64,000 bases of DNA from Halieaceae bacterium (lineage in GTDB: Bacteria > Pseudomonadota > Gammaproteobacteria > Pseudomonadales > Halieaceae), in contig OZ271856.1 of the NCBI GenBank assembly GCA_965601975.1, positions 2,562,240-2,626,239 on the forward strand. The letters run 5' to 3'. The position numbers and the translations under genes are program-made. How positions within the stretch are numbered: the stretch's first letter is position 1; the number at the start of each line of letters is the position of its first letter. Below are positions 1 through 64,000 of the stretch, piece by piece. The notes beneath the pieces are model-generated. The model did not search any database and was not told where the DNA came from. It saw nothing but the letters and a program-made list of their open reading frames with translations.

Positions 1-660
1 GTCCACGCTGCAGATGACCATGGCGGAAGCGCCGTCAGAGATCGGGCAGCAGTCGTGGCGACGCAGCGGTGCGACAAATTCGGGTTCCGCCAGCAGCGTG
101 TCGACAGAGGACTCGCCCGCCAGCTGGGCGTGGGGATTATTGGCAGCCGCGTTGGCCCGGGAACGCGCGACGACGTCTGCCATGTCGGCTTCAGTGATCA
201 GGCCGCGGTCCAGCATCACCCTGGCCTGCATGGCCGCGAGGCTGACCGTGTCCACCCACAGGGGCGCCAGGTAGTAAGGGTCGAGCTGCTGGGACAGCAC
301 CGTGGGCAGCTCCCCGGGCGAGGATTTTCCGAACCCGTAGACCAGCGCGGAGTCCGCCTGGCCCATGCGAATCTTCAGCATGGATTCGTACAGGGCCCAG
401 GCCGCGTCCATTTCCACGTGGGATTCCTTGATCGGCGGCACCGCGCCCAGGGCGTCGACGCCCAGCACAAAGGCAAACGCCGCGCCCTGCTGGTAGTCAC
501 AGCTGCCGGAGCAGGTGAAGTCCACGTCCTGGCTGTTCTTGAGTCCCACCGCGCCCAGGGCTTCCCGTATTACGGGGATGATCAGCTCCACCTCGTTGCG
601 GGCGCCGGCATCGCGCAGGCAATCGGACTGGGCGAAAGACACAATGGCAATGTCGCGCAT
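1..660 (-). CDS. Thiolase-like protein (SCP-x/lipid-transfer-type thiolase family), N-terminal part; gene continues beyond window start
   Basis: Minus-strand ORF starts at ATG ~660 (overlapping TGA of the upstream gene). Translation reads MRDIAIVSFAQSDCLRDAGARNEVELIIPVIREALG..CCPISDGASAMV, typical of a thiolase N-terminal domain. It runs off the window edge and is not in the ORF track because it has no stop in the window. Confidence 0.55.
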   Translation of the reverse strand, partial: MRDIAIVSFAQSDCLRDAGARNEVELIIPVIREALGAVGLKNSQDVDFTCSGSCDYQQGAAFAFVLGVDALGAVPPIKESHVEMDAAWALYESMLKIRMGQADSALVYGFGKSSPGELPTVLSQQLDPYYLAPLWVDTVSLAAMQARVMLDRGLITEADMADVVARSRANAAANNPHAQLAGESSVDTLLAEPEFVAPLRRHDCCPISDGASAMVICSVD

Positions 661-1175
661 CAGCTCTCTCCCCCAGGGCCTTCCACGGGCACCCTGCCGA
701 TCTGCTCGATGGGCACGTCCGGTTCATCGATGGGCCGGAAGTAGCGGATGTTGTCCATGGCGTAGCCCCACTCCTCCTCGGGCTTCCACACCGCCTGCAC
801 CCGCTGGCCGATGTGCACCTGGTCGTTGTCGCATTCGCTCATCAGGTGAATAAAGGAGATGTTCGCCCCGTCGGCGACGAGGTTGGCCACCACGTAGGGC
901 GGCTGGATGGGATTGTTGGGGATGGGAATCCAGACGATGGTGAAGGACTGCACGGTCGCCTTGTCGGATACTTCGACTTCCTCGTCGGTCGCTACCCCGC
1001 AGGCGGCGCAGGCGCCCCGCGGCGGTACGTAGACATTGCCGCAGCCCGGGCAGCGCTGCCCGACCAGGCGGCCTTCCTTCACCTGGTTGAGAAAGCGGGT
1101 GGTGGCCTCGCCGGCGGTGAAGTTATAGGTCATGTAGACCGGCGCCTCGATGGCGGTGATGTCTTCGTCACTCAT
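660..1175 (-). CDS. DUF35 family OB-fold/Zn-ribbon protein (thiolase-associated)
   Basis: ORF 660..1199, probable start at internal Met (MSDED..). Has CxxC..CxxC rubredoxin-like Zn ribbon (CPGCGNVYVPPRGACAACG). Start overlaps stop of upstream DUF35 paralog and its stop overlaps the thiolase start. Confidence 0.6.
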   Translation of the reverse strand: MSDEDITAIEAPVYMTYNFTAGEATTRFLNQVKEGRLVGQRCPGCGNVYVPPRGACAACGVATDEEVEVSDKATVQSFTIVWIPIPNNPIQPPYVVANLVADGANISFIHLMSECDNDQVHIGQRVQAVWKPEEEWGYAMDNIRYFRPIDEPDVPIEQIGRVPVEGPGGES

Positions 1176-1612
1176 GCGCCACCCTCTTTCTCGAAGCATT
1201 CGATGTCAGTGATAAAGCCGATACGCTCCTCTGCCCAGCGGGCCTGCACCCGCATACCGGTGGCGATCTCGTCGCGGGCGCAATCGACCGCGTGGACCAT
1301 CGGCACGTCCGCGCCGTCCAGGCGGATCATGGCCCAGGCAAAGGGCCGGTCGAAGGGGTGGCTATCCCGTGGCTCCGTGACCCAGCACCAGGTGACAATC
1401 TCACCGCGGTCCGCCACGTCGACAAATTCCGTCAAGGCGCTGGCGGTCACCGGGTCGAACTCCATGGGCGGCACGTACACCGTGCCGTCATCGCCGCGGG
1501 TGCCGACGATTTTGCCGTCCCGCAGTCCTGTCAGGAAACGCCCGACCACGGGGCCGGTGGAGCGCGTGTAGGTATAGCCAAGTTCGAAAGACTGGCGCAG
1601 AAGTTCAGGCAA
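1172..1612 (-). CDS. DUF35-like OB-fold protein, second tandem copy lacking the Cys4 Zn ribbon
   Basis: 146-aa ORF with non-ATG (TTG) start. Same size and architecture as the neighbouring DUF35 protein but with no CxxC pairs. Translationally coupled. Confidence 0.5.
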   Translation of the reverse strand: MPELLRQSFELGYTYTRSTGPVVGRFLTGLRDGKIVGTRGDDGTVYVPPMEFDPVTASALTEFVDVADRGEIVTWCWVTEPRDSHPFDRPFAWAMIRLDGADVPMVHAVDCARDEIATGMRVQARWAEERIGFITDIECFEKEGGA

Positions 1613-1705
1613 GGAAAAGCCTCCCTGGGGTCCAGGGAGGCAGTATTGACGAGGGTGTGGGGTGACTCAATGGCCGAAAATCCCTATCGGCCATGACATT
1701 TCAGA

Positions 1706-4456
1706 TCAGGCCTCTGCCTCAGCCAGCAGTTTGCCGGCGAAGCGCTTGAGTTTGCCGCCAGCTGTGACACCCTGGAGGTATTCGATCGCCCCGGCATCTT
1801 GCAGGGGCTCCCCGGTAGCGACCGTCAATTCGTACAGCAGCTCGACCAGGCCGCCGATGTCCCGGGGCGGCTCGGCTGGATCGTGCCTGAGCGCGCCCGC
1901 GATTGTGTCACGGACAAAAGCTGCATGCTTTCCTGAAATTTCACTCAGTTCGCCCAGTGACTTCGTCCATCGTCCTACCGGGATAAAGCCCCGCGCCGGG
2001 ATCAGCTGCCCCAGGGCCTTGCACAACTGCTCGACGGCCAGCCGATCCTGTTCAATTGCGGCGATAGCGGCATCGAGCGCTACGGTTTTTACCGCCGGGT
2101 CGCTGCTTCCAATCCCAAGGGCGAGCAGCAGCGCACCCATGTTATCGGGGACAATATGCTGCTGGAGCATGGGTTCGATAAAACCGACATAGGGCGAATT
2201 CGTCAGGATCTGGCTGTGATCGAATACCTCCATGCCCTGAGAGAAAAATGCCTGCGGGTTGAGTGGCCAGACTGTGGCACTCCACCGGACCATATTGACG
2301 TGCAGGCCACAGACACTGCCATAAGCCTTGTCATCCGCCGTGGTCGCATGGAAGGTACTGGTAAGAAAAGTCTCGGGGATCGCGCCGGTCAGCTGCGGCT
2401 CAACCACAATGTTGAGGCGAGAGTAGCGCTCGTTGCCCTTCCACTGCAGCTGGTATGTCGCACCGCTACCGGCATCGGGACAGCCGTGGCCGTGCTTTCT
2501 GGCAATCTCCTCGTGATCGATCCTGGGCAGTCTTGCCGCGGCGGCCGCCACCCACAGCCAGTCTATCGAGCCGACGGGCACATCCGCGCCGAGGGCGAAG
2601 GCCATCGCAGCCTGGTACTCGTCCCTGGGATCGAGAGCCCTGGCCGCCTCTTCTCGCGCATCTGGCGCGAGGCGCAAAAAGGCAAGCACCATATCGGTGG
2701 GTGAAGGCGTGATACCACTGTGCTTGTAACGCATATACCGCGCCACCAGGGTGCCAGCGTCGACGAAGCCCCGACTATCGGTCGGCGCGCTCAACAGTGG
2801 CAGGTCGAGCCCCGCTTCTATGCGAGAGAGCAGTTCCTCGCCACGCCGGGCAAATACGGCTTCAAAAGTCTGGCGAGTATTTTCCTTGAGAGGTGAGTAG
2901 TTGCCCATTCCATAGAGCGGGAATCGAATCTTATGCTCCTCCTCGAGCGGATCATTACCGGCAAAGCGACTGGCAAGGCGAGCGAGCTGGAACTGGAACT
3001 GGTCATCGGGCATGCGCTTTATCAGGGCGACTGAACGTTTCTTCAGCGGACCTATCAGTTCTTCAAAGTCCGGTGGACGTGTCGCGCCCAGCCGAGCCAG
3101 GCCATCCAGCAGCCTCTCCACCTGGAGGGGATCACTGGGGTCTTCAAGCAGGCGCAAAAATTCCTGGTTCAACTCGGTATAGGTAGCGATTGGCTCAATC
3201 ACGGAGACAGACGCTTTGGCGGGCGCGGCAACCGGGGAGACTGGCTCCGCTCGCGCCTCCGTTACACCCACCAGCTCCTCAAAAGTTTTTCTTAGTGATG
3301 GGGCAATACCCTCCGCATACCCCTGCATGGCCGCCCGGGTGTCGGGATCGCGCAGGCCGTCCAGGGATTCGATCAGGGCCAGCGCCTTTTTCTGTACGTC
3401 AGCCGACTCGTGGATCAGCGCATCCACGGCCAGTCGCGCCCCCTGCCCCGACAGATCGGGCTCGCGCTTGACCGCGTTTGTGATCAACCGCAGTCCGGTG
3501 TTGACCGTGCCTTTGGCCCGCGCCTGCAGGACCGGCGGTAAATGCGCCAGCAAGTCGACTGCTGACAGTTTTCCCGCCTTGTCCAATGCCACAACAGCCT
3601 TGAGCGAAAAGGATACTGTGGGCGGAATCGAGCTTCCTAACAGAAGTAGATACCGGTCGGAGCGCGCTGCACGCTCCTCGATTGTCGGCTCCAGCGCCTC
3701 GTGGAAACGGGAAAACCAGCCGGCCCTGAACTGGGCGAAATCACGCGCCAGCGCCTGCAGGCTCTCGTCCAGCAGACGGTCGCGATCCAGGGTGCCATCG
3801 GACGCTAGTTCTAGCATCACAGCCGACCAGGAGTAGCCTTTGCGACCGATGTATTTTTCGTGTGTAGCCAGGCTCAGGTCCCCGCCGCCTTCCACCTCGA
3901 AAAGGCGCCAGATATCTTCATCCCTGATATCCGGGCGCGAACGAATACGGTCGGCGTGCGTCATTCCGCTGTCCCAGAGCGCTGTCGGTGACTGCTTCCA
4001 GTCAGGTAGGCAATCGATCATGCCGAGAATGTATCCATCTCCGGTGGGCTTCTGGCAAAGGTTCGCTTCGTAGAGCAGCCTGACGTCGTTGAAAGCGCGC
4101 GGCGTCTGCTCGACCAGCGACTCCAGCCACTCGTCTACCCAGTCCGGTTTGAGTGCCTTGACCACGTCGAGAATGAAACCGTCCCAGGGCAGCATCCGCC
4201 AACCCAGCTTTATCAATTCGCTGGCAGTTGCCGTGGCAAGAACACACACCTGGATTCGCTCCTCCCGTTCGCGGTAATCATGCGTTGTCCCTTGTGAAAG
4301 CCAGTCCGCATCCAGGTTCTTCAGGAGCTTCATTGCAGCGGGAGCAAGCTCCCTTCGCTCTTTGGCGGACTTGTCCGCAAAAAAGGCGAGGCAGTCCTCC
4401 CTGGGTGATGTGTCGATCAACTGAGCCAGAACGTCCATGTCGTGTCCTGCATTCAT
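1706..4456 (-). CDS. Large (916 aa) alpha-helical protein of the DUF4132/DUF6493 (MolR/YehI-like) class, partner of the SWIM protein
   Basis: Uninterrupted 916-codon ORF at genome-typical GC. Start overlaps the stop of the upstream SWIM gene by 1 nt (TAATG). Family assignment is from recalled domain architecture and is not computed. Confidence 0.65.
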   Translation of the reverse strand: MNAGHDMDVLAQLIDTSPREDCLAFFADKSAKERRELAPAAMKLLKNLDADWLSQGTTHDYREREERIQVCVLATATASELIKLGWRMLPWDGFILDVVKALKPDWVDEWLESLVEQTPRAFNDVRLLYEANLCQKPTGDGYILGMIDCLPDWKQSPTALWDSGMTHADRIRSRPDIRDEDIWRLFEVEGGGDLSLATHEKYIGRKGYSWSAVMLELASDGTLDRDRLLDESLQALARDFAQFRAGWFSRFHEALEPTIEERAARSDRYLLLLGSSIPPTVSFSLKAVVALDKAGKLSAVDLLAHLPPVLQARAKGTVNTGLRLITNAVKREPDLSGQGARLAVDALIHESADVQKKALALIESLDGLRDPDTRAAMQGYAEGIAPSLRKTFEELVGVTEARAEPVSPVAAPAKASVSVIEPIATYTELNQEFLRLLEDPSDPLQVERLLDGLARLGATRPPDFEELIGPLKKRSVALIKRMPDDQFQFQLARLASRFAGNDPLEEEHKIRFPLYGMGNYSPLKENTRQTFEAVFARRGEELLSRIEAGLDLPLLSAPTDSRGFVDAGTLVARYMRYKHSGITPSPTDMVLAFLRLAPDAREEAARALDPRDEYQAAMAFALGADVPVGSIDWLWVAAAAARLPRIDHEEIARKHGHGCPDAGSGATYQLQWKGNERYSRLNIVVEPQLTGAIPETFLTSTFHATTADDKAYGSVCGLHVNMVRWSATVWPLNPQAFFSQGMEVFDHSQILTNSPYVGFIEPMLQQHIVPDNMGALLLALGIGSSDPAVKTVALDAAIAAIEQDRLAVEQLCKALGQLIPARGFIPVGRWTKSLGELSEISGKHAAFVRDTIAGALRHDPAEPPRDIGGLVELLYELTVATGEPLQDAGAIEYLQGVTAGGKLKRFAGKLLAEAEA

Positions 4457-5799
4457 TAGGTTTCTTCGAGCGCCATTTCCGTCGCCAGAACATGCTTACA
4501 GGGCCCACGCGCGCCCTGGTGTTTGGCGTACCAGGGGCAGGTGCAGGTACTGCAGGATTCACCGAGAATGACCCGGTGGGTCACGCCGTCACTCTGCACT
4601 TCCGCTGACACCGAGCTTCCATCGACACGCACTTTCACTGCGCCTTTGCGATACAGCTCTTCCGCGCTCTTCAGCCTGGGGTTCAGCCTTTCAATCAGTG
4701 ATAGATCAAAGGGCAGCGCACGATGGAAGTATGCGCCCGCCTGCAGGTCGAAACCCAGCAAACCCTGGGCCGCAAGCGACGCCAGCGCGTTCTCCACAGC
4801 CTCATGGTTCAGCCCGGTATCCTGTGACAGCTGTTTCGCATCCAGCACGCTCTGCCATTTGAGCTGCGCTTTCAACAGCGCCAACGCGCTGTTATCGGAC
4901 GCACCAACGCTCGAAAGCAGCTGGCCGTCACCGGAAAAGCCGCGCCAGGGTTCCGAGTTCAGCGCCAACAACAGGCTCTGGCCGCCAAAGTCCAACACCC
5001 ATGCACTGCTACCCTGGGCTTCGTTGTACCAGACTGCCAGCGACTCGGCATCGCCTGCCAGCTTCTCCAGCAGGCGCAGCCGCTGGGTACCCCTGATCAT
5101 CACACTGCCCGGGGACTGACGTCCCGACAGGCGGCCGCCCTGGGGCGACGGCGTCACCCATTGCACATGATCCGCTTTCCCGCGCGGCAGAGAACGCAGA
5201 AAGCGCTGTGCCTGCACACGCGACAGTGTAAATCGGGCCGACATCCCCCGCAGATGAGACTGCACTTCGGCAAACCCCTTGATCCACCGCGTGGGCAGCG
5301 GCACTTTTCGCTCGACAACGGATTCGCTGGCCTTGTGTAACTCGACAGACTCCCTGTTCACCTCCAGGCGTAGGGGTGTCGCGGCCCGCACCGTGGCCAG
5401 CGCGGCACGCATGTCGGCCTGGAAATCGACGTTGGTTGTACCCGGGCTGAAGTGTTCGGCGGCAAAGGCCGCTTCGCCCAGGTCATGACGAATGTAGGTA
5501 CTGCAACAGGCGGAGAAGCCTTCGAAGTGAAGCTTGTCGCGGGAGACCGTCGCAACCGGATCGGCTTCCCGCAATATGCGGGCAAGCATGCTGGGAGGCA
5601 CATAGAATCGTGTACCGACCAGGTCGGAAACCGCTCGCAGGCCGCGCGCGGTCGCGAGCGGGTTCAGTAAATCGCCGGCGAAGAACCGGGTTTCCGAGGG
5701 CTCGGTGAGTTCCGCTGCAATCTGCAGCTGGAAGCCGTCACCCGCGGCATTCAGCGCGGATGGACGGGCGTAGCGATAGACATGGTCGATAGCTGCCAT
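4456..5799 (-). CDS. SWIM zinc-finger domain protein (447 aa)
   Basis: C-terminal CxCxnCxH signature (..CSTCTCPWYAKHQGARGPCKHVLA). N-terminal ~380 aa is a typical SWIM-associated region. Coupled to the downstream 916-aa gene. Confidence 0.8.
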   Translation of the reverse strand: MAAIDHVYRYARPSALNAAGDGFQLQIAAELTEPSETRFFAGDLLNPLATARGLRAVSDLVGTRFYVPPSMLARILREADPVATVSRDKLHFEGFSACCSTYIRHDLGEAAFAAEHFSPGTTNVDFQADMRAALATVRAATPLRLEVNRESVELHKASESVVERKVPLPTRWIKGFAEVQSHLRGMSARFTLSRVQAQRFLRSLPRGKADHVQWVTPSPQGGRLSGRQSPGSVMIRGTQRLRLLEKLAGDAESLAVWYNEAQGSSAWVLDFGGQSLLLALNSEPWRGFSGDGQLLSSVGASDNSALALLKAQLKWQSVLDAKQLSQDTGLNHEAVENALASLAAQGLLGFDLQAGAYFHRALPFDLSLIERLNPRLKSAEELYRKGAVKVRVDGSSVSAEVQSDGVTHRVILGESCSTCTCPWYAKHQGARGPCKHVLATEMALEET

Positions 5800-5869
5800 G
5801 CTTTCATTCTAACCATGAAAGCGTGGCAGCCAATCACCTATTTACAGAAACGGACCAAGGCGACTGCAA

Positions 5870-6964
5870 TCAGATCTCGAAACGGTGGCGCCGGAGCCAG
5901 ACCGCACCTGCGAGGAACAGCGCCGCAGTGGCAACACCGAGCACCATGCCCATGTAATCGAGGCCGCTCCAGACCGGGCCGTAGGCGTAGAAGCCCAGGG
6001 ACGAGGCGTCGTCACCATCGACCAGGCGCGGCAGGTGGTTGCCGATCGTGTAGAGCACATAGCGTGTGCCGAACAGGATGCGCTCGCCAATCACCAGTCC
6101 CAGCGGAATCGCGATGGCCAGCAGGAACGGGGAGCGCTTGGCCGCTGCGGAGCACAGCATCAGCCAGCCATACACCGGCAGGCTCCACAGCATCCACACC
6201 AGCAGACCGCCCATCTGGTTGCCCACCAGTGCGGCGAACTGCAGCTCACCGATAAACTCGCCGGGCGAACCGTCCATACGCCAGACCATCAGCATGCCGA
6301 GTAGCATGAACAAGACCTGGGTGAGCAGCGACACGGCAAAGAACAACACCGGCGCGACGATGGTGATGGCAAGCAGCTTCGACGCCACTTCCTCCCACTC
6401 GGACACCGGCATGGACTTCCAGAACAGGATGCTGCGGTCCTTGCGATCGTCGTACAGGCTGCTCAACAGGAAGTTAATGCTGACGAAGAACAGTATCAGC
6501 AGGAATATGCTGTGCAGCCCGTTGAACAACGGGTTGATGGAGTCGTACTCGAGACCGCCCTGTGAACGCTTCTCGCGGCGGGGCGCGGAGAACGTCCACT
6601 CGCCGCTGAAGTTCCAGGCGTCTTCGGCCACGTCTTCGGGATTCTCCGTGATCGTCAGCGACTGAGTAGGCTCGGCCGCCTCTTCGTCCTCGATTTTCTT
6701 CAGCAGCAGGTCTTCTTCGCCGGTATCCGGATCCTCACCGACGCTGAGCTCCAGGTTCACGGTGCCGCCTTCCGACTCGCCCGTGAAAATGTGGATCACG
6801 TCGTCGCCCAGCATGGCGAAGCGCCCGGCCAGGACCACGCTGATCAACATGAGCAGCGTCAGGCCAGCGGCCGTCGCTATAGGGGTCCAGACCAGCGAGG
6901 TGCGGAATTCCTGCATCTCGCGGTTGACCATCGTAAAAAGTTTCATGCGATTGGAGAGTTCCAT
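5870..6964 (-). CDS. ABC-2 type transporter permease
   Basis: Multi-TM hydrophobic ORF immediately downstream of the ABC ATPase (1-nt spacing). Operon with the GntR gene. Confidence 0.7.
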   Translation of the reverse strand: MELSNRMKLFTMVNREMQEFRTSLVWTPIATAAGLTLLMLISVVLAGRFAMLGDDVIHIFTGESEGGTVNLELSVGEDPDTGEEDLLLKKIEDEEAAEPTQSLTITENPEDVAEDAWNFSGEWTFSAPRREKRSQGGLEYDSINPLFNGLHSIFLLILFFVSINFLLSSLYDDRKDRSILFWKSMPVSEWEEVASKLLAITIVAPVLFFAVSLLTQVLFMLLGMLMVWRMDGSPGEFIGELQFAALVGNQMGGLLVWMLWSLPVYGWLMLCSAAAKRSPFLLAIAIPLGLVIGERILFGTRYVLYTIGNHLPRLVDGDDASSLGFYAYGPVWSGLDYMGMVLGVATAALFLAGAVWLRRHRFEI

Positions 6965-6965
6965 A

Positions 6966-7820
6966 TCATTGCCCCTCCGACATTTTTGCTACGAAGAGAT
7001 CGGATATCGAGGGCGTATGCAGCTGGCCGTATCCGGCCAGGGCCTCCCGGTCCCCATCTTCAAATATCATGGCCTTGCCACCGAGGATGGAGCGCTCGCT
7101 GATCGGCCCGTGTTGATGGGCCTCCTGCACGGAGCCCCCGACCACATGCACCTCGCAGAACCGCTCCGCCAGCGAGTCCATGGATTCGTGGAGTACCACC
7201 TTGCCGCTGCGCATGAACATGGCATCGGTGAGGATGTTCTCTACCTCCTCCACCTGGTGGGTGGAGATGATGATGGTGCGCTCGTCGTCGTAGTAGTCGT
7301 TCAGCAGCTGCTCGAAGAACTGCTTGCGGAACAGGATGTCCAGACCCAGGGTCGGTTCGTCCAGGACCAGCAGCTTCGCGTCGATGGCCATGACGATGGC
7401 CAGGTGCAGCTGCACGGTCATGCCCTTGGACAGCTCCTTGACCTTGTGGCCCAGGGTGACCTCGGTGCGGCCCAGCAGCGCCTCTGCCTGCTCCAGGCAG
7501 AAGCGCGGGTGCACACCCGCCACGTAGTCCAGCACCTGCGAAACCTTCATCCAGCGCGGCAGTACCGCGGTGTCGGCAATGAAGCAGACCTGCTCCTGGA
7601 GTTTGGTCCGTTGCACACGCGGGTCGAGGCCCATGATCTCGATATCGCCGTCACAGGCATTGAGCCCCAGCAGCGCCCGCAGCATGGTGGTCTTGCCGGC
7701 GCCGTTGGGGCCGATCAGGCCGGTAATGCTGCCGGACTCAATATTGAGCGAGACACCGTCAACCGCAGCCTTGTCGCCGTAGCGCTTGTTGAGGTTGTGC
7801 GTCTTGATCAGCGTGGCCAT
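6966..7820 (-). CDS. ABC transporter ATP-binding protein
   Basis: Walker A GPNGAGKTT, signature LSKGM, Walker B LLVLDEPT. Confidence 0.9.
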   Translation of the reverse strand: MATLIKTHNLNKRYGDKAAVDGVSLNIESGSITGLIGPNGAGKTTMLRALLGLNACDGDIEIMGLDPRVQRTKLQEQVCFIADTAVLPRWMKVSQVLDYVAGVHPRFCLEQAEALLGRTEVTLGHKVKELSKGMTVQLHLAIVMAIDAKLLVLDEPTLGLDILFRKQFFEQLLNDYYDDERTIIISTHQVEEVENILTDAMFMRSGKVVLHESMDSLAERFCEVHVVGGSVQEAHQHGPISERSILGGKAMIFEDGDREALAGYGQLHTPSISDLFVAKMSEGQ

Positions 7821-8191
7821 CAGGAATGACCCCCCTGTGACTTGAGGCGATCGGTCACGGTATCGATGTCCAGGCCCAGGCTGCGCACCCGCTCGGCAAA
7901 GGCCGGCAACTCTTCTTCCAGAAATTTCTGCTGCTCGTTGTTGGTCAAGGCTTCACGAGCGCCACTCAAGACAAACATGCCCAGTCCCCTACGCTTTTCC
8001 AGCAAGCCGTCGTCCACCAGTTCCTGGTAGGCCTTGGCCACTGTCAGATGATTGATGTTGTAATCCGATGCCACCTGCCGAACCGAGGGAACCGCGTCTC
8101 CTTCGGGAAAGCTGCCGTCCAGTATCCGTTGGATTACCAGGTCCCGCAGCTGGCGGTAGATCGGCTGGTTGTCATTCCACTCTATGGACAC
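7820..8191 (-). CDS. GntR family (YtrA subfamily) transcriptional regulator
   Basis: 123 aa, winged-HTH N-terminus (PSVRQVASDYNINHLTVAKAYQEL) plus short C-terminal extension. First gene of the GntR-ABC-ABC operon. Confidence 0.85.
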   Translation of the reverse strand: MSIEWNDNQPIYRQLRDLVIQRILDGSFPEGDAVPSVRQVASDYNINHLTVAKAYQELVDDGLLEKRRGLGMFVLSGAREALTNNEQQKFLEEELPAFAERVRSLGLDIDTVTDRLKSQGGHS

Positions 8192-8234
8192 GTTCTGGCC
8201 TCCTTTCGGCTAAAAGGATGGTTCGTCGCCGCCA

Positions 8235-9092
8235 TCAGTCGATGGGGCTCGCTTCGCCGGAACCCATAATGCTGCGCTTCACGCGCGGCTCGCCCCGATA
8301 CATCACGTCGCCGCTGCCAAGGATGTTCACGTCGAGGTACTCCACGGCCCAGACCTGGACATCACCGGAGCCGAGAATATCCACCTCGACCTGACGGGCA
8401 GGCAGACTGGACAGATCCACGTCGCCGGAGCCGGCCACGCTGATATCCATCGAATCGACCATGCCGTCCTCACTTTCGCTGGAGCCGACAATATCGCCGG
8501 AACCGGCCACCTCGACGTCCATCCGCTGTGCAGTGATCTTGCCGAGATCGATGTCGCCTGAACCCGCCAGTTCAACGGCCAACTCGTCAACCTCGGAACT
8601 CGCCAGCTGGATGGTCCCGGATCCCGCGACTTCGACCTCCAGTGATTCCGCCTTCACGGAATGCAGGCGCATGCTGCCGGAGCCCTCGACACTGACATAG
8701 AGTTCATCGGTCTCGACCGGGTCCACCCAGATTTCGCCGGAGCCTTCCAGCTCGATATTGTCCAGGTCGGTCACTTCCAGCAGGTACTTCACGTCGCGTA
8801 CGCTGCGGCCGCGCTTGGTGTATCCCAGCTTCAAGGTGTTGCCGCGTACATAGAACGGCTCGCGGTCGAGATCCTCCTCGTCGCCTTTCACCAACAGGCG
8901 GTTGGTGTCACCAAAGGTGACTTTCAACTCGTCACTGCCGCGCAGGATGACCTTGTCGATGTCGAAGCCCTCGACGGCGCGGGTATCTGCGTGTACCACC
9001 GCTGACACACCGGCACAGGCCAGGAAAGCCAGGGCGATAGCGAATCGCCGCTTGCCGCCCGGTGCGAGGAATTGTCTTCGCTGGTTCAACAT
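8235..9092 (-). CDS. DUF2807/GIN-domain (putative adhesin-head beta-helix) secreted protein
   Basis: Signal peptide followed by about nine ~20-aa repeats with an xGSGD/E core (VEGSGSM, VAGSGTI, LAGSGDI, VAGSGDV, ILGSGDV ...). Confidence 0.6.
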   Translation of the reverse strand: MLNQRRQFLAPGGKRRFAIALAFLACAGVSAVVHADTRAVEGFDIDKVILRGSDELKVTFGDTNRLLVKGDEEDLDREPFYVRGNTLKLGYTKRGRSVRDVKYLLEVTDLDNIELEGSGEIWVDPVETDELYVSVEGSGSMRLHSVKAESLEVEVAGSGTIQLASSEVDELAVELAGSGDIDLGKITAQRMDVEVAGSGDIVGSSESEDGMVDSMDISVAGSGDVDLSSLPARQVEVDILGSGDVQVWAVEYLDVNILGSGDVMYRGEPRVKRSIMGSGEASPID

Positions 9093-9109
9093 CGGTTGCT
9101 CCTCCGATA

Positions 9110-9145
9110 TGGTGTTATAGCTAACTATATCACCTTGAAACGAAT
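9110..9145. promoter_or_regulatory. AT-rich promoter region with near-palindrome TATAG-N4-CTATA upstream of the DUF2807-GntR-ABC cluster (candidate YtrA-type operator)
   Basis: gtgttatagctaactatatcac lies in an 80-bp AT-rich spacer upstream of the DUF2807 start. Confidence 0.2.
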
Positions 9146-9173
9146 CTGCAACACTTTTTTATTTCCAGTCAAA

Positions 9174-9575
9174 TCAATCAGTTACCTTGAGGGACTGCCG
9201 CATGTTCGCGGCGATGGCCGTGGCGATACGCTTGGCGCGCTCCGCTTTCTCCCCTTTCCAGCCCCGGTCCACCGCCGTCAGGAAATATTCCAGCCAGCGC
9301 TCGAAGTCCGCCGCTTCGAGGCTCCGTTTGCCGTGCAGGCGGCGGTGAATATTCATGGTGTGGCGCTGGTAGGCGGTCTCTCCCAGCAGCAACTTGTCCC
9401 AGTAATCGATGATATGCGGCAGGTGAATTTCCAGGTCGACGGCGGCCACGTCCATGAAAATGGGCGCCAGTACCGGGTCCTGCAGAAGTTCGCTATAGAA
9501 GCTGCGAACAAAGCGCTCGATCTGTTCGCGGCTATCCAGATCCGGCAGTGCTGTGACAGGCAGGGGGGCGTTCAT
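9174..9575 (-). CDS. Truncated hemoglobin family protein (probably group III)
   Basis: 133 aa with 2-on-2 globin-like motifs (FVRSFYSELLQDPVLAPIF ... HLPHIIDYW). Confidence 0.55.
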   Translation of the reverse strand: MNAPLPVTALPDLDSREQIERFVRSFYSELLQDPVLAPIFMDVAAVDLEIHLPHIIDYWDKLLLGETAYQRHTMNIHRRLHGKRSLEAADFERWLEYFLTAVDRGWKGEKAERAKRIATAIAANMRQSLKVTD

Positions 9576-9606
9576 GGTAGGAGTATATGGAGTGTAGAGG
9601 GCCAGG

Positions 9607-11004
9607 TCAGCGGCGCTTCTTCTTCACGTGTTTCATCATCCGCCGCTTGCGGGCCACCTGGCGCTGGGTGAGTTTGTTGCGCTTGCCGGCATAGGGGTTG
9701 TCCCCGGTGCGGAACTCCACCTTGACCGGCGTACCCTGCAGGTCCAGCGCGCGCCGGTAGATCTTCTCCAGGTAGCGGTGGTAGGACGCCGGCAGCTTGC
9801 CGGTCTGGTTGCCGTGTATGACGATCAGCGGCGGGTTTTGCCCACCCGCATGGGCATAGCGCAGCTTGATGCGCCGCCCGTTGACCATGGGGGGCTCGTG
9901 GTCAGCCACTGCGTCTTCAAGGATGCGCGTCAACTGATTGGTGGAGAGTTTGCGGGTTGCCGCCTCGTAGGCTGCGTCGACGGACTTGTAGAGGTGCCCC
10001 ACTCCGGTCCCGTGCAGCGCTGAGATGAAGTGGATGTCGGCGTAATCGATGAATTTGAGGCGCCGCTCCAGCTCATAGCGAATGCGCTGCTTGTCGTCAG
10101 ATTCCAGCCCGTCCCACTTGTTCAGGGCGATCACCAGGCCGCGCCCCGCGTCGATGGCCTGTCCCAGCAGGTGAAGGTCCTGCTCCACCAGTCCCTCGTG
10201 GGCGTCCATGACCAGGATGACCACGTGGGCGTCGTCGATCGCCCGCAGGGTCTTCACGATGGAAAACTTCTCCACCACTTCTTTCACGTTTTTGCGGCGC
10301 CGCACCCCGGCGGTGTCAATAAGCGTGTACTGGCGGTCGCCGCGGTCGTAGTCGATGTAGATGCTGTCGCGGGTGGTGCCGGGCTGGTCGTAGACCACCA
10401 CTCGCTCCTCACCCAGCAGGCGATTGATCAGGGTGGACTTGCCGACATTGGGGCGGCCGATCACGGCGACGCGAACAGCGCCCTCTCGCCCGGGTGCAGG
10501 TGCCGTGTCTTCAAACTCAAACTCCGACAGCACCGCTTCCAGCATGGGTTTGACGCCGCGCCCGTGTGTGGCGGTAATGGGATACACGTTTTCAAGACCC
10601 AGCGCATAGAACTCGGGGACCACCACGTCCTCGTTGACGCCGTCGACCTTGTTGACCAGCAGGTGGAATGATTTGTTGCTGCGCCGCAGGTGATTGACCA
10701 GTTCCTCGTCGCCGGCCGTCAATCCCGCGCGGGCGTCCACCAGCAGCAGTACCACGTCGGCCTCGTCCACCGCGGCCAGGGACTGCTCCGCCATGTGGGA
10801 GTCGATGCCGGCTTCTTCGCCGGTAATCCCGCCGGTGTCGATGACAATGAAGTGCTGGTCGCCGTAGCGGGCTTCGCCGTACTTGCGATCACGGGTAAGG
10901 CCGGGGAAATCCGCCACCAGCGCATCGCGGCTGCGGGTCAGTCGATTGAACAGGGTCGACTTGCCCACGTTGGGCCGCCCGACCAGGGCGATCACCGGTG
11001 TCAC
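9607..11004 (-). CDS. der: Ribosome-associated GTPase Der (EngA), tandem GTPase domains plus KH-like C-terminus
   Basis: Two G-domains (GRPNVGKST x2, DTGG/DTAG, NKVD/NKWD). Confidence 0.95.
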
Positions 11005-12212
11005 TGGTTTTCCCGGGCGGTGACCCTCAGCGCAGTGAGTTTGCCGCTGTTACCGAGTATGTAGAGCACGTCATCCACCGCCAGCATATTGCCGCGGATC
11101 CCGTCGCCATCCACCTGTATGCGGCCGATGATCCTGCCGTCGACCTGGGACAGGATGTGCACGTAGCCTTCGAAGTCCGCGACGGCGACGTAACCCTTGA
11201 CCACACGCGGGGAGTTGAGACGCCGGTAGGTCAGGTCGCCCTGCTCCCAGCGGATGCCGGAACTGTTGCGGTAAAACGCGATCACCGTGCCGGTTTCCTC
11301 CGCCACGTAGATATTGCCGAAGCCCTGGTCGAGGCCCACGTAGCTGGACACCTCTTCCTGCCGGAGCTTGCGTCCGCTGCTGACGTCGACGGCGGCAAGC
11401 CGCCCCTGGTAGCTCACGGCCCACAGTACCGGCGGCACCAGCAGCATGTCGCCGTCGATATCGACGATGCGATCGATTTCGGAGCGCCCCTGGGCAATAG
11501 CGACCCGGGCTTCCCAGCGCACCGCCCCCGTATTGACGTCCAGGGCCACCACCCGGCCATTGCCGAACGCGGCAATGGCGAAGCGCTCATAAATGATCGG
11601 CGTGCTGGTACCGCGCAGGGTCAGCACCGGCACGTTGCTGTCGTACGCCCAGGCCTGGGATCCGTCTTCGGCATTCAGGCCAAGCAGTTTGCCGTTATAG
11701 CTCTGCACCACTACCATGGTGCCGTTGCTCTGGGGCGCTGACAGGATCTCGCCCTGGAGCTGCGTGCTCCACAGTTCGCTGCCGTCTTCCTGGGACAGTG
11801 CAAGCACCTGGCCGTCACCGGTCCCGAGCAGCAGGCGGCCGCCGCCGATGCCGACGCCGCCGCTGAGCTCACGATCCAGTTCGGTGCGCCAGATGCGCTT
11901 GCCGCTGTCACGTTCCAGCGCCACCACGTCGCCCTCAGCACCGGCGGCATAGATGCGGTTACCATCGATGGCCGGGCGCAGGCGGTAGAAGCCCTCCCCC
12001 TGGCCACCGTCGACGCTGACGCTCCACAGCCGTTTGAAGCGCACTTCCTCGACGATGTCGAGCAGCTCCGCGGGCTGATTGGCCTCATCGTCACTGTCGC
12101 CAAACCAGTCGCCCAGCGTGCTACAGGCCGACAGGAAGGAAATGCCCAGGGCCAGACCGGTGGCCTTGAGAATACGAAGCACGTTATTCCTCCGACGTCG
12201 CTGCCAGCTCAC
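11001..12212 (-). CDS. bamB: Outer-membrane protein assembly factor BamB (PQQ-like beta-propeller lipoprotein)
   Basis: Lipobox LSAC plus repeated propeller blades. Conserved position yfgM-bamB-der. True start may be internal to the track ORF. Confidence 0.85.
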
Positions 12213-12864
12213 GGGCCGGTACCGGCGTCAGGCTTTGCAGCTTCAGGCGCAGCGCCTCGCTGGTACCGATATTGCCCGCCGCAGCCAGTGACACCGCGCG
12301 CTCGTAGGCGGCAATCGCCTTGTCGGTTTCGCCGAGCTGGACGTAGACATCACCCTCGGCTTCCGCGTAGGCGGGCTCATAGGCGCCGGCCTCGGCGGCG
12401 CTCAGTATGCTGAGCGCTTCCTGGGGCTTGTCCTGGGCCGCCTTGACCCGTGCCATGCGAAGCTCAGTCAACAGGCGAATTTCCCGCTCGGGATTCTGCG
12501 TCAGGACCCAGCGCAGCTGTTCCTCTGCAGCGTCGAGCTCGTTGTCGGCAACGGCGATCCGCGCCAGGTGCAGGGCGGCGAACTGGGCGTAGGTCGTGGA
12601 GGGGAATTCCTGCTTGAGCCTTTCCGCCAGGGTTTTTGCGGTGACCGCATCATCGGTCCCTGTGCTGACGCGCACGGCTTCCAGCAGTTCCTCGTAACGC
12701 ACGGAAGCGTTTTCCGCCTGCTCCACCTTGCGGTCCTGCCACTCATTCCAGCCAAAGGCCGCCAGCACGGCGAAGCCGACGGCGGCAAGCGTCGAACGCC
12801 CGTTATCGTCCCACCATTTCTTGAGCGCTTCGACCTGCTCTTCTTCAGTGCGATAGGTTTCCAC
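12184..12864 (-). CDS. yfgM: YfgM-like TPR membrane protein (ancillary SecYEG/chaperone factor)
   Basis: N-terminal TM plus TPR-like C-terminus. Conserved location between hisS and bamB. Confidence 0.75.
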   Translation of the reverse strand: METYRTEEEQVEALKKWWDDNGRSTLAAVGFAVLAAFGWNEWQDRKVEQAENASVRYEELLEAVRVSTGTDDAVTAKTLAERLKQEFPSTTYAQFAALHLARIAVADNELDAAEEQLRWVLTQNPEREIRLLTELRMARVKAAQDKPQEALSILSAAEAGAYEPAYAEAEGDVYVQLGETDKAIAAYERAVSLAAAGNIGTSEALRLKLQSLTPVPARELAATSEE

Positions 12865-14147
12865 TACTGTTCCTCGTTCTCGAAATATTGCTTCAGCGCC
12901 GCGGCGAGCGACTCGCGCGACACAGTGCGCTGTTCTCCGTCACCGCGCAGGGGCTTGATCCCCACGGTGCCGTCCGTCAGTTCCTGTTCACCGAGCAGCA
13001 GCGCCAGGCTGGCGCCGCTGCGGTCGGCCTTCTTCATCTGGCTCTTGAAGCTGCCGCCGCCGGTATGCACCTGCAGGCGGCAGCCTGGCAGTGCATCGCG
13101 AATCTGCTCTCCCAGCGCGAGCCCCGCAGGCTGGGCACCCTCGCCCACCGCTACCAGGTAGACCGAGGCCGCCGCCGGTGCCGCCGGGGCGGAACCGATT
13201 TCCTGCAATAGCAGTACCAGTCGCTCCAGTCCCATGGCAAAGCCTGCCGCGGGCGTCGATTTGCCACCGAGCTGCTCCACCAGGCCATCGTAGCGGCCGC
13301 CCGCGCACACGGTGCCCTGGGCGCCGAGTGCATCCGTCACCCACTCGAATACGGTGCGGTTGTAGTAATCCAGCCCGCGCACCAGCCTGGCATTCAGGCG
13401 ATAGCGAATACCCGCCGCATCCAGCATGGCGGTCAGCTGCGCGAAGTGATCGCGGGACTCGTCGTCCAGGAACTCCGGCAGGCTGGGCGCGTCTTCCAGC
13501 AGGGCCTGGGTGTCCGGGTTCTTGCTGTCGAGAATACGCAGCGGGTTTGAGTCCAGCCGGCGCTGGCTGTCCTCGTCGAGCTGGTCTGCGCGCGCCGCCA
13601 GGTAGTCCACCAGGGCAGCCCGGTAGTCGGCCCGCGCTGCATTGCTGCCGAGACTGTTGAGTTCCAGCGTCACCGCATCTGCGATACCCAGCTCGCGCCA
13701 GAGCCTGGCGGACAGGGCGATAAGTTCCGCCTCCACGTCGGCGGTGTCGGTGCCCAGCACCTCGACACCCACCTGGTGAAACTGTCGCTGGCGGCCTTTC
13801 TGGGGTCGCTCGTAGCGGAACATGGGGCCCGCATACCAGAGTTTCTGCTGGGCGCCGAGCAGCCCATTCTGGATAGCGGCCCGCACACAGCCGGCGGTGC
13901 CCTCGGGGCGCAGGGTCAGGCTGTCGCCGTTGCGGTCGGCGAAGCTGTACATTTCGCGTTCGACGATATCGGTCACTTCACCGATGGCGCGCGCGAACAA
14001 GGGAGTCTGCTCGACCACGGGCAGGCGAATCTCCCGGTAGCCATAGCCGTCGAGCAGGTCGGCGACGATGCGTTCCAGGTGCTGCCACAAGTAGCTGTCC
14101 TGCGGGAGAATGTCATTCATTCCCCTGATTGCGCGTATCGGGTTCAC
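12864..14147 (-). CDS. hisS: Histidine--tRNA ligase
   Basis: Class II aaRS motifs with HisRS-specific sequence ([18 protein letters not shown]..). Confidence 0.95.
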
Positions 14148-14167
14148 GTGGGCTTCTCGGGTGTTCT

Positions 14168-15313
14168 CTAGGCTTTGGCGATCAAGTCGCCTGAGTCGTC
14201 TTCGACCGGCAGCGGTTCGCCGCTGCGACTGGCTTCCAGCTCTGCAGCTTTTTTGCGAATGACCTGCTCGAGGTGGTCAATGAAATCCTGGTTGCTGACC
14301 TTGTGGTCCGGCTCGCCCCCGATATAGATCAGGTTGCTGGGCGTCGCGCCGGTCAGGCCGACATCCGCCTCGCGGGCTTCGCCGGGGCCGTTGACGATGC
14401 AGCCGATGACCGCAACGTCCATCGGTGTCCTGATGTCCTCGAGCCGCTGCTCGAGGCTGTTCATGGTCTTGATGACATCAAAGTTCTGCCGGGAGCAGCT
14501 CGGGCAGGCAATGAAATTGATGCCATTGGTGCGCAGCTTGAGGCTCTTGAGAATCTCGAAGCCGACCTTTACCTCTTCCACCGGGTCCGCCGCCAGGGAA
14601 ATGCGGATGGTGTCGCCGATGCCTTCCATCAGCAGCATGCCGAGGCCCACCGCAGACTTGACGGTGCCGCCGCGCAGGCCGCCCGCCTCGGTGATCCCCA
14701 GGTGCAGCGGCTGTTCGATCTGTTTAGCCAGCAGCCGGTAGGCCTCGACCGCCATGAACACCTCGGAGGCCTTCACGCTGACCTTGAATTCCGGGTAGTC
14801 GAGCTTGTCGAGGAAGTCGACATTGCGCATGGCGGACTCCACCAGCGCCTCTGCGTTGGGCTCACCGTACTTGCGCTGCAGGTCCTTGCCCAGGGAGCCG
14901 GCATTGACGCCGATGCGAATGGGAATGCCCTTGTCGCGGCAGCTGTCGACGACCGCTCGAACCCGCTCTTCGCGGCCGATATTACCGGGATTGATGCGCA
15001 GGCAGTCCACCCCGTACTCGGCGACCTTGAGCGCGATCTTGTAGTCGAAGTGGATGTCGGCCACCAGCGGAACGTCTACCTGGCGACGAATTTCCCGGAA
15101 TGCCTCGGCGGCATCCATACTCGGCACGGATACGCGGACAATGTCAGCGCCTGCGCCCTGGATAGCCTGGACCTGGGCGACCGTGGCATCGACGTCGCAG
15201 GTCTCCGTATTGGTCATGCTCTGCACGCTGATGGGCGCATCGCCGCCGACGGCGACGTTGCCGACGTGAATCTGGCGCGATTTGCGGCGCTTGATCGGCG
15301 ACTCGGTGTTCAT
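14168..15313 (-). CDS. ispG: 4-hydroxy-3-methylbut-2-enyl diphosphate synthase (IspG/GcpE)
   Basis: Full-length match to GcpE, including the CPSCSR Fe-S cysteines. Confidence 0.95.
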
Positions 15314-16266
15314 GGCTCACCTACGGTAAATCTGGCGGTGTCCCGCCCCGGTCGAGTGCGTACCGGAAACGGCTCACCGAGATAGGTCAATGTCACGGCA
15401 GCGGCATCGCCAGCGAGAATCTCGAATGGCGGCGTGCCGTCCAGGCGCAGGATATCACCGGCGCCGCGCAGGTCAGCATAGATCAACTGGCCGTCGCCGT
15501 CGCGTACTTCCAACCAGCAATCGGCGCTGAAGCTGAACTCCAGGGCGGCGTCCTGCGGGCCTGTGTCCGAAGGCTCGGACGCCGCGGCAACGGGTTCCGG
15601 GGTCTCGATTGCTTCAGGTTCGGCTGCGGCGAGGCCGCTGTCGAGCGCGGCGACGGTGCTGTCTCCCCGGGTGACTTCGGGAAGGGATTCCGGCAGCGAG
15701 TCGGCCGCGCCGGCGTCCACAGCAAGCGAACTCTCGATCACCGGGCTGTCTGCTGCCGCGGCCGGAAGCGGTGCGTCTTCTGCGACGGCGCCCGTTACGG
15801 CCTCTGCGACTGCCTCTGCTGCCGGCTCCGGCGCAGAAGCGGCAGTGTCTGCAACCTCGGCCGTGCCTTTGTCCCGGTTGCCCGAGATCAACGCAATCGC
15901 GACCACCGCGAACAGCACAAGGCCAAACACCCAGCGGCCCGCATTCTGCCCCGGCGTAGCCGCCGCGGTCGTCGCCCCGGCATCGTCCGGGGTTTCTGCG
16001 TGTTCAGGTTCCAGCGCGCCATACAGCGCGACCATTTCGTCTTCGTCCAGTCCGAGAGTGCGGGCATAGGCGCGAAGGTAGCCGCGTACGAAGGCGGCGC
16101 CGCGCAGGCTGTCGAAGCGGTTTTCCTCCACTGCCTGGATGTGCGCCGGCAGCCAGTTGAGCCGGTCGGCCATTTCACGGGGGGAGATGCCGGCCGCTTC
16201 GCGGGCGTTCCTCAGTCGCTCCCCGGGTGTCTGGAGCTGCTCGCCGGTAAGCTCAGAGCTCTCCAT
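15310..16266 (-). CDS. rodZ: Cytoskeleton protein RodZ (HTH-XRE N-terminus, TM, Ala/Pro/Glu-rich linker, C-terminal domain)
   Basis: N-terminal HTH ([19 protein letters not shown]), single TM, low-complexity linker. Conserved position between pilW and ispG. Confidence 0.8.
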
Positions 16267-17059
16267 TCTTTACCGCCTGCTCGTAGGCGCGGAATTCCGC
16301 GGACTGGGGATAGAGGTTGCGCAGCGCCAGGGCCCGGCTGGCCTCGGCGTCCTGGTCCTGCAGGGCATGCGCGACACGGATGCCGAGCCACAGCGCCCGG
16401 GAGGACTGCTGGCGGCGGAAGCGCCGGTAGTTTTCCAGGTAGCGCTCCGCCAGCTCGAAATTGCTGGCGTTGTATTCGATATGCGCCAGTTCCAACATCG
16501 CCAGGCTGTTGCTGCGGTCCATGGTCAGCGCTCGCTGGAAGGCCTTGCGCGCGTCATCTTCCTTGCCGAGCCGCACCTGGCACAGGCCCAGGTTGATGAA
16601 AGCCTGTGGCCGGCTCTCGTAGAGTGTGTCGGTAACCACTACGAGCAGCTGCTCTTCGGCATCCTCAAAGCGACCCTGGGAGTAGAGAAAGGCGGCGTAG
16701 TTATTGCGCGCCCGGGAGAACGGATCTTTCAGCCTGATAGCCCGCTCGAAGCTTTCCTCGGCCAGCTCGTACTCACCCGTACTCTGGTAGACCAGCGCGA
16801 AGGCCTCGTAGACCTCGGGATTTTGGGGGTCGATGCGCTCGGCCAGCTTGAGGTTGCGCTTGGCATCGTCCCAGTTGCCCTCACCAATGTAGCGGCGCGC
16901 CAGGGCAACCCGCGCCTCCAGCGCTTCCTCCGGCGACGATTCGGCGTTGAAGACTTTCTGCTCCTGGGTGATGCAGCCGCCGACGGCGAGGACCAGCACG
17001 GTGCCGACAAAGATGCGCGAAATTGCTGCTTTGAATTCTGAACCCAAGTCTATGCCCAC
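16253..17059 (-). CDS. pilW: Type IV pilus biogenesis/stability TPR lipoprotein PilW (PilF)
   Basis: Lipoprotein signal (..LAVGGC) plus TPR repeats. Synteny rlmN-pilW-rodZ. Track ORF overlaps the rlmN end, so the real start is likely downstream. Confidence 0.8.
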
Positions 17060-18180
17060 CTGATGACCTGTTTTTCTTTTTCTTTTTCTTTTTCTCTATA
17101 CCGCTCGCTGCGGCGGGTGCGGTCTACCACCTCACCCACCAGCTGCCCGCAGGCCGCGCTGATGTCATCGCCCCGGGTGGTGCGCACGGTCACGATATAG
17201 CCGGCGTCGACCAACACTTGCCAGAACCGGGATACCGCATTGCCACTGGGGCGCTCATAGTCCGATTGTGCAAATGTATTGAAGGGAATCAAATTTATTT
17301 TGCAGGGAAAATCCCGCAATAGTGACGCGAGTTCACGGGCGTGCTCGGGCTGGTCGTTGACGCCGGCAATCAGCGTGTACTCCACCGTGACCACCCGCTT
17401 GCTGTCTCTCTGGGCATCGATGTAGTTGCGGGCGCTTTCCAGCAACACCGCGATCGGGTACTTGCGATTAATGGGTACCAGCTCATTGCGCAGCGCATCG
17501 TTCGGTGCGTGCAATGATATGGCGAGCGAGGCCTCGCTGACTTCCGCCAGCTTGTCCAGCATGGGGACCACGCCAGACGTACTCAGGGTGACCCGGCGCT
17601 TGGAGATGCCGTAGGCCAGGTCTTCCATCATGAGGTCCATCGCGTCGACGACATTGTCGAAGTTGAGCAGCGGTTCACCCATGCCCATCATCACCACGTT
17701 GGTCACCTTGCGACCCTTGCCGCTCTGGAAGGCATCGAAGGACTTCAGGGCCAGCCACACCTGGCCGATGATCTCCGCCGCACTCAAATCCCGCTGGAAA
17801 CCCTGCTTGCCGGTAGAGCAGAAACTACAGTCCAGGCTACAGCCCACCTGGGACGAGACACAGAGCGTACCGCGCTGGCCGTCGGGGATAAACACGGTTT
17901 CCACCAGGCCGCCGCCGTCAACGCGGATAGCCCACTTGCGGGTGCCGTCTTCGGAGTCCAGCTGGTTGACCACTTCGGGCGGGCGAATCTCGGCGACTTC
18001 CGCGAGTTTCTCCCGCAGCGCCTTGCTGAGATTGGTCATCTCGTCGAAGGAATCGATTCCCGCGTGGTGCATCCACTTCAGCACCTGCTGCGCACGAAAC
18101 GGCTTCTCCCCCATTTCGCGGAAGAAGTCCTGCATCTTTGGCAGCGTCAGGCCCAGCAGATTGACACGGGAGTCGCTCAT
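17050..18180 (-). CDS. rlmN: 23S rRNA/tRNA m2A methyltransferase RlmN (radical SAM), with an unusual C-terminal (EK)4 tail
   Basis: CxxxCxxC radical SAM motif (CSLDCSFC) with full-length RlmN similarity. The C-terminus ..[15 protein letters not shown] is encoded by the hexanucleotide repeat. Confidence 0.95.
17071..17094. repeat. (TTTTTC)4 hexanucleotide microsatellite (coding (GAAAAA)4 = EKEKEKEK) at the 3' end of rlmN
   Basis: Four perfect tandem copies, read directly from the sequence. Confidence 0.6.
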
Positions 18181-18186
18181 GGTGAC

Positions 18187-18612
18187 TTAGCGCTCGCAGA
18201 TCTCGCTGTCGGTGAAGAAGTAGGCGATCTCGCGGGCCGCGGATTCCGGTGAGTCGGAGCCGTGCACGGCATTGGCATCGATGGACTGCGCAAAGTCAGC
18301 GCGAATCGTGCCTGCGTCTGCTTCCTGGGGGTTGGTGGCGCCCATCAATTCGCGGTTCTTGAGGACGGCATTTTCGCCTTCCAGCACCTGCACGCACACC
18401 GGGCCGGAGGTCATGAATTCGATCAGCGCGGGAAAGAAGGGGCGCTCGCGGTGTTCCGCGTAGAAGCCGCCGGCCAATTCCTCGTCCAGGCGCAGCATCT
18501 TGGCGGCGACAATCCGCAAACCGTTCTTTTCGAAGCGGCTGTAGATTTCGCCAATCACGTTCTTGCCTACTGCGTCCGGCTTGACGATTGACAGGGTGCG
18601 TTCGACTGACAT
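18187..18612 (-). CDS. ndk: Nucleoside diphosphate kinase
   Basis: Full-length NDK with active-site NAVHGSD. Confidence 0.95.
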
Positions 18613-18787
18613 GTTGGGTTTCTCCAGTTACAAGTTGAAACCGTGCCGGCAGCACCCCTCATGGGGCCACCGGATCGGCGTAGAAAAGGCGGCGGTATTA
18701 TACGGAGATTGACCCGGGCTTGCACCCCGAAATCGCGAATACTGGCCGGTTATTTGGCTGAAAAATCAGGAGCTTATGCGTTCTTGC

Positions 18788-19963
18788 TCAAGCGCCCTGT
18801 CCACTGGCCTTCGGCGGGGTCCTCAGGCGCTCCAGCACCTCGAGGATCCGGTCTGCCGCGAATTGCACTTCTTCAGGCGTGGTGAAGCGCCCGATAGTGA
18901 TGCGCAGGGAGCTGTGGGCGAGCCGATCCTCCACTCCCATCCCGCGCAGTACGTGGGACGGCTCGATCGCCGCCGAGCTACAGGCAGAGCCCGTGGAGAC
19001 CGCCAGGTCCTTCAGCGCCATCAGGAGGGTTTCACCTTCGACGCCGCCAAAGGCAACGTTCAATACGCCGGGCAGCCGCGGTGCGTCTTCTCCGTTCAGG
19101 TAGACATCACCGGCCTCGCGGAGCTCACCCCAGAGCTTGTCCCGCAGGCCCGTGATGCGCGAAACCTCGTCTTCAAGACCCTCCGCTGCTATTTTTGCAG
19201 CTTCGCCCATGCCCACCACCTGGTGGGTCGGCAATGTGCCGGAGCGCATGCCACGCTCGTGGCCGCCGCCGTGCATTTGCGGCTCCAGCTGCACCCGCGG
19301 GTTGCGCCGCACGAACAATGCGCCTACGCCCTTGGGGCCGTAGAACTTGTGGCCCGAGATGGACAGCAGGTCCACAGGCAGTTCCGCGAGGTTCAGTGGA
19401 ATCTTGCCGACCGTCTGGGCCGCATCCGTATGGAAAACCACGCCGTGTTCACGGCACAGGGTTCCGAGGGCGGCGATATCGTTGATGACGCCGGTCTCGT
19501 TGTTGGCGTGCATCACGCTGACCAGGATGGTGTCCTCCCGCAGCGCCTGCCGAACCGCCTCGGGGCTGGTCTGGCCATTGGGCTCCGGGTCCAGGAAGGT
19601 GACCTCGAAACCCTCCTCCGCCAGGTGCTTGCAGCTGTCCAGCACGGCCTTGTGCTCGATGCTCGAGGTGATGATGTGCCGGCCCCGCTCGCGGTAGAAG
19701 TGGGCCGCTCCCTTCAGGGCGAGGTTGTCGGATTCCGTGGCGCCGCTGGTAAATACAATCTCACGCGGGTCCGCCCCGATCAGGTCCGCCAGCTGGTTGC
19801 GGGCATGCTCCACCGCCTGCTCCGCCTGCCAGCCAAAGGCATGGGAGCGCGATGCCGGGTTGCCGAACACCCCGTCAGTGGAGAGGCAGGCCACCATGGC
19901 CTCCACGACCCGGGGGTCGACCGGCGTGGTGGCCGAATAATCGAGGTAAATAGGTGTGCGCAT
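18788..19963 (-). CDS. iscS: Cysteine desulfurase, IscS-type (class V aminotransferase), C-terminally shortened
   Basis: [14 protein letters not shown].., PLP-lysine region [10 protein letters not shown], active-site SSGSACSS. Likely start at the Met 23 codons into the track ORF. Ends ..[15 protein letters not shown] without the usual IscS C-terminal ~20 aa tail. Confidence 0.85.
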
Positions 19964-20094
19964 AGCTGTTACCGTCCTTTGCCGCAGTATCCTAGATGGC
20001 GTGCCGTCCCGCAACAACGCGGGCACCACCGAACGTCGAATTTCTGACTCACTATATCTTTAAATTTCAATGGCTTATGGAATTTTTTTGAGCG

Positions 20095-20919
20095 CTATTC
20101 CAGCTTATCCCCGGCCGCGCGCTGGGTCTCCGTGAGAATGCCGCGCAGGATATTGAGCTCCATCTCGTCCAGCCGCACCCTGCCGTAGAGCCGGCGCAGT
20201 CGCGCCATCAGCTGGCGCGGTGCTGCGGGGTCCAGGAAACCGATCCGGGTGAGGGTTTCCTCCAGGTGTTCGTAGAACCGCTCCATGTTTTCCACCGTGC
20301 TGAACGGCGCATCCCACTCGTCGCAGGGATCTGCCGGCAGCTGGCCGTCCAGGGCCTGCATGCGCAGTTCGTAGGCGACTACCTGCACCGCCATGGCGAG
20401 GTTCAGGCTGGGGTAGTCCTCGTGGGACGGCACGTGCAGGTGCAGGTGACAGGCCTGCAATTCCTCGTTGGTCAGGCCGCGGTCCTCGCGACCGAATACC
20501 AGCGCCACTTGCTCGTCCTTGTCGGCAGCCGCCAGTGCACGCTGGGCGCAATGCCGCGGGTCCAGCACCGGCCAGGGAATGCGGCGCCCGCGGGCGCTGG
20601 TACCGATGACCAGCTGGCAGTCGGCAATCGCCTCCTCCAGGGTTTCCACCACCTGGGCGGACTCCAGCACATCGCCGGCGGATGCCGCACGCCAGTCGGC
20701 CTCCTCGTGGGGGAACTTCCGGGGCGCGACCAGCACCAGGCGATTCAGGCCCATGTTCTTCATGGCGCGGGCGGCGCCCCCGATGTTTCCCGGGTGGGTG
20801 GTGTTGACGAGGACGATTCGAATATTGGCGCTGTTCACGGGTTTGACCTGGGGAAAGGGCGCGAATTTTAGCAGATCTGCTGCTATAATCGCGCGCCGTT
20901 CAAGACCTGCCAGGAACAT
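20095..20919 (-). CDS. trmJ: tRNA (cytidine/uridine-2'-O-)-methyltransferase TrmJ (SpoU class)
   Basis: SPOUT motifs (IRIVLVNTTHPGNIGGAARAM). Divergent from suhB as in E. coli/Pseudomonas. Real start probably ~25 codons inside the track ORF (GTG). Confidence 0.85.
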   Translation of the reverse strand: MFLAGLERRAIIAADLLKFAPFPQVKPVNSANIRIVLVNTTHPGNIGGAARAMKNMGLNRLVLVAPRKFPHEEADWRAASAGDVLESAQVVETLEEAIADCQLVIGTSARGRRIPWPVLDPRHCAQRALAAADKDEQVALVFGREDRGLTNEELQACHLHLHVPSHEDYPSLNLAMAVQVVAYELRMQALDGQLPADPCDEWDAPFSTVENMERFYEHLEETLTRIGFLDPAAPRQLMARLRRLYGRVRLDEMELNILRGILTETQRAAGDKLE

Positions 20920-20921
20920 CC

Positions 20922-21725
20922 ATGGAACCCATGAGCCATATGGCCCTGCGCGCCGCGCGCAAGGCCGGCGACATCATCGTTCGCGCCACCGACGATCTCG
21001 ACCGCATCGAGGTGGAGACCAAAAGCGCAAACGACTTCGTGTCGGAAGTGGACCGGGCCGCGGAGAAAGAGATCATCTACACCCTGAGCAAGGCCTACCC
21101 GGACCACGCCTTCCTGGCTGAGGAAGGCGGCCTCACCGGCAATGAAGAATCCGAGTACCGCTGGATCATCGACCCCCTGGACGGCACCACCAACTTCCTG
21201 CGGGGCATCCCCCACTTCGCGGTCTCCATCGCCTGTGAAATCAAGGGCAAGATCGAGCACGCGGTGGTGCTGGACCCGGTGCGCCGCGAAGAATTCGTGG
21301 CCAGCCGAGGCCGCGGCGCGCAGCTGAACGGCCGCCGTATCCGCGTCAGCAAACTGGCCGGACTGGACAACGCCGTACTGGGCACCGGCATTCCCTTCCG
21401 CGCGCGGCAGACCGACCACCTGCCGGCCTATACGAAGTCACTGGAATCCCTGGCGGCCGCCTCTGCCGGCATCCGTCGCGCCGGCGCCGCCGCCCTCGAC
21501 CTGGCCTACGTGGCCGCCGGGCGCTACGACGCGTTCTGGGAGATCGGGCTGGCACCCTGGGATATCGCCGCCGGCAGCCTGCTGGTGCGCGAGGCTGGCG
21601 GCCTGGTCGGAGACCTCAGCGGCGGTGAGAGCTACATGGAAAGCGGCAACATCGTCTGCGGCAACCCCAAGTGCTTCAAGGCCGTCGTGCAGGTCACCAA
21701 ACCCATCCTCGGCCACATCAGCTAG
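20922..21725 (+). CDS. suhB: Inositol-1-monophosphatase SuhB
   Basis: IMPase motifs (WIIDPLDGTTNF, DxG..). Confidence 0.9.
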   Translation: MEPMSHMALRAARKAGDIIVRATDDLDRIEVETKSANDFVSEVDRAAEKEIIYTLSKAYPDHAFLAEEGGLTGNEESEYRWIIDPLDGTTNFLRGIPHFAVSIACEIKGKIEHAVVLDPVRREEFVASRGRGAQLNGRRIRVSKLAGLDNAVLGTGIPFRARQTDHLPAYTKSLESLAAASAGIRRAGAAALDLAYVAAGRYDAFWEIGLAPWDIAAGSLLVREAGGLVGDLSGGESYMESGNIVCGNPKCFKAVVQVTKPILGHIS

Positions 21726-21732
21726 ACCCAGA

Positions 21733-21866
21733 GCCTTCAGCCAAGCGTGCTGCCACGCATGTGGCAGTTCGCGAAAAGAGCCTTCAGCCCAGCGTGCTGC
21801 CACGCATGTGGCAGTCCGCGAAAAGAGAGCCTTCAGCCCAGCGCATTTTGCGCAGCAAAATTCGCT
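21733..21866. repeat. Tandem REP-like palindromic units (~48 bp x ~2.7) in the convergent suhB/secF spacer
   Basis: Units are ccttcagcc(a/c)agcgtgctgccacgcatgtggcag(t)tcgcgaaaagag. Each carries hairpin ctgccac-gcat-gtggcag. The third unit is degenerate but still palindromic (gcgcattttgcgcagcaaaattcgc). Confidence 0.6.
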
Positions 21867-21873
21867 AAAAAAG

Positions 21874-22800
21874 CTAGACCAGGTTTTCCTGGTCCTCGCC
21901 CTCTTTCACCGGCACGATCAGGTCTTCCTTGCTGATGCCCAGCATCAGCAGGCTGTTGGCGGCGACATAGATCGAAGAGTAGGTACCGATCAGGACACCG
22001 ACCAGCAGTGCCACGGAGAAGCCGAAGATCATCTCTCCGCCGTACACCGCCAGCGCCACCAGCACCAGCAACGTGGTGAACGAGGTCACGAGGGTCCTGG
22101 CCAGGGTTTCCGTCAGCGACTGATTGATCACCTCGACCGGCGCTGCCTTTCGGATCTTGCGGAAATTTTCGCGAATCCGGTCAGACACCACGATAGTGTC
22201 GTTGAGCGAATAGCCGATTACCGCCAACAGCGCTGCCAGCACGGTCAGGTCAAATTCGATGCCGGTGATCGAAAAGAAGCCCAGGGTGATCAGCACGTCA
22301 TGGGCCAGTGCGACCACCGCCCCCAGGGAGAATTTCAGCTGGAACCGGAAGGCGACGTAGAGCATCACAAGGCCAAGCGCCAACAGCATGGCCAGGCCAC
22401 CCTGCTCGCGCAGTTCCTCGCCCACCGCTGGCCCCACGAACTCGATACGCCGCAGTTCAACCGTGCCATCCGTGTAGGCAGCCTGCAGCTGTTCCAGCAG
22501 CCGGGCGCCGTCCTTGTCGGAGAAGCCCTGGGGCAGGCGAATCAACACATCCTTGTCGGAGCCAAAGCTGACTACCACAGCGCCTGCAAAGCCGCTTGTC
22601 TCAAGATTGTCGCGTATCTCCTGCAGGCGTGCGGTCTCGCTGTAGTGCACTTCCACCAGGGTGCCCCCGGTGAAGTCCAGGCCCCAGTTCAGGCCGTTGA
22701 CGGCCAGCGAGCCGATGGAGCCGATCAGCAGCAGCGCGCTGAAGACGGTTGCGACCATTCGCTGGCCCATGAAGTTGATGATTTTCATAGCGTTACCCAA
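21874..22800 (-). CDS. secF: Protein translocase subunit SecF
   Basis: Full-length SecF similarity. Confidence 0.95.
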   Translation of the reverse strand: MGNAMKIINFMGQRMVATVFSALLLIGSIGSLAVNGLNWGLDFTGGTLVEVHYSETARLQEIRDNLETSGFAGAVVVSFGSDKDVLIRLPQGFSDKDGARLLEQLQAAYTDGTVELRRIEFVGPAVGEELREQGGLAMLLALGLVMLYVAFRFQLKFSLGAVVALAHDVLITLGFFSITGIEFDLTVLAALLAVIGYSLNDTIVVSDRIRENFRKIRKAAPVEVINQSLTETLARTLVTSFTTLLVLVALAVYGGEMIFGFSVALLVGVLIGTYSSIYVAANSLLMLGISKEDLIVPVKEGEDQENLV

Positions 22801-24661
22801 TGGCCAGCCGCTTGACGTTGCGGCCGCCGTAGATGAGGTTGACCAGCGCGCGCGTACCGAAAATAGCGGTAAACATCGATGTCGCCAGTCCGAACATCAG
22901 CGTCACCGCAAAGCCCTTGACCGGGCCTGTGCCCACTGCGAACAGGATGATGGCCACGATCAGCGTGGTCAGGTTGGCGTCGAGAATTGTCACTACCGCT
23001 CGCTCGAAGCCGGCGTGTATGGCCATCTGCGGCGACAGCCCGTTTCTCAGCTCCTCGCGTATTCGCGCGAAGATCAGCACGTTGGCGTCCACCGCCATAC
23101 CGACGGTCAATACGATTCCGGCGATCCCGGGCAGCGTCAGGGTGGCTCCGAATAGGGACATGCAGGCCACCAGCAACACCAGGTTGCAGGTCAGCGCAAT
23201 CACCGCCGCGATTCCGAACACCCGGTAATAAACAATCATGAACAGCACCACGGCCAGCAGGCCGTACTGCACAGACTCGAAGCCCTTGGCAATGTTCTCC
23301 GCGCCGAGAGACGGGCCGATGGTGCGTTCTTCCACAAACTCGATGGGTGCCGCCAGGGCGCCTGCGCGCAGCAGCAGGGCCAGTTCCGATGCTTCCTGCG
23401 GGCTGTCCAGGCCGGTGATCTGGAACTGCACGCCAAGTGCGGATTGGATCACCGGCGCAGTGATAACTCTTTTTACATCGAAGGATGTCTTGACGGCTTT
23501 TTCCTCGCCGTCAGGCCCGGTTTCGTAGCGGGTCTTGGTTTCCCGCTCGATAAACAGCACGCCCATGCGACGCTTGATGTTTTTCGCCGTCGCACGGTTC
23601 ATCAGCGTGCCGCCGTCGCTGTCGAGGCGAATATTGACGTTTGGCATGCCGTTCTGGTCAAAGCTGGCGCGAGCATCTGTCACGTTGATGCCGGTGATGA
23701 TCACCTCGCGCTCCAGCCACTCCGTGCGGCCCCCGTACGCCGCGCTGCGGTATTGGAACTCCTGGCGCTCCGTCAGCGGCGCATCCGCGCGCGCCACCAG
23801 GCGGAATTCCAGGTTCGCCGTCTTGCCAAGGATAATCTTGGCCCGCGTGGGGTCTTGCACACCGGGAAGCTCTACAACAATGCGATTCCGTCCCTGGGGC
23901 TGAACCAGGGGTTCCGAAACACCCAGTTCGTTGACACGGTTGCGAATCGTGGAAAGGTTTTGCTGCACAGCGTACTGTGCAATCTCGGTGCGGGTAAGCT
24001 CGGACAAGGTCGCCGAAAACGTAAAGTTCTCCCCCTCTTCCCCACGCTCCAGGACCAGCTCAGGGAAATCCTTGCGGACGACTGATACAGCTTCATTCCT
24101 GCGTTCTTCGGTGGGAAAACTGCCGAGGATGCGTACACCCTCTTCCAGCTCGACTCTTCCACGCACCCGGGACTGGCGCAACGATTTGCGAATGCTGTTG
24201 TAGTCGGTCTCGAGACGCTTGGCGATCGGGGCCTCGGTGTCCACCTCGAGCTTGAAATGCACGCCCCCGCTGAGATCGAGACCCAGCTTCATCGGCTCCG
24301 CGCCAAACGCGGTCAGCCAGTCCGGCGTGGTCGGGGCGAGATTCAGCGCGACCACGTAATCGTCGCCCAGCGCGCGCTCGATAACGGCCTTTGCGGGCAA
24401 CTGGTCGTCGCCCTGTTCCAGCCGGATGAGCGCTGCGCGTTTGCCCTCCTGTATTTCCGCACCAAAATACCCAACGCCGGCTGCCTCGAGTGTGTCCGTC
24501 GCCAGGGTAAGCGCGCGCTCATCCATGGAATCTGCAGTACGCAGGGGGCTGATCTGCAGCGCCGGATCCGGCGGGTAGAGATTGGGCGCCGCGTAGAAGA
24601 AGCCCAGCAGCACAAAGAAAAGTACCAGCAAGTACTTCCACAGGGGGTACTTATTTATCAT
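22793..24661 (-). CDS. secD: Protein translocase subunit SecD
   Basis: Full-length SecD similarity. Overlaps the secF start. Confidence 0.95.
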   Translation of the reverse strand: MINKYPLWKYLLVLFFVLLGFFYAAPNLYPPDPALQISPLRTADSMDERALTLATDTLEAAGVGYFGAEIQEGKRAALIRLEQGDDQLPAKAVIERALGDDYVVALNLAPTTPDWLTAFGAEPMKLGLDLSGGVHFKLEVDTEAPIAKRLETDYNSIRKSLRQSRVRGRVELEEGVRILGSFPTEERRNEAVSVVRKDFPELVLERGEEGENFTFSATLSELTRTEIAQYAVQQNLSTIRNRVNELGVSEPLVQPQGRNRIVVELPGVQDPTRAKIILGKTANLEFRLVARADAPLTERQEFQYRSAAYGGRTEWLEREVIITGINVTDARASFDQNGMPNVNIRLDSDGGTLMNRATAKNIKRRMGVLFIERETKTRYETGPDGEEKAVKTSFDVKRVITAPVIQSALGVQFQITGLDSPQEASELALLLRAGALAAPIEFVEERTIGPSLGAENIAKGFESVQYGLLAVVLFMIVYYRVFGIAAVIALTCNLVLLVACMSLFGATLTLPGIAGIVLTVGMAVDANVLIFARIREELRNGLSPQMAIHAGFERAVVTILDANLTTLIVAIILFAVGTGPVKGFAVTLMFGLATSMFTAIFGTRALVNLIYGGRNVKRLAIG

Positions 24662-24744
24662 GTTTCACCTGATCAAAGAGCCGCGCCATTATAAGGATTA
24701 GTGGGGACGCCTCAAGCAGACTCAACCCCCCCTGGCCAAGCCGG

Positions 24745-27700
24745 TCAGCCCACCCAGGCGCGGGCGTTTCTGAACAGCCGCATCCAGGCCCCGTCCTCCT
24801 GCCAATCGGAGGGCGCCCAGGAACACTGCAGCGCACGGAACACCCGCTCCGGGTGAGGCATCATGATGGTGACCCGGCCATCTTCGGAGCACAGCCCGGT
24901 AATACCTGCCGGCGAGCCGTTGGGGTTGGCCGGGTAACGGCGCGCGATGTCGAGGCCGTTGCCGATAAAGCGCAGGGCCACGGTACCGCTGCTGTCCGCG
25001 GCGCTGAACGCCGTATCGTCGCGGAACTCCGCACGGCCCTCGCCGTGGGCGACGGCAATCGGCATATGGGAGCCGGCCATACCCGCGAGCAGTATGGAAG
25101 GCGATTCCTCCACCCGCACCAGGGAGAGCCTGGCCTCGAACTGTTCGGAGCGATTGCGCACAAAGTGGGGCCAGTGTTCGGCGCCGGGCACCAGCTCGCG
25201 CAGGTTGGACATCATCTGGCAGCCGTTGCAGACACCGAGTGCAAAGCTGTCCTCGCGTTCGAAGAATGCCTGGAACATGTCGCGCAGTGCGGCATTGAAG
25301 AGAATGCTCTTCGCCCAGCCCTCGCCGGCGCCCAGCACGTCGCCGTAGGAAAACCCGCCGCAGGCCACCAGGCCCTTGAAGTCGGCCAGTTTGACCCGGC
25401 TCGCCATCAGGTCGCTCATGTGCACGTCCACCGCGGCAAAGCCCGCGCGATCGAAGGCCGCGGCCATTTCCACCTGCCCGTTCACGCCCTGCTCGCGCAA
25501 CACTGCAATGCGCGGGCGCACGCCGGTGGCGATGAACGGCGCCGCCACATCCTCGGTCGGGTCGTAACGCAGCGTCGCGCTGAGGCCTGGATCGTCATCT
25601 GCAATCGACTCGAATTCCTCGCGGGCGCAATCCGGGTTATCCCTCAGTGCCTGGATGCGGTAGGAGGTCTCCGCCCAGGTCCGCTGCAGATCGGTTCGCG
25701 AGGCGGACAGCACAGTTTCCCTGCCCCGGTGAATGCGCACCCGGTCTCCGTCGATCGCACTGCCCAGTTCGTGCAGGGCGCAGTTGAGATCCGCCGCGCG
25801 GCGCATCACCTCGCTGACATCCCCCGCCGCTATCTGCAGGACGGCGCCCGCCTCTTCGTTGAACAAGGCCGATATCGAACATTCGGGCAGGGACGAGATA
25901 TCTATCTCGAGGCCGCAGTGGCCGGCAAAGGCCATTTCCAGCAGCGTGGTGATTACACCGCCGTCGGAGCGGTCATGGTACGCGCTGATCAGGCCGTCGC
26001 GGGACAGGCCCTGCAGGAACTCAAAGGCCGCCTTCAGCACCGCGGCGTCCTCGATATCCGGCACCTCGGTGTCCCAGTGGCCGTACACCTGCAGCAGTGC
26101 GGAGCCGCCCATTCGATGGCGCCCGCCAGACAGGTCCAGCAGCAGCAGGCGGTTGTCACTGGTGTCGAGCTGCGGGGTCAGGGTTCGCCGCACATCGCCG
26201 ACCGGGCTGAACGCGGACACGATCAGGGACACCGGCGCGGTGACCGACTTGTTCTTGTTGCCGTCCGTCCAGGTGGTGCGCATGGACATGGAATCCTTGC
26301 CCACGGGTATCGTAATGCCCAGCGCGGGGCAGAACTCCATGCCCACCGCGCGCACGGTATCGAACAACACCTCATCCTCGCGGCCGCTGCCCGCCGCGCA
26401 CATCCAGTTGGCCGACAGTTTGATGTCGTGAATATTCTCGATCGGTGCGGCGGCGATATTGAGCAGGGCCTCGGCGATTGCCATGCGGCCTGACGCCGGG
26501 CCGCTGAACAGGGCCAGCGGCGTGCGCTCACCCATGGCCATGGCTTCCCCGGACACGCTGTCGTACGACACGGTCGTGACGGCACAGTCCGCCACCGGCA
26601 CCTGCCAGGGGCCGACCATCTGGTCCCGGTGGACCATACCGGTCACGGTGCGGTCGCCGATGGTAATCAGAAATCCCTTGCCCGCCACGGTGGGAAGGCG
26701 CAGCACACGGTGTACGGCCTCAGCCACGCTGATACCCGCCGCGTCCCATTCTTCCGCCGGGGCCGCCACCCGCTGCACCGTGCGATGCATTTTCGGCGGT
26801 TTGCCGAACAGCACCGACATGGGCAGGTCTACCGGCTTGTTCTCAAACCGGGTATCACCCAGGGTCAGGTGCTGCGCATCCGTGGCCTCGCCAACCACGG
26901 CAAACGGGCAGCGCTCACGCTCACAGATTGCCCGAAACTGCTCGAGCCGCTCCGGCGCGACCGCCATAACGTAGCGTTCCTGGGCCTCGTTGCACCAGAT
27001 TTCCAGCGGCGACATGCCGGGCTCATCGCTGGGGATCTCGCGCAGCTCGAAGCTGCCCCCGCGGCCGCCGTCCTTGACCAGTTCGGGGAAGGCGTTGGAC
27101 AGGCCGCCCGCGCCGACGTCGTGAATAAAGGCAATAGGATTGGCCTCACCAAGCTGCCAGCAGCGATCGATGACCTCCTGGCAGCGGCGTTCGATTTCCG
27201 GGTTCTGCCGCTGCACCGAGGCGAAGTCCAGGTCCTCGGCGCTGGCGCCGCTGTCCATGGACGATGCGGCACCGCCGCCCAACCCGATCAGCATCGCCGG
27301 TCCACCCAGTACCACCAGCTGGTAGCCGGGCTCGATCGCCCCCTTCTGCACGTGTTCGTCGCGAATATTGCCGTAGCCGCCGGCGATCATGATGGGCTTG
27401 TGATAGCCGCGCATCTCCCCCGCCAGCTCCGCCTCGAAGCTGCGGAAATACCCGCACAGGTTGGGCCGGCCGTACTCGTTGTTGAAGGCGGCGCCGCCGA
27501 TGGGCCCTTCGATCATGATATCCAGCGCCGAGACAATGCGCCCGGGCTTGCCATAGGGGCGTTCCCAGGGCTGCAGGAAGTCGGGGATACGCAGGTTGGA
27601 GACGGAAAAGCCTGTCAGGCCCGCCTTGGGCTTTGAGCCACGCCCCACTGCGCCCTCGTCGCGGATTTCGCCGCCGGCGCCGGTGCCGGCCCCGGGAAAC

Positions 27701-28611
27701 GGTGCGATCGCGGTCGGATGGTTGTGGGTCTCTACCTTCATTAACAGGTGCACGGGCTCGCGGCTGTAGCCGTATTCGGCGCTGTCCGGGTTCGGAAAAA
27801 AGCGCCCCGCGACCGGCCCCTGGACCACCGCGGCGTTGTCCGCGTAGGCGGAGAGCACCCCTTCGCCGCCCTGGGCGTGGGTGTTGCGAATCATCTGGAA
27901 CAGGGAGTGGTCCTGCTCCACCCCGTCGATGGACCAGGTGGCGTTGAAGATCTTGTGGCGACAGTGCTCCGAGTTGGCCTGGGCGAACATCATCAGCTCG
28001 ACGTCGTGCGGGTTTCTTCCCAGCTCTCCGAAGCTGTCGACAAGATAGTCGATCTCATCCTCCGCCAGCGCCAGGCCCAGGTCCCGGTTGGCGGCCTCCA
28101 GGGCGGCGCGCCCGCCGCGGAACACATCGACGCTACCCATCGGCCGCGGTTCGTGGTGGGCAAACAGGGCTTCCGCGTCGGCGAGGTCGTCCAGTACGGT
28201 CTCCACCATCCGGTCGTGGAGTTCCGCCCCGACCGACCTGATCAGGTCGGCGCCGGCGTCCTCAGGCAGCTCAACCCGGTATGCCACGCCTCGCTCGATG
28301 CGTCGCAGGGCCGAAAGGCCACAGGAATGAGCGATATCCGTGGCCTTGCTGGACCAGGGAGAACGGGTACCAATACGCGGCACCGCCAGGAACAGCCGGC
28401 CCGCCTCCGCTGCATCCTCCAGCCGGGGGCCGTATTCGAGCAGGCGCTGGAGTATGTCCAGGCTGTCGGGGTCGATTTCGCCGTCATAGTCCACGAAATG
28501 GACAAAACGGGCGCTGATGCCGGTGATACGCCCGTCGAGGGCAGAGAGTTTGTCGCGAAGTTTCTGGAGCCTGAATTCGGAGAGTGCCGGTGCGCCTGGC
28601 AGCGTGATCAT
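24745..28611 (-). CDS. purL: Phosphoribosylformylglycinamidine synthase (large single-chain PurL)
   Basis: 1288 aa. FGAM synthetase and C-terminal glutaminase domains recognisable throughout. Confidence 0.97.
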
Positions 28612-28740
28612 CCGCGGGTCGCCTGTGTTGACTGCGGGCGGCAGCCCGCCGGAAAGCGCGGTATTGTACTGTATTCACCCGGCAGCGTCAGCGCCGTTTG
28701 CCGGATTTCCCCCAGTCCGCTGCAGCGATAAAATTAGACC

Positions 28741-30174
28741 ATGGCAAAACTGCGCTTGATCACCGCGCTCGCGTGGATGCTGGGCGCAGCCCTGCTCGCG
28801 GGCTGCGACGGCAAGGATTCCCTGGATCGTATTATCGAGTCCGGGGAACTGGTGGTGACTACGCGCAACGGCCCCACGACCTACTTCATCGACAAGGGCG
28901 AACCCGCAGGCTTCGAGCATGAGCTGATCGAGCGCTTTGCCGAGGAACTGGGTGTCGAGGTCCGCTGGCAGCTGCGGCACAACATCGCCGACATCCTAGA
29001 AGACGTCCGCCGCGGCGAGGCGGACCTGGCCGCGGCGGGCCTCACCATCACCCCGTCCCGCCAGGCGGAATTCCGCTTCAGCTACCCGTACTACCAGATC
29101 GATCCGCAGGTGATCTACCTGTCCGGCACCTCGCGGCCACGGCAGGTGGACGACCTGTATGAAGGACGTACCGTCACCATGGCGGGCAGCAGCCACGCGG
29201 AGTCATTCGTGGGTCTGCAGGCAGACCACCCGGACCTGCGCTGGCAGGAGATCGAGAACGTCGAACCGCTGGACCTGATGGATATGGTTACCAGCGGCGC
29301 CGCCAGCTACGCCATCATCGATTCCAACGAGTTCGTGGCCAATCGCAGCTTCCACCCCAAGCTGCGCGTCGGCTTCAACCTGGGTGAACAGCAGTCCCTG
29401 GCCTGGGTCTTCTCCCAGCGGCAAGACGACGATCGGCTTACCCAGAAAGCCAACGATTTCCTCGCCAGGCTGGACAAGGACGGTACACTGGCCCAGCTCA
29501 AGGAGCGCCAGTTCGGGCACGCCTGGGGCGTGGACCAGGTGGACTCCCAGACTTTCAACCGCCGCATGCGCAAGCGCCTGCCCGCTTACGAGGACCTGTT
29601 CCGCCAGGTGGCGGCGGAATACCAGCTGGACTGGCACCTGCTGGCAGCCATCGCCTACCAGGAGTCCCACTGGAATCCCCGGGCCCGGTCCCCCACAGGG
29701 GTCCGCGGCATGATGATGCTGACCCAGACCACCGCCCGGGAAATGAACGTGAAAAACCGCCTGGACGCGCAGCAGAGCCTGCGCGGCGGCGCCCGATACT
29801 TCAAGAAGATCAAGCGGCTGCTACCCGACGACATCTATGAGCCGGACCGCACCTGGATGGCGCTGGCGGCCTATAACATCGGCCGCGGCCACCTCAATGA
29901 TGCCCGTATCATCACCGAGCGGCAGGGGGGCGATCCGCACCTGTGGTCCGACGTGAAGGAACGGCTGCCGCTGCTGCAGCGCAGCAAGTACTACAAGACT
30001 GTGCGGCACGGTTACGCCCGCGGTTCCGAGCCGGTGACCTATGTGAAGAACATACGCCACTACTACAACATCCTCGCCTGGCAGGACATCGCCGCCAACC
30101 GCCCGCTGCCGCCGGTGGACGCCAACGAGTACGTGCCCGAGTCCCTCAAGGCCGTCGACTTCTCCGCCCTGTGA
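28741..30174 (+). CDS. mltF: Membrane-bound lytic murein transglycosylase F (SBP_bac_3 + SLT domains)
   Basis: Lipoprotein signal (LLAGC), periplasmic-binding-like N-domain, SLT catalytic motif (ESHWNP..). Divergent from purL as in enterics. Confidence 0.9.
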   Translation: MAKLRLITALAWMLGAALLAGCDGKDSLDRIIESGELVVTTRNGPTTYFIDKGEPAGFEHELIERFAEELGVEVRWQLRHNIADILEDVRRGEADLAAAGLTITPSRQAEFRFSYPYYQIDPQVIYLSGTSRPRQVDDLYEGRTVTMAGSSHAESFVGLQADHPDLRWQEIENVEPLDLMDMVTSGAASYAIIDSNEFVANRSFHPKLRVGFNLGEQQSLAWVFSQRQDDDRLTQKANDFLARLDKDGTLAQLKERQFGHAWGVDQVDSQTFNRRMRKRLPAYEDLFRQVAAEYQLDWHLLAAIAYQESHWNPRARSPTGVRGMMMLTQTTAREMNVKNRLDAQQSLRGGARYFKKIKRLLPDDIYEPDRTWMALAAYNIGRGHLNDARIITERQGGDPHLWSDVKERLPLLQRSKYYKTVRHGYARGSEPVTYVKNIRHYYNILAWQDIAANRPLPPVDANEYVPESLKAVDFSAL

Positions 30175-30659
30175 ATATCCGCGAGGCAGAGGCCGGCGAT
30201 TTCGATGCCATCTGGCCGATATTTCGTGAGATCGTATCCGCCGGCGATACCTATGGATTTGACCCGAATACCCCCTGCGACGAGGCCCGGCGCATCTGGA
30301 TGGAGCAGCCCCGCAAAACCTTCGTCGCCGAAGACGAAGGTGAAATTCTCGGTACCTACTACATCAAGACGAATACGGGCGGCCCCGGCGCCCACGTCTG
30401 CAACTGTGGCTATATGACGGCGCCGACCGGACGGGGCCGCGGCATTGCCAGCGCCATGTGTAAACACTCCCAGCAGGTGGCCGAGGAGCTTGGCTACAAG
30501 GCCATGCAGTTCAATTTCGTCGCCTCCACCAACGCCGGCGCCGTCAGGCTCTGGGACAAGCTGGGCTTCGAGACCGTCGGCCGCCTGCCGAAAGCGTTCG
30601 GGCATCCCACCGAGGGCTACGTGGATGCGTTGGTCATGTACAAGTGGCTGGAACCATGA
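30171..30659 (+). CDS. GNAT family N-acetyltransferase
   Basis: GTG start overlapping the mltF stop (GTGA). Acetyl-CoA-binding motif region (..TAPTGRGRGIASAM..). Confidence 0.6.
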   Translation: MNIREAEAGDFDAIWPIFREIVSAGDTYGFDPNTPCDEARRIWMEQPRKTFVAEDEGEILGTYYIKTNTGGPGAHVCNCGYMTAPTGRGRGIASAMCKHSQQVAEELGYKAMQFNFVASTNAGAVRLWDKLGFETVGRLPKAFGHPTEGYVDALVMYKWLEP

Positions 30660-31390
30660 GCGAGCTCTATGACTCGATTGGGATCGGGTATACCAACTAC
30701 CGCCAGCCCGATCCGCGCATCCAGGCGCTGATCGACAATGCTCTGGGTGATGCAGGCTCCGTCCTGAACGTTGGCGCAGGTGCTGGCTCCTACGAACCGG
30801 TCGACCGACCAACCATCGCTGTAGAACCCTCTCCGGTGATGATCGAGCAGCGGCCCGAGGGCCTCAACCCGGTGCTGCGTGCCTACGCTGAATCACTGCC
30901 GTTTGCCGACGACAGCTTCGACGCCTCGCTGGCGCTGCTGACTGTCCACCACTGGCCCGATCGGATCTGCGGCATGCAGGAACTGGCGCGAGTCGCCCGT
31001 GCCCGGGTGGTGATCTTTACCCACGAACTGTTCGAAGACGACTACTGGCTCTTGGAGTACTTCCCGGCAGTTCAGGACCTGACCCGAGACATGATGCCAT
31101 CGAAGGATGAGCTTCAGTCGGTGTTTGGTGACGTCGAAGAGGTCAGGGTGCCCATACCCCACGACTGTACCGACGGATTTCTCGCAGCCTACTGGCGAAG
31201 GCCTGAGGCCTATCTGCAGCAGGGAGTGCGCGACGCCATCTCCGCCTTTTCCGTGATGGACGGTGTCGATGAAACGGTGGAACGACTGCGGCATGACCTG
31301 GAATCCGGCGCCTGGCACAAGCGCCACGGCCACTTACTGGAACAGGAGTCGATGGATCTGGGTTACAAACTGGTAATTGCCCAGGCATAA
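30656..31390 (+). CDS. Class I SAM-dependent methyltransferase
   Basis: ATGA overlap with the GNAT stop. SAM-binding motif I (VLNVGAGAGSY) plus motif post-I. About 245 aa. Confidence 0.7.
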   Translation: MSELYDSIGIGYTNYRQPDPRIQALIDNALGDAGSVLNVGAGAGSYEPVDRPTIAVEPSPVMIEQRPEGLNPVLRAYAESLPFADDSFDASLALLTVHHWPDRICGMQELARVARARVVIFTHELFEDDYWLLEYFPAVQDLTRDMMPSKDELQSVFGDVEEVRVPIPHDCTDGFLAAYWRRPEAYLQQGVRDAISAFSVMDGVDETVERLRHDLESGAWHKRHGHLLEQESMDLGYKLVIAQA

Positions 31391-31421
31391 AAAAGCTCCT
31401 GCCCCAGAGGGGCAGGAGCAG

Positions 31422-32579
31422 CTAGCGGTTCACCTCGCGTGAACCCAGGTTGACCAGGTCGTTCAGTACGCCCTCCAGGCCTCCGTAAACGGAGATGCTG
31501 TCGATGCGCGCCGTGACCCGCTCAAGAGCTTCCAGCTCTTTCAGACGCAGCAGCGTCGGGTTGTTTTCCATCATTTTCGCGGTGTTGTGCAGTGACCGCA
31601 TGGCTTGAGTTTCCTCGCGCCGTTTGATCAGGTTGGCCTCGGACTCTTTTTGAGCCTCGACAACCTGGTTCAGGATCAACTTCATATCACCCGGCAGAAT
31701 GATGTCTTTGACGCCCACGCTGACCATGTCGATGCCGTACTCGGCCAGCTGACCGCGAATGCCGTCGGCAATCGCAACGTTCAGACGGTCCTTGTCTTCC
31801 AGCAGTGCGTCCAGCGCATGCATACCGACCGCCTCCCGCAGCCGCAGCTGCAGCTCACGGTAGATGTAGGACGCATGGTCGCTCAGGCGCAGTACAACCG
31901 TTTCCGGATCGACGATCCGGAAGCTGGCGCTCAGGTTGATGCGCAGGCTAACCCGGTCTTTGGTCAGGATTTCCTGGCCGCTGACTTCCATGGTTTGCAG
32001 GCGCATATCCAGCAGGTTTACGACAACGGACCGGTTGTAGGTCCAATAGCCGTAGTTGCCCGGCGCGAGCTGGCGCTCGTACTTGCCGTTCACGCTCAGC
32101 ATACCGACGTGTCCGTCCTTGACCTCGACGTACTCGATGCCGCGGCCGGCCCGGCGGGCGCGATCCAGCGTGCGGCCGTAACCCAGTACACCGAGCAGGG
32201 CCGGCTCGACGGCGAAGTCCTCGCTGATATCGACGATGTCGACCCGGACGTTTTCGACACCTCGCCATACGGCCAGGCTGGCGCCCGGCGCCAGGACGTC
32301 GACCAGGTGGCCGTCCCGGTAGAACAGGCCGACCTCGGTGTCGCTCATCTCGAAGCGCTCGATATACCGGTCGAGCATTTCGCCGTGTACGTTCAGCAGG
32401 AACTTCGCGCGCGGCTCGACGAAGACGACGTCAGTAACGTCGTAGATCGCTACGTCGATGCGGCCGAACAGGCCAAGCACGCGGTGACGGCCCGGCATCA
32501 GGACGTCGACCAGTCGGTTGCGCCGGTACAGAAGGGCGCGTTCATTGTCTGCAATATCAATCGTTTTCCAGAAAATCAT
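31422..32579 (-). CDS. SPFH/band-7 (stomatin-prohibitin-flotillin-HflKC) domain protein with triplicated N-terminal segment
   Basis: C-terminal half is typical SPFH plus coiled coil (..DMVSVGVKDIILPGDMKLILNQVVEAQKESEANL..). N-terminal half has three ~65-aa repeats of G-hxxxh-x-L-x-PG-x-H type. Strong SD AGGAGG 7 nt upstream of the ATG. Confidence 0.75.
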   Translation of the reverse strand: MIFWKTIDIADNERALLYRRNRLVDVLMPGRHRVLGLFGRIDVAIYDVTDVVFVEPRAKFLLNVHGEMLDRYIERFEMSDTEVGLFYRDGHLVDVLAPGASLAVWRGVENVRVDIVDISEDFAVEPALLGVLGYGRTLDRARRAGRGIEYVEVKDGHVGMLSVNGKYERQLAPGNYGYWTYNRSVVVNLLDMRLQTMEVSGQEILTKDRVSLRINLSASFRIVDPETVVLRLSDHASYIYRELQLRLREAVGMHALDALLEDKDRLNVAIADGIRGQLAEYGIDMVSVGVKDIILPGDMKLILNQVVEAQKESEANLIKRREETQAMRSLHNTAKMMENNPTLLRLKELEALERVTARIDSISVYGGLEGVLNDLVNLGSREVNR

Positions 32580-32865
32580 GTCAGTCCTCCTCTTCCATGG
32601 AAAACACTGTTAACAAAAGGTGAGGCCCACCCGATGGCACTGTGGCCGCCGGATTCCATCCACCGGGGCGAGCGGCCAGCGGTGCGACCGCGCGCAGCCC
32701 CCAGGCGCCTCCGCAGAGGCGATACCGCTTACCCGGGGACCGCGGCAATCGCACTTGGCCGCCTACCGCGAAGGACTTCCTCCGAAGGCAACGGCGCCAC
32801 CGGCGTCTGCCGGTGACCACCTGGCCGGGCGACACTACAGCGCTGTCGCCGCGACCCGGCCGCCA

Positions 32866-32897
32866 CCAGAGACCATGGGCCTCTGGTTGGTTTTTTT
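32866..32897 (+). terminator. Hairpin (ccagag-accatgggc-ctctgg) followed by ttggttttttt: intrinsic-terminator-like structure, orphan on the + strand
   Basis: Read directly from the sequence. No + strand gene ends nearby, so the function is uncertain. Confidence 0.3.
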
Positions 32898-32910
32898 AAC
32901 AAGGACCTCA

Positions 32911-32936
32911 ACCTTGTGGGGAGTCGAACCCCAGGT
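32911..32936 (-). other. tRNA T-arm-like fragment (CTGGGGTTCGACTCCCCA preceded by a GGTC-GAGA-GACC variable-arm-like hairpin); possible class II tRNA remnant
   Basis: Reverse complement of ..tggggagtcgaaccccag.. . No matching acceptor/D/anticodon arms were found upstream. Confidence 0.25.
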
Positions 32937-32972
32937 CTCTCGACCTTTACCCATTCCGCGTGTCAGGCGGTG

Positions 32973-33046
32973 TGTCTCTGACAGGAATCGAACCTGCGAC
33001 AAATCGATTACTCATCGACTGCTCTGCCAAGCTGAGCTACAAAGAC
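32973..33046 (-). tRNA. tRNA-like gene (cloverleaf foldable; D-arm/T-arm resemble tRNA-Thr/Ala class) with non-canonical anticodon loop as read
   Basis: Reverse complement GTCTTTG-TA-GCTCAGCTTGGCAGAGC-A-GTCGA-TGAGTAA-TCGAT-TTGTC-GCAGGTTCGATTCCTGT-CAGAGAC-A. Acceptor, D and T arms pair well. Position 33 reads G and the anticodon reads AGU. Confidence 0.4.
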
Positions 33047-33172
33047 CTTGGTGTTCAGGCTTCCGTCCGGATTGGTACACAGGACGCCAGGGGCACTGTG
33101 CCAGGCCGGCGTTATGAACCGGCACCGCTAACCCGTTGGGAACATCCCAAACCTGGTGTTGGCCGGCCGCCC

Positions 33173-33730
33173 TCAGGCGGCCAGCCAGTTTCGTTGCCCG
33201 CCGAAGCGGGTTTGCAGGTACTGCATCTGGTCACCGCAGATATGGCGGTTGGCCAGGTACAGGTACTCGTAAACGTTCGGCTCGAACGGAATTGCGAGCA
33301 ACTCCATTCCAGCCTGCTCCGGCGTGCGACCGCCTTTGCGGTGGTTGCACCTGGCACAGGCGGCAACCACATTGGTCCAGACGTCGCGACCGCCCTGAAC
33401 GCGCGGAACCACGTGGTCCCGGGTCAGCTCGCTGCGGCCGAAGACCCCGCCGCAGTACATGCAGCGGTGGCCGTCACGACGAAACAGCAGAGGGTTGCTG
33501 AGCTGCGGAACCAGGCTGTGTCCACTCACACGGCCTTCACAGGCGATGATCGGGGCCAGCGTCAGGCTGGAGCGCTCACCGCTGCGGTTCGTGCCGCCGC
33601 GCAGCCGCGTGGTCTCAGTACCCAGGGTCCAGACAACCAGCTCCTTGACGTACAGGACGGCAGCCTGTTCGCGGGAAACCCAGGCGAGGGGCAGCCCGGC
33701 GCTGTTCAGCCGCAGAATCTGCATGATCAT
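33173..33730 (-). CDS. HNH endonuclease family protein (~185 aa)
   Basis: CxxC..H-N-H..CxxC module (DGHRCMYCGG .. DHVVPRVQGGRDVWTNVVAACARCNHRKG). Confidence 0.8.
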   Translation of the reverse strand: MIMQILRLNSAGLPLAWVSREQAAVLYVKELVVWTLGTETTRLRGGTNRSGERSSLTLAPIIACEGRVSGHSLVPQLSNPLLFRRDGHRCMYCGGVFGRSELTRDHVVPRVQGGRDVWTNVVAACARCNHRKGGRTPEQAGMELLAIPFEPNVYEYLYLANRHICGDQMQYLQTRFGGQRNWLAA

Positions 33731-33761
33731 TGCACTACCCTCCTCGCGCGATTTCCGCGCA

Positions 33762-33793
33762 TAAAAAAAACCCGACAGACTCAGGCCTGTCGG
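33762..33793 (-). terminator. Strong rho-independent terminator for the tadA-aac(3) transcript (stem cccgacag/ctgtcggg followed by T8 on the minus strand; weaker bidirectional)
   Basis: + strand reads aaaaaaaacccgacagactcaggcctgtcgggttt. On the minus strand this is a GC-rich 8-bp stem followed by UUUUUUUU. Confidence 0.5.
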
Positions 33794-33828
33794 GTTTCCT
33801 CGATGAAGCGCTTCCCGCTTCAGGAATA

Positions 33829-33856
33829 CCTTGAAAGGCCCACGCGCCTTTCAAGG
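33829..33856. repeat. Perfect 11-bp-stem hairpin ccttgaaaggc-ccacgc-gcctttcaagg in the HNH/aac(3) spacer
   Basis: Read directly from the sequence. Confidence 0.5.
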
Positions 33857-34139
33857 GAAAGACGCAACTAGCTCACAACCCCCTTGCCGATATGGCGGAG
33901 GCAGAGAGCGTCCAACAGCGACTCCCATGCGCTGGGCATGGCGATCGCCTGGACTGAGTTGTTCTGCACATCAAACATTGATTGTCGTCTTTGAAAAATT
34001 TGTCGTTTAAAAATCAGGGCGCGCATCATAGCGCTGTGAAAAACCGTGTCAACAGTTACTGGCTTGCAAAACAGAATTTTCACAAACTGAATCCACAATT
34101 GAGCAAACTCGGTCTTGAGCCCAGCGTACGGTGCAGTGT

Positions 34140-34982
34140 CTACGCACGATGTTCGCTCATCCAGCCAATGGCAAAATCCACCATGGGTCTCTGCCGAAAC
34201 AGTTTTGTCTCAGCAAGCCCGACCTGTCCGCGAATGAAATCTCCCGGCGCGGCGCAGGCTTCGTACGCAGTCCCGAGGCTTCCGAAATCATCGGTTTCCA
34301 ATGCCAACATCCTGAAAGTCACCCACTCTCGATCGGGACGATCGCCCTGTTCCGCAGACCTGCGAACCCTGGCGCAGCTCTCATCAATTTCACGCCGGGT
34401 GAACTCCGCTTCGTATTCGGCCAGATGCAGTGATGTGTTGGAGTCATGACCGACGCCCAGCAACATCACCTTACCGTCAGAATCGTAGAGTCGCCCAATA
34501 GGAGATTCCCTGCCGAACATTGGCTCAAGCCCATGATCGGCAGTGAGTGCCCTGGCGAGCGGACCGAGGGCAGCGAATGAGCCAATGGGGTGAGTACTTC
34601 GGATAGCACCGGGCCACTGGCGAAAACATTCTGCTATGGCGCCCATGCCGAAAGAGGGGCTCAGTCGTGGGTCAAAAGCTGGCATCTCTTGCCGGATGGT
34701 ATCCCACCAATCCCGCGGCACCGGCGGATTCTCCCAGTGGCCTGGATCCGTGTTCCCCGCCGTGTGGGTAGGCATTACCAATGTACCCTGGTGCCCAACG
34801 GTATCCAGTAGTGCATGCACGACCGCGACTGCACCACCACACACCCAGCCCAGCGCAGACAGACTGGCGTGCACAAGCAGAACATCTCCGGGTTCGACGC
34901 CCAGGTCTCGGAGCTGCGCCGCAATCCTGCTACGCGTCACAGGCCCGGGTGAGCGCGAAACAACGCTTGTCTCGTTCTTCAC
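34140..34982 (-). CDS. AAC(3)-family aminoglycoside N3-acetyltransferase-like protein
   Basis: 280 aa with AAC(3) hallmarks (..LLVHASLSALGWVCGGA.., HTAGNTDP..). Start is 5 nt after the tadA stop. GC visibly lower than the flanks. Confidence 0.75.
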   Translation of the reverse strand: MKNETSVVSRSPGPVTRSRIAAQLRDLGVEPGDVLLVHASLSALGWVCGGAVAVVHALLDTVGHQGTLVMPTHTAGNTDPGHWENPPVPRDWWDTIRQEMPAFDPRLSPSFGMGAIAECFRQWPGAIRSTHPIGSFAALGPLARALTADHGLEPMFGRESPIGRLYDSDGKVMLLGVGHDSNTSLHLAEYEAEFTRREIDESCARVRRSAEQGDRPDREWVTFRMLALETDDFGSLGTAYEACAAPGDFIRGQVGLAETKLFRQRPMVDFAIGWMSEHRA

Positions 34983-34986
34983 TGGG

Positions 34987-35433
34987 TTAGCGCCGTTCGC
35001 GGAAAAAGCCCTGGAGTAGTGCAGCGCTGTCCGCCGCGAGGGGTCCCTCTTCCCAGGTCACCTTGTGGTTGTAGAATTCGCGATCCAGGTCGGAGCCCTG
35101 GCTGACGACGACGCCTGCCCGCGGTTCCCGCGCAGCGAATACCAGCCGCTCGACGCGGGCGTGAACGATGGCGCCCACGCACATGGTGCAGGGTTCGAGG
35201 GTGACATAGAGGGTGGAGCCCGGCAGACGGTAGTTTCCCTCCCGCGCTGCGGCATCCCTGAGCGCAATGATCTCTGCATGGGCCGTCGGATCATTGGAGG
35301 TAATGGGCTGGTTGTAACCTTCACCGATCACCTCGCCCTCGCGCACCACCACCGCACCGACCGGCACTTCGCCAGCGGCCGCAGCATCGCAGGCGAGCTC
35401 CAGGGCGCGTTGCATATAGTCGGCGTCGGACAT
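34987..35433 (-). CDS. tadA: tRNA-specific adenosine-34 deaminase TadA
   Basis: CDA zinc motifs HAEIIAL .. PCTMCVGAI. Confidence 0.9.
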   Translation of the reverse strand: MSDADYMQRALELACDAAAAGEVPVGAVVVREGEVIGEGYNQPITSNDPTAHAEIIALRDAAAREGNYRLPGSTLYVTLEPCTMCVGAIVHARVERLVFAAREPRAGVVVSQGSDLDREFYNHKVTWEEGPLAADSAALLQGFFRERR

Positions 35434-35547
35434 TCCGCTACTCCCGCTCGATGATGTGCACTTTATTGTATGTAGCCATACTCATAAGTGAAGTACATCC
35501 GCCATGCCCGCGGGAGCCGAGTCATCAGGTCGCCTTTTTGGGATTCG

Positions 35548-37200
35548 TTAGTTGACACACTCCTCCGGACCCAACATGGCCAAATCCAGGACCTCATCGA
35601 GCATCGAAAGTTGCTCGCAGGGTATCCCCTCATTGCCCTGAAGATCCAACTCAGTGAGGCTGACCAGGGCGAACAGAACTGACACGTCGACGACCTTGTT
35701 GTGGCTCAGATCCAGACTCTCCAGTTGGGCCAGACCAGCCAAGGGGCCCAACTCACGTATATTGTTTCGGGAGAGCGACAGCGACAGTAGATTTCTGAGC
35801 GCTGCAACCCAGGAAACATCATCGAGACTACTCGATGTAATCTCGAGTGAAGAAAGTTGAGTCAGGTTTTCGAGCACTGCCGTGTCCAGCTCGCTATTGT
35901 AGCTGAGCCGCAGCTTGGTCAGATTGTAGAGCTCCGGCAGCACGCTGAAATCCGTATCCCTTAGCGGCTCACAAATATAGCTATACCCCTTTTCATCAAA
36001 GCAATAGTCGTAGATAGGACTCACACTCGACAAGGTAAGCTCCTCAAGACCGGTAAGCATTGTCAGAGGCGTCAAGTCGTCCGTATTGATGCCAACAAGA
36101 GAGAGGATTCTCAATTTTCGCAAGGAGCGCAAGCGAGAGAGATCCAGGTCCATACCACGGAGATAGAGAACTTCCAGTGACGTGAGGTCTTCCAAACCGG
36201 AATACTGACAATACGACGAGCCGCCAAAGCAGTTTGGCGCTTCCAGGGACTTCAGCTTCTTGAGCTCAACCAGAGGGCTCAGATTACTGAACTGGTTGAA
36301 GCACGGATGGCCCTCCCAGTTGTAGTAACACCAGTTCAGCTCCTCGAACAGGTGTCCGGGGACATCCGTGTAGCTGTGGCCGAATCCGCTCCTGAGGCTC
36401 AGGGTTTCCAGGTTTTTCAACTCTGAGAGGGCCTGGATATTGCCAATCACATTACCGGCAAGGTCGAGATCGATCAGATTATTCAGAACGCGGAGGGCAT
36501 CGATATCGCTTATAAGGTTTGTCCTGAGGTTAACAGACTCAAGCGTTCTGAGTGCGGACACAGGGGTAAGGTCAACGATAAAGTTTGAGGAGAGATCCAG
36601 CTTCGCGATCGGCGCATAATGGAACGCGCCCAGCCCTTCCACTGACTCTATACTGCGATCTGCACACAGGAGCTCTGTGACATCGCGTACCACCGCCCAG
36701 CCGTTCCGTTCGGCTTCTTCGGCAACGCATTGGCCCAGCGCTGCATCCGCGAATGACAGATCAGCGAGTGGAGTATCGGGCTCTGCCAGACGCCGGAACA
36801 CAGCCACGGTCGGCGGCATAACCGTGTCCGGCCAGCGCGCGTTGAATTTCTGCAGTACCTCCGTGGAAACCCAGTAGTGGCATTCTCCCAGCGTTGAATC
36901 AGCGTCGCAGGCCAGGCCCCGCCATCCTTCAAACTTCCAGCCAGGACGGGGTATCGCCGCGTAGCGGGCGTTGTAGCTTCCCGCCAGCACACTGTTATCG
37001 GTGCAGCGCTCGGCCTCGGCCTGAAACTCCTCCAGCGTGCAGCCGCGGACGCCCCAGTTGAGCTCGACAATGTCGCCCTCCCCCTCAATGGCGAGGGGGT
37101 GTTTGCATGCCGCCAGTACCACCAGGCAAGCGAGAGCCACACTGCTTTTCAAAGCCTGTGCAAGCCTGTCCGCCAATGCGTTACTCAAAGTGACAGCCAC
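35548..37200 (-). CDS. Leucine-rich-repeat lipoprotein (550 aa) with Cys-containing N-terminal domain and Cys-rich inter-repeat caps
   Basis: Lipobox LVVLAAC. At least 12 LRR units of LxxLxLxxNxIxDhxxL type. Cys-bearing segments CYYNWEGHPCFNQF, NCFGGSSYCQYSG, YDYCFDEKGYSYICEP, IPCEQL..PEECVN. GC ~50% against a ~63% background. Confidence 0.8.
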   Translation of the reverse strand: MAVTLSNALADRLAQALKSSVALACLVVLAACKHPLAIEGEGDIVELNWGVRGCTLEEFQAEAERCTDNSVLAGSYNARYAAIPRPGWKFEGWRGLACDADSTLGECHYWVSTEVLQKFNARWPDTVMPPTVAVFRRLAEPDTPLADLSFADAALGQCVAEEAERNGWAVVRDVTELLCADRSIESVEGLGAFHYAPIAKLDLSSNFIVDLTPVSALRTLESVNLRTNLISDIDALRVLNNLIDLDLAGNVIGNIQALSELKNLETLSLRSGFGHSYTDVPGHLFEELNWCYYNWEGHPCFNQFSNLSPLVELKKLKSLEAPNCFGGSSYCQYSGLEDLTSLEVLYLRGMDLDLSRLRSLRKLRILSLVGINTDDLTPLTMLTGLEELTLSSVSPIYDYCFDEKGYSYICEPLRDTDFSVLPELYNLTKLRLSYNSELDTAVLENLTQLSSLEITSSSLDDVSWVAALRNLLSLSLSRNNIRELGPLAGLAQLESLDLSHNKVVDVSVLFALVSLTELDLQGNEGIPCEQLSMLDEVLDLAMLGPEECVN

Positions 37201-37282
37201 ATCCTGTGAGCCGAGACAATTCCCTACTCACAGAGTAGTTCAGGTTGCGGCTGTATTAAACCAGAAACGTGAGACCAGTCTA

Positions 37283-38860
37283 TCATTCCCACTCGATGGT
37301 AGCGGGCGGCTTGCTGGAGATATCGTAGGTCACCCGGCTGACGCCGGAGATTTCGTTGATGATTCGGTTTGAGACTTTTTCGAGCAGCTCGTAGGGCAAG
37401 TGCGCCCAGCGCGCGGTCATGAAGTCCACGGTCTCCACTGCCCGCAGGGCAATGACGTATTCGTAGCGGCGCCCGTCGCCGACCACGCCGACGGATTTCA
37501 CCGGCAGGAACACGGCGAAGGCCTGGCTGGTCTTGTGGTAGAAATCCGCCGCGTGCAGTTCCTCGATGAAGATGGCGTCGGCCTCCCTCAGCAGGTCCGC
37601 GTATTCCTTCTTCACCTCGCCGAGAATGCGCACGCCGAGACCGGGGCCCGGGAACGGGTGGCGGTAGACCATGTCGTAGGGCAGGCCCAGCTCCAGTCCA
37701 ACCTGGCGCACCTCGTCCTTGAACAGCTCGCGCAGGGGCTCGACCAGGTCCAGCTCCATGTCCTCCGGCAGGCCGCCGACGTTGTGGTGTGACTTGATCA
37801 CGTGGGCCTTGCCGGTCTTGGCCCCCGCCGACTCGATCACGTCCGGGTAGATGGTGCCCTGGGCCAGCCATTTCACGTCCTGGATTTTGGCCGCTTCGTC
37901 GTCGAATACCTCGATGAAGGTGTTGCCGATGATCTTGCGCTTCTGCTCCGGCTCGTCCACCCCGGTCAGGCGCGACAGGAAGCGCTCCTCCGCGTCGGCG
38001 CGAATGACCTTGACGCCCATGTTCTTGCCGAACATGTCCATGACCTGCTCGCCCTCGTCCTTGCGCAGCAGGCCGTTGTCGACGAACACGCAGGTGAGCT
38101 GGTCGCCGATGGCCCGGTGCAGCAGCGCCGCGACCACCGAAGAGTCAACGCCTCCTGATAGCCCGAGCAATACCTTGTCGCTCCCGACCTGCTCGCGCAC
38201 CCGCTCGATGGCGTCCTCGGCGATATTGGCCGCCGTCCACAGCACATCGCAGCCGCACAGCTCCAGCACGAAGTGCTCGTAGATGCGCTTGCCCTGCAGG
38301 GTATGGGTCACCTCCGGGTGGAACTGTATGCCGTAGAAGGGCTTGTCCCGGTGCACCATCCCGGCGATCGGGCAGCTGTCGGTCTCTGCCATCAGGTCAA
38401 AGCCTTCGGGCAGTGTGGTGACCTTATCGCCGTGGCTCATCCACACATCCAGCAGCGCGGTGCCGTCGTGGGACACATGGTCCTTGATGTCGTGCAACAG
38501 GCCGGTGTTCCCGGTGACGCGAATCTGGGCGTAACCGAACTCTTTCAGGTCGGAGCACTGCACCTCGCCGCCAAAATGCGCGGCCATGGTCTGCATGCCG
38601 TAGCAGATCCCGAGAATCGGAACGCCCAGCTCATAGACCAGCGCCGGCGCGACCGGCGCCCCCTCCTCGGTCACCGATTCGGGACCGCCCGAGAGAATCA
38701 CGCCCCGCGGGTTGAACTCCCGAATCTCCTCGTCGGTGATATCCCAGGCGCGGATTTCGCTGTAGACGCCCACTTCCCGCACCCGTCGGGCGATCAGCTG
38801 GGTGTACTGGGAGCCAAAGTCCAGGATGAGAATTCGCTGGTCGTGAATATTGTTCATCAA
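37283..38860 (-). CDS. guaA: GMP synthase (glutamine-hydrolysing)
   Basis: GATase plus ATP-PPase (SGGVDSSV) domains, full length. Confidence 0.97.
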
Positions 38861-38919
38861 TGCAAAAAATCCAAAAACTGGTGTCTGGAACGAAAAGCGC
38901 CGCTTTCGCGGCGCTGGGT

Positions 38920-40389
38920 CTATCGTACCGGGTAGTTGGGTGCTTCCTTGGTTATCGACACGTCGTGCACGTGACTCTCACTCATCCCCGCACTGGTCAC
39001 CTGCATGAACTCGGGGTGGGTGCGCATGGTGCTGATATCCGCACTGCCCGTATACCCCATGGCGGAACGCAGGCCGCCCATCAACTGGTGGATGATGCCA
39101 GCCAACGGACCCTTGTAGGGAACCCGGCCTTCAATCCCTTCAGGTACCAGCTTTTCCATGCCCTGGCTGGCATCCTGGAAATAGCGGTCACTGGACCCCT
39201 GGGTCTGGGCCATCGCGCCCAGGGAACCCATGCCCCGGTAGGATTTGTAGGTGCGGCCCTGGTAGAGCTCGACCTCGCCGGGCGCCTCCTCGGTGCCGGC
39301 GAACATGCTGCCCATCATGACGCAGTGGGCGCCGGCAACGATCGCCTTGGCGATATCGCCGGAAAAGCGGATGCCGCCGTCGGCGATCAGCGGGATCTCG
39401 GTGTCCTTGAGTGCGTTGGCGACGTTGGCCACCGCGGAAATCTGCGGAACACCGGTTCCCGTCACGATGCGAGTGGTGCAGATCGAGCCGGGGCCGATGC
39501 CCACCTTGACGCCGTCGGCGCCGGCCTCCGCCAGTGCAATGGCCGCTTCAGCCGTGGCGATATTGCCGCCGATCACCTGCATTTCCGGGTAGGCCGACTT
39601 GATGCGCTTGACCCGCTCGATGACATTGCGCGAATGGCCGTGGGCCGTATCGACTACCAGCACATCGACCCCGGCCGCCACCAGCGCGTCGACGCGGTCG
39701 TCCGTGTCGGGGCTGGTACCCACCGAGGCGCCCACCAGCAGCTGGCCAAAGCTGTCCTTGGCTGAATTCGGGAAGCTCTCGGCCTTGTCGAAGTCCTTCA
39801 CCGTGATCATGCCGCGCAGGTCGAACTGGTCGCCCACCACGAGAATCTTCTCGATCCGGTGTTTGTGCAGCAGGGCCTGCACCTCCTCGGCCGTGGCGCC
39901 CTCGGAAACGGTGACCAGCTTGTCCTTCGGCGTCATGATTTCTGACACCGGAATGGTCATATTGGATTCAAAGCGGGTATCCCGCCGGGTCACAATTCCC
40001 ACCAGATCCTCGCCGTCCATCACGGGCACCCCGGAGATGCCGTTCTTCCGGGTCAATTCCAGCAGCTCGCCCAGCCTGGCGTTCTGCTGGATGGTGATAG
40101 GATCCTTGACCACCCCGGCCTCGAATTTCTTGACCTTGCGGACCTGTGCGGCCTGCTCCTCGACGGTCATGCTCTTGTGCACAATGCCGATACCGCCCTC
40201 CTGGGCGATGGCAATGGCGAGGGCGGCTTCGGTGACCGTGTCCATGGCGGCGGACACGAGGGGGATGTTGAGATGGATTTCCCGGGTCAGGCGGGTCCGG
40301 AGCGAGACATCGGTCGCGACCACTTCGGAGTACCCAGGCACCAGCAGAACATCGTCAAACGTGAGGGCTTCCTGGGCTATCCTGAGCAT
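38920..40389 (-). CDS. guaB: IMP dehydrogenase
   Basis: TIM barrel with tandem CBS; catalytic Cys loop [11 protein letters not shown]. Confidence 0.97.
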
Positions 40390-40447
40390 GACTCTTCCGC
40401 TGTCTAGTTAAACGTGCAATTATAAATCCACGCCCCGGTCGCAGTAA

Positions 40448-41812
40448 ATGATGGCGCCTCCAATTACCTCCGATAAGGCGACCCCCGCCAGCGAAACACT
40501 CACCGTCAGCCAGCTCAACCGGATGGCCAAGCGTCTGCTGGAGAGCCATTTCGACTACCTCTGGATCGAGGGAGAGCTGTCGAACCTCGCCACCCCGGCG
40601 TCTGGCCACTGGTATTTCACCCTCAAGGACGACAAGGCCCAGGTGCGCTGCGCCATGTTCCGCAATGCCAACCAGCGTCTGCGCATGCGCCCCCAGAACG
40701 GGCAGCTGGTGCGGGTGCGGGCCCGCGTCTCCCTCTACGAGGGCCGCGGCGAGTTCCAGCTGATCGTCGAATTTCTGGAGGAGGCCGGGGCCGGCGCCCT
40801 GCAGCGCGCGTTCGAGGCACTGAAACTGAAGCTGCAGAACGAGGGCCTGTTTGCGCCGGAACGGAAACGGCCCCTGCCCCCCTTTCCCGGGCGCGTTGCC
40901 ATTGTCAGCTCCCGCAGCGGCGCCGCGGTCCGGGATGTGATCACGGTATTCGGCCGCCGTTTCCCGGCGATCGAGCTGAGCCTGTTCCCGGTACCGGTGC
41001 AGGGCGCTGAAGCGGCGCCTGCCATGTGCGAGGCGCTCGAGACGATTTACGAAAGCCCCAACTTCGATGCCATTGTACTGACCCGGGGCGGCGGCTCTGC
41101 TGAGGACCTGTGGGCCTTCAACGACGAAACCCTGGCCAGGAAGATCGCCGACAGCCCCATTCCCCTGGTCTGCGCGGTGGGCCATGAAATCGACTTCACC
41201 ATCGCGGAATTCGTGGCTGACCGCCGCGCCCCGACCCCGTCGGCGGCAGCGGAGATGCTCAGCCCCGACCAGCGCGACGTCGCCGGCCAACTGTTGGGGG
41301 TGGAGCAGGCCCTGTCGCGGCAGTTTCGCCGTCACCTTAAATTCCTGGCGACCCATGTCAGCGCCGTGGCCGCACGGCTGCGGCACCCCGGTGACCGTTT
41401 GCGGGAACAGAGCCAGCGGCTGGATGACCTGGACCTGCGCCTGCGGCGCGCCCAGCGCGAACGGCTCCAGCGTCAGCGGCACGATATCGCTGTGTTCGCC
41501 CACCGGCTGCAAGCGCTTTCGCCCGCTGCGCGCATCGACAAGATGAAGCTGTCGCTGAGCGGCCTGGCGGGTCGAGCCGGACGGGCGGTCAGGCAGGGGC
41601 TGGGCACGTCTCGCGACGCCCTGGCGCTGCAGACTGCGCGGCTTAACTCACTGAGCCCGGAGCGCACGCTGGAGCGGGGTTATGCGATCGTGCTGGACGC
41701 CGAGGGCCGGCTGGTGCAGGCGGCAACCCAGGTGGCGAAAGGGGATGTGATCACCACCCGCCTCGGTCAGGGCGAGCTGACCAGCGAGGTGCTGGAGACC
41801 CGTGAGGATTAG
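40448..41812 (+). CDS. xseA: Exodeoxyribonuclease VII large subunit
   Basis: OB-fold N-terminus plus XseA catalytic region. Divergent from guaB as in E. coli. Confidence 0.9.
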   Translation: MMAPPITSDKATPASETLTVSQLNRMAKRLLESHFDYLWIEGELSNLATPASGHWYFTLKDDKAQVRCAMFRNANQRLRMRPQNGQLVRVRARVSLYEGRGEFQLIVEFLEEAGAGALQRAFEALKLKLQNEGLFAPERKRPLPPFPGRVAIVSSRSGAAVRDVITVFGRRFPAIELSLFPVPVQGAEAAPAMCEALETIYESPNFDAIVLTRGGGSAEDLWAFNDETLARKIADSPIPLVCAVGHEIDFTIAEFVADRRAPTPSAAAEMLSPDQRDVAGQLLGVEQALSRQFRRHLKFLATHVSAVAARLRHPGDRLREQSQRLDDLDLRLRRAQRERLQRQRHDIAVFAHRLQALSPAARIDKMKLSLSGLAGRAGRAVRQGLGTSRDALALQTARLNSLSPERTLERGYAIVLDAEGRLVQAATQVAKGDVITTRLGQGELTSEVLETRED

Positions 41813-41855
41813 TACGTCGCCGGCAGGCGAGTATGGATGAGAACCCGGAAAGGCT

Positions 41856-42539
41856 TCAGTACTTGGCGGGGAGTCTTGTATTAATGATGATATGGCGACC
41901 TTCGAAGCGGATATAGTCGCCGATGGTCAGGTCCTTGAGAATCCGCGCCACCATCTCGCGGGAGGCACCGACCCGATCCGCAATATCCTGCTGGGTCAGC
42001 TTCTCCGGAATGAACATACTGCCGTCGCCCCGCTCTTCAGCCAGATCCATGAGCACGTTAGCCACCCGGCCATAGACATCCTGCAGGGCCAGGCTCTTAA
42101 CGTCAGCGGTGAGCTTGCGCACGCGGGCCGCGAGGTTGGAGATCAGCTTGCGCGCAATATTGGGATTTTCATCCAGCACCCGGTTGAAGTCGTCCTTGTA
42201 GATGATGCAGAAGCTGGACTTCTCCACGGTGCGCACCGAGGCCGAACGGGAGGAGTCGTCCAGCAGGGCCAGTTCACCAAAGTAGTCACCCTCCCCCTGG
42301 GTGTTCATGATGAACTCCTTGCCGTTCTTGTCGCTGCAGTAAACCTTGACGCGACCGCTCTCGATGATGAACAGGGAATCGGCGGGATCGTTTTCGTGGA
42401 TGACGACCGTATTCTTGGGGAAGGCTCGGCTGGTGCTGCTCGCCGCCAGCGCATTCAGTTCCTCGTCGGACAGACCCTGGAATAACTCGACCTGCTGCAG
42501 TATCAACCCGGAATCCTTTGTTTTTTGTCGTGTTCCCAC
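41856..42539 (-). CDS. Crp/Fnr family transcriptional regulator (cNMP-binding + HTH)
   Basis: cNMP-binding fold (FGELALL..RSASV) with C-terminal HTH (REMVARILKDL). Confidence 0.8.
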   Translation of the reverse strand: MGTRQKTKDSGLILQQVELFQGLSDEELNALAASSTSRAFPKNTVVIHENDPADSLFIIESGRVKVYCSDKNGKEFIMNTQGEGDYFGELALLDDSSRSASVRTVEKSSFCIIYKDDFNRVLDENPNIARKLISNLAARVRKLTADVKSLALQDVYGRVANVLMDLAEERGDGSMFIPEKLTQQDIADRVGASREMVARILKDLTIGDYIRFEGRHIIINTRLPAKY

Positions 42540-42575
42540 GTACGCAGGAACAAAAATTCGCTCAAACTGTGAACA

Positions 42576-44147
42576 GTGTACCCCAGCGCCGCCGAAGGCG
42601 CACTATTACTGCCTTTTCGCCACAGATATAATCCTCCGAGGACTGTGGGGGATAGTCACTTGGCAAGCCAGAGCGAAACATTACCGCTAACCGATCACGT
42701 GCAGCGCGCGCTGGCGGAATTGCGCGCGCAGTCCGAGCCCACCCTGGACAACCTGGCCCAGGAAACCCGCGAAGACCTGGAGCGCCTGGTCTCCGCCGGG
42801 GCCGCCCTCGAGGCCCTGATCAGCGGCAATGACGACATGGATGAAGCCACCCGCCGGCACGACATCATGAATGTGCTGGGCGCCATGCGCGGCTATGCGG
42901 AATTTCTTATCGAGGACCTGGAAGCCAACTTCCCCTCGATCACCTCGGCGTTGGAGCGCGTCCTGAAATCCGTCGCCGCCGCCAGCAGTGGCGGCAAAGG
43001 CGGCGACAGCGGCAGTGCCAGTGCAAGCACACCGCCGGAAGCGGTACTTGCCGACCTGACCGGCACCATCCTCGCCGTGGATGACAACGCCGACAACCGC
43101 GAACTGTTGACCCGCTACCTCGAGCGTTCTGGCCACGACGTGGTCGTGGCCAGCAGCGGCATGGAAGCACTGGCGCGGCTGGCGGACCGACCGGTGGACC
43201 TGGTACTGCTGGACCTGATCATGCCGGGCATGGACGGCAACGAAGTCCTCAAGCGGCTCAAGGAAAATCCCGAGCTGCGTTCCATCCCCGTGATCGTCAT
43301 CTCGGGCCGCCAGGACATGGAAGGCATCATCGAGTGTATCGAGGCCGGCGCCGACGACTACCTGTTCAAGCCTTTCAACCCGGTGCTGCTGCAGGCGCGA
43401 ATCAAGGCCGGACTGGAGCGCAAGCGCTGGCACGACACCGAGGAAAAATACCGCCGCCAGCTCGAGCGCAACGAAAAATTCATCCGCGCCACGTTTGGCC
43501 GCTACGTCTCCGACGAGATTGTCGACAACCTGCTGGAAGAACCCGAGGGCCTGAAGCTCGGCGGGGACCTGCGCGAAGTGACGATGCTGATGTCGGACAT
43601 CCGCCAGTTCTCCACGATCTGCGAACGGCTTGAGGCCGACCAGGTCATGCGCATGCTCAACAACTACCTGGGCGTCATGACCGAGATTATCATCGGCCAC
43701 CAGGGCACCATCGACGAATTTATCGGGGATGCCATCCTTGCGATCTTTGGAGCGCCGATCCAGCGTACGGACGACGCCGATCGCGCCGTTCAGTGTGCGC
43801 TGGATATGCAGCACGCGATGATCGATATCAACCGCAGCAACCGCAAGGCCGGACTGCCGGAAATCAGCATGGGCATCGGCGTCAACACGGGCGACGTCAT
43901 TACCGGCAACATCGGCTCGGAAAAGCGCAGCAAATACGGCGTTGTCGGGCACCACGTCAACCTGACCGCGCGCATCGAGTCACATACCAGCGGCGGCGAC
44001 ATCCTGATTTCCAGCAGCACACTCGACAAGATGAAGTTGCCGGTGCAGCTGGGCCGCCAGCTGCAGGAACGGGTGAAGGGGATCGCGGAGCCGGTCACCA
44101 TGCACGCAGTGCTGCCCACCGTACAGGAGAAGTCCAATGTCTCATGA
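42576..44147 (+). CDS. Multidomain signalling protein: HisKA-like phospho-acceptor (DHp) segment + REC receiver + class III adenylate/guanylate cyclase
   Basis: H-box-like RRHDIMNVLGAMRGYAEFL. REC (ILAVDDNADNRELL..DLVLLDLIMPGMDG..). CYCc (..MLMSDIRQFST.. GDAILAIFGAP .. GIGVNTGDVITGNIGS). Real start may lie downstream of the track start. Confidence 0.8.
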   Translation: MYPSAAEGALLLPFRHRYNPPRTVGDSHLASQSETLPLTDHVQRALAELRAQSEPTLDNLAQETREDLERLVSAGAALEALISGNDDMDEATRRHDIMNVLGAMRGYAEFLIEDLEANFPSITSALERVLKSVAAASSGGKGGDSGSASASTPPEAVLADLTGTILAVDDNADNRELLTRYLERSGHDVVVASSGMEALARLADRPVDLVLLDLIMPGMDGNEVLKRLKENPELRSIPVIVISGRQDMEGIIECIEAGADDYLFKPFNPVLLQARIKAGLERKRWHDTEEKYRRQLERNEKFIRATFGRYVSDEIVDNLLEEPEGLKLGGDLREVTMLMSDIRQFSTICERLEADQVMRMLNNYLGVMTEIIIGHQGTIDEFIGDAILAIFGAPIQRTDDADRAVQCALDMQHAMIDINRSNRKAGLPEISMGIGVNTGDVITGNIGSEKRSKYGVVGHHVNLTARIESHTSGGDILISSSTLDKMKLPVQLGRQLQERVKGIAEPVTMHAVLPTVQEKSNVS

Positions 44148-44508
44148 AATCCTGCTGGTGGAGGATAACGAGCTCAACCGCGACATGCTGACCCGGCGAC
44201 TCAACCGCGCCGGCTACACCGTGCGTGCCGCCGGTGACGGCGAGGCCGCGCTGGCCGCCATGCGTGAATCCACGCCCGACATCGTGCTGCTGGACATGAA
44301 CCTGCCGATCAAGGACGGCTGGACGACCTGCCGGGAAGCCCGGGAGGACCCTTCCCTCGCGGGGCTCAAGATCATCGCCCTCACTGCCCATGCCATGGGC
44401 GAGGACCTTGACCGGGCCATGGAAGCGGGATGCGACGACTACGCTACCAAGCCGGTGGACTTTCCGGACCTGCTGGAAAAAATCCAGACTCTGGTGGACG
44501 GGGGCTGA
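44137..44508 (+). CDS. Single-domain response regulator (CheY-like REC)
   Basis: ILLVEDNELNRDML..DIVLLDMNLPIKDG..TAHAM. Overlaps the cyclase gene end by 11 nt. Confidence 0.85.
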   Translation: MSHEILLVEDNELNRDMLTRRLNRAGYTVRAAGDGEAALAAMRESTPDIVLLDMNLPIKDGWTTCREAREDPSLAGLKIIALTAHAMGEDLDRAMEAGCDDYATKPVDFPDLLEKIQTLVDGG

Positions 44509-44511
44509 CCC

Positions 44512-46059
44512 GTGAGCCTGAGCCGCCGACTCACCCTCTCGCTGCTGGCGATTCTGCTGATTTTCTCGCTGAATGTCGGCACCCACTTCTGGGGCAGCTT
44601 TGCCAGGACCGAGAGCATGAACGCCTACCGGGAGTCGGTGTCCGCACAGCAGTTGGGAACCAGCATCGGTCTGCAATTGGAAGAGCAGCGCAAGCAGGTG
44701 CGCGTGCTGGCGACCCTCAGGGAAACGACCACGGAGCGCCTTGGCGACGAAGACCGCAGCCGCGCCATGGGTAACCTCAATGGCATCACCGACGAAATCA
44801 TCCGGCTGGGCAATGCGGCCCACGAAGTGACCCGCCCCCAGTTTGACGATCTGTGGGAATCGGCCGAGAAGCTGCTGTCCGCCTGGCGGGAATTCTACAA
44901 TCAGTACAACGATCCGGGCTGGACGTCGCCCTTCCCCGCCCCGGACGCGCCGGAGCTGTATGATGCCGTGCGCGAGAAGCTGGTCATGCTGGAAGACCGG
45001 CAGAACTTCATCTCCGACCAGCAGGCGACCATCATCGACCAGACCATCGCGCTGACAGACCGCATCACGGCGATCAGCTTCCTGGCCTCGGTTTTTCTTT
45101 CCAGTATTCTCGGCTTCTTCCTGATCCGCTACACCAACAATTCCTTCAGCCGCCTCAAGACCGGCACCCTCAGGATTGGGGCCGGCGACCTGGAGTACCG
45201 GATCGAGGGTATCGAGGACGCGGGAGAAATCGGCGAGCTGGCCAACGCCTTCAACGATATGACGGGCAAGCTGCGAAAGGCGGTGGAAGAAGTGCGAAAG
45301 GCCAAGGAAAACGCCGACCGCGCCAACGAAGCCAAGTCCAGCTTTCTCGCCAACGTCAGCCACGAACTGCGCACGCCGCTCAACGCCATCATCGGCTATA
45401 GCGAAATGCTGTGGGACGAGGTCGAGGATCCTGGCGAAATTGATCGTTCACAAACCAAGTCGGACCTGGAAAAGATCATCATGTCGGGCAAGCTGCTGCT
45501 CAACCTGATCAATGACATCCTCGACCTGTCCAAGATCGAGACCGGCAAGATCGAGCTCTACGCCGAGGAGTTCAGCGCGAACGAGCTGCTGGAACAGGCG
45601 CGCCATACGGTCGAGCCGATGCGCATGAAGAACAATAATCGCATCGAACTGGAACTGCCCGGGGCACTGCCCACGTTCTACAACGATGCGACCAAGTTCC
45701 GCCAGGTGTTCGTCAACCTGTTGAGCAATGCCTGCAAGTTCACCCATGAGGGCACGATCACGATATCCGCAGACCCGCTGGAAGGCGATGACGGCCTGGT
45801 CATGTTCACCGTCAGCGACACCGGCATTGGCATGACCGACGAGCAGTGCGACAAGGTCTTCGACGCGTTCGTGCAGGCGGACATATCCACCACTCGCAAC
45901 TACGGCGGCACCGGCCTGGGTCTCTCAATCTGTAAGGAGTACTGCGAGATGATGGGAGGCTCGATCCACGTCGAGAGCGAGCCAGAGGTGGGGACTAGTT
46001 TCCGAGTAGTCCTCCCTGTTCAGGTTCACGCCCTAGAGTCAGATCACGAAGCCGCTTGA
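44512..46059 (+). CDS. Sensor histidine kinase (2 TM, periplasmic loop, HAMP, HisKA, HATPase_c)
   Basis: H-box ANVSHELRTPLNAIIGYSEML. N/G boxes (LLSNACKF, DTGIGM, GGTGLGLSIC). Confidence 0.9.
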   Translation: MSLSRRLTLSLLAILLIFSLNVGTHFWGSFARTESMNAYRESVSAQQLGTSIGLQLEEQRKQVRVLATLRETTTERLGDEDRSRAMGNLNGITDEIIRLGNAAHEVTRPQFDDLWESAEKLLSAWREFYNQYNDPGWTSPFPAPDAPELYDAVREKLVMLEDRQNFISDQQATIIDQTIALTDRITAISFLASVFLSSILGFFLIRYTNNSFSRLKTGTLRIGAGDLEYRIEGIEDAGEIGELANAFNDMTGKLRKAVEEVRKAKENADRANEAKSSFLANVSHELRTPLNAIIGYSEMLWDEVEDPGEIDRSQTKSDLEKIIMSGKLLLNLINDILDLSKIETGKIELYAEEFSANELLEQARHTVEPMRMKNNNRIELELPGALPTFYNDATKFRQVFVNLLSNACKFTHEGTITISADPLEGDDGLVMFTVSDTGIGMTDEQCDKVFDAFVQADISTTRNYGGTGLGLSICKEYCEMMGGSIHVESEPEVGTSFRVVLPVQVHALESDHEAA

Positions 46060-46585
46060 TCGCCTGCTCGCGTTTATCCAGTTCGACCCGGAGACTGGCA
46101 TTGGTCTCCTTCAGCTGTTCGATCTGGTCGTACATTTTCAGGAATGAATCCAGCGAGTCCTGCATCAGCTGAACCTCGCCGTGCAGCTTCATATCCTCTG
46201 TAATGCGATCCCGCAGCGGCGGGTAGCTCTGGCGGGCGGCGTCCCGGTCGTAGATCGGGCTGTCCGGGATGATGCTGAGGTAGGCAATGGCAATACCGGA
46301 CTCGATATCGGCCATTTCCGTTTTCTCGATGCGCTGGTAGCGCTGGAAGTACTGCAGGGACTCGAGGTAAGCCCCCTCCTCCAGCGAGTTGAACCCCTTT
46401 TCCAGGAACGTGAAATTCCCCTGGGGATTGTCACAGGAGCAGTCGGCAGTGGGCAGATTCAGGTTGAGTTCAGGAAGGTCCTCACCCTCTGCTGCCGCGG
46501 ACTCACCGCTGGGCTGGGATGCGCAGGCCGCCAGCAGCAGTAGTGCTGACATCAACAGGGCTCGGGCGCCAGTTTCTTTCATCAT
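45995..46585 (-). CDS. Hypothetical coiled-coil lipoprotein
   Basis: Lipobox LLAAC with helical, charged C-terminus. 3' end converges on and overlaps the HK gene end by ~65 nt. Confidence 0.5.
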   Translation of the reverse strand: MMKETGARALLMSALLLLAACASQPSGESAAAEGEDLPELNLNLPTADCSCDNPQGNFTFLEKGFNSLEEGAYLESLQYFQRYQRIEKTEMADIESGIAIAYLSIIPDSPIYDRDAARQSYPPLRDRITEDMKLHGEVQLMQDSLDSFLKMYDQIEQLKETNASLRVELDKREQAIKRLRDLTLGREPEQGGLLGN

Positions 46586-46618
46586 GTAATGGATAATAGC
46601 CTGCGAGCGCGCGGGATG

Positions 46619-46735
46619 TCACTCCAGCGAGGCCGGACTTGTTCTCATCCTGCTTGCGGCGGCGGTCTGCGGCTCGGGCTGCTGCGCCGCGCAGGCGGAC
46701 AACAACAGGGCCGGAACAATCATTATGACTCGCAT
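46619..46735 (-). CDS. Candidate 38-aa lipoprotein-signal-peptide mini-ORF (possible N-terminal duplicate/remnant of the downstream lipoprotein)
   Basis: MRVIMIVPALLLSACAAQQPEPQ.., stop 34 nt before the lipoprotein ATG. Below ORF-track size threshold. Confidence 0.15.
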   Translation of the reverse strand: MRVIMIVPALLLSACAAQQPEPQTAAASRMRTSPASLE

Positions 46736-46783
46736 GCTAACTCCCTTCAGCATGCCCCGAGCATACCCGGATATTCTGGAAAA

Positions 46784-48268
46784 TCACTCCGGCCGCATAT
46801 GCGGGAACAGCAGCACGTCGCGAATGGAGGGCCGGTCGGTCAGGAACATTACCAGGCGATCGATGCCGATGCCCTCGCCCACCGTCGGTGGCAGCCCGTA
46901 CTCCAGCGCGGTGATGTAATCGTCATCGAAGTGCATGGCCTCCAGGTCGCCGGCGTCTTTTTCCGCGACCTGGGCGCGGAAGCGCTCCGCCTGGTCTTCC
47001 GGATCGTTGAGCTCCGAAAAGCCGTTCGCCAGTTCGCGGCCGGCGATAAAAAATTCAAAGCGGTCGGTAACGAACGGGTTTTCGTCATTTCGGCGAGACA
47101 GGGGCGACACTTCAGTGGGGTACTCGGTAATGAAGATCGGATCGTCGAGGTTGTCCTCGACCGTCTTCTCGAAAATCTCCAACTGCACTTTGCCCAGTCC
47201 CCAGCTGTCCTTCAGGGGAATATCCAGCCCTTCTGCGATTGACCGCGCGGATGCCTCGTCAGACAGCTGTTCGGCGCTGATGTCGGGGTTGTAGTGCAGG
47301 ATGGAATCGAACACGGTCATGCGCTGGAACGGCCGCGACATGTCGTAGTCCTTCCCCTGGTAGTGCACGGTGGTACTGCCGAACACTTCCTGGGTGATGG
47401 TGCGCATCATGTCCTCGGTCAGGTCGATCGCATCGTGGTAGTCCGCGAAGGCCCAGTAGAACTCCAGCATCGTGAACTCGGGGTTGTGGCTGGTGGAGAG
47501 ACCTTCGTTGCGGAAGTTGCGATTGATTTCGAACACGCGCTCGAAGCCACCCACAGTCAGCCGCTTGAGGAACAGCTCCGGTGCAACCCGCAGGTACATG
47601 TCGAGATCCAATGCATTGTGATGCGTGATGAACGGCCGCGCGGTCGCACCGCCGGGGATAGTCTGCATCATTGGCGTCTCGACTTCCATGAAGCCGCGCG
47701 CCTGCATGAAGCGGCGGATGGCGTCGATGATCTGCGAGCGCCTGCGAAAAATCTCGCGTGACTCCGAGTTGACGATCAGGTCCACATAGCGGCGGCGGTA
47801 GCGCAGCTCCTGGTCCGACAGGCCGTGGTACTTGTCGGGCAACGGCCGCAGCGCCTTGGTCAGCAGCCGCGCTTCCTCCATGTTGATGTAGAGGTCGCCC
47901 TTGCCGGAGCGATGGATCGGGCCGCGCGCGCCGACGATGTCCCCGAGGTCCCAGGTCTTGATGTCTGCCAGCGTATCTTCGCTGAGCGCCTTGCGGTTCA
48001 CATAGAGCTGAATTTCCCCGCCGTCGTCCTGGATTTGCAGGAAGGCGCCGCGGTTGCGGATAAGCCTGCCGCAGACCGCATATTCATTGTTGGATTGCTC
48101 CAGCGCCTCCTTTTCGGAATCCATATAGCGCTGCTGCAGCTCGCCCGCCGTGGCGGTGCGGCGAAAGTCATTGGGGAAGGCCGGCCCGCGCTCGCGCAGG
48201 GCGTCGAGCTTGGCGCGGCGCTCCGCTACCAGCTTGTTTTCGTCGATGGGCGCCTGCTCGTCATTCAT
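46784..48268 (-). CDS. lysS: Lysine--tRNA ligase
   Basis: Class II LysRS, full length. prfB-lysS operon order. Confidence 0.97.
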
Positions 48269-48319
48269 GCTTTTGTCCTGGTTGGCTCAAGGCTGTCTTC
48301 CTGGTTGGCTCAGGGCTGT

Positions 48320-49418
48320 CTACAGCCCTTTCTTCAATGAAGCTTCAATAAACTGGTCGATATCACCGTCCAGCACGGCCTGGGTGTTCGAGGTTTCCAC
48401 GTTGGTACGCAGGTCCTTCACGCGCTGGTCATCGAGCACGTAGGAGCGAATCTGGCTGCCCCAGCCGATATCGGACTTGGTGTCTTCCAGGGCCTGGGCC
48501 GCTTCCTGCCGCTTCAGCATTTCCTGTTCGTAGAGCCGGGCGCGCAGCATCTTCCAGGCCTTGTCCCGGTTCTGGTGCTGGGAGCGCTCGCTCTGGCACT
48601 GAACGACGATACCCGAGGGCTCATGGGTCAGGCGCACGGCGGAGTCAGTCTTGTTCACGTGCTGACCGCCGGCGCCGGATGCCCGGTAGGTGTCGGTGCG
48701 CACGTCGGACGGGTCGACCTCTATTTCTACCGAGTCGTCGATCTCCGGCGAGACGAACACGGAGCTGAAGGACGTGTGGCGGCGATTCCCGGAGTCAAAG
48801 GGCGACTTGCGCACCAGGCGGTGTACACCGGTCTCGGTGCGCAGCCAGCCGAAGGCGTACTCCCCTTCAAAGCGGACGGTGGCACTTTTGATACCGGCAA
48901 CATCGCCGGCGGAAGCTTCCTCCAGCGTGGTTTTGAAGCCGTGGGATTCTCCCCAGCGCAGGTACATGCGCAGCATCATCTCGGCCCAGTCCTGGGCCTC
49001 GGTACCGCCGGAGCCGGCCTGGATATCGAGAAAGGCGTTGTTGGGGTCCATTTCGCCGGCAAACATGCGGCGGAACTCCAGTTGCTCCAGCTGCTTCTGC
49101 AGGCCGTCGATCTCGGAGCGGATATCCTCGACCGCGTCGGCATCGTCTTCCTCCGCGGCCATCTCCAGAAGGTCCGCGGCGTCACTGGCGCCCTCGCTCA
49201 GGGATTCGATGGTTTTGACCACGGCTTCAAGGGCGGCGCGTTCACGGCCCAGTTCCTGGGCGCGTTCCGGCTCGTCCCAGACGCTGGGCTCTGCGAGTTC
49301 GAGTTCTACCTCGGCGAGGCGATCCTTGCGCTGAGCGTAGTCAAAGATACCCCCTAAGCACGTCAGTGCGCTCTTCGATGTCCTTGAGGGCGAGTTGCAG
49401 GGGGTTGATTTCGAGCAT
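48320..49418 (-). CDS. prfB: Peptide chain release factor 2 with canonical programmed +1 frameshift
   Basis: Short frame-0 [28 protein letters not shown] then CTT TGA C (SD-like AGGGGG upstream). Body continues in +1 frame [27 protein letters not shown].. into the track ORF. SPF and GGQ motifs present. Track ORF starts at an internal GTG only because it is frame-restricted. Confidence 0.85.
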
Positions 49419-49463
49419 TGCTATGTGTCGCTGTCAAAAAGGCGGCGAATTGTAGCGCAGGGC

Positions 49464-50531
49464 TCAGACGGCGTTCAACACAACGCCGATAGCGATAATT
49501 TGCGGCAGCGTCACCAGCGGCAGGAACAGGGCGATCTTCCAGGACGCCGTGGTGTCGCGAATCGACATGATTTCCGTGTAGTCGGTGGAAACGCCGGCCA
49601 TCAGGAAGGTGAAGCCGTTGCCGGGCGCGCCGGCGCGATTCATCAGGTCCGCCGCCACCGGCACCGTGCCCTCTGAGCAGACCTCGATGACCGTGGCGGC
49701 CAGCAGGGTCAACCAGAGCCCGGTCATGGTGGCGCCAAACCAGGCCGCGAACTGCTCCGGCGGCACCGCAGCGCGAATGGCCGAGGCCAGCAGGATACCG
49801 AACAGGCCCCAGCGGATGACCACCCGGGAGCCGCGCAGGCCTTCTTTCAGCATGGCCAGCGTGCCCGCGGCAGAGAACTGCCAGCCGGCGCGGAATTCAC
49901 CCCAGAGGTCGGCGAACTGCGCGTCTGGATTCAGGGTCTCCCGGTGAGGGTTGTCCGGCAGCACGCCGCGGCGCACGAAGCCGTCGAAGATCGCCCCGCT
50001 GATCAAACCGATCACCAGCGACAGGCCGATAAACAGCAGCGTCCAGCTGACTCCGATAAGGGCAAACAGGATCAGGGTCAGCGACAGGGAGTTCCAGGGG
50101 CTCGCCAGCAGGAAGGCCATGACCTGGCCAATGGTGGCGCCGCGCTCGTACAGCTTCATGCCGACGGCGAGGATGCCGTGACTGCAGAGGTCGAGGAAGA
50201 CCCCCGCCAGTGTAGCCCGCAGCAGCGAGGTGAATCCGTCGCGATGCCCCAGCACCGACATGACCAGGTCCCTGGGAATGCGCGACAGCAGGCCCACAAA
50301 CACCACACCCAGGGTGAGCCCCCACCACATCTTGTTGAAGATCTCGACCACCCCGTGGGCCAGCACCGTAAAACGGCCGCTGTCTGCGGTGTGCGGCAGG
50401 AACTGCCCGGTCAGGTACAGCAGGACGACGCCGGCCACCACCGCCACCAGGAACCAGTCCCGCTTGTTGGCGGCCTGGGCGCAGTGATCGTGCTCGGTGG
50501 ATTGCGCGGGCTCGTGACAACACTCACTCAT
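49464..50531 (-). CDS. Predicted permease (COG0701/DUF318, ArsP-like) with Cys/His-rich N-terminus
   Basis: About 8 TM. N-terminus MSECCHEPAQSTEHDHC. Conserved membrane-embedded VCSEGTVPV segment. Confidence 0.65.
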   Translation of the reverse strand: MSECCHEPAQSTEHDHCAQAANKRDWFLVAVVAGVVLLYLTGQFLPHTADSGRFTVLAHGVVEIFNKMWWGLTLGVVFVGLLSRIPRDLVMSVLGHRDGFTSLLRATLAGVFLDLCSHGILAVGMKLYERGATIGQVMAFLLASPWNSLSLTLILFALIGVSWTLLFIGLSLVIGLISGAIFDGFVRRGVLPDNPHRETLNPDAQFADLWGEFRAGWQFSAAGTLAMLKEGLRGSRVVIRWGLFGILLASAIRAAVPPEQFAAWFGATMTGLWLTLLAATVIEVCSEGTVPVAADLMNRAGAPGNGFTFLMAGVSTDYTEIMSIRDTTASWKIALFLPLVTLPQIIAIGVVLNAV

Positions 50532-50564
50532 ATGACCAGTCTAGACCCAGAGACCGTGCCCCGG

Positions 50565-52367
50565 TCAAGCGGGTTCCAGCACCTCGACCATCAGCTGCAG
50601 GCGCTCCTCGCCCCGGTAGTAGTTGCAGTCGAGGCGGTAGGCCAGCCGTACGCGCTCGACGCTGTCATCGGGCCAGCGCTTGACGTCGACATTGAAGGCG
50701 ATGGCGTCCAGCAGGGCGTCGGGCGCGGCGGGCAATGCCACCACCAGTTTCAAGTGTTTCTCGCCGACGATGCGCTGGTGCACGAGCTGGAACACGCCGT
50801 CGAACACCGGCTCGGGAAAATGTTGTCCCCAGGGGGCCGCATAGCGCAGCTGGCGCGCCAGGGCCAGTTCCATATCCGGCGCCTGCAGTTCGCCGTCACT
50901 CTCGACAATGGCCTGCAGCTCCACGTCATCGAGCCATTCGCCGACGGTTTCATCGAGTGCGGCTGCGAAGCTGTCCAGGTTGGCCCGCGGCAGGGACAGA
51001 CCCGCCGCCATGGCATGGCCGCCGAACTTGCTGATCAGCCCGGGATGCCGGCTCGCGACCCGGTCCAGGGCGTCGCGGATATGCAACCCAGGGATGGAGC
51101 GCGCCGAGCCCTTGATAGTCTCGTCATCGCTGTCGGCGAAGGCAATCACGGGGCGGTGCAGTTTTTCTTTCACCCGGGACGCAAGAATGCCCACGACCCC
51201 CTGGTGCCAGCCGGGCTGGTAGAGGCAGATACTGGCAGGCGGTTCGCCCCCCTGCCCTACCTCCAGCGATGCCAGCGCCCGGGCGGCCTCTTCCTGCATT
51301 CCCTGCTCGATGTGCTGGCGATCCCGGTTCAGGGTATCGAGGCGCGCCGCCACGCCGCCGGCGGTGACGTCATCCCCAGCCAGCAGACAGCTGATACCGA
51401 TGGCCATGTCGTCCAGGCGTCCCGCCGCGTTCAGCCGCGGTGCAACCGCATAGGACAGGTCCGAGGCCACGACCCGGTGCAGGGTGCGACCCGCCACGTC
51501 CAGCAGCGCCCGGATCCCGGGCCGCGTGTGCCCGGCGCGCATTCGCAGCAGGCCCTGCTGGACCAGGATACGGTTGTTGCGATCCAGCGGCACCACATCC
51601 GCCACGGTGCCCAGCGCCACCAGGTCGAGCACACTGGCCAGCGACGGCGGCTCCAGGCCTCTTTGCTCGAACCAGCCCCGCTGCTTCAATTCCCGGCGCA
51701 GGGCCGACAGCACGTAGAAGATCACCCCCACCCCGGCCAGCGACTTGCTGGGAAACTCGCAGCCGGGCTGGTTGGGATTGACGATCACATCGGCCTCGGG
51801 CAACTGGTCCCCGGGCAGGTGGTGATCGGTCACCAGGGTGCGCATACCCAGTTCCCGGGCGCGAGCCACACCCTCGAGACTGGAAATCCCGTTGTCGACG
51901 GTGACGATGACACCCGGTTCACGCTCTCTTGCCAGTTCCACGATCTCCGGCGTGAGGCCGTAGCCGAACTCGAAGCGGTTGGGGACCAGGTAATCCACGG
52001 CCGCGGCGCCCATGGCCTGCAGCAGGCACATGCCCACCGCGATACTGGTGGCGCCGTCGGCATCGAAATCGCCGACGATCAGGATGCGATCGCCCGCCTC
52101 CATGGCGTCGGCCAGCAGTGTGGCGGCGGCATCGAGACCGAGAAACCCGGTCGGTGGCAGCAGCTTGTCCAGGCCGTGGACCAGGTCCTGGGAATCCTCG
52201 AGGCCGCGGGAGGCAAACACCCGGCTCAGCACCGGGTGCAGGTCGGGCGCTTCGAGAATCGAATCGGGTTCGGGTCGGCGACGGATTTCCACGTCAGCCT
52301 GCTCAGGCCGAAAGATTGTCCGCCATGTAGCGCTGCACGGCATCGAGATCGTTGGGCAGCACGTCAA
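50565..52367 (-). CDS. recJ: Single-stranded-DNA-specific 5'-3' exonuclease RecJ
   Basis: DHH (ILIVGDFDADGATS..DHH) plus DHHA1 and OB domains. Real start probably internal (GTG) to the track ORF. Confidence 0.9.
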   Translation of the reverse strand: MTCCPTISMPCSATWRTIFRPEQADVEIRRRPEPDSILEAPDLHPVLSRVFASRGLEDSQDLVHGLDKLLPPTGFLGLDAAATLLADAMEAGDRILIVGDFDADGATSIAVGMCLLQAMGAAAVDYLVPNRFEFGYGLTPEIVELAREREPGVIVTVDNGISSLEGVARARELGMRTLVTDHHLPGDQLPEADVIVNPNQPGCEFPSKSLAGVGVIFYVLSALRRELKQRGWFEQRGLEPPSLASVLDLVALGTVADVVPLDRNNRILVQQGLLRMRAGHTRPGIRALLDVAGRTLHRVVASDLSYAVAPRLNAAGRLDDMAIGISCLLAGDDVTAGGVAARLDTLNRDRQHIEQGMQEEAARALASLEVGQGGEPPASICLYQPGWHQGVVGILASRVKEKLHRPVIAFADSDDETIKGSARSIPGLHIRDALDRVASRHPGLISKFGGHAMAAGLSLPRANLDSFAAALDETVGEWLDDVELQAIVESDGELQAPDMELALARQLRYAAPWGQHFPEPVFDGVFQLVHQRIVGEKHLKLVVALPAAPDALLDAIAFNVDVKRWPDDSVERVRLAYRLDCNYYRGEERLQLMVEVLEPA

Positions 52368-53700
52368 AGCGCTCTTCCCGTTCGAACAGGTCTGCCATAT
52401 GCGCCGGCAGCGCGGGCTCGATGGCCAGCCCCGCCTGGGCGATGGCCGCGGGGAATTTCGCTGGATGTGCCGTCGCGAGTGTCACCATGGGCTCGGCGGC
52501 ATCGCGTCGACAGTCCAGGGCAGCGCGGTAGCCAATCGCGGAATGAGGATCCAGCAGGTATTCGCTGTCGCGATAGACGCCGGCAATCATCTCGCAGGTG
52601 GCCGCATCATCCACGCACTGGCTGGAAAACAGGGTGCCAAGACGCTCCATGGCGTCCGGGCTCAGGGAAATATCCCGGTCGTTGAACTGCTGCATGAGGT
52701 CCGCGATAGCGGCGCCGTCCCGCCCATAGAGATCGAACATCAGTCGCTCGAAGTTGCTCGACACCGTGATATCCATACTGGGAGACAGGGTCTGGTGCAA
52801 TTCGGTCCTGGAGTAGGCTCCGGTGGTCAGTATGCGGTGCAACACGTCATTGCGGTTGGTGGCGATGACCAGCTGATTCACCGGCAGGCCCATGTTGCGC
52901 GCCAGGTAGCCGGCGAAGATATCCCCGAAATTGCCCGTGGGTACGGAGAAGTTCACCGCGCGCTGTGGCGCACCCAGGGCCAGGGCCGCGTAAAAGTAAT
53001 ACACGATCTGCGCCATGATGCGCGCCCAGTTGATGGAGTTCACCGCCACCAGGCTGCGGCCCTCGGGCAGGAAGCCCTGGTCCGCAAACGACGCCTTGAC
53101 CGCCGCCTGGCAGTCATCGAAGTTGCCTTCGAGGGCGATGTTGTGAATGGTGTCGCCGGGCACCGTAGTCATCTGCCGGCGCTGCACCTCGGAGACACGC
53201 TGGTGCGGGTGCAGGATATAGATGTCGATATTGCTGCAGCGGCGGCAGCCCTCGATGGCGGCGGAACCGGTATCGCCGGAGGTCGCCCCCATGATCACCA
53301 CCTTGCGATGCTGCCGTTCCAGCACGTAGTCCAGCAGCCGCCCCAGCAGCTGCAGGGCGAAATCCTTGAAGGCCAGGGTCGGGCCGTGAAACAGTTCCAG
53401 CACCCAGTGATTCGGCCCCAGCTGTACCATCGGCGCCACCGCGCCGTGCCGGAATACCCCGTAGCACTCGTGCACCATGGCCTCGAGGTCGTCCCGCGGC
53501 ACGCAGTCGCCAATGAACGGCTGCATGATTTCCAGCGCCAGGGTCGGGTAGTCCATGTCGCGCATGGCGGCGATGTCGCTTTCCGAAAACTGCGGCAGGG
53601 ATTCCGGCACATAGAGGCCGCCGTCTTCCGCCAGCCCCGCCAGCAGGACCTGCTCGAAATCCAGGGTCGGCGCTGCGCCTCGGGTGCTTACGTATTTCAT
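52303..53700 (-). CDS. thrC: Threonine synthase (long form)
   Basis: PLP-lysine motif FHGPTLAFKD. Full length. Confidence 0.95.
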   Translation of the reverse strand: MKYVSTRGAAPTLDFEQVLLAGLAEDGGLYVPESLPQFSESDIAAMRDMDYPTLALEIMQPFIGDCVPRDDLEAMVHECYGVFRHGAVAPMVQLGPNHWVLELFHGPTLAFKDFALQLLGRLLDYVLERQHRKVVIMGATSGDTGSAAIEGCRRCSNIDIYILHPHQRVSEVQRRQMTTVPGDTIHNIALEGNFDDCQAAVKASFADQGFLPEGRSLVAVNSINWARIMAQIVYYFYAALALGAPQRAVNFSVPTGNFGDIFAGYLARNMGLPVNQLVIATNRNDVLHRILTTGAYSRTELHQTLSPSMDITVSSNFERLMFDLYGRDGAAIADLMQQFNDRDISLSPDAMERLGTLFSSQCVDDAATCEMIAGVYRDSEYLLDPHSAIGYRAALDCRRDAAEPMVTLATAHPAKFPAAIAQAGLAIEPALPAHMADLFEREERFDVLPNDLDAVQRYMADNLSA

Positions 53701-55004
53701 CCGTCCAGGGTTTCCACGCGAATGCGGGTGATCTGGCCTTCGATGCTGTCCAGCGCCTCGATCTCGGCAGCGACCTGGTTGAGCTCGCCCTCGCGGGTGC
53801 GGTTGGTCAGGATGATAACCGGCACCCGGGTCTCCCCTTCTGCCGGCTCCTTCTGGATCAGCGCCTCGATGCTGACACCGGCGCGGCTGCAGATGCTGGC
53901 CACGTCCGACAGTACGCCGGGCTTGTCTTCCGCGGTCATGCGTAGATACCAGGCCGTTTCCACGTCGTCCATGTGCAGGATAGGCTGCAGGGCTACGGCC
54001 TCGCTGCGGACCCCGAGTTCGGCGACCGCGGGCTTCTGGCCCAGGGCCAGGTTGCGGCCCAGGTCAACGATATCCGCCACCACCGCCGAGGCGGTCGGGC
54101 TGGCGCCGGCGCCGGCGCCGTAATACAGGGTGGGCCCCACAGCGTCGCCCTCTACCAGCACCGCGTTCTTGACGCCGTTGACGTTGGCCAGCAGGCGCTT
54201 TTCCGGGATCAGCGTGGGGTGAACGCGCATCTCGATGCCCAGCTCGTTGCGCCGGGCGATGCCCAGGTGCTTGATGCGATAGCCCAGCTCTTCGGCGTAG
54301 TCCACATCGACGGTCTCGATGGTCGAGATGCCCTCGGTGAACACCTTGTCGAACTCCAGCGGCATGCCAAAGGCGATCGCCGCGAGTATGACGAGTTTAT
54401 GCGCCGCATCTATGCCCTCGACATCGAAGGTCGGATCGGCTTCCGCGTAGCCAAGCGCCTGGGCTTCCGCCAGCACATCGGAAAACTCGCGGCCCTTCTC
54501 GCGCATTTCGCTGAGAATATAGTTGCCTGTGCCGTTGATGATGCCCGCCAGCCACTGTACGCGGTTGGCCGTGAGACCTTCGCGCAGTGCCTTGATGATC
54601 GGGATTCCACCGGCCACGGCCGCCTCGTAACAGATGCTGACCCCGGCGGCGTGCGCTTCCTCAAACAGCTCGTTGCCAAACTCGGCGATGAGCGCCTTGT
54701 TGGCGGTGACCACGTGCTTGCCGTTGGCAATCGCCCTGCGCACCAGTTCCAGGGCCGTGTCGGTGCCGCCGATCAGCTCTACCAGGATATCGATGTCCGG
54801 GTCGTCGGCGACCTCGAAGATATCGCGGCTCACCGGGACCTTGCCGGTGGGACAGTCCGGCTTGTCGCTGCGAGCGCCCACCCGGCCCACATCAATGTGG
54901 CAACCCGCCCGGTCGGCGATATCCGGGGCGTTGGCAGACAGCAGCTTGAAGGTGCCCGCACCGACGGTACCGAGACCGCAAATCCCCACCTTCACCGTCT
55001 TCAT
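53697..55004 (-). CDS. hom: Homoserine dehydrogenase (with C-terminal ACT)
   Basis: NAD-binding GLGTVG, catalytic domain, ACT. hom-thrC overlap. Confidence 0.95.
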
Positions 55005-56191
55005 GAGGCGAAACCGTCGTTGCGAATCATGCGTTTTATATTCCTTATTGCCTGGCGGGTGCGGTGCTCGTTCTCGATCAGGCCGAAGCGCACGTAACCC
55101 TCACCATATTCACCGAAACCCACCCCGGGTGACACTGCCACCTTGGCCTCGGTCAGCAACTTCTTGCTGAATTCGATGGAGCCCATCTCGCGATAGAACT
55201 CGGGAATCTGCGCCCAGACGAACATGGTCGCCCTGGGCGGCTCCACCGGCCACCCCGCCGCGGTCAGGCCGGAGCACAGCACATCGCGCCGGCCCTGGTA
55301 GAGATCGCGAATTTCACTGACACAGGACTGGTCGCCTTCCAGCGCTGAAATAGCCGCGACCTGCACCGGCGTGAACATGCCGTAATCCAGGTAGGACTTG
55401 ATGCGCGCCAGCGCGCCGACCAGCTCCGGGTTGCCGCAGCAGAACCCGACCCGCCAGCCGGGCATGTTGTAGCTCTTGGACAGTGAGAAAAACTCCACCG
55501 CCACGTCCTTGGCGCCGGGCACCTGCAGGATGGACGGCGCCTCGTAGCCGTCAAAGCACAGGTCCGCGTAGGCGAGGTCCTGCACCACCCAGATGTTGTA
55601 CTCCCGGGCGATGGCCACCACCTTCTCGAAGAATTCCAGCTCCACGCAATGGGTGGTGGGATTGCTGGGGAAATTGAGCACCAGCATCTTGGGCGTCGGC
55701 CAGCTGTTGTGGATCGCGCTTTCCAGCTCCTGGAAAAACGTGCCGTCGCCGCGCATGGGCACGTGGCGGATATCTGCCCCGGAAATGACGAAGCCGTAGG
55801 GGTGTATCGGGTAGGAAGGGTTCGGCACCAGGATGCTGTCCCCGGGCCCCGTGGTGGCCAGCGCCAGGTGCGCCAATCCCTCCTTGGAACCCAGGGTGAC
55901 GATGGCCTCGGTTTCCGTATCCAGCTCGACATCGAAGCGGCGCTTGTACCACTCGCAGATGGCCCGGCGCAGCCGCGGGATGCCCTTGGACTGGGAGTAG
56001 CGATGGGTGTCACCGCGCTGGGCGGTTTCCGTGAGCTTTTCGACGATGTGCGCCGGCGTCGGCTGGTCCGGATTCCCCATGCCAAAATCGATGACATCCT
56101 CGCCGGCCGCCCTGGCCTGCTGCTTGAGGTCACCGATAATGTTGAAAACGTAGGGAGGAAGGCGCTCGATGCGCTGAAATTGCTGTTCCAC
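55001..56191 (-). CDS. PLP-dependent aminotransferase, class I/II (AlaC/aspartate aminotransferase-like)
   Basis: PLP-lysine region [14 protein letters not shown]. Overlaps the hom start. Confidence 0.85.
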
Positions 56192-56279
56192 GGCGAGTCG
56201 ACTGCGTGACTAAGCGGGCCACATTACTGAGGCAGCCCGCCCCTGTCAACGCGAGGAATACCGCGGCCTGGAGCGCCGC

Positions 56280-57029
56280 TTAGTTGGCAGCGATACCGAG
56301 GCGCTGAGCCAGGTCTTGTGCGCTCAGGTAGCCGGGCAAGATTCTCCCATCCTCCAGGACCAGTGCTGGGGTACCGTTCACACCGGCCTGCTGGCCCAGC
56401 ATGAACTGGTCGGCGACCGGGTTACCCGGGCACACGTTCTCGGGGATCTCCTTGCGCTGCTTGAGTCGGGTGATGGCAACCTGGGGGTTCTCCGCGCACC
56501 AGGCGCTGGCGATTTTGCGGTAGGACTCACTGCCCACGCCCGCACGGGGATAGGCCAGGTAACGCACCTCGATGCCCGCCTGGTTCATCGCAGGTACCTC
56601 GTTGTGAAGCTTCTGGCAGTAGTAGCAGTCCACGTCGGTGAATACCGTGACGCTCGCCCGGGTCTCGCCCTCCGGCGAGAAGATGATCATGTCCTTGCGC
56701 GGGATCCTGGCCATCAGTTCCTTGCGGTCCATGTCCCGCTGCTGCTCGGCCAGGTTGACGATACCGTCCATGTTCACGGCGTACAGGTCGCCCGCCACGA
56801 AGAAGTCGCCATCTTCCGTAGCGTAGAGCATGGGGCCCGCCTTGATTTGCACTTCGTACAGTCCGGGCGCAACGCTGGCGCGGACTGACTCAACTGTCAG
56901 GTCCGGCCGGGCCTTGTTCAGCTTGGCCGCAATGACCGACTCGGGGCTGTCCTGGGCGCCAACGTGGCCTGCCATCAGCAGGGTCAGCAAGCAGCTTGCA
57001 ATCCATCGTCCCAGGGATGTGATATTCAT
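56280..57029 (-). CDS. dsbC: Thiol:disulfide interchange protein DsbC
   Basis: Signal peptide, dimerisation domain, thioredoxin fold with CYYC active site. Start at internal Met of the track ORF. Confidence 0.8.
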   Translation of the reverse strand: MNITSLGRWIASCLLTLLMAGHVGAQDSPESVIAAKLNKARPDLTVESVRASVAPGLYEVQIKAGPMLYATEDGDFFVAGDLYAVNMDGIVNLAEQQRDMDRKELMARIPRKDMIIFSPEGETRASVTVFTDVDCYYCQKLHNEVPAMNQAGIEVRYLAYPRAGVGSESYRKIASAWCAENPQVAITRLKQRKEIPENVCPGNPVADQFMLGQQAGVNGTPALVLEDGRILPGYLSAQDLAQRLGIAAN

Positions 57030-57090
57030 GGTTTCTCTCCAGTTTACTGGCCTCCAAACCGCTTGGAGCCCTTTTGTCCCCGCGAGTTCC

Positions 57091-57936
57091 CTAACCCCGG
57101 GGATGGTGTGTGGCATGCAGTTCCTTCATCCGTTCCCGCGCCACGTGGGTATAGATCTGCGTGGTAGTCAGGTCGCTGTGCCCCAGCAACAGCTGCACGA
57201 CGCGCAGGTCCGCCCCGTGATTCAGCAGGTGCGTGGCAAACGCATGCCGCAGCGTATGCGGCGACAGGCTCGACCGGATGCCCGCCCGATCCGCATACAG
57301 CTTGATACGATACCAGAAAGCCTGGCGTGTCATGGGGCCGCTGCGCCGATTTATGAACACTGTCTCACTGGTTCGGGTTCCCAGCAGTTCCCGGCGGGCA
57401 CCGCTCAGGTAGCGCTGAAGCCAGTGCAGCGCCTCTTCCCCCATCGGCACCAGGCGCTCTTTGCCACCCTTGCCGACAATGCGCACCACGCCCTGGTTCA
57501 ATCCCAGCTGGGAAATCTGCAGGGTGACCAGCTCACTGACCCTTAGCCCGCAGGCATAAAGCAGCTCCAGCATGGTCCGATCACGGAATTCTATCGGCTT
57601 GTCCAGCTCGGGGGCGGCCAGCAGTGCATCCACTTCCGCCTCACTGAGCGACTTCGGCAGCGGTCGCCCGAGTTTCGGGCTGTCCACGTCCAGGCTGGGA
57701 TCTTCGCTGATACGGCCCTCGCGCAGCTGGTAGCGGAAGAAGCCGCGCACGCAGGACAGGAAGCGCGCGGTCGAGCGCGGGGAACGCTGCTGCTGGTGGC
57801 GCCAGCCCAGGTAGTCCATCAGATCGGTCTTGCCGGACTCCATCAGCACGGTGGATCGCTTGCCCAGCCAGTCGGCGTAGTGGGCCAGGTCGCGCCGGTA
57901 GGACGCCAGCGTATTGTCCGCGAGCCCTTTCTCCAT
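57091..57936 (-). CDS. xerD: Tyrosine recombinase XerD (annotated from first ATG; conserved N-terminal helix lies upstream in frame)
   Basis: R..HxxR..Y catalytic residues (..LRHAFATHLL..LLGHSDLTTTQIYTHV). Conserved xerD-dsbC-recJ neighbourhood. Confidence 0.9.
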   Translation of the reverse strand: MEKGLADNTLASYRRDLAHYADWLGKRSTVLMESGKTDLMDYLGWRHQQQRSPRSTARFLSCVRGFFRYQLREGRISEDPSLDVDSPKLGRPLPKSLSEAEVDALLAAPELDKPIEFRDRTMLELLYACGLRVSELVTLQISQLGLNQGVVRIVGKGGKERLVPMGEEALHWLQRYLSGARRELLGTRTSETVFINRRSGPMTRQAFWYRIKLYADRAGIRSSLSPHTLRHAFATHLLNHGADLRVVQLLLGHSDLTTTQIYTHVARERMKELHATHHPRG

Positions 57937-58078
57937 CCACAGGGCGTCGAGGTACTGTTCGATTTCCGGATAGCTAATGGTGCGCGCTCTCGTTGGTCTT
58001 CGGCCGATGGTACGCGTTCTATCCGCAAATTACAGACTCACCGCGGATTGGATTCGCTCCGTAGGACGGGCGCGATCA

Positions 58079-58176
58079 GGACATAGGCCTTCTCGGACAC
58101 GCTAAAAGCGTGACATCCCTGTCGCGCTCGGCAACGGCCGTCCCTGGCCGTTGACGGTCCGAGAAGGCCTATGTCC
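58079..58176. repeat. ~98-nt nested palindromic element (outer 20-bp perfect stem ggacataggccttctcggac/gtccgagaaggcctatgtcc; inner hairpin aacggcc-gtccct-ggccgtt)
   Basis: Read directly from the sequence. Lies in the 530-bp xerD-rplS spacer. Confidence 0.55.
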
Positions 58177-58249
58177 AGCTCACACCCTCTTCCAGCGTGA
58201 ATTTCCGGCATGCAGGAATCGAAGATCGTTTGAAGGAATTGGTACTTAG

Positions 58250-58372
58250 GGAGCGCGCGTGGTGCCCGGGGTTCTTCCGGGACCGTCTGCGGCCAGGGAT
58301 GGCCGCAGTCGAGCGAGCCATGGACGGCATGCTTTTAGCGCGTCCCGGAAGAACCCCGGGCGCCGCGCGCGC
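58250..58372. repeat. Second copy of the same element family, inverted orientation (~75% identical to the reverse complement of the first)
   Basis: Outer stem gcccggggttcttccgggac/gtcccggaagaaccccgggc. Inner hairpin ctgcggcc-agggat-ggccgcag. Interior motif gcttttagc versus gctaaaagc in copy 1. Confidence 0.5.
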
Positions 58373-58468
58373 GGGTTCAGCGCGACTCCATACACAACAT
58401 TCCTGCGAATGCGCAAATCACGCAAAAAAAAGGGGCGACAGTGTCGCCCCTCCGGTATCGCGAGTCTG

Positions 58469-58828
58469 TTACTTGGCGAGCTTTTCCTTGATGCGAGCCG
58501 CCTTGCCGGACAGTTCGCGCAGGTAGTACAGCTTGGCCTGGCGCACGTCGCCGCGGCGCTTGACGGAAATGCTGTCCACCAGCGGGCTGTAGGTCTGGAA
58601 GGTACGCTCCACGCCGATGCCGTGAGAGATCTTGCGCACGGTGAAGGCGGAGTTGAGGCCGCGGTTGCGCTTGCCGATCACCACGCCTTCGAAGGCCTGC
58701 AGACGCTCGCGGTTGCCTTCCTTTACCTTCACCTGCACGACCACGGTGTCACCCGGGCCAAACTCAGGCACTTCCTTTTCCATCTGTTCCGCTTCGATCT
58801 GCGAAATGATGCTGTTCTTGCTGCTCAT
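58469..58828 (-). CDS. rplS: 50S ribosomal protein L19
   Basis: Full-length L19. Start at internal Met ([12 protein letters not shown]..). Confidence 0.95.
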
Positions 58829-58876
58829 TGCTGAACTCCTGTAGTACGCGGTGGCCTTAGGCCCCTCAATCAAAAT

Positions 58877-59653
58877 CTATTGCGCCCCTTCCGGGCCCTG
58901 ACTGTCTTCGCTGTCAGCGCGAAGCTCCGCCAGCAATTCCTGTTCTTCCGGCGACAGCGGCCGGGCCTCCAACAGCTCCGGGCGCCGCGCCAGTGTGCGC
59001 GCCAGGGACTGCTTCAGGCGCCAGCGGCGAATCATCTCGTGATTCCCGCTGAGTAACACGTCCGGTACCCGCCGGCCCCGGTACTCCTCGGGCCGCGTGT
59101 AGTGCGGGCAGTCCAGCAGGCCTTCCGCGAAGGAGTCCTGCTGGGCAGACAACTCGTGCCCCAGCACACCGGGCAGCTGGCGGCAGACCGCGTCCACCAG
59201 CACCATAGCGGCGAGCTCGCCGCCGCTCAGCACGTAATCGCCGATGGACACTTCCTCGTCCACCTCGGCCTCGATCACGCGCTCATCGATACCCTCGTAG
59301 CGCCCCGCCACCAGCAGCAGCTGGTCCAATCCGGCGAGTTCCTGCACCAACGCGTGATCCAGGCGCCGCCCCTGGGGCGACAGGTAGATCACGCGGCGAC
59401 CGGCGGCGCCGGGTTCCCCCAGCTGCGCCCTCGCGTTGTCCAGGGCCGCTTCCAGTGTTTCCACCTTCATCAGCATGCCCGGGCCACCGCCGTAGGGCCG
59501 GTCGTCCACGGTGCCGTGCCGGTCCGTGGCGTAATCCCGGGGGTTGCTCAGGAACAGCTCCAACTGCCCCTGCTGCACCGCCCGGCCGGTCACCCCGTAA
59601 TCGGTGACCGCGGCAAACATCTCCGGGAACAGGCTGACGAGCGCCACGCGCAT
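58877..59653 (-). CDS. trmD: tRNA (guanine37-N1)-methyltransferase TrmD
   Basis: SPOUT knot motifs, full length. Confidence 0.95.
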
Positions 59654-59656
59654 CGC

Positions 59657-60190
59657 CTAGAACTCCGGGTCCCAGTCCACGTCGATGGTCCCCTTGTCGA
59701 GATCCACCGCGAGGATGACCTGTCCCATCACCCAGGGCACCAGCCGCTCCCGCGAATCGATGCTGCCCCCGGTGGGCTTGATCACCAGCACGTCGTTGGC
59801 GCCGGTCTCGATCAGGTGATCGACCTGTCCGAGGCACTGGCCGCCCGCCATTACGGTCAGGCCTTCCAACTGGTGCCAGTAGTATTCATCCTGTGCCAGC
59901 GACGGCAGTTGCTCGCGCGGCACAGCGATTTCGCATCCTTTCAGCAGCTCTGCATCATCCCGGGAATCCACCCCGTGGATGTGGGCAATCAACCCTTTGC
60001 CGTGCTGCTTTCCCGTGTCGATCTCAATGGGCTGCCACTGGTCTCGACGCTGGATTTTCAGATCCCGGTAGCCGAACAGGTTCTCTGCCGGCTCCGTGAA
60101 TGAGTGCACCCTGATCCACCCCTTGATCCCGTACACGCCGCTGACGCGGCCGATAACGAGCAGGTCTTCAGAGGCCAGGCTGTCACTCAA
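59657..60190 (-). CDS. rimM: Ribosome maturation factor RimM
   Basis: RimM N-terminal domain plus PRC barrel. rpsP-rimM-trmD-rplS operon. Confidence 0.9.
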   Translation of the reverse strand: MSDSLASEDLLVIGRVSGVYGIKGWIRVHSFTEPAENLFGYRDLKIQRRDQWQPIEIDTGKQHGKGLIAHIHGVDSRDDAELLKGCEIAVPREQLPSLAQDEYYWHQLEGLTVMAGGQCLGQVDHLIETGANDVLVIKPTGGSIDSRERLVPWVMGQVILAVDLDKGTIDVDWDPEF

Positions 60191-60211
60191 CAGTCACAGT
60201 CCCGGCGGGGA

Positions 60212-60469
60212 TCAGGCGGCTGCCTGTTCCTTGCGGGCCTGCTTGACCAGGGAGGCGACGCGGTCGCTCAGCTGCGCACCCTGGGATACCCAGTAATCGA
60301 TGCGCTCATTGTCGACGCGAAGACGCTCTTCCTGACCGCGGGCGATCGGGTTGAAGAAGCCGACGCGCTCGATGAAACGACCGTTGCGCGCGCGGCGGCT
60401 GTCGCTAACAGTCAGGTGGAAAAACGGGCGCTTCTTGGACCCACCACGGGCCAGACGAATAGTTACCAT
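60212..60469 (-). CDS. rpsP: 30S ribosomal protein S16
   Basis: [17 protein letters not shown].. Confidence 0.95.
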
Positions 60470-60672
60470 TGCTTACAAAAATCCCTCATTGTGGCGGCTC
60501 CTGCGGCGAAAATGCCGCGATTGTGTCGATAACAGCCTGAAAGCCGTCCGCACTGGAACCGCCGGGTTCCCGAAAAGGCGCGTATTCTACGTGATTGGGT
60601 CGGGCAATGAAAGGCCTCTTTCCAGAAAATTTCTAGCCTTATTAGGCACTTAGTTTAGGCATCGTCGGTCTG

Positions 60673-60756
60673 GATCGAGGGGGGCTTCCCAGCGTGGGCG
60701 CTGGTTTTCCGCAGGCGAAAAACCCACCCACGCTGGGAAGCCCTCACGATCGAGCT
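60673..60756. repeat. ~85-nt nested palindromic element (stem gggcttcccagcgtggg/cccacgctgggaagccc around inner ggttttccgc-agg-cgaaaaacc hairpin) in the ffh-rpsP spacer
   Basis: Read directly from the sequence. Confidence 0.5.
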
Positions 60757-60940
60757 GGATACCCGTTCAGTGCCAATTGCTGATGTTGTTGAAATCCAGC
60801 GGTCGGCGCTTCAATGCCAGCGAGCCCCGGCGTCGGCGCGCGTAGCGCGCCTATCCCCAATGTAAGCGGATGGCGCACCTTACCTGACCGAGGCGTAGGA
60901 TTCTGAGGCGTCGTTGAGGCTACAGCGCCGGCTTCAGCGC

Positions 60941-61020
60941 GATCGTGAGGAAGGTGAACAGGTGGTGGGTTTTTCGCTTGCGGAAAACCAGCGCCACCTG
61001 GTCGCCTTCCCCCTCGATAT
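60941..61020. repeat. Degenerate inverted copy of the 60673-60756 element (gatcgtgagg..ggtttttcgc-ttg-cggaaaacc..ccccctcgat)
   Basis: Core ggtttttcgcttgcggaaaacc is the reverse complement of the first copy core with 1 mismatch. Flanks also align. Confidence 0.4.
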
Positions 61021-61046
61021 CTGTCTTCAGCAGGCTCGCTCGAAGC

Positions 61047-62426
61047 CTACTTAAAGGGCGGCATCCCAGGGGGCATTCCGCCTCCTCCCATGGCGCCACC
61101 CATGCCGCGCATCATCTTCTGCATGTTGCCGCCTTTCATCTTCTTCATCATTTTCTGCATCTGCTTGTGCTGCTTCAGCAGGCGGTTGAGGTCCTGCACC
61201 TGGGTGCCGGAGCCGGCGGTGATGCGGCGCTTGCGGGAGCCCTGGATGATTTCGGGGCGGCGGCGTTCGGCGGGGGTCATGGAGTTGATCATGGCCTCCA
61301 TGCGGGCGAACTGCTTCATGTCCATGTTCTGCTGGGCGGCCTGGGCCATGCCGCCCATGCCCGGCAGCTTGTCCAGCATGCCGGCGACGCCGCCCATGTT
61401 GTTGATTTGTTGAAGCTGGTCGCGGAAGTCCTCGAGGTCGAAGCGCCCGCCCTTCTTGACCTTCCTGGCGAGCTTCTCGGCCTTCTGCTTGTCGATCTTC
61501 TGCTCCGCTTCCTCGATCAGCGAGAGCACATCGCCCATGCCGAGGATTCGGGAGGCCAGGCGGTCGGGATGGAACGGGTCCAGCGCATCGGTCTTCTCGC
61601 CAACGCCGAGGAACTTGATCGGCTTGCCGGTGATGCTGCGCACCGACAGGGCAGCACCGCCACGGGTGTCGGCGTCGACCTTGGTCAGTACCACACCGGT
61701 CAGCGGCAGGGCGTCGTTGAAAGCCTTGGCGGTGTTGGCCGCGTCCTGGCCGGTCATCGCGTCGACCACGAACAGGGTCTCGATCGGGTTGACCGCGCGG
61801 TGCAGCTCGGCGATCTCCGTCATCATGGCCTCGTCGATGGCCAATCGGCCCGCGGTGTCGACAATCAGCACATCGGCGAACTTGATGCGGGCGTCGGCCA
61901 GCGCCGCATCAACGATCGCCAGCGGCTTCTGGCTCTCGTCGCTGGGGAAGAACTCGGCACCCACCTCGCCGGCCAGGGTTTGCAGCTGCTTGATGGCCGC
62001 CGGGCGGTAGACGTCGGCGCTGACCACCATCACCTTCTTCTTTTCCCGCTCCATCAGGTGACGGGCGAGCTTGGCGACTGATGTCGTCTTACCGGCGCCC
62101 TGCAGGCCCGCCATCAACACCACCGCCGGCGGCGTGGCCGCCAGGTTCAGGGATTCATTGGCGGCACCCATGAGCTGCTCGAGCTCTGCCTGGACGATCT
62201 TGATGAAGGCCTGGCCGGGGCTGAGGCTGCTGCTGACTTCGGTGCCCACGGCGCGCTGGCGAACCGCCTCGACAAAGTCCTTGACCACCGGCAGGGCAAC
62301 ATCGGCTTCCAGCAGCGCCATGCGCACCTCGCGCAGGGTTTCCTGGATGTTGTCGTCGGTCAGCTTTGCCTTGCCGGTGATTTTCCGGAGGCTCTGCGAT
62401 AGGCGTTCGCTAAGGTTGTCAAACAT
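61047..62426 (-). CDS. ffh: Signal recognition particle protein Ffh
   Basis: NG domain (GLQGAGKTT, DTAGR) plus Met-rich M domain. Confidence 0.97.
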   Translation of the reverse strand: MFDNLSERLSQSLRKITGKAKLTDDNIQETLREVRMALLEADVALPVVKDFVEAVRQRAVGTEVSSSLSPGQAFIKIVQAELEQLMGAANESLNLAATPPAVVLMAGLQGAGKTTSVAKLARHLMEREKKKVMVVSADVYRPAAIKQLQTLAGEVGAEFFPSDESQKPLAIVDAALADARIKFADVLIVDTAGRLAIDEAMMTEIAELHRAVNPIETLFVVDAMTGQDAANTAKAFNDALPLTGVVLTKVDADTRGGAALSVRSITGKPIKFLGVGEKTDALDPFHPDRLASRILGMGDVLSLIEEAEQKIDKQKAEKLARKVKKGGRFDLEDFRDQLQQINNMGGVAGMLDKLPGMGGMAQAAQQNMDMKQFARMEAMINSMTPAERRRPEIIQGSRKRRITAGSGTQVQDLNRLLKQHKQMQKMMKKMKGGNMQKMMRGMGGAMGGGGMPPGMPPFK

Positions 62427-62545
62427 GCTTAAGGCTCAGTAGGAGGCGCCGCGGCTTGTCTTCATGGGAAGCCTCACGGCTTGCTATCGCCACGGCAAAT
62501 GGGTACAAAGGCGTGAAGTATACGTCACCGGGAAAGCATCCCCAA

Positions 62546-63340
62546 ATGCCCAGCGCAGTCGTCGCAGCCTGCCTCTACATCGTTGTCAGCTTCCTGCAGG
62601 CCCGCCGCGTCAGCACGCGCAGCGCCGCCTCGCCCGCTCCGATCTACGCGCTCGCCGCCGTCGCCGTGCTCATGCACGGTTACTCTGCGCTGAGCGGGAT
62701 GCGCGTGGAAGGCGGAATCAGTTTCGGGCTGTTCAACGCGACGTCACTGACCTTCTGGTTGATCAACCTGAGCCTGATGCTGAGCCTACTGCGCCGGCCG
62801 CTGCAGAACCTCATGGTCATTCTGTTCCCGCTGGCGGCACTGGCAAGTCTTGCGGCTGCGTTCACGCCGGAATCCGGCACCACGCTCGAATCGATCTCCG
62901 GTGGCCTGCTGACCCACATCGGCTCGTCGGTGCTGGCCTACGCCGTGCTCACCATCGCCGCCTGCCAGGCGGGTGCCGTGGCGCTGCAAGACTACCAGCT
63001 GCGCAATCGCCATACCCGGGGTATCGTGCAGCTGCTGCCGCCTCTGCAGATGATGGAAAACATGTTGTTCGAAATCGTCTGGGTGGGCCTGGCGCTACTG
63101 ACGGTGGCAATCGCCTCAGGCTTTATCTTCCTCGAGGACATCTTCGCCCAGCACCTGGTGCACAAAACCGTGTTGTCGATTTGCGCCTGGCTGCTGTTCG
63201 CCACCCTGCTCTGGGGCCGACACCAGCTGGGCTGGCGCAGCACGATTGCGGCGCGATTTACCCTCGGCGGTTTCGTGGCCCTGTTGCTGGCCTATGCCGG
63301 CAGCAAATTCGTGCTGGAAGTGCTGCTGCAGCGGGTCTAA
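62546..63340 (+). CDS. ypjD: Inner-membrane cytochrome-c-assembly-family protein YpjD-like
   Basis: Polytopic membrane protein divergent from ffh, as E. coli ypjD. Start at internal Met of the track ORF. Confidence 0.7.
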   Translation: MPSAVVAACLYIVVSFLQARRVSTRSAASPAPIYALAAVAVLMHGYSALSGMRVEGGISFGLFNATSLTFWLINLSLMLSLLRRPLQNLMVILFPLAALASLAAAFTPESGTTLESISGGLLTHIGSSVLAYAVLTIAACQAGAVALQDYQLRNRHTRGIVQLLPPLQMMENMLFEIVWVGLALLTVAIASGFIFLEDIFAQHLVHKTVLSICAWLLFATLLWGRHQLGWRSTIAARFTLGGFVALLLAYAGSKFVLEVLLQRV

Positions 63341-63408
63341 ATGACCCTTGCGCGCGCAGGGCAATTTATGGAACATGTCGCTTCTTTGGCTCCCCGGGTA
63401 ACCCCTTT

Positions 63409-64000
63409 TTGAACGAAGCACCGCTGGGTCTTCTCTTTTCCATTCTCGGCGTCCTGTTACTCCTGTCCGCCTTTTTCTCCAGCTCCGAAACGGGCATGAT
63501 GGCGCTCGACCGCTACCGCCTGAAGCACCTGAAGGAGCAGAATCACCGCGGCGCCCGTCGCGCCAGCAAACTGCTGAAGCGGCCCGATCGGCTGATCGGC
63601 CTGATCCTGATCGGTAACAACCTCGTCAACGTGCTGGCGGCGGCCATCGTCACCATCATCGCGATTCGGCTCATGGGCAACGCGGGCATCGCTATAGGCT
63701 CCCTGCTGCTGACCCTGGTGCTGCTGGTATTTGCCGAGATCACGCCAAAGACCATCGCCGCGCTGCACCCTGAGCGGATCGCCTTCCCGGCGAGTTGGAT
63801 CCTCGCACCACTGCTGAAGATCCTGTACCCGGTGGTGTGGCTGGTGAACGTCATCACCAACGGCCTGCTGCGGTTGCTGGGCTACGACCCCCGCAAGGCC
63901 AGCGAGTCGGGACTGACCCGTGACGAGCTGCGCACCCTCGTGACGGACTCCAGCCACATGATTCCCGACGCTCACCAGGGCATCCTGTCGAACGTACTGG
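63409..64000 (+). CDS. CNNM/CorC-family (DUF21 + CBS) transporter, YfjD/CorB-like; 5' part, continues beyond window
   Basis: Probable TTG start. Reads ..NEAPLGLLFSILGVLLLLSAFFSSSETGMMALDRYRLKHL.. (DUF21 N-terminus). Not in the ORF track because it has no stop in the window. Confidence 0.65.
   Translation, partial: MNEAPLGLLFSILGVLLLLSAFFSSSETGMMALDRYRLKHLKEQNHRGARRASKLLKRPDRLIGLILIGNNLVNVLAAAIVTIIAIRLMGNAGIAIGSLLLTLVLLVFAEITPKTIAALHPERIAFPASWILAPLLKILYPVVWLVNVITNGLLRLLGYDPRKASESGLTRDELRTLVTDSSHMIPDAHQGILSNVL

Follow-up and report, generated by a model that had tools for sequence, protein, structure and literature searches.

What kind of system is encoded by two adjoining minus-strand genes of a Halieaceae bacterium, one for a zinc-finger protein and the other for a large helical-repeat partner, and what might the two products do together? 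A first-pass annotation had proposed the pair as a conserved but undescribed system. The window analyzed here is a 64,000-nt stretch of contig OZ271856.1 (GenBank assembly GCA_965601975.1, positions 2,562,240 to 2,626,239), in which the pair is present in one copy.

Organization of the gene pair

Gene A (4456..5799, minus strand; stop codon 4456-4458) encodes a protein of 447 aa according to the ORF list and its translation, and gene B (1706..4456, minus strand) encodes a protein of 916 aa. As had been annotated, the two open reading frames share one nucleotide: in the junction sequence ...ACC TAA TG AAT..., the last A of the gene A stop codon (4456) is also the A of the gene B ATG, which gives a TAATG stop/start overlap at 4454..4458 (minus strand). 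This overlap is one of two options, because Met7 of gene B, at which the publicly annotated product begins (P0121; 910 aa; ATG at 4438-4436), has an AGGA sequence 6 nt upstream. Use of Met7 as the start would leave a 17-nt gap. The genes are tightly coupled under either of the possible gene B starts.

The pair looks like a self-contained unit, in agreement with the first reading of the locus. It is flanked by intergenic spaces of 70 nt (5800-5869) and 93 nt (1613-1705), and its neighbors are unrelated to it: a GntR/ABC/ABC-2 operon borders it on one flank, and ChsH2-type OB-fold genes border it on the other. In a consensus scan, a promoter-like site (TTGGCT-16-TAGAAT; 5806..5833, minus strand) ends 7 nt before the gene A ATG, which is weak evidence by itself because the one match found is what chance would give (0.9 expected). 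A terminator-like hairpin with a T-run (10 bp, 8 G-C; about 1609..1641, minus strand), detected likewise by consensus scan 65 nt past the gene B stop codon, fills the second intergenic space. The GC content of the pair is not unusual.

Domains and predicted folds of the two proteins

The N-terminal region of gene A protein (aa 1-292; 4924..5799, minus strand) is predicted to adopt the fold of a sliding clamp, with two PCNA-like domains and an extra N-terminal beta3-alpha unit. The AF2 model of the protein (pLDDT 86.4, pTM 0.78) is confident in this region, its fold matches in Foldseek are clamps, and the tandem clamp domains typical of a protomer of DNA sliding clamps are present in the predicted structure. 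Sliding-clamp Pfam families (PCNA_N/PCNA_C and DNA_pol3_beta) did not match gene A protein at E<=1, and hhalign comparison of the gene A profile with a manually entered human PCNA sequence gave a probability of 0.14%. Because the sequence profiles have no similarity to PCNA, the relation to clamps is one of predicted structure.

DNA-facing helices of sliding clamps carry Arg/Lys. In gene A protein, the mean net charge of the clamp region is +4.8, and each predicted helix there bears conserved Arg/Lys; Lys/Arg is kept in 67-100% at R74/R77, R131, R171/K174, R199/R202, and R240/R242, and the face of the clamp that these residues would occupy was deduced from the topology. The invariant polar residues of the region are D80, E93, S96, C98, R104, D106, N123, D125, and E163. 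The acidic/Cys cluster among them (D80, E93, C98, D106, D125, and E163) is odd for a passive clamp and may instead serve catalysis or ligand binding. Sliding clamps and processivity factors (PCNA, 9-1-1, bacterial beta, and UL42/UL44) lack this cluster and have no sequence similarity to gene A protein, which in addition differs from them in its N-terminal unit, in its fused winged helix and SWIM finger, and in lacking linkage to any polymerase or clamp loader.

The winged-helix domain (aa 293-365; 4705..4923, minus strand), which is followed by an invariant FHRxLPF motif, is net acidic, and its helices carry no conserved basic residues; because of this acidity, it is probably not a DNA reader. 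Linker helices and a SWIM zinc finger complete the protein (aa 366-447; 4459..4704, minus strand). The finger matches Pfam PF04434 at aa 408-442 (nt 4474-4578; E 5e-6), and its CxCxnCxH signature is directly legible at the C-terminus as C419-x-C421-x12-C434-x-H436 (CxCx12CxH) within a beta-beta-beta-alpha finger, as the first-pass annotation had stated. The accompanying analogy with MuDR and FAR1 holds for the 40-residue finger, as MuDR/FAR1/MULE transposases also carry a C-terminal CxCxnCxH finger; the rest of gene A protein is unlike them, with the clamp fold and winged helix ahead of the finger instead of DDE/RNase H, and with no element ends. More than 5,400 homologues of gene A protein are all named merely 'SWIM zinc finger family protein', and a PDB sequence search with the pair returned noise only.

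Gene B protein is a generic, all-alpha HEAT/ARM-like solenoid. It contains DUF6493 at aa 10-315 (nt 3512-4429; 5e-28, 98.5 bits vs. a cutoff of 25), DUF7824 at aa 441-646 (nt 2519-3136; 6e-17, 62.6 bits vs. 27.5), and DUF7825 at aa 679-910 (nt 1727-2422; 3e-18, 67.0 bits vs. 27.4), all above the Pfam gathering scores. Of the two classes first suggested for this protein, DUF6493 is thus borne out, whereas DUF4132/MolR/YehI is not: PF13569 has no match at E<=1, and hhalign with E. coli YehI gives a probability of 0.05%. The E. coli yeh cluster resembles the pair in that a SWIM protein (YehQ) and very large helical proteins (YehI and MolR/YehH, of DUF4132) occupy one chromosomal region. However, profile similarity was found neither between gene A protein and YehQ nor between gene B protein and YehI or YehM, and the MoxR ATPase and VWA protein of that cluster are missing at the pair. 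In eukaryotic ZSWIM8, a finger and a solenoid are parts of a single polypeptide serving as a cullin-RING substrate receptor. The pair differs from ZSWIM4-8 (e.g., ZSWIM8, PDB 9rwz) in having two proteins, no ubiquitin machinery, and a clamp domain.

Relation to type XIII retrons and conservation of the pairing

The first retrons to be discovered (Mx162) belong to type XIII. Examples of this type are Mx162, Mx65, Ne144, and Sa163, and the corresponding PADLOC models are SWIM_XIII, WGR_XIII / HEAT-ARM_XIII, and RT_XIII. The family of the SWIM accessory protein has been listed since 2020 with the pattern Dx7[D]x4Ex30-32Dx37E (DEDE), and a transposase origin was suggested for it (Mestre et al., 2020; PMC7736814). 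Type XIII is largely vertically inherited (Mestre et al., 2020), and according to a SPIRE survey preprint, it is among the more abundant retron types and taxonomically the broadest.

Gene A protein matches PADLOC SWIM_XIII at 1.7e-61 with 206 bits, compared with 591 bits for a genuine retron member, and aligns with the SWIM protein of the C. butyricum type XIII retron over aa 7-362 (hhalign 98.3%, E 2e-14). Its invariant residues D80-[D88]-E93-D125-E163 fit the published DEDE pattern, and a winged helix and a CxCx12CxH finger follow, as in the retron accessory protein. The module is therefore not wholly undescribed, contrary to the initial proposal, since its SWIM family was already known; what is new is a clade without RT and with a different solenoid partner.

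A phmmer search of six-frame translations with C. butyricum RT_XIII, a query that recovers the Methylobacterium retron RT at 9e-72, found no RT_XIII, the retron RT of clade 10, in the 64-kb window and none in the 80 related loci (±10 kb). RT families are also absent from the 25 most frequent Pfam / PADLOC families of the neighbors, a census that a single RT match could escape. The two flanking intergenic spaces have no room for an msr-msd, and Rfam, which may be without a type XIII model, reports one tRNA only over the 64 kb. Gene B protein has no match at E<=1 in PADLOC, including WGR_XIII / HEAT-ARM_XIII, and hhalign with the partner proteins of the C. butyricum and Methylobacterium retrons gives probabilities below 1%.

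The pair is thus an RT-free relative of the type XIII retron accessory genes. Common to both are the homology of the SWIM protein over the clamp-like and winged-helix regions, the CxCx12CxH finger, and the pairing and co-transcription of the SWIM protein with a helical-repeat protein of ~900-1100 aa. In contrast, the RT and msr-msd belong to the retrons, and their solenoids share only the general fold class with the DUF6493/7824/7825 partner. The gene order in retrons is solenoid-SWIM-RT (WGR-HEAT, SWIM, RT in the Methylobacterium system, a second genuine type XIII retron) and at the pair SWIM-solenoid, and in the retron SWIM protein, ~100 aa are inserted behind the N-terminal unit.

The pairing of A and B is not a chance one, but a widely conserved two-gene operon, as the first-pass annotation had supposed. 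Of the 80 related loci, 78 have a gene B homologue directly beside the SWIM gene and in the same orientation. The 80 loci span at least six phyla: Pseudomonadota (alpha, beta, and gamma), Planctomycetota, Melainabacteria, Myxococcota, Acidobacteriota, and Hydrogenedentota. Annotations of Streptomyces and Bacteroidota show this pair too. Both partnerless loci are short MAG contigs: in one (L033), an integrase follows the SWIM gene, and in the other (L053), a downstream ORF of 968 aa, without matches to Pfam, PADLOC, or the profiles, resembles an out-of-frame artefact. Coupled junctions support co-expression: in 33 of 77 loci, the partner's start overlaps the SWIM stop codon by 4 nt in frame (ATGA/GTGA/TTGA), and the other junctions comprise ~20 overlaps of 1-29 nt, 21 gaps of 2-36 nt, and 3 ambiguous cases. 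Distance matrices of A and B correlate with r = 0.80 (maximum of 0.08 in 500 permutations), and one apparent A-B fusion was found (P0376). Mean identity is 45% for A vs. 28% for B, which evolves about twice as fast, and two or three tandem B paralogues are present in some loci of Planctomycetota and Hydrogenedentota. There is no conserved third gene; the 139 flanking ORFs contain 149 Pfam families, each present in at most 4 of them.

Relatives are present in at least 593 of about 185,000 species, i.e., well under 1%. A search with the clamp region at E<=1e-30 yields about 243 clusters (50% identity), which we infer to belong to the RT-less clade. Synteny around the pair is kept within Ruegeria, and relatives at 67-69% identity have the cassette in unrelated neighborhoods. 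On a 74-kb Chondrinema plasmid, a single example, the pair has rep genes on one side and parA on the other.

Possible roles of the pair

No biochemical function of the pairing was found in the literature, in line with the initial statement. No paper mentioning DUF6493 was retrieved; searches on WHSWIM, on SWIM with PCNA-like and winged-helix domains, and on retron XIII with clamp or PCNA gave nothing relevant; no experiment on the pair or on accessory proteins of type XIII retrons came to light; and no reported function was found for type XIII retrons or for those proteins.

The explanation that we prefer, at roughly even chances, is that A and B form an obligate two-subunit nucleic-acid-binding complex, an RT-free sister of the type XIII retron accessory module. 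It builds on homology, fold, obligate co-occurrence with coupling, and the absence of an RT and of a transposase fold; DNA binding, docking surfaces, and the division of labor are what we infer. Subunit A would be the nucleic-acid-binding protein, composed of the PCNA-like double clamp domain, the acidic winged helix, and the SWIM finger, and its clamp-like face would hold DNA or a DNA/RNA structure. A might dock onto B through its SWIM finger, its winged helix, and its invariant loops VPLPxRW, EPWRGFSGDG, and FHRxLPF. B would be a variable recognition or scaffold subunit, coupling nucleic-acid holding by A to a protein target. As for the role of such a complex, surveillance of foreign or aberrant DNA is weakly favored over housekeeping. 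Genomic context lends this role no support: defence or mobile genes are not found nearby, and phage and viral collections do not contain the pair.

A stand-alone anti-phage or anti-plasmid system is conceivable but unlikely; in it, A would be the effector, with the D/E/C cluster as a metal-dependent nuclease site, and B would sense the invader. It would agree with the homology of A to a component of retrons, a generally defensive class listed in PADLOC, with the patchy distribution, the unrelated neighborhoods of close relatives, and the rapid divergence and tandem expansion of B, and with the correspondence of the invariant acidic residues to the DEDE motif (Mestre et al., 2020). However, the defence-island context raised by the first-pass annotation is not seen: the nearest genes on each side (139 ORFs, raw counts) show no enrichment in defence or mobile genes, their PADLOC matches being generic kinases and ABC ATPases (2-4 neighbors each), the ±10 kb surroundings contain ordinary metabolism genes, and no relative occurs on viral contigs or in phage records. 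The strong conservation of A between phyla (39-70% identity) is likewise not what defence genes usually show, and type XIII itself is largely vertical in descent. To our knowledge, no nuclease has a clamp fold. Accessory genome maintenance appears less likely still. Here, A would act as an alternative DNA platform, clamp-like but non-replicative and similar in principle to 9-1-1 or herpesvirus UL42, from which the HEAT subunit recruits partners for repair, replication restart, or plasmid/chromosome maintenance. The conserved basic helices, the chromosomal location with normal GC content and promoter-like and terminator-like sites of its own, the Ruegeria synteny, and the Chondrinema plasmid all fit this role, but the plasmid is one case, no repair or replication gene is consistently linked, and the pair is not a core function because so few species carry it.

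It is quite improbable that the pair is a transcription regulator or signal sensor in which the winged helix of A binds an operator and B senses a ligand or protein: the acidic winged helix lacks conserved basic residues in its helices, no conserved target gene adjoins the pair, and the clamp domain, which exceeds the other parts in both size and conservation, would be left unexplained. A domesticated or active Mutator/IS256-type transposase, suggested by the DEDE motif together with a C-terminal SWIM finger like that of MuDR, and implicit in the MuDR analogy of the first-pass annotation, is largely refuted and has hardly any likelihood. The motif-bearing region folds as a clamp in the model, RNase H-like transposases are absent among the listed fold matches, Pfam gives no transposase match, and the 64 kb contain a single copy. 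The mobile-element reading in general is rejected because the pair is not framed by terminal repeats, whether inverted or direct.

Beyond the preferred two-subunit complex, a wider reading is tentative and rather doubtful as a whole: the clamp-fold/winged-helix/SWIM protein might found a new class of bacterial DNA clamps that are non-replicative, and together with interchangeable solenoids it would be an autonomous sensor of certain DNA or DNA-RNA structures. Under the same reading, type XIII retrons would be a special case that couples a pre-existing sensor to an RT making its ligand (msDNA); the RT-less form would be the more common and perhaps the ancestral one and would read cellular or invader-derived nucleic acid directly; and catalysis or ligand sensing would fall to the invariant acidic/Cys pocket.

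For the SWIM family, the predicted clamp fold corrects the published interpretation of the protein as transposase-derived and offers a testable idea for how msDNA may be read, namely on a clamp-like surface that holds it. The SWIM module has a large RT-free clade; the module therefore works without a retron, and it is open to study alone in hosts that are easy to work with, among them Ruegeria, Variovorax, Acidovorax, and Streptomyces.

The gene pair in the window

The pair consists of gene A (4456..5799, minus strand), which encodes a 447-aa SWIM protein, and gene B (1706..4456, minus strand), which encodes a 916-aa partner. The ORF list and translation bear out both reading frames proposed in the first-pass annotation, and the sequence contains the single-nucleotide overlap described there (TAATG), position 4456 being both the last base of the A stop codon and the first base of the B start codon. 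The start of B is uncertain (1-nt overlap or 17-nt gap; candidate starts within 4436-4456, minus strand), because the public annotation of B (P0121, 910 aa) begins at Met7, which an AGGA precedes by 6 nt. In front of A, TTGGCT-16-TAGAAT (5833-5806, minus strand) resembles a promoter and ends 7 nt 5′ of the A ATG, although one match against 0.9 expected makes the match alone no better than chance. The A mRNA might be leaderless, as the -10-like hexamer leaves just 7 nt to the start codon and a clear Shine-Dalgarno sequence is lacking. A terminator-like hairpin (10 bp, G+C-rich, followed by a T-run; 1641-1619, minus strand) lies 3′ of B.

The C-terminal SWIM finger ascribed to A is recovered by Pfam at aa 408-442 and is the only Pfam domain in this protein. 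B had been placed in the DUF4132 or DUF6493 class; Pfam finds DUF6493, DUF7824 and DUF7825 in B but not DUF4132, and the DUF4132/MolR/YehI comparison also fails against the E. coli proteins. A putative groove of B carries a conserved DFAQFRAGWFSRFHE. Searches of both proteins against NCBIfam gave nothing useful. In PADLOC, A matches SWIM_XIII, the model for the SWIM accessory protein of type XIII retrons (1.7e-61), and B has no match.

The flanking genes are unrelated to the pair: a GntR/ABC ATPase/ABC-2 permease operon upstream, and two ChsH2-type zinc-ribbon/OB-fold genes downstream. GC content is even throughout the region, and no repeats bracketing the pair were found. Further upstream, 9607-16266 (minus strand) holds a core housekeeping cluster (der, BamB-like, YfgM-like, hisS, ispG and rodZ, named from reading translations only), and the pair therefore lies in an ordinary chromosomal region. 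Also, the gene at 8235-9092 (minus strand) encodes a DUF2807 (putative adhesin head GIN domain) protein; a 25-nt unit that is present four times within 8422-8758 encodes repeated GSGD-type motifs, and its irregular spacings of 60-180 nt establish no 60-nt periodicity.

Conservation of the pairing across genomes

At 90% identity, homologues of A fall into more than 5,400 clusters, all carrying the sole name 'SWIM zinc finger family protein', and when a single genome was scanned for each species, at least 593 species had a relative. The SWIM_XIII superfamily as a whole comprises about 940 representatives. Eighty loci were fetched from alpha-, beta- and gamma-Pseudomonadota, Planctomycetota, Melainabacteria, Myxococcota, Acidobacteriota and Hydrogenedentota. 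Of these, 78 have a B homologue next to A in the same orientation, directly downstream in 77 and only upstream in one (L062), so the adjacency reported in the first-pass annotation is not due to chance. Annotated pairs also occur in Streptomyces and on one Bacteroidota plasmid. A 4-nt stop/start overlap (NTGA) is available in 33 of the 77 downstream junctions; in about 20 others the overlap is 1-29 nt, 21 leave a gap of 2-36 nt, and 3 junctions are unclear. The pairwise distances of the two proteins are correlated (r = 0.80; permutations reached 0.08 at most), and mean identity is higher in A (45%) than in B (28%). All-against-all ORF clustering of the 80 loci yielded no third conserved gene, and relatives at 67-69% identity keep the pair intact in quite different neighbourhoods. 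Because of this adjacency, the junctions, the distance correlation, the varied neighbourhoods and the lack of a third gene, A and B are regarded as an obligate, tightly coupled two-gene cassette, mobile as a unit.

A defence-island context, one of those proposed for checking, is not seen. The 139 nearest flanking ORFs contain 149 Pfam families, none occurring in more than 4, their PADLOC matches are generic kinases and ABC-like ATPases, and no defence or mobile surroundings are seen among them.

Several Planctomycetota and Hydrogenedentota loci carry two or three tandem B copies behind one A. A Planctomycetota MAG has one SWIM gene followed by three tandem DUF6493 paralogues (L068:3524-12978), L047 and L070 have two DUF6493 copies each, and L046 has one copy on either side of the SWIM gene. 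The database protein P0376 (832 aa) is an apparent A–B fusion, with a clamp-like region at aa 8-295 and a DUF6493 match at aa 549-757; it could be genuine or result from a frameshift where the genes overlap. In a Myxococcales MAG (L033:2339-5448), the SWIM gene has a phage-integrase-family gene after it instead of a DUF6493 partner. On the 74-kb plasmid of Chondrinema litorale (L086:3884-11592), two replication-initiation genes flank the pair on one side and parA on the other, a lone example that hints at a tie to replicon maintenance. On a plasmid of Streptomyces sp. NBC_01278 (L085:1-11150), a SLATT-domain gene lies two genes downstream of the pair and a ribosome-inactivating-family gene at the locus edge, the only conflict-type context seen. 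Caulobacter CCNA_03482, which bears the same annotation name as the A homologues ('SWIM zinc finger family protein'), is represented by a mutant among the matches of a crystal-violet biofilm screen (PMC13001252).

Predicted structure and conserved residues of the SWIM protein

An AlphaFold model of A built with 73 sequences scores 86.4 in pLDDT and 0.78 in pTM, and is mostly above 90 in pLDDT over residues 80-280. The top 50 Foldseek matches are all PCNA or beta clamps, and an RNase H-like transposase occurs in neither fold-match list. The model and fold matches therefore give a predicted three-part architecture: aa 1-292 form a double domain of PCNA type, enlarged by an N-terminal beta3-alpha unit; aa 293-365 form a winged helix; and aa 366-447 hold a linker and the SWIM finger. 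The clamp relation is undetected by sequence methods (Pfam, PDB by sequence, profile against human PCNA), and a literature search found no paper mentioning it. A SWIM protein predicted to be built on a sliding-clamp fold, rather than a transposase fold, is new.

Among 218 family members (32-100% identity), residues conserved at ≥97% are D80, P81, T84, R91, E93, S96, C98, R104, D106, G120, N123, D125, E163, V166, L168, P169, R171, W172, R240, the loop R286-G-F-S-G290-x-G292, G346, G349, D351, R360, P363, R375 and the four zinc ligands. The published 'DEDE' motif corresponds to D80-[D88]-E93-D125-E163 and sits inside the predicted clamp fold. By secondary-structure order, V166-L168-P169 would occupy the position of the PCNA interdomain connector loop. 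Neither A nor B has a recognisable enzymatic domain. The invariant acidic/Cys cluster could be a catalytic site, a ligand site or the A–B interface.

Conserved Lys/Arg residues occur on every predicted helix of the clamp region (R74/R77, R131, R171/K174, R199/R202, R240/R242). Net charge averages +4.8 for this region and -3.1 for the winged helix, which has no conserved basic residue. The clamp-like module of A would bind nucleic acid through its helical, Arg-carrying face, and A might dock to B via its SWIM finger, acidic winged helix and invariant loops. B, fast-evolving and sometimes duplicated, would be the recognition or scaffold subunit.

Relation to type XIII retrons and possible role

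The SWIM_XIII protein of type XIII retrons combines a winged helix with a DEDE motif, ends in a CxCx12CxH SWIM finger, and is usually preceded by a HEAT/ARM-repeat protein (Mestre et al., 2020; PMC7736814). Searching a plasmid collection with tblastn gave two distant matches that are genuine type XIII retrons. The Clostridium butyricum retron comprises, in order, a 978-aa WGR_XIII protein (2e-18), a 602-aa SWIM_XIII protein (5e-178) and an RT matching RT_XIII (7e-160); that of Methylobacterium bullatum comprises a 1080-aa WGR_XIII protein (1.5e-251), the SWIM protein and an RT (RT_XIII, 7e-176). The profile of A aligns with the clostridial SWIM protein at 98.3% probability across aa 7-362, showing homology. 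The partners in both retrons have no Pfam family and no similarity to B. With the clostridial RT as query, neither the 64-kb window nor a single one of the 80 loci yielded an RT; this query works, because it recovers the Methylobacterium RT at 9e-72.

Because A is homologous to SWIM_XIII and no RT was found, the pair in the window is related to the accessory pair of retron XIII but lacks an RT. In both systems the SWIM protein is paired with a solenoid, whereas the retrons have an RT, a solenoid different from the DUF6493 protein B, and the opposite gene order. The idea of an undescribed system thus holds in part: SWIM and helical-repeat pairing has been catalogued since 2020, only within type XIII retrons and without a function, but the RT-free clade with a DUF6493 partner is new. 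A solo family member on a Streptomyces cadmiisoli plasmid (L083:6764-8266; 29% identity, SWIM_XIII 6e-30) has neither a solenoid partner nor an RT alongside.

Surveillance of foreign or aberrant DNA is only weakly favoured, by retron kinship, patchy distribution, the nomadic cassette and partner expansions; the absence of defence or mobile context, absence from phages and strong conservation of A argue against it. Rival readings are a nuclease-type defence system, an accessory genome-maintenance clamp and a regulator. A possible transposase origin was proposed for the type XIII SWIM protein, with no function given (Mestre et al., 2020; PMC7736814), but A as a domesticated transposase is essentially refuted, as its fold matches are of the predicted clamp type and no element ends bracket the pair.

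The pair is of interest because, through this RT-free form, the function of the type XIII retron accessory proteins becomes approachable without the retron.
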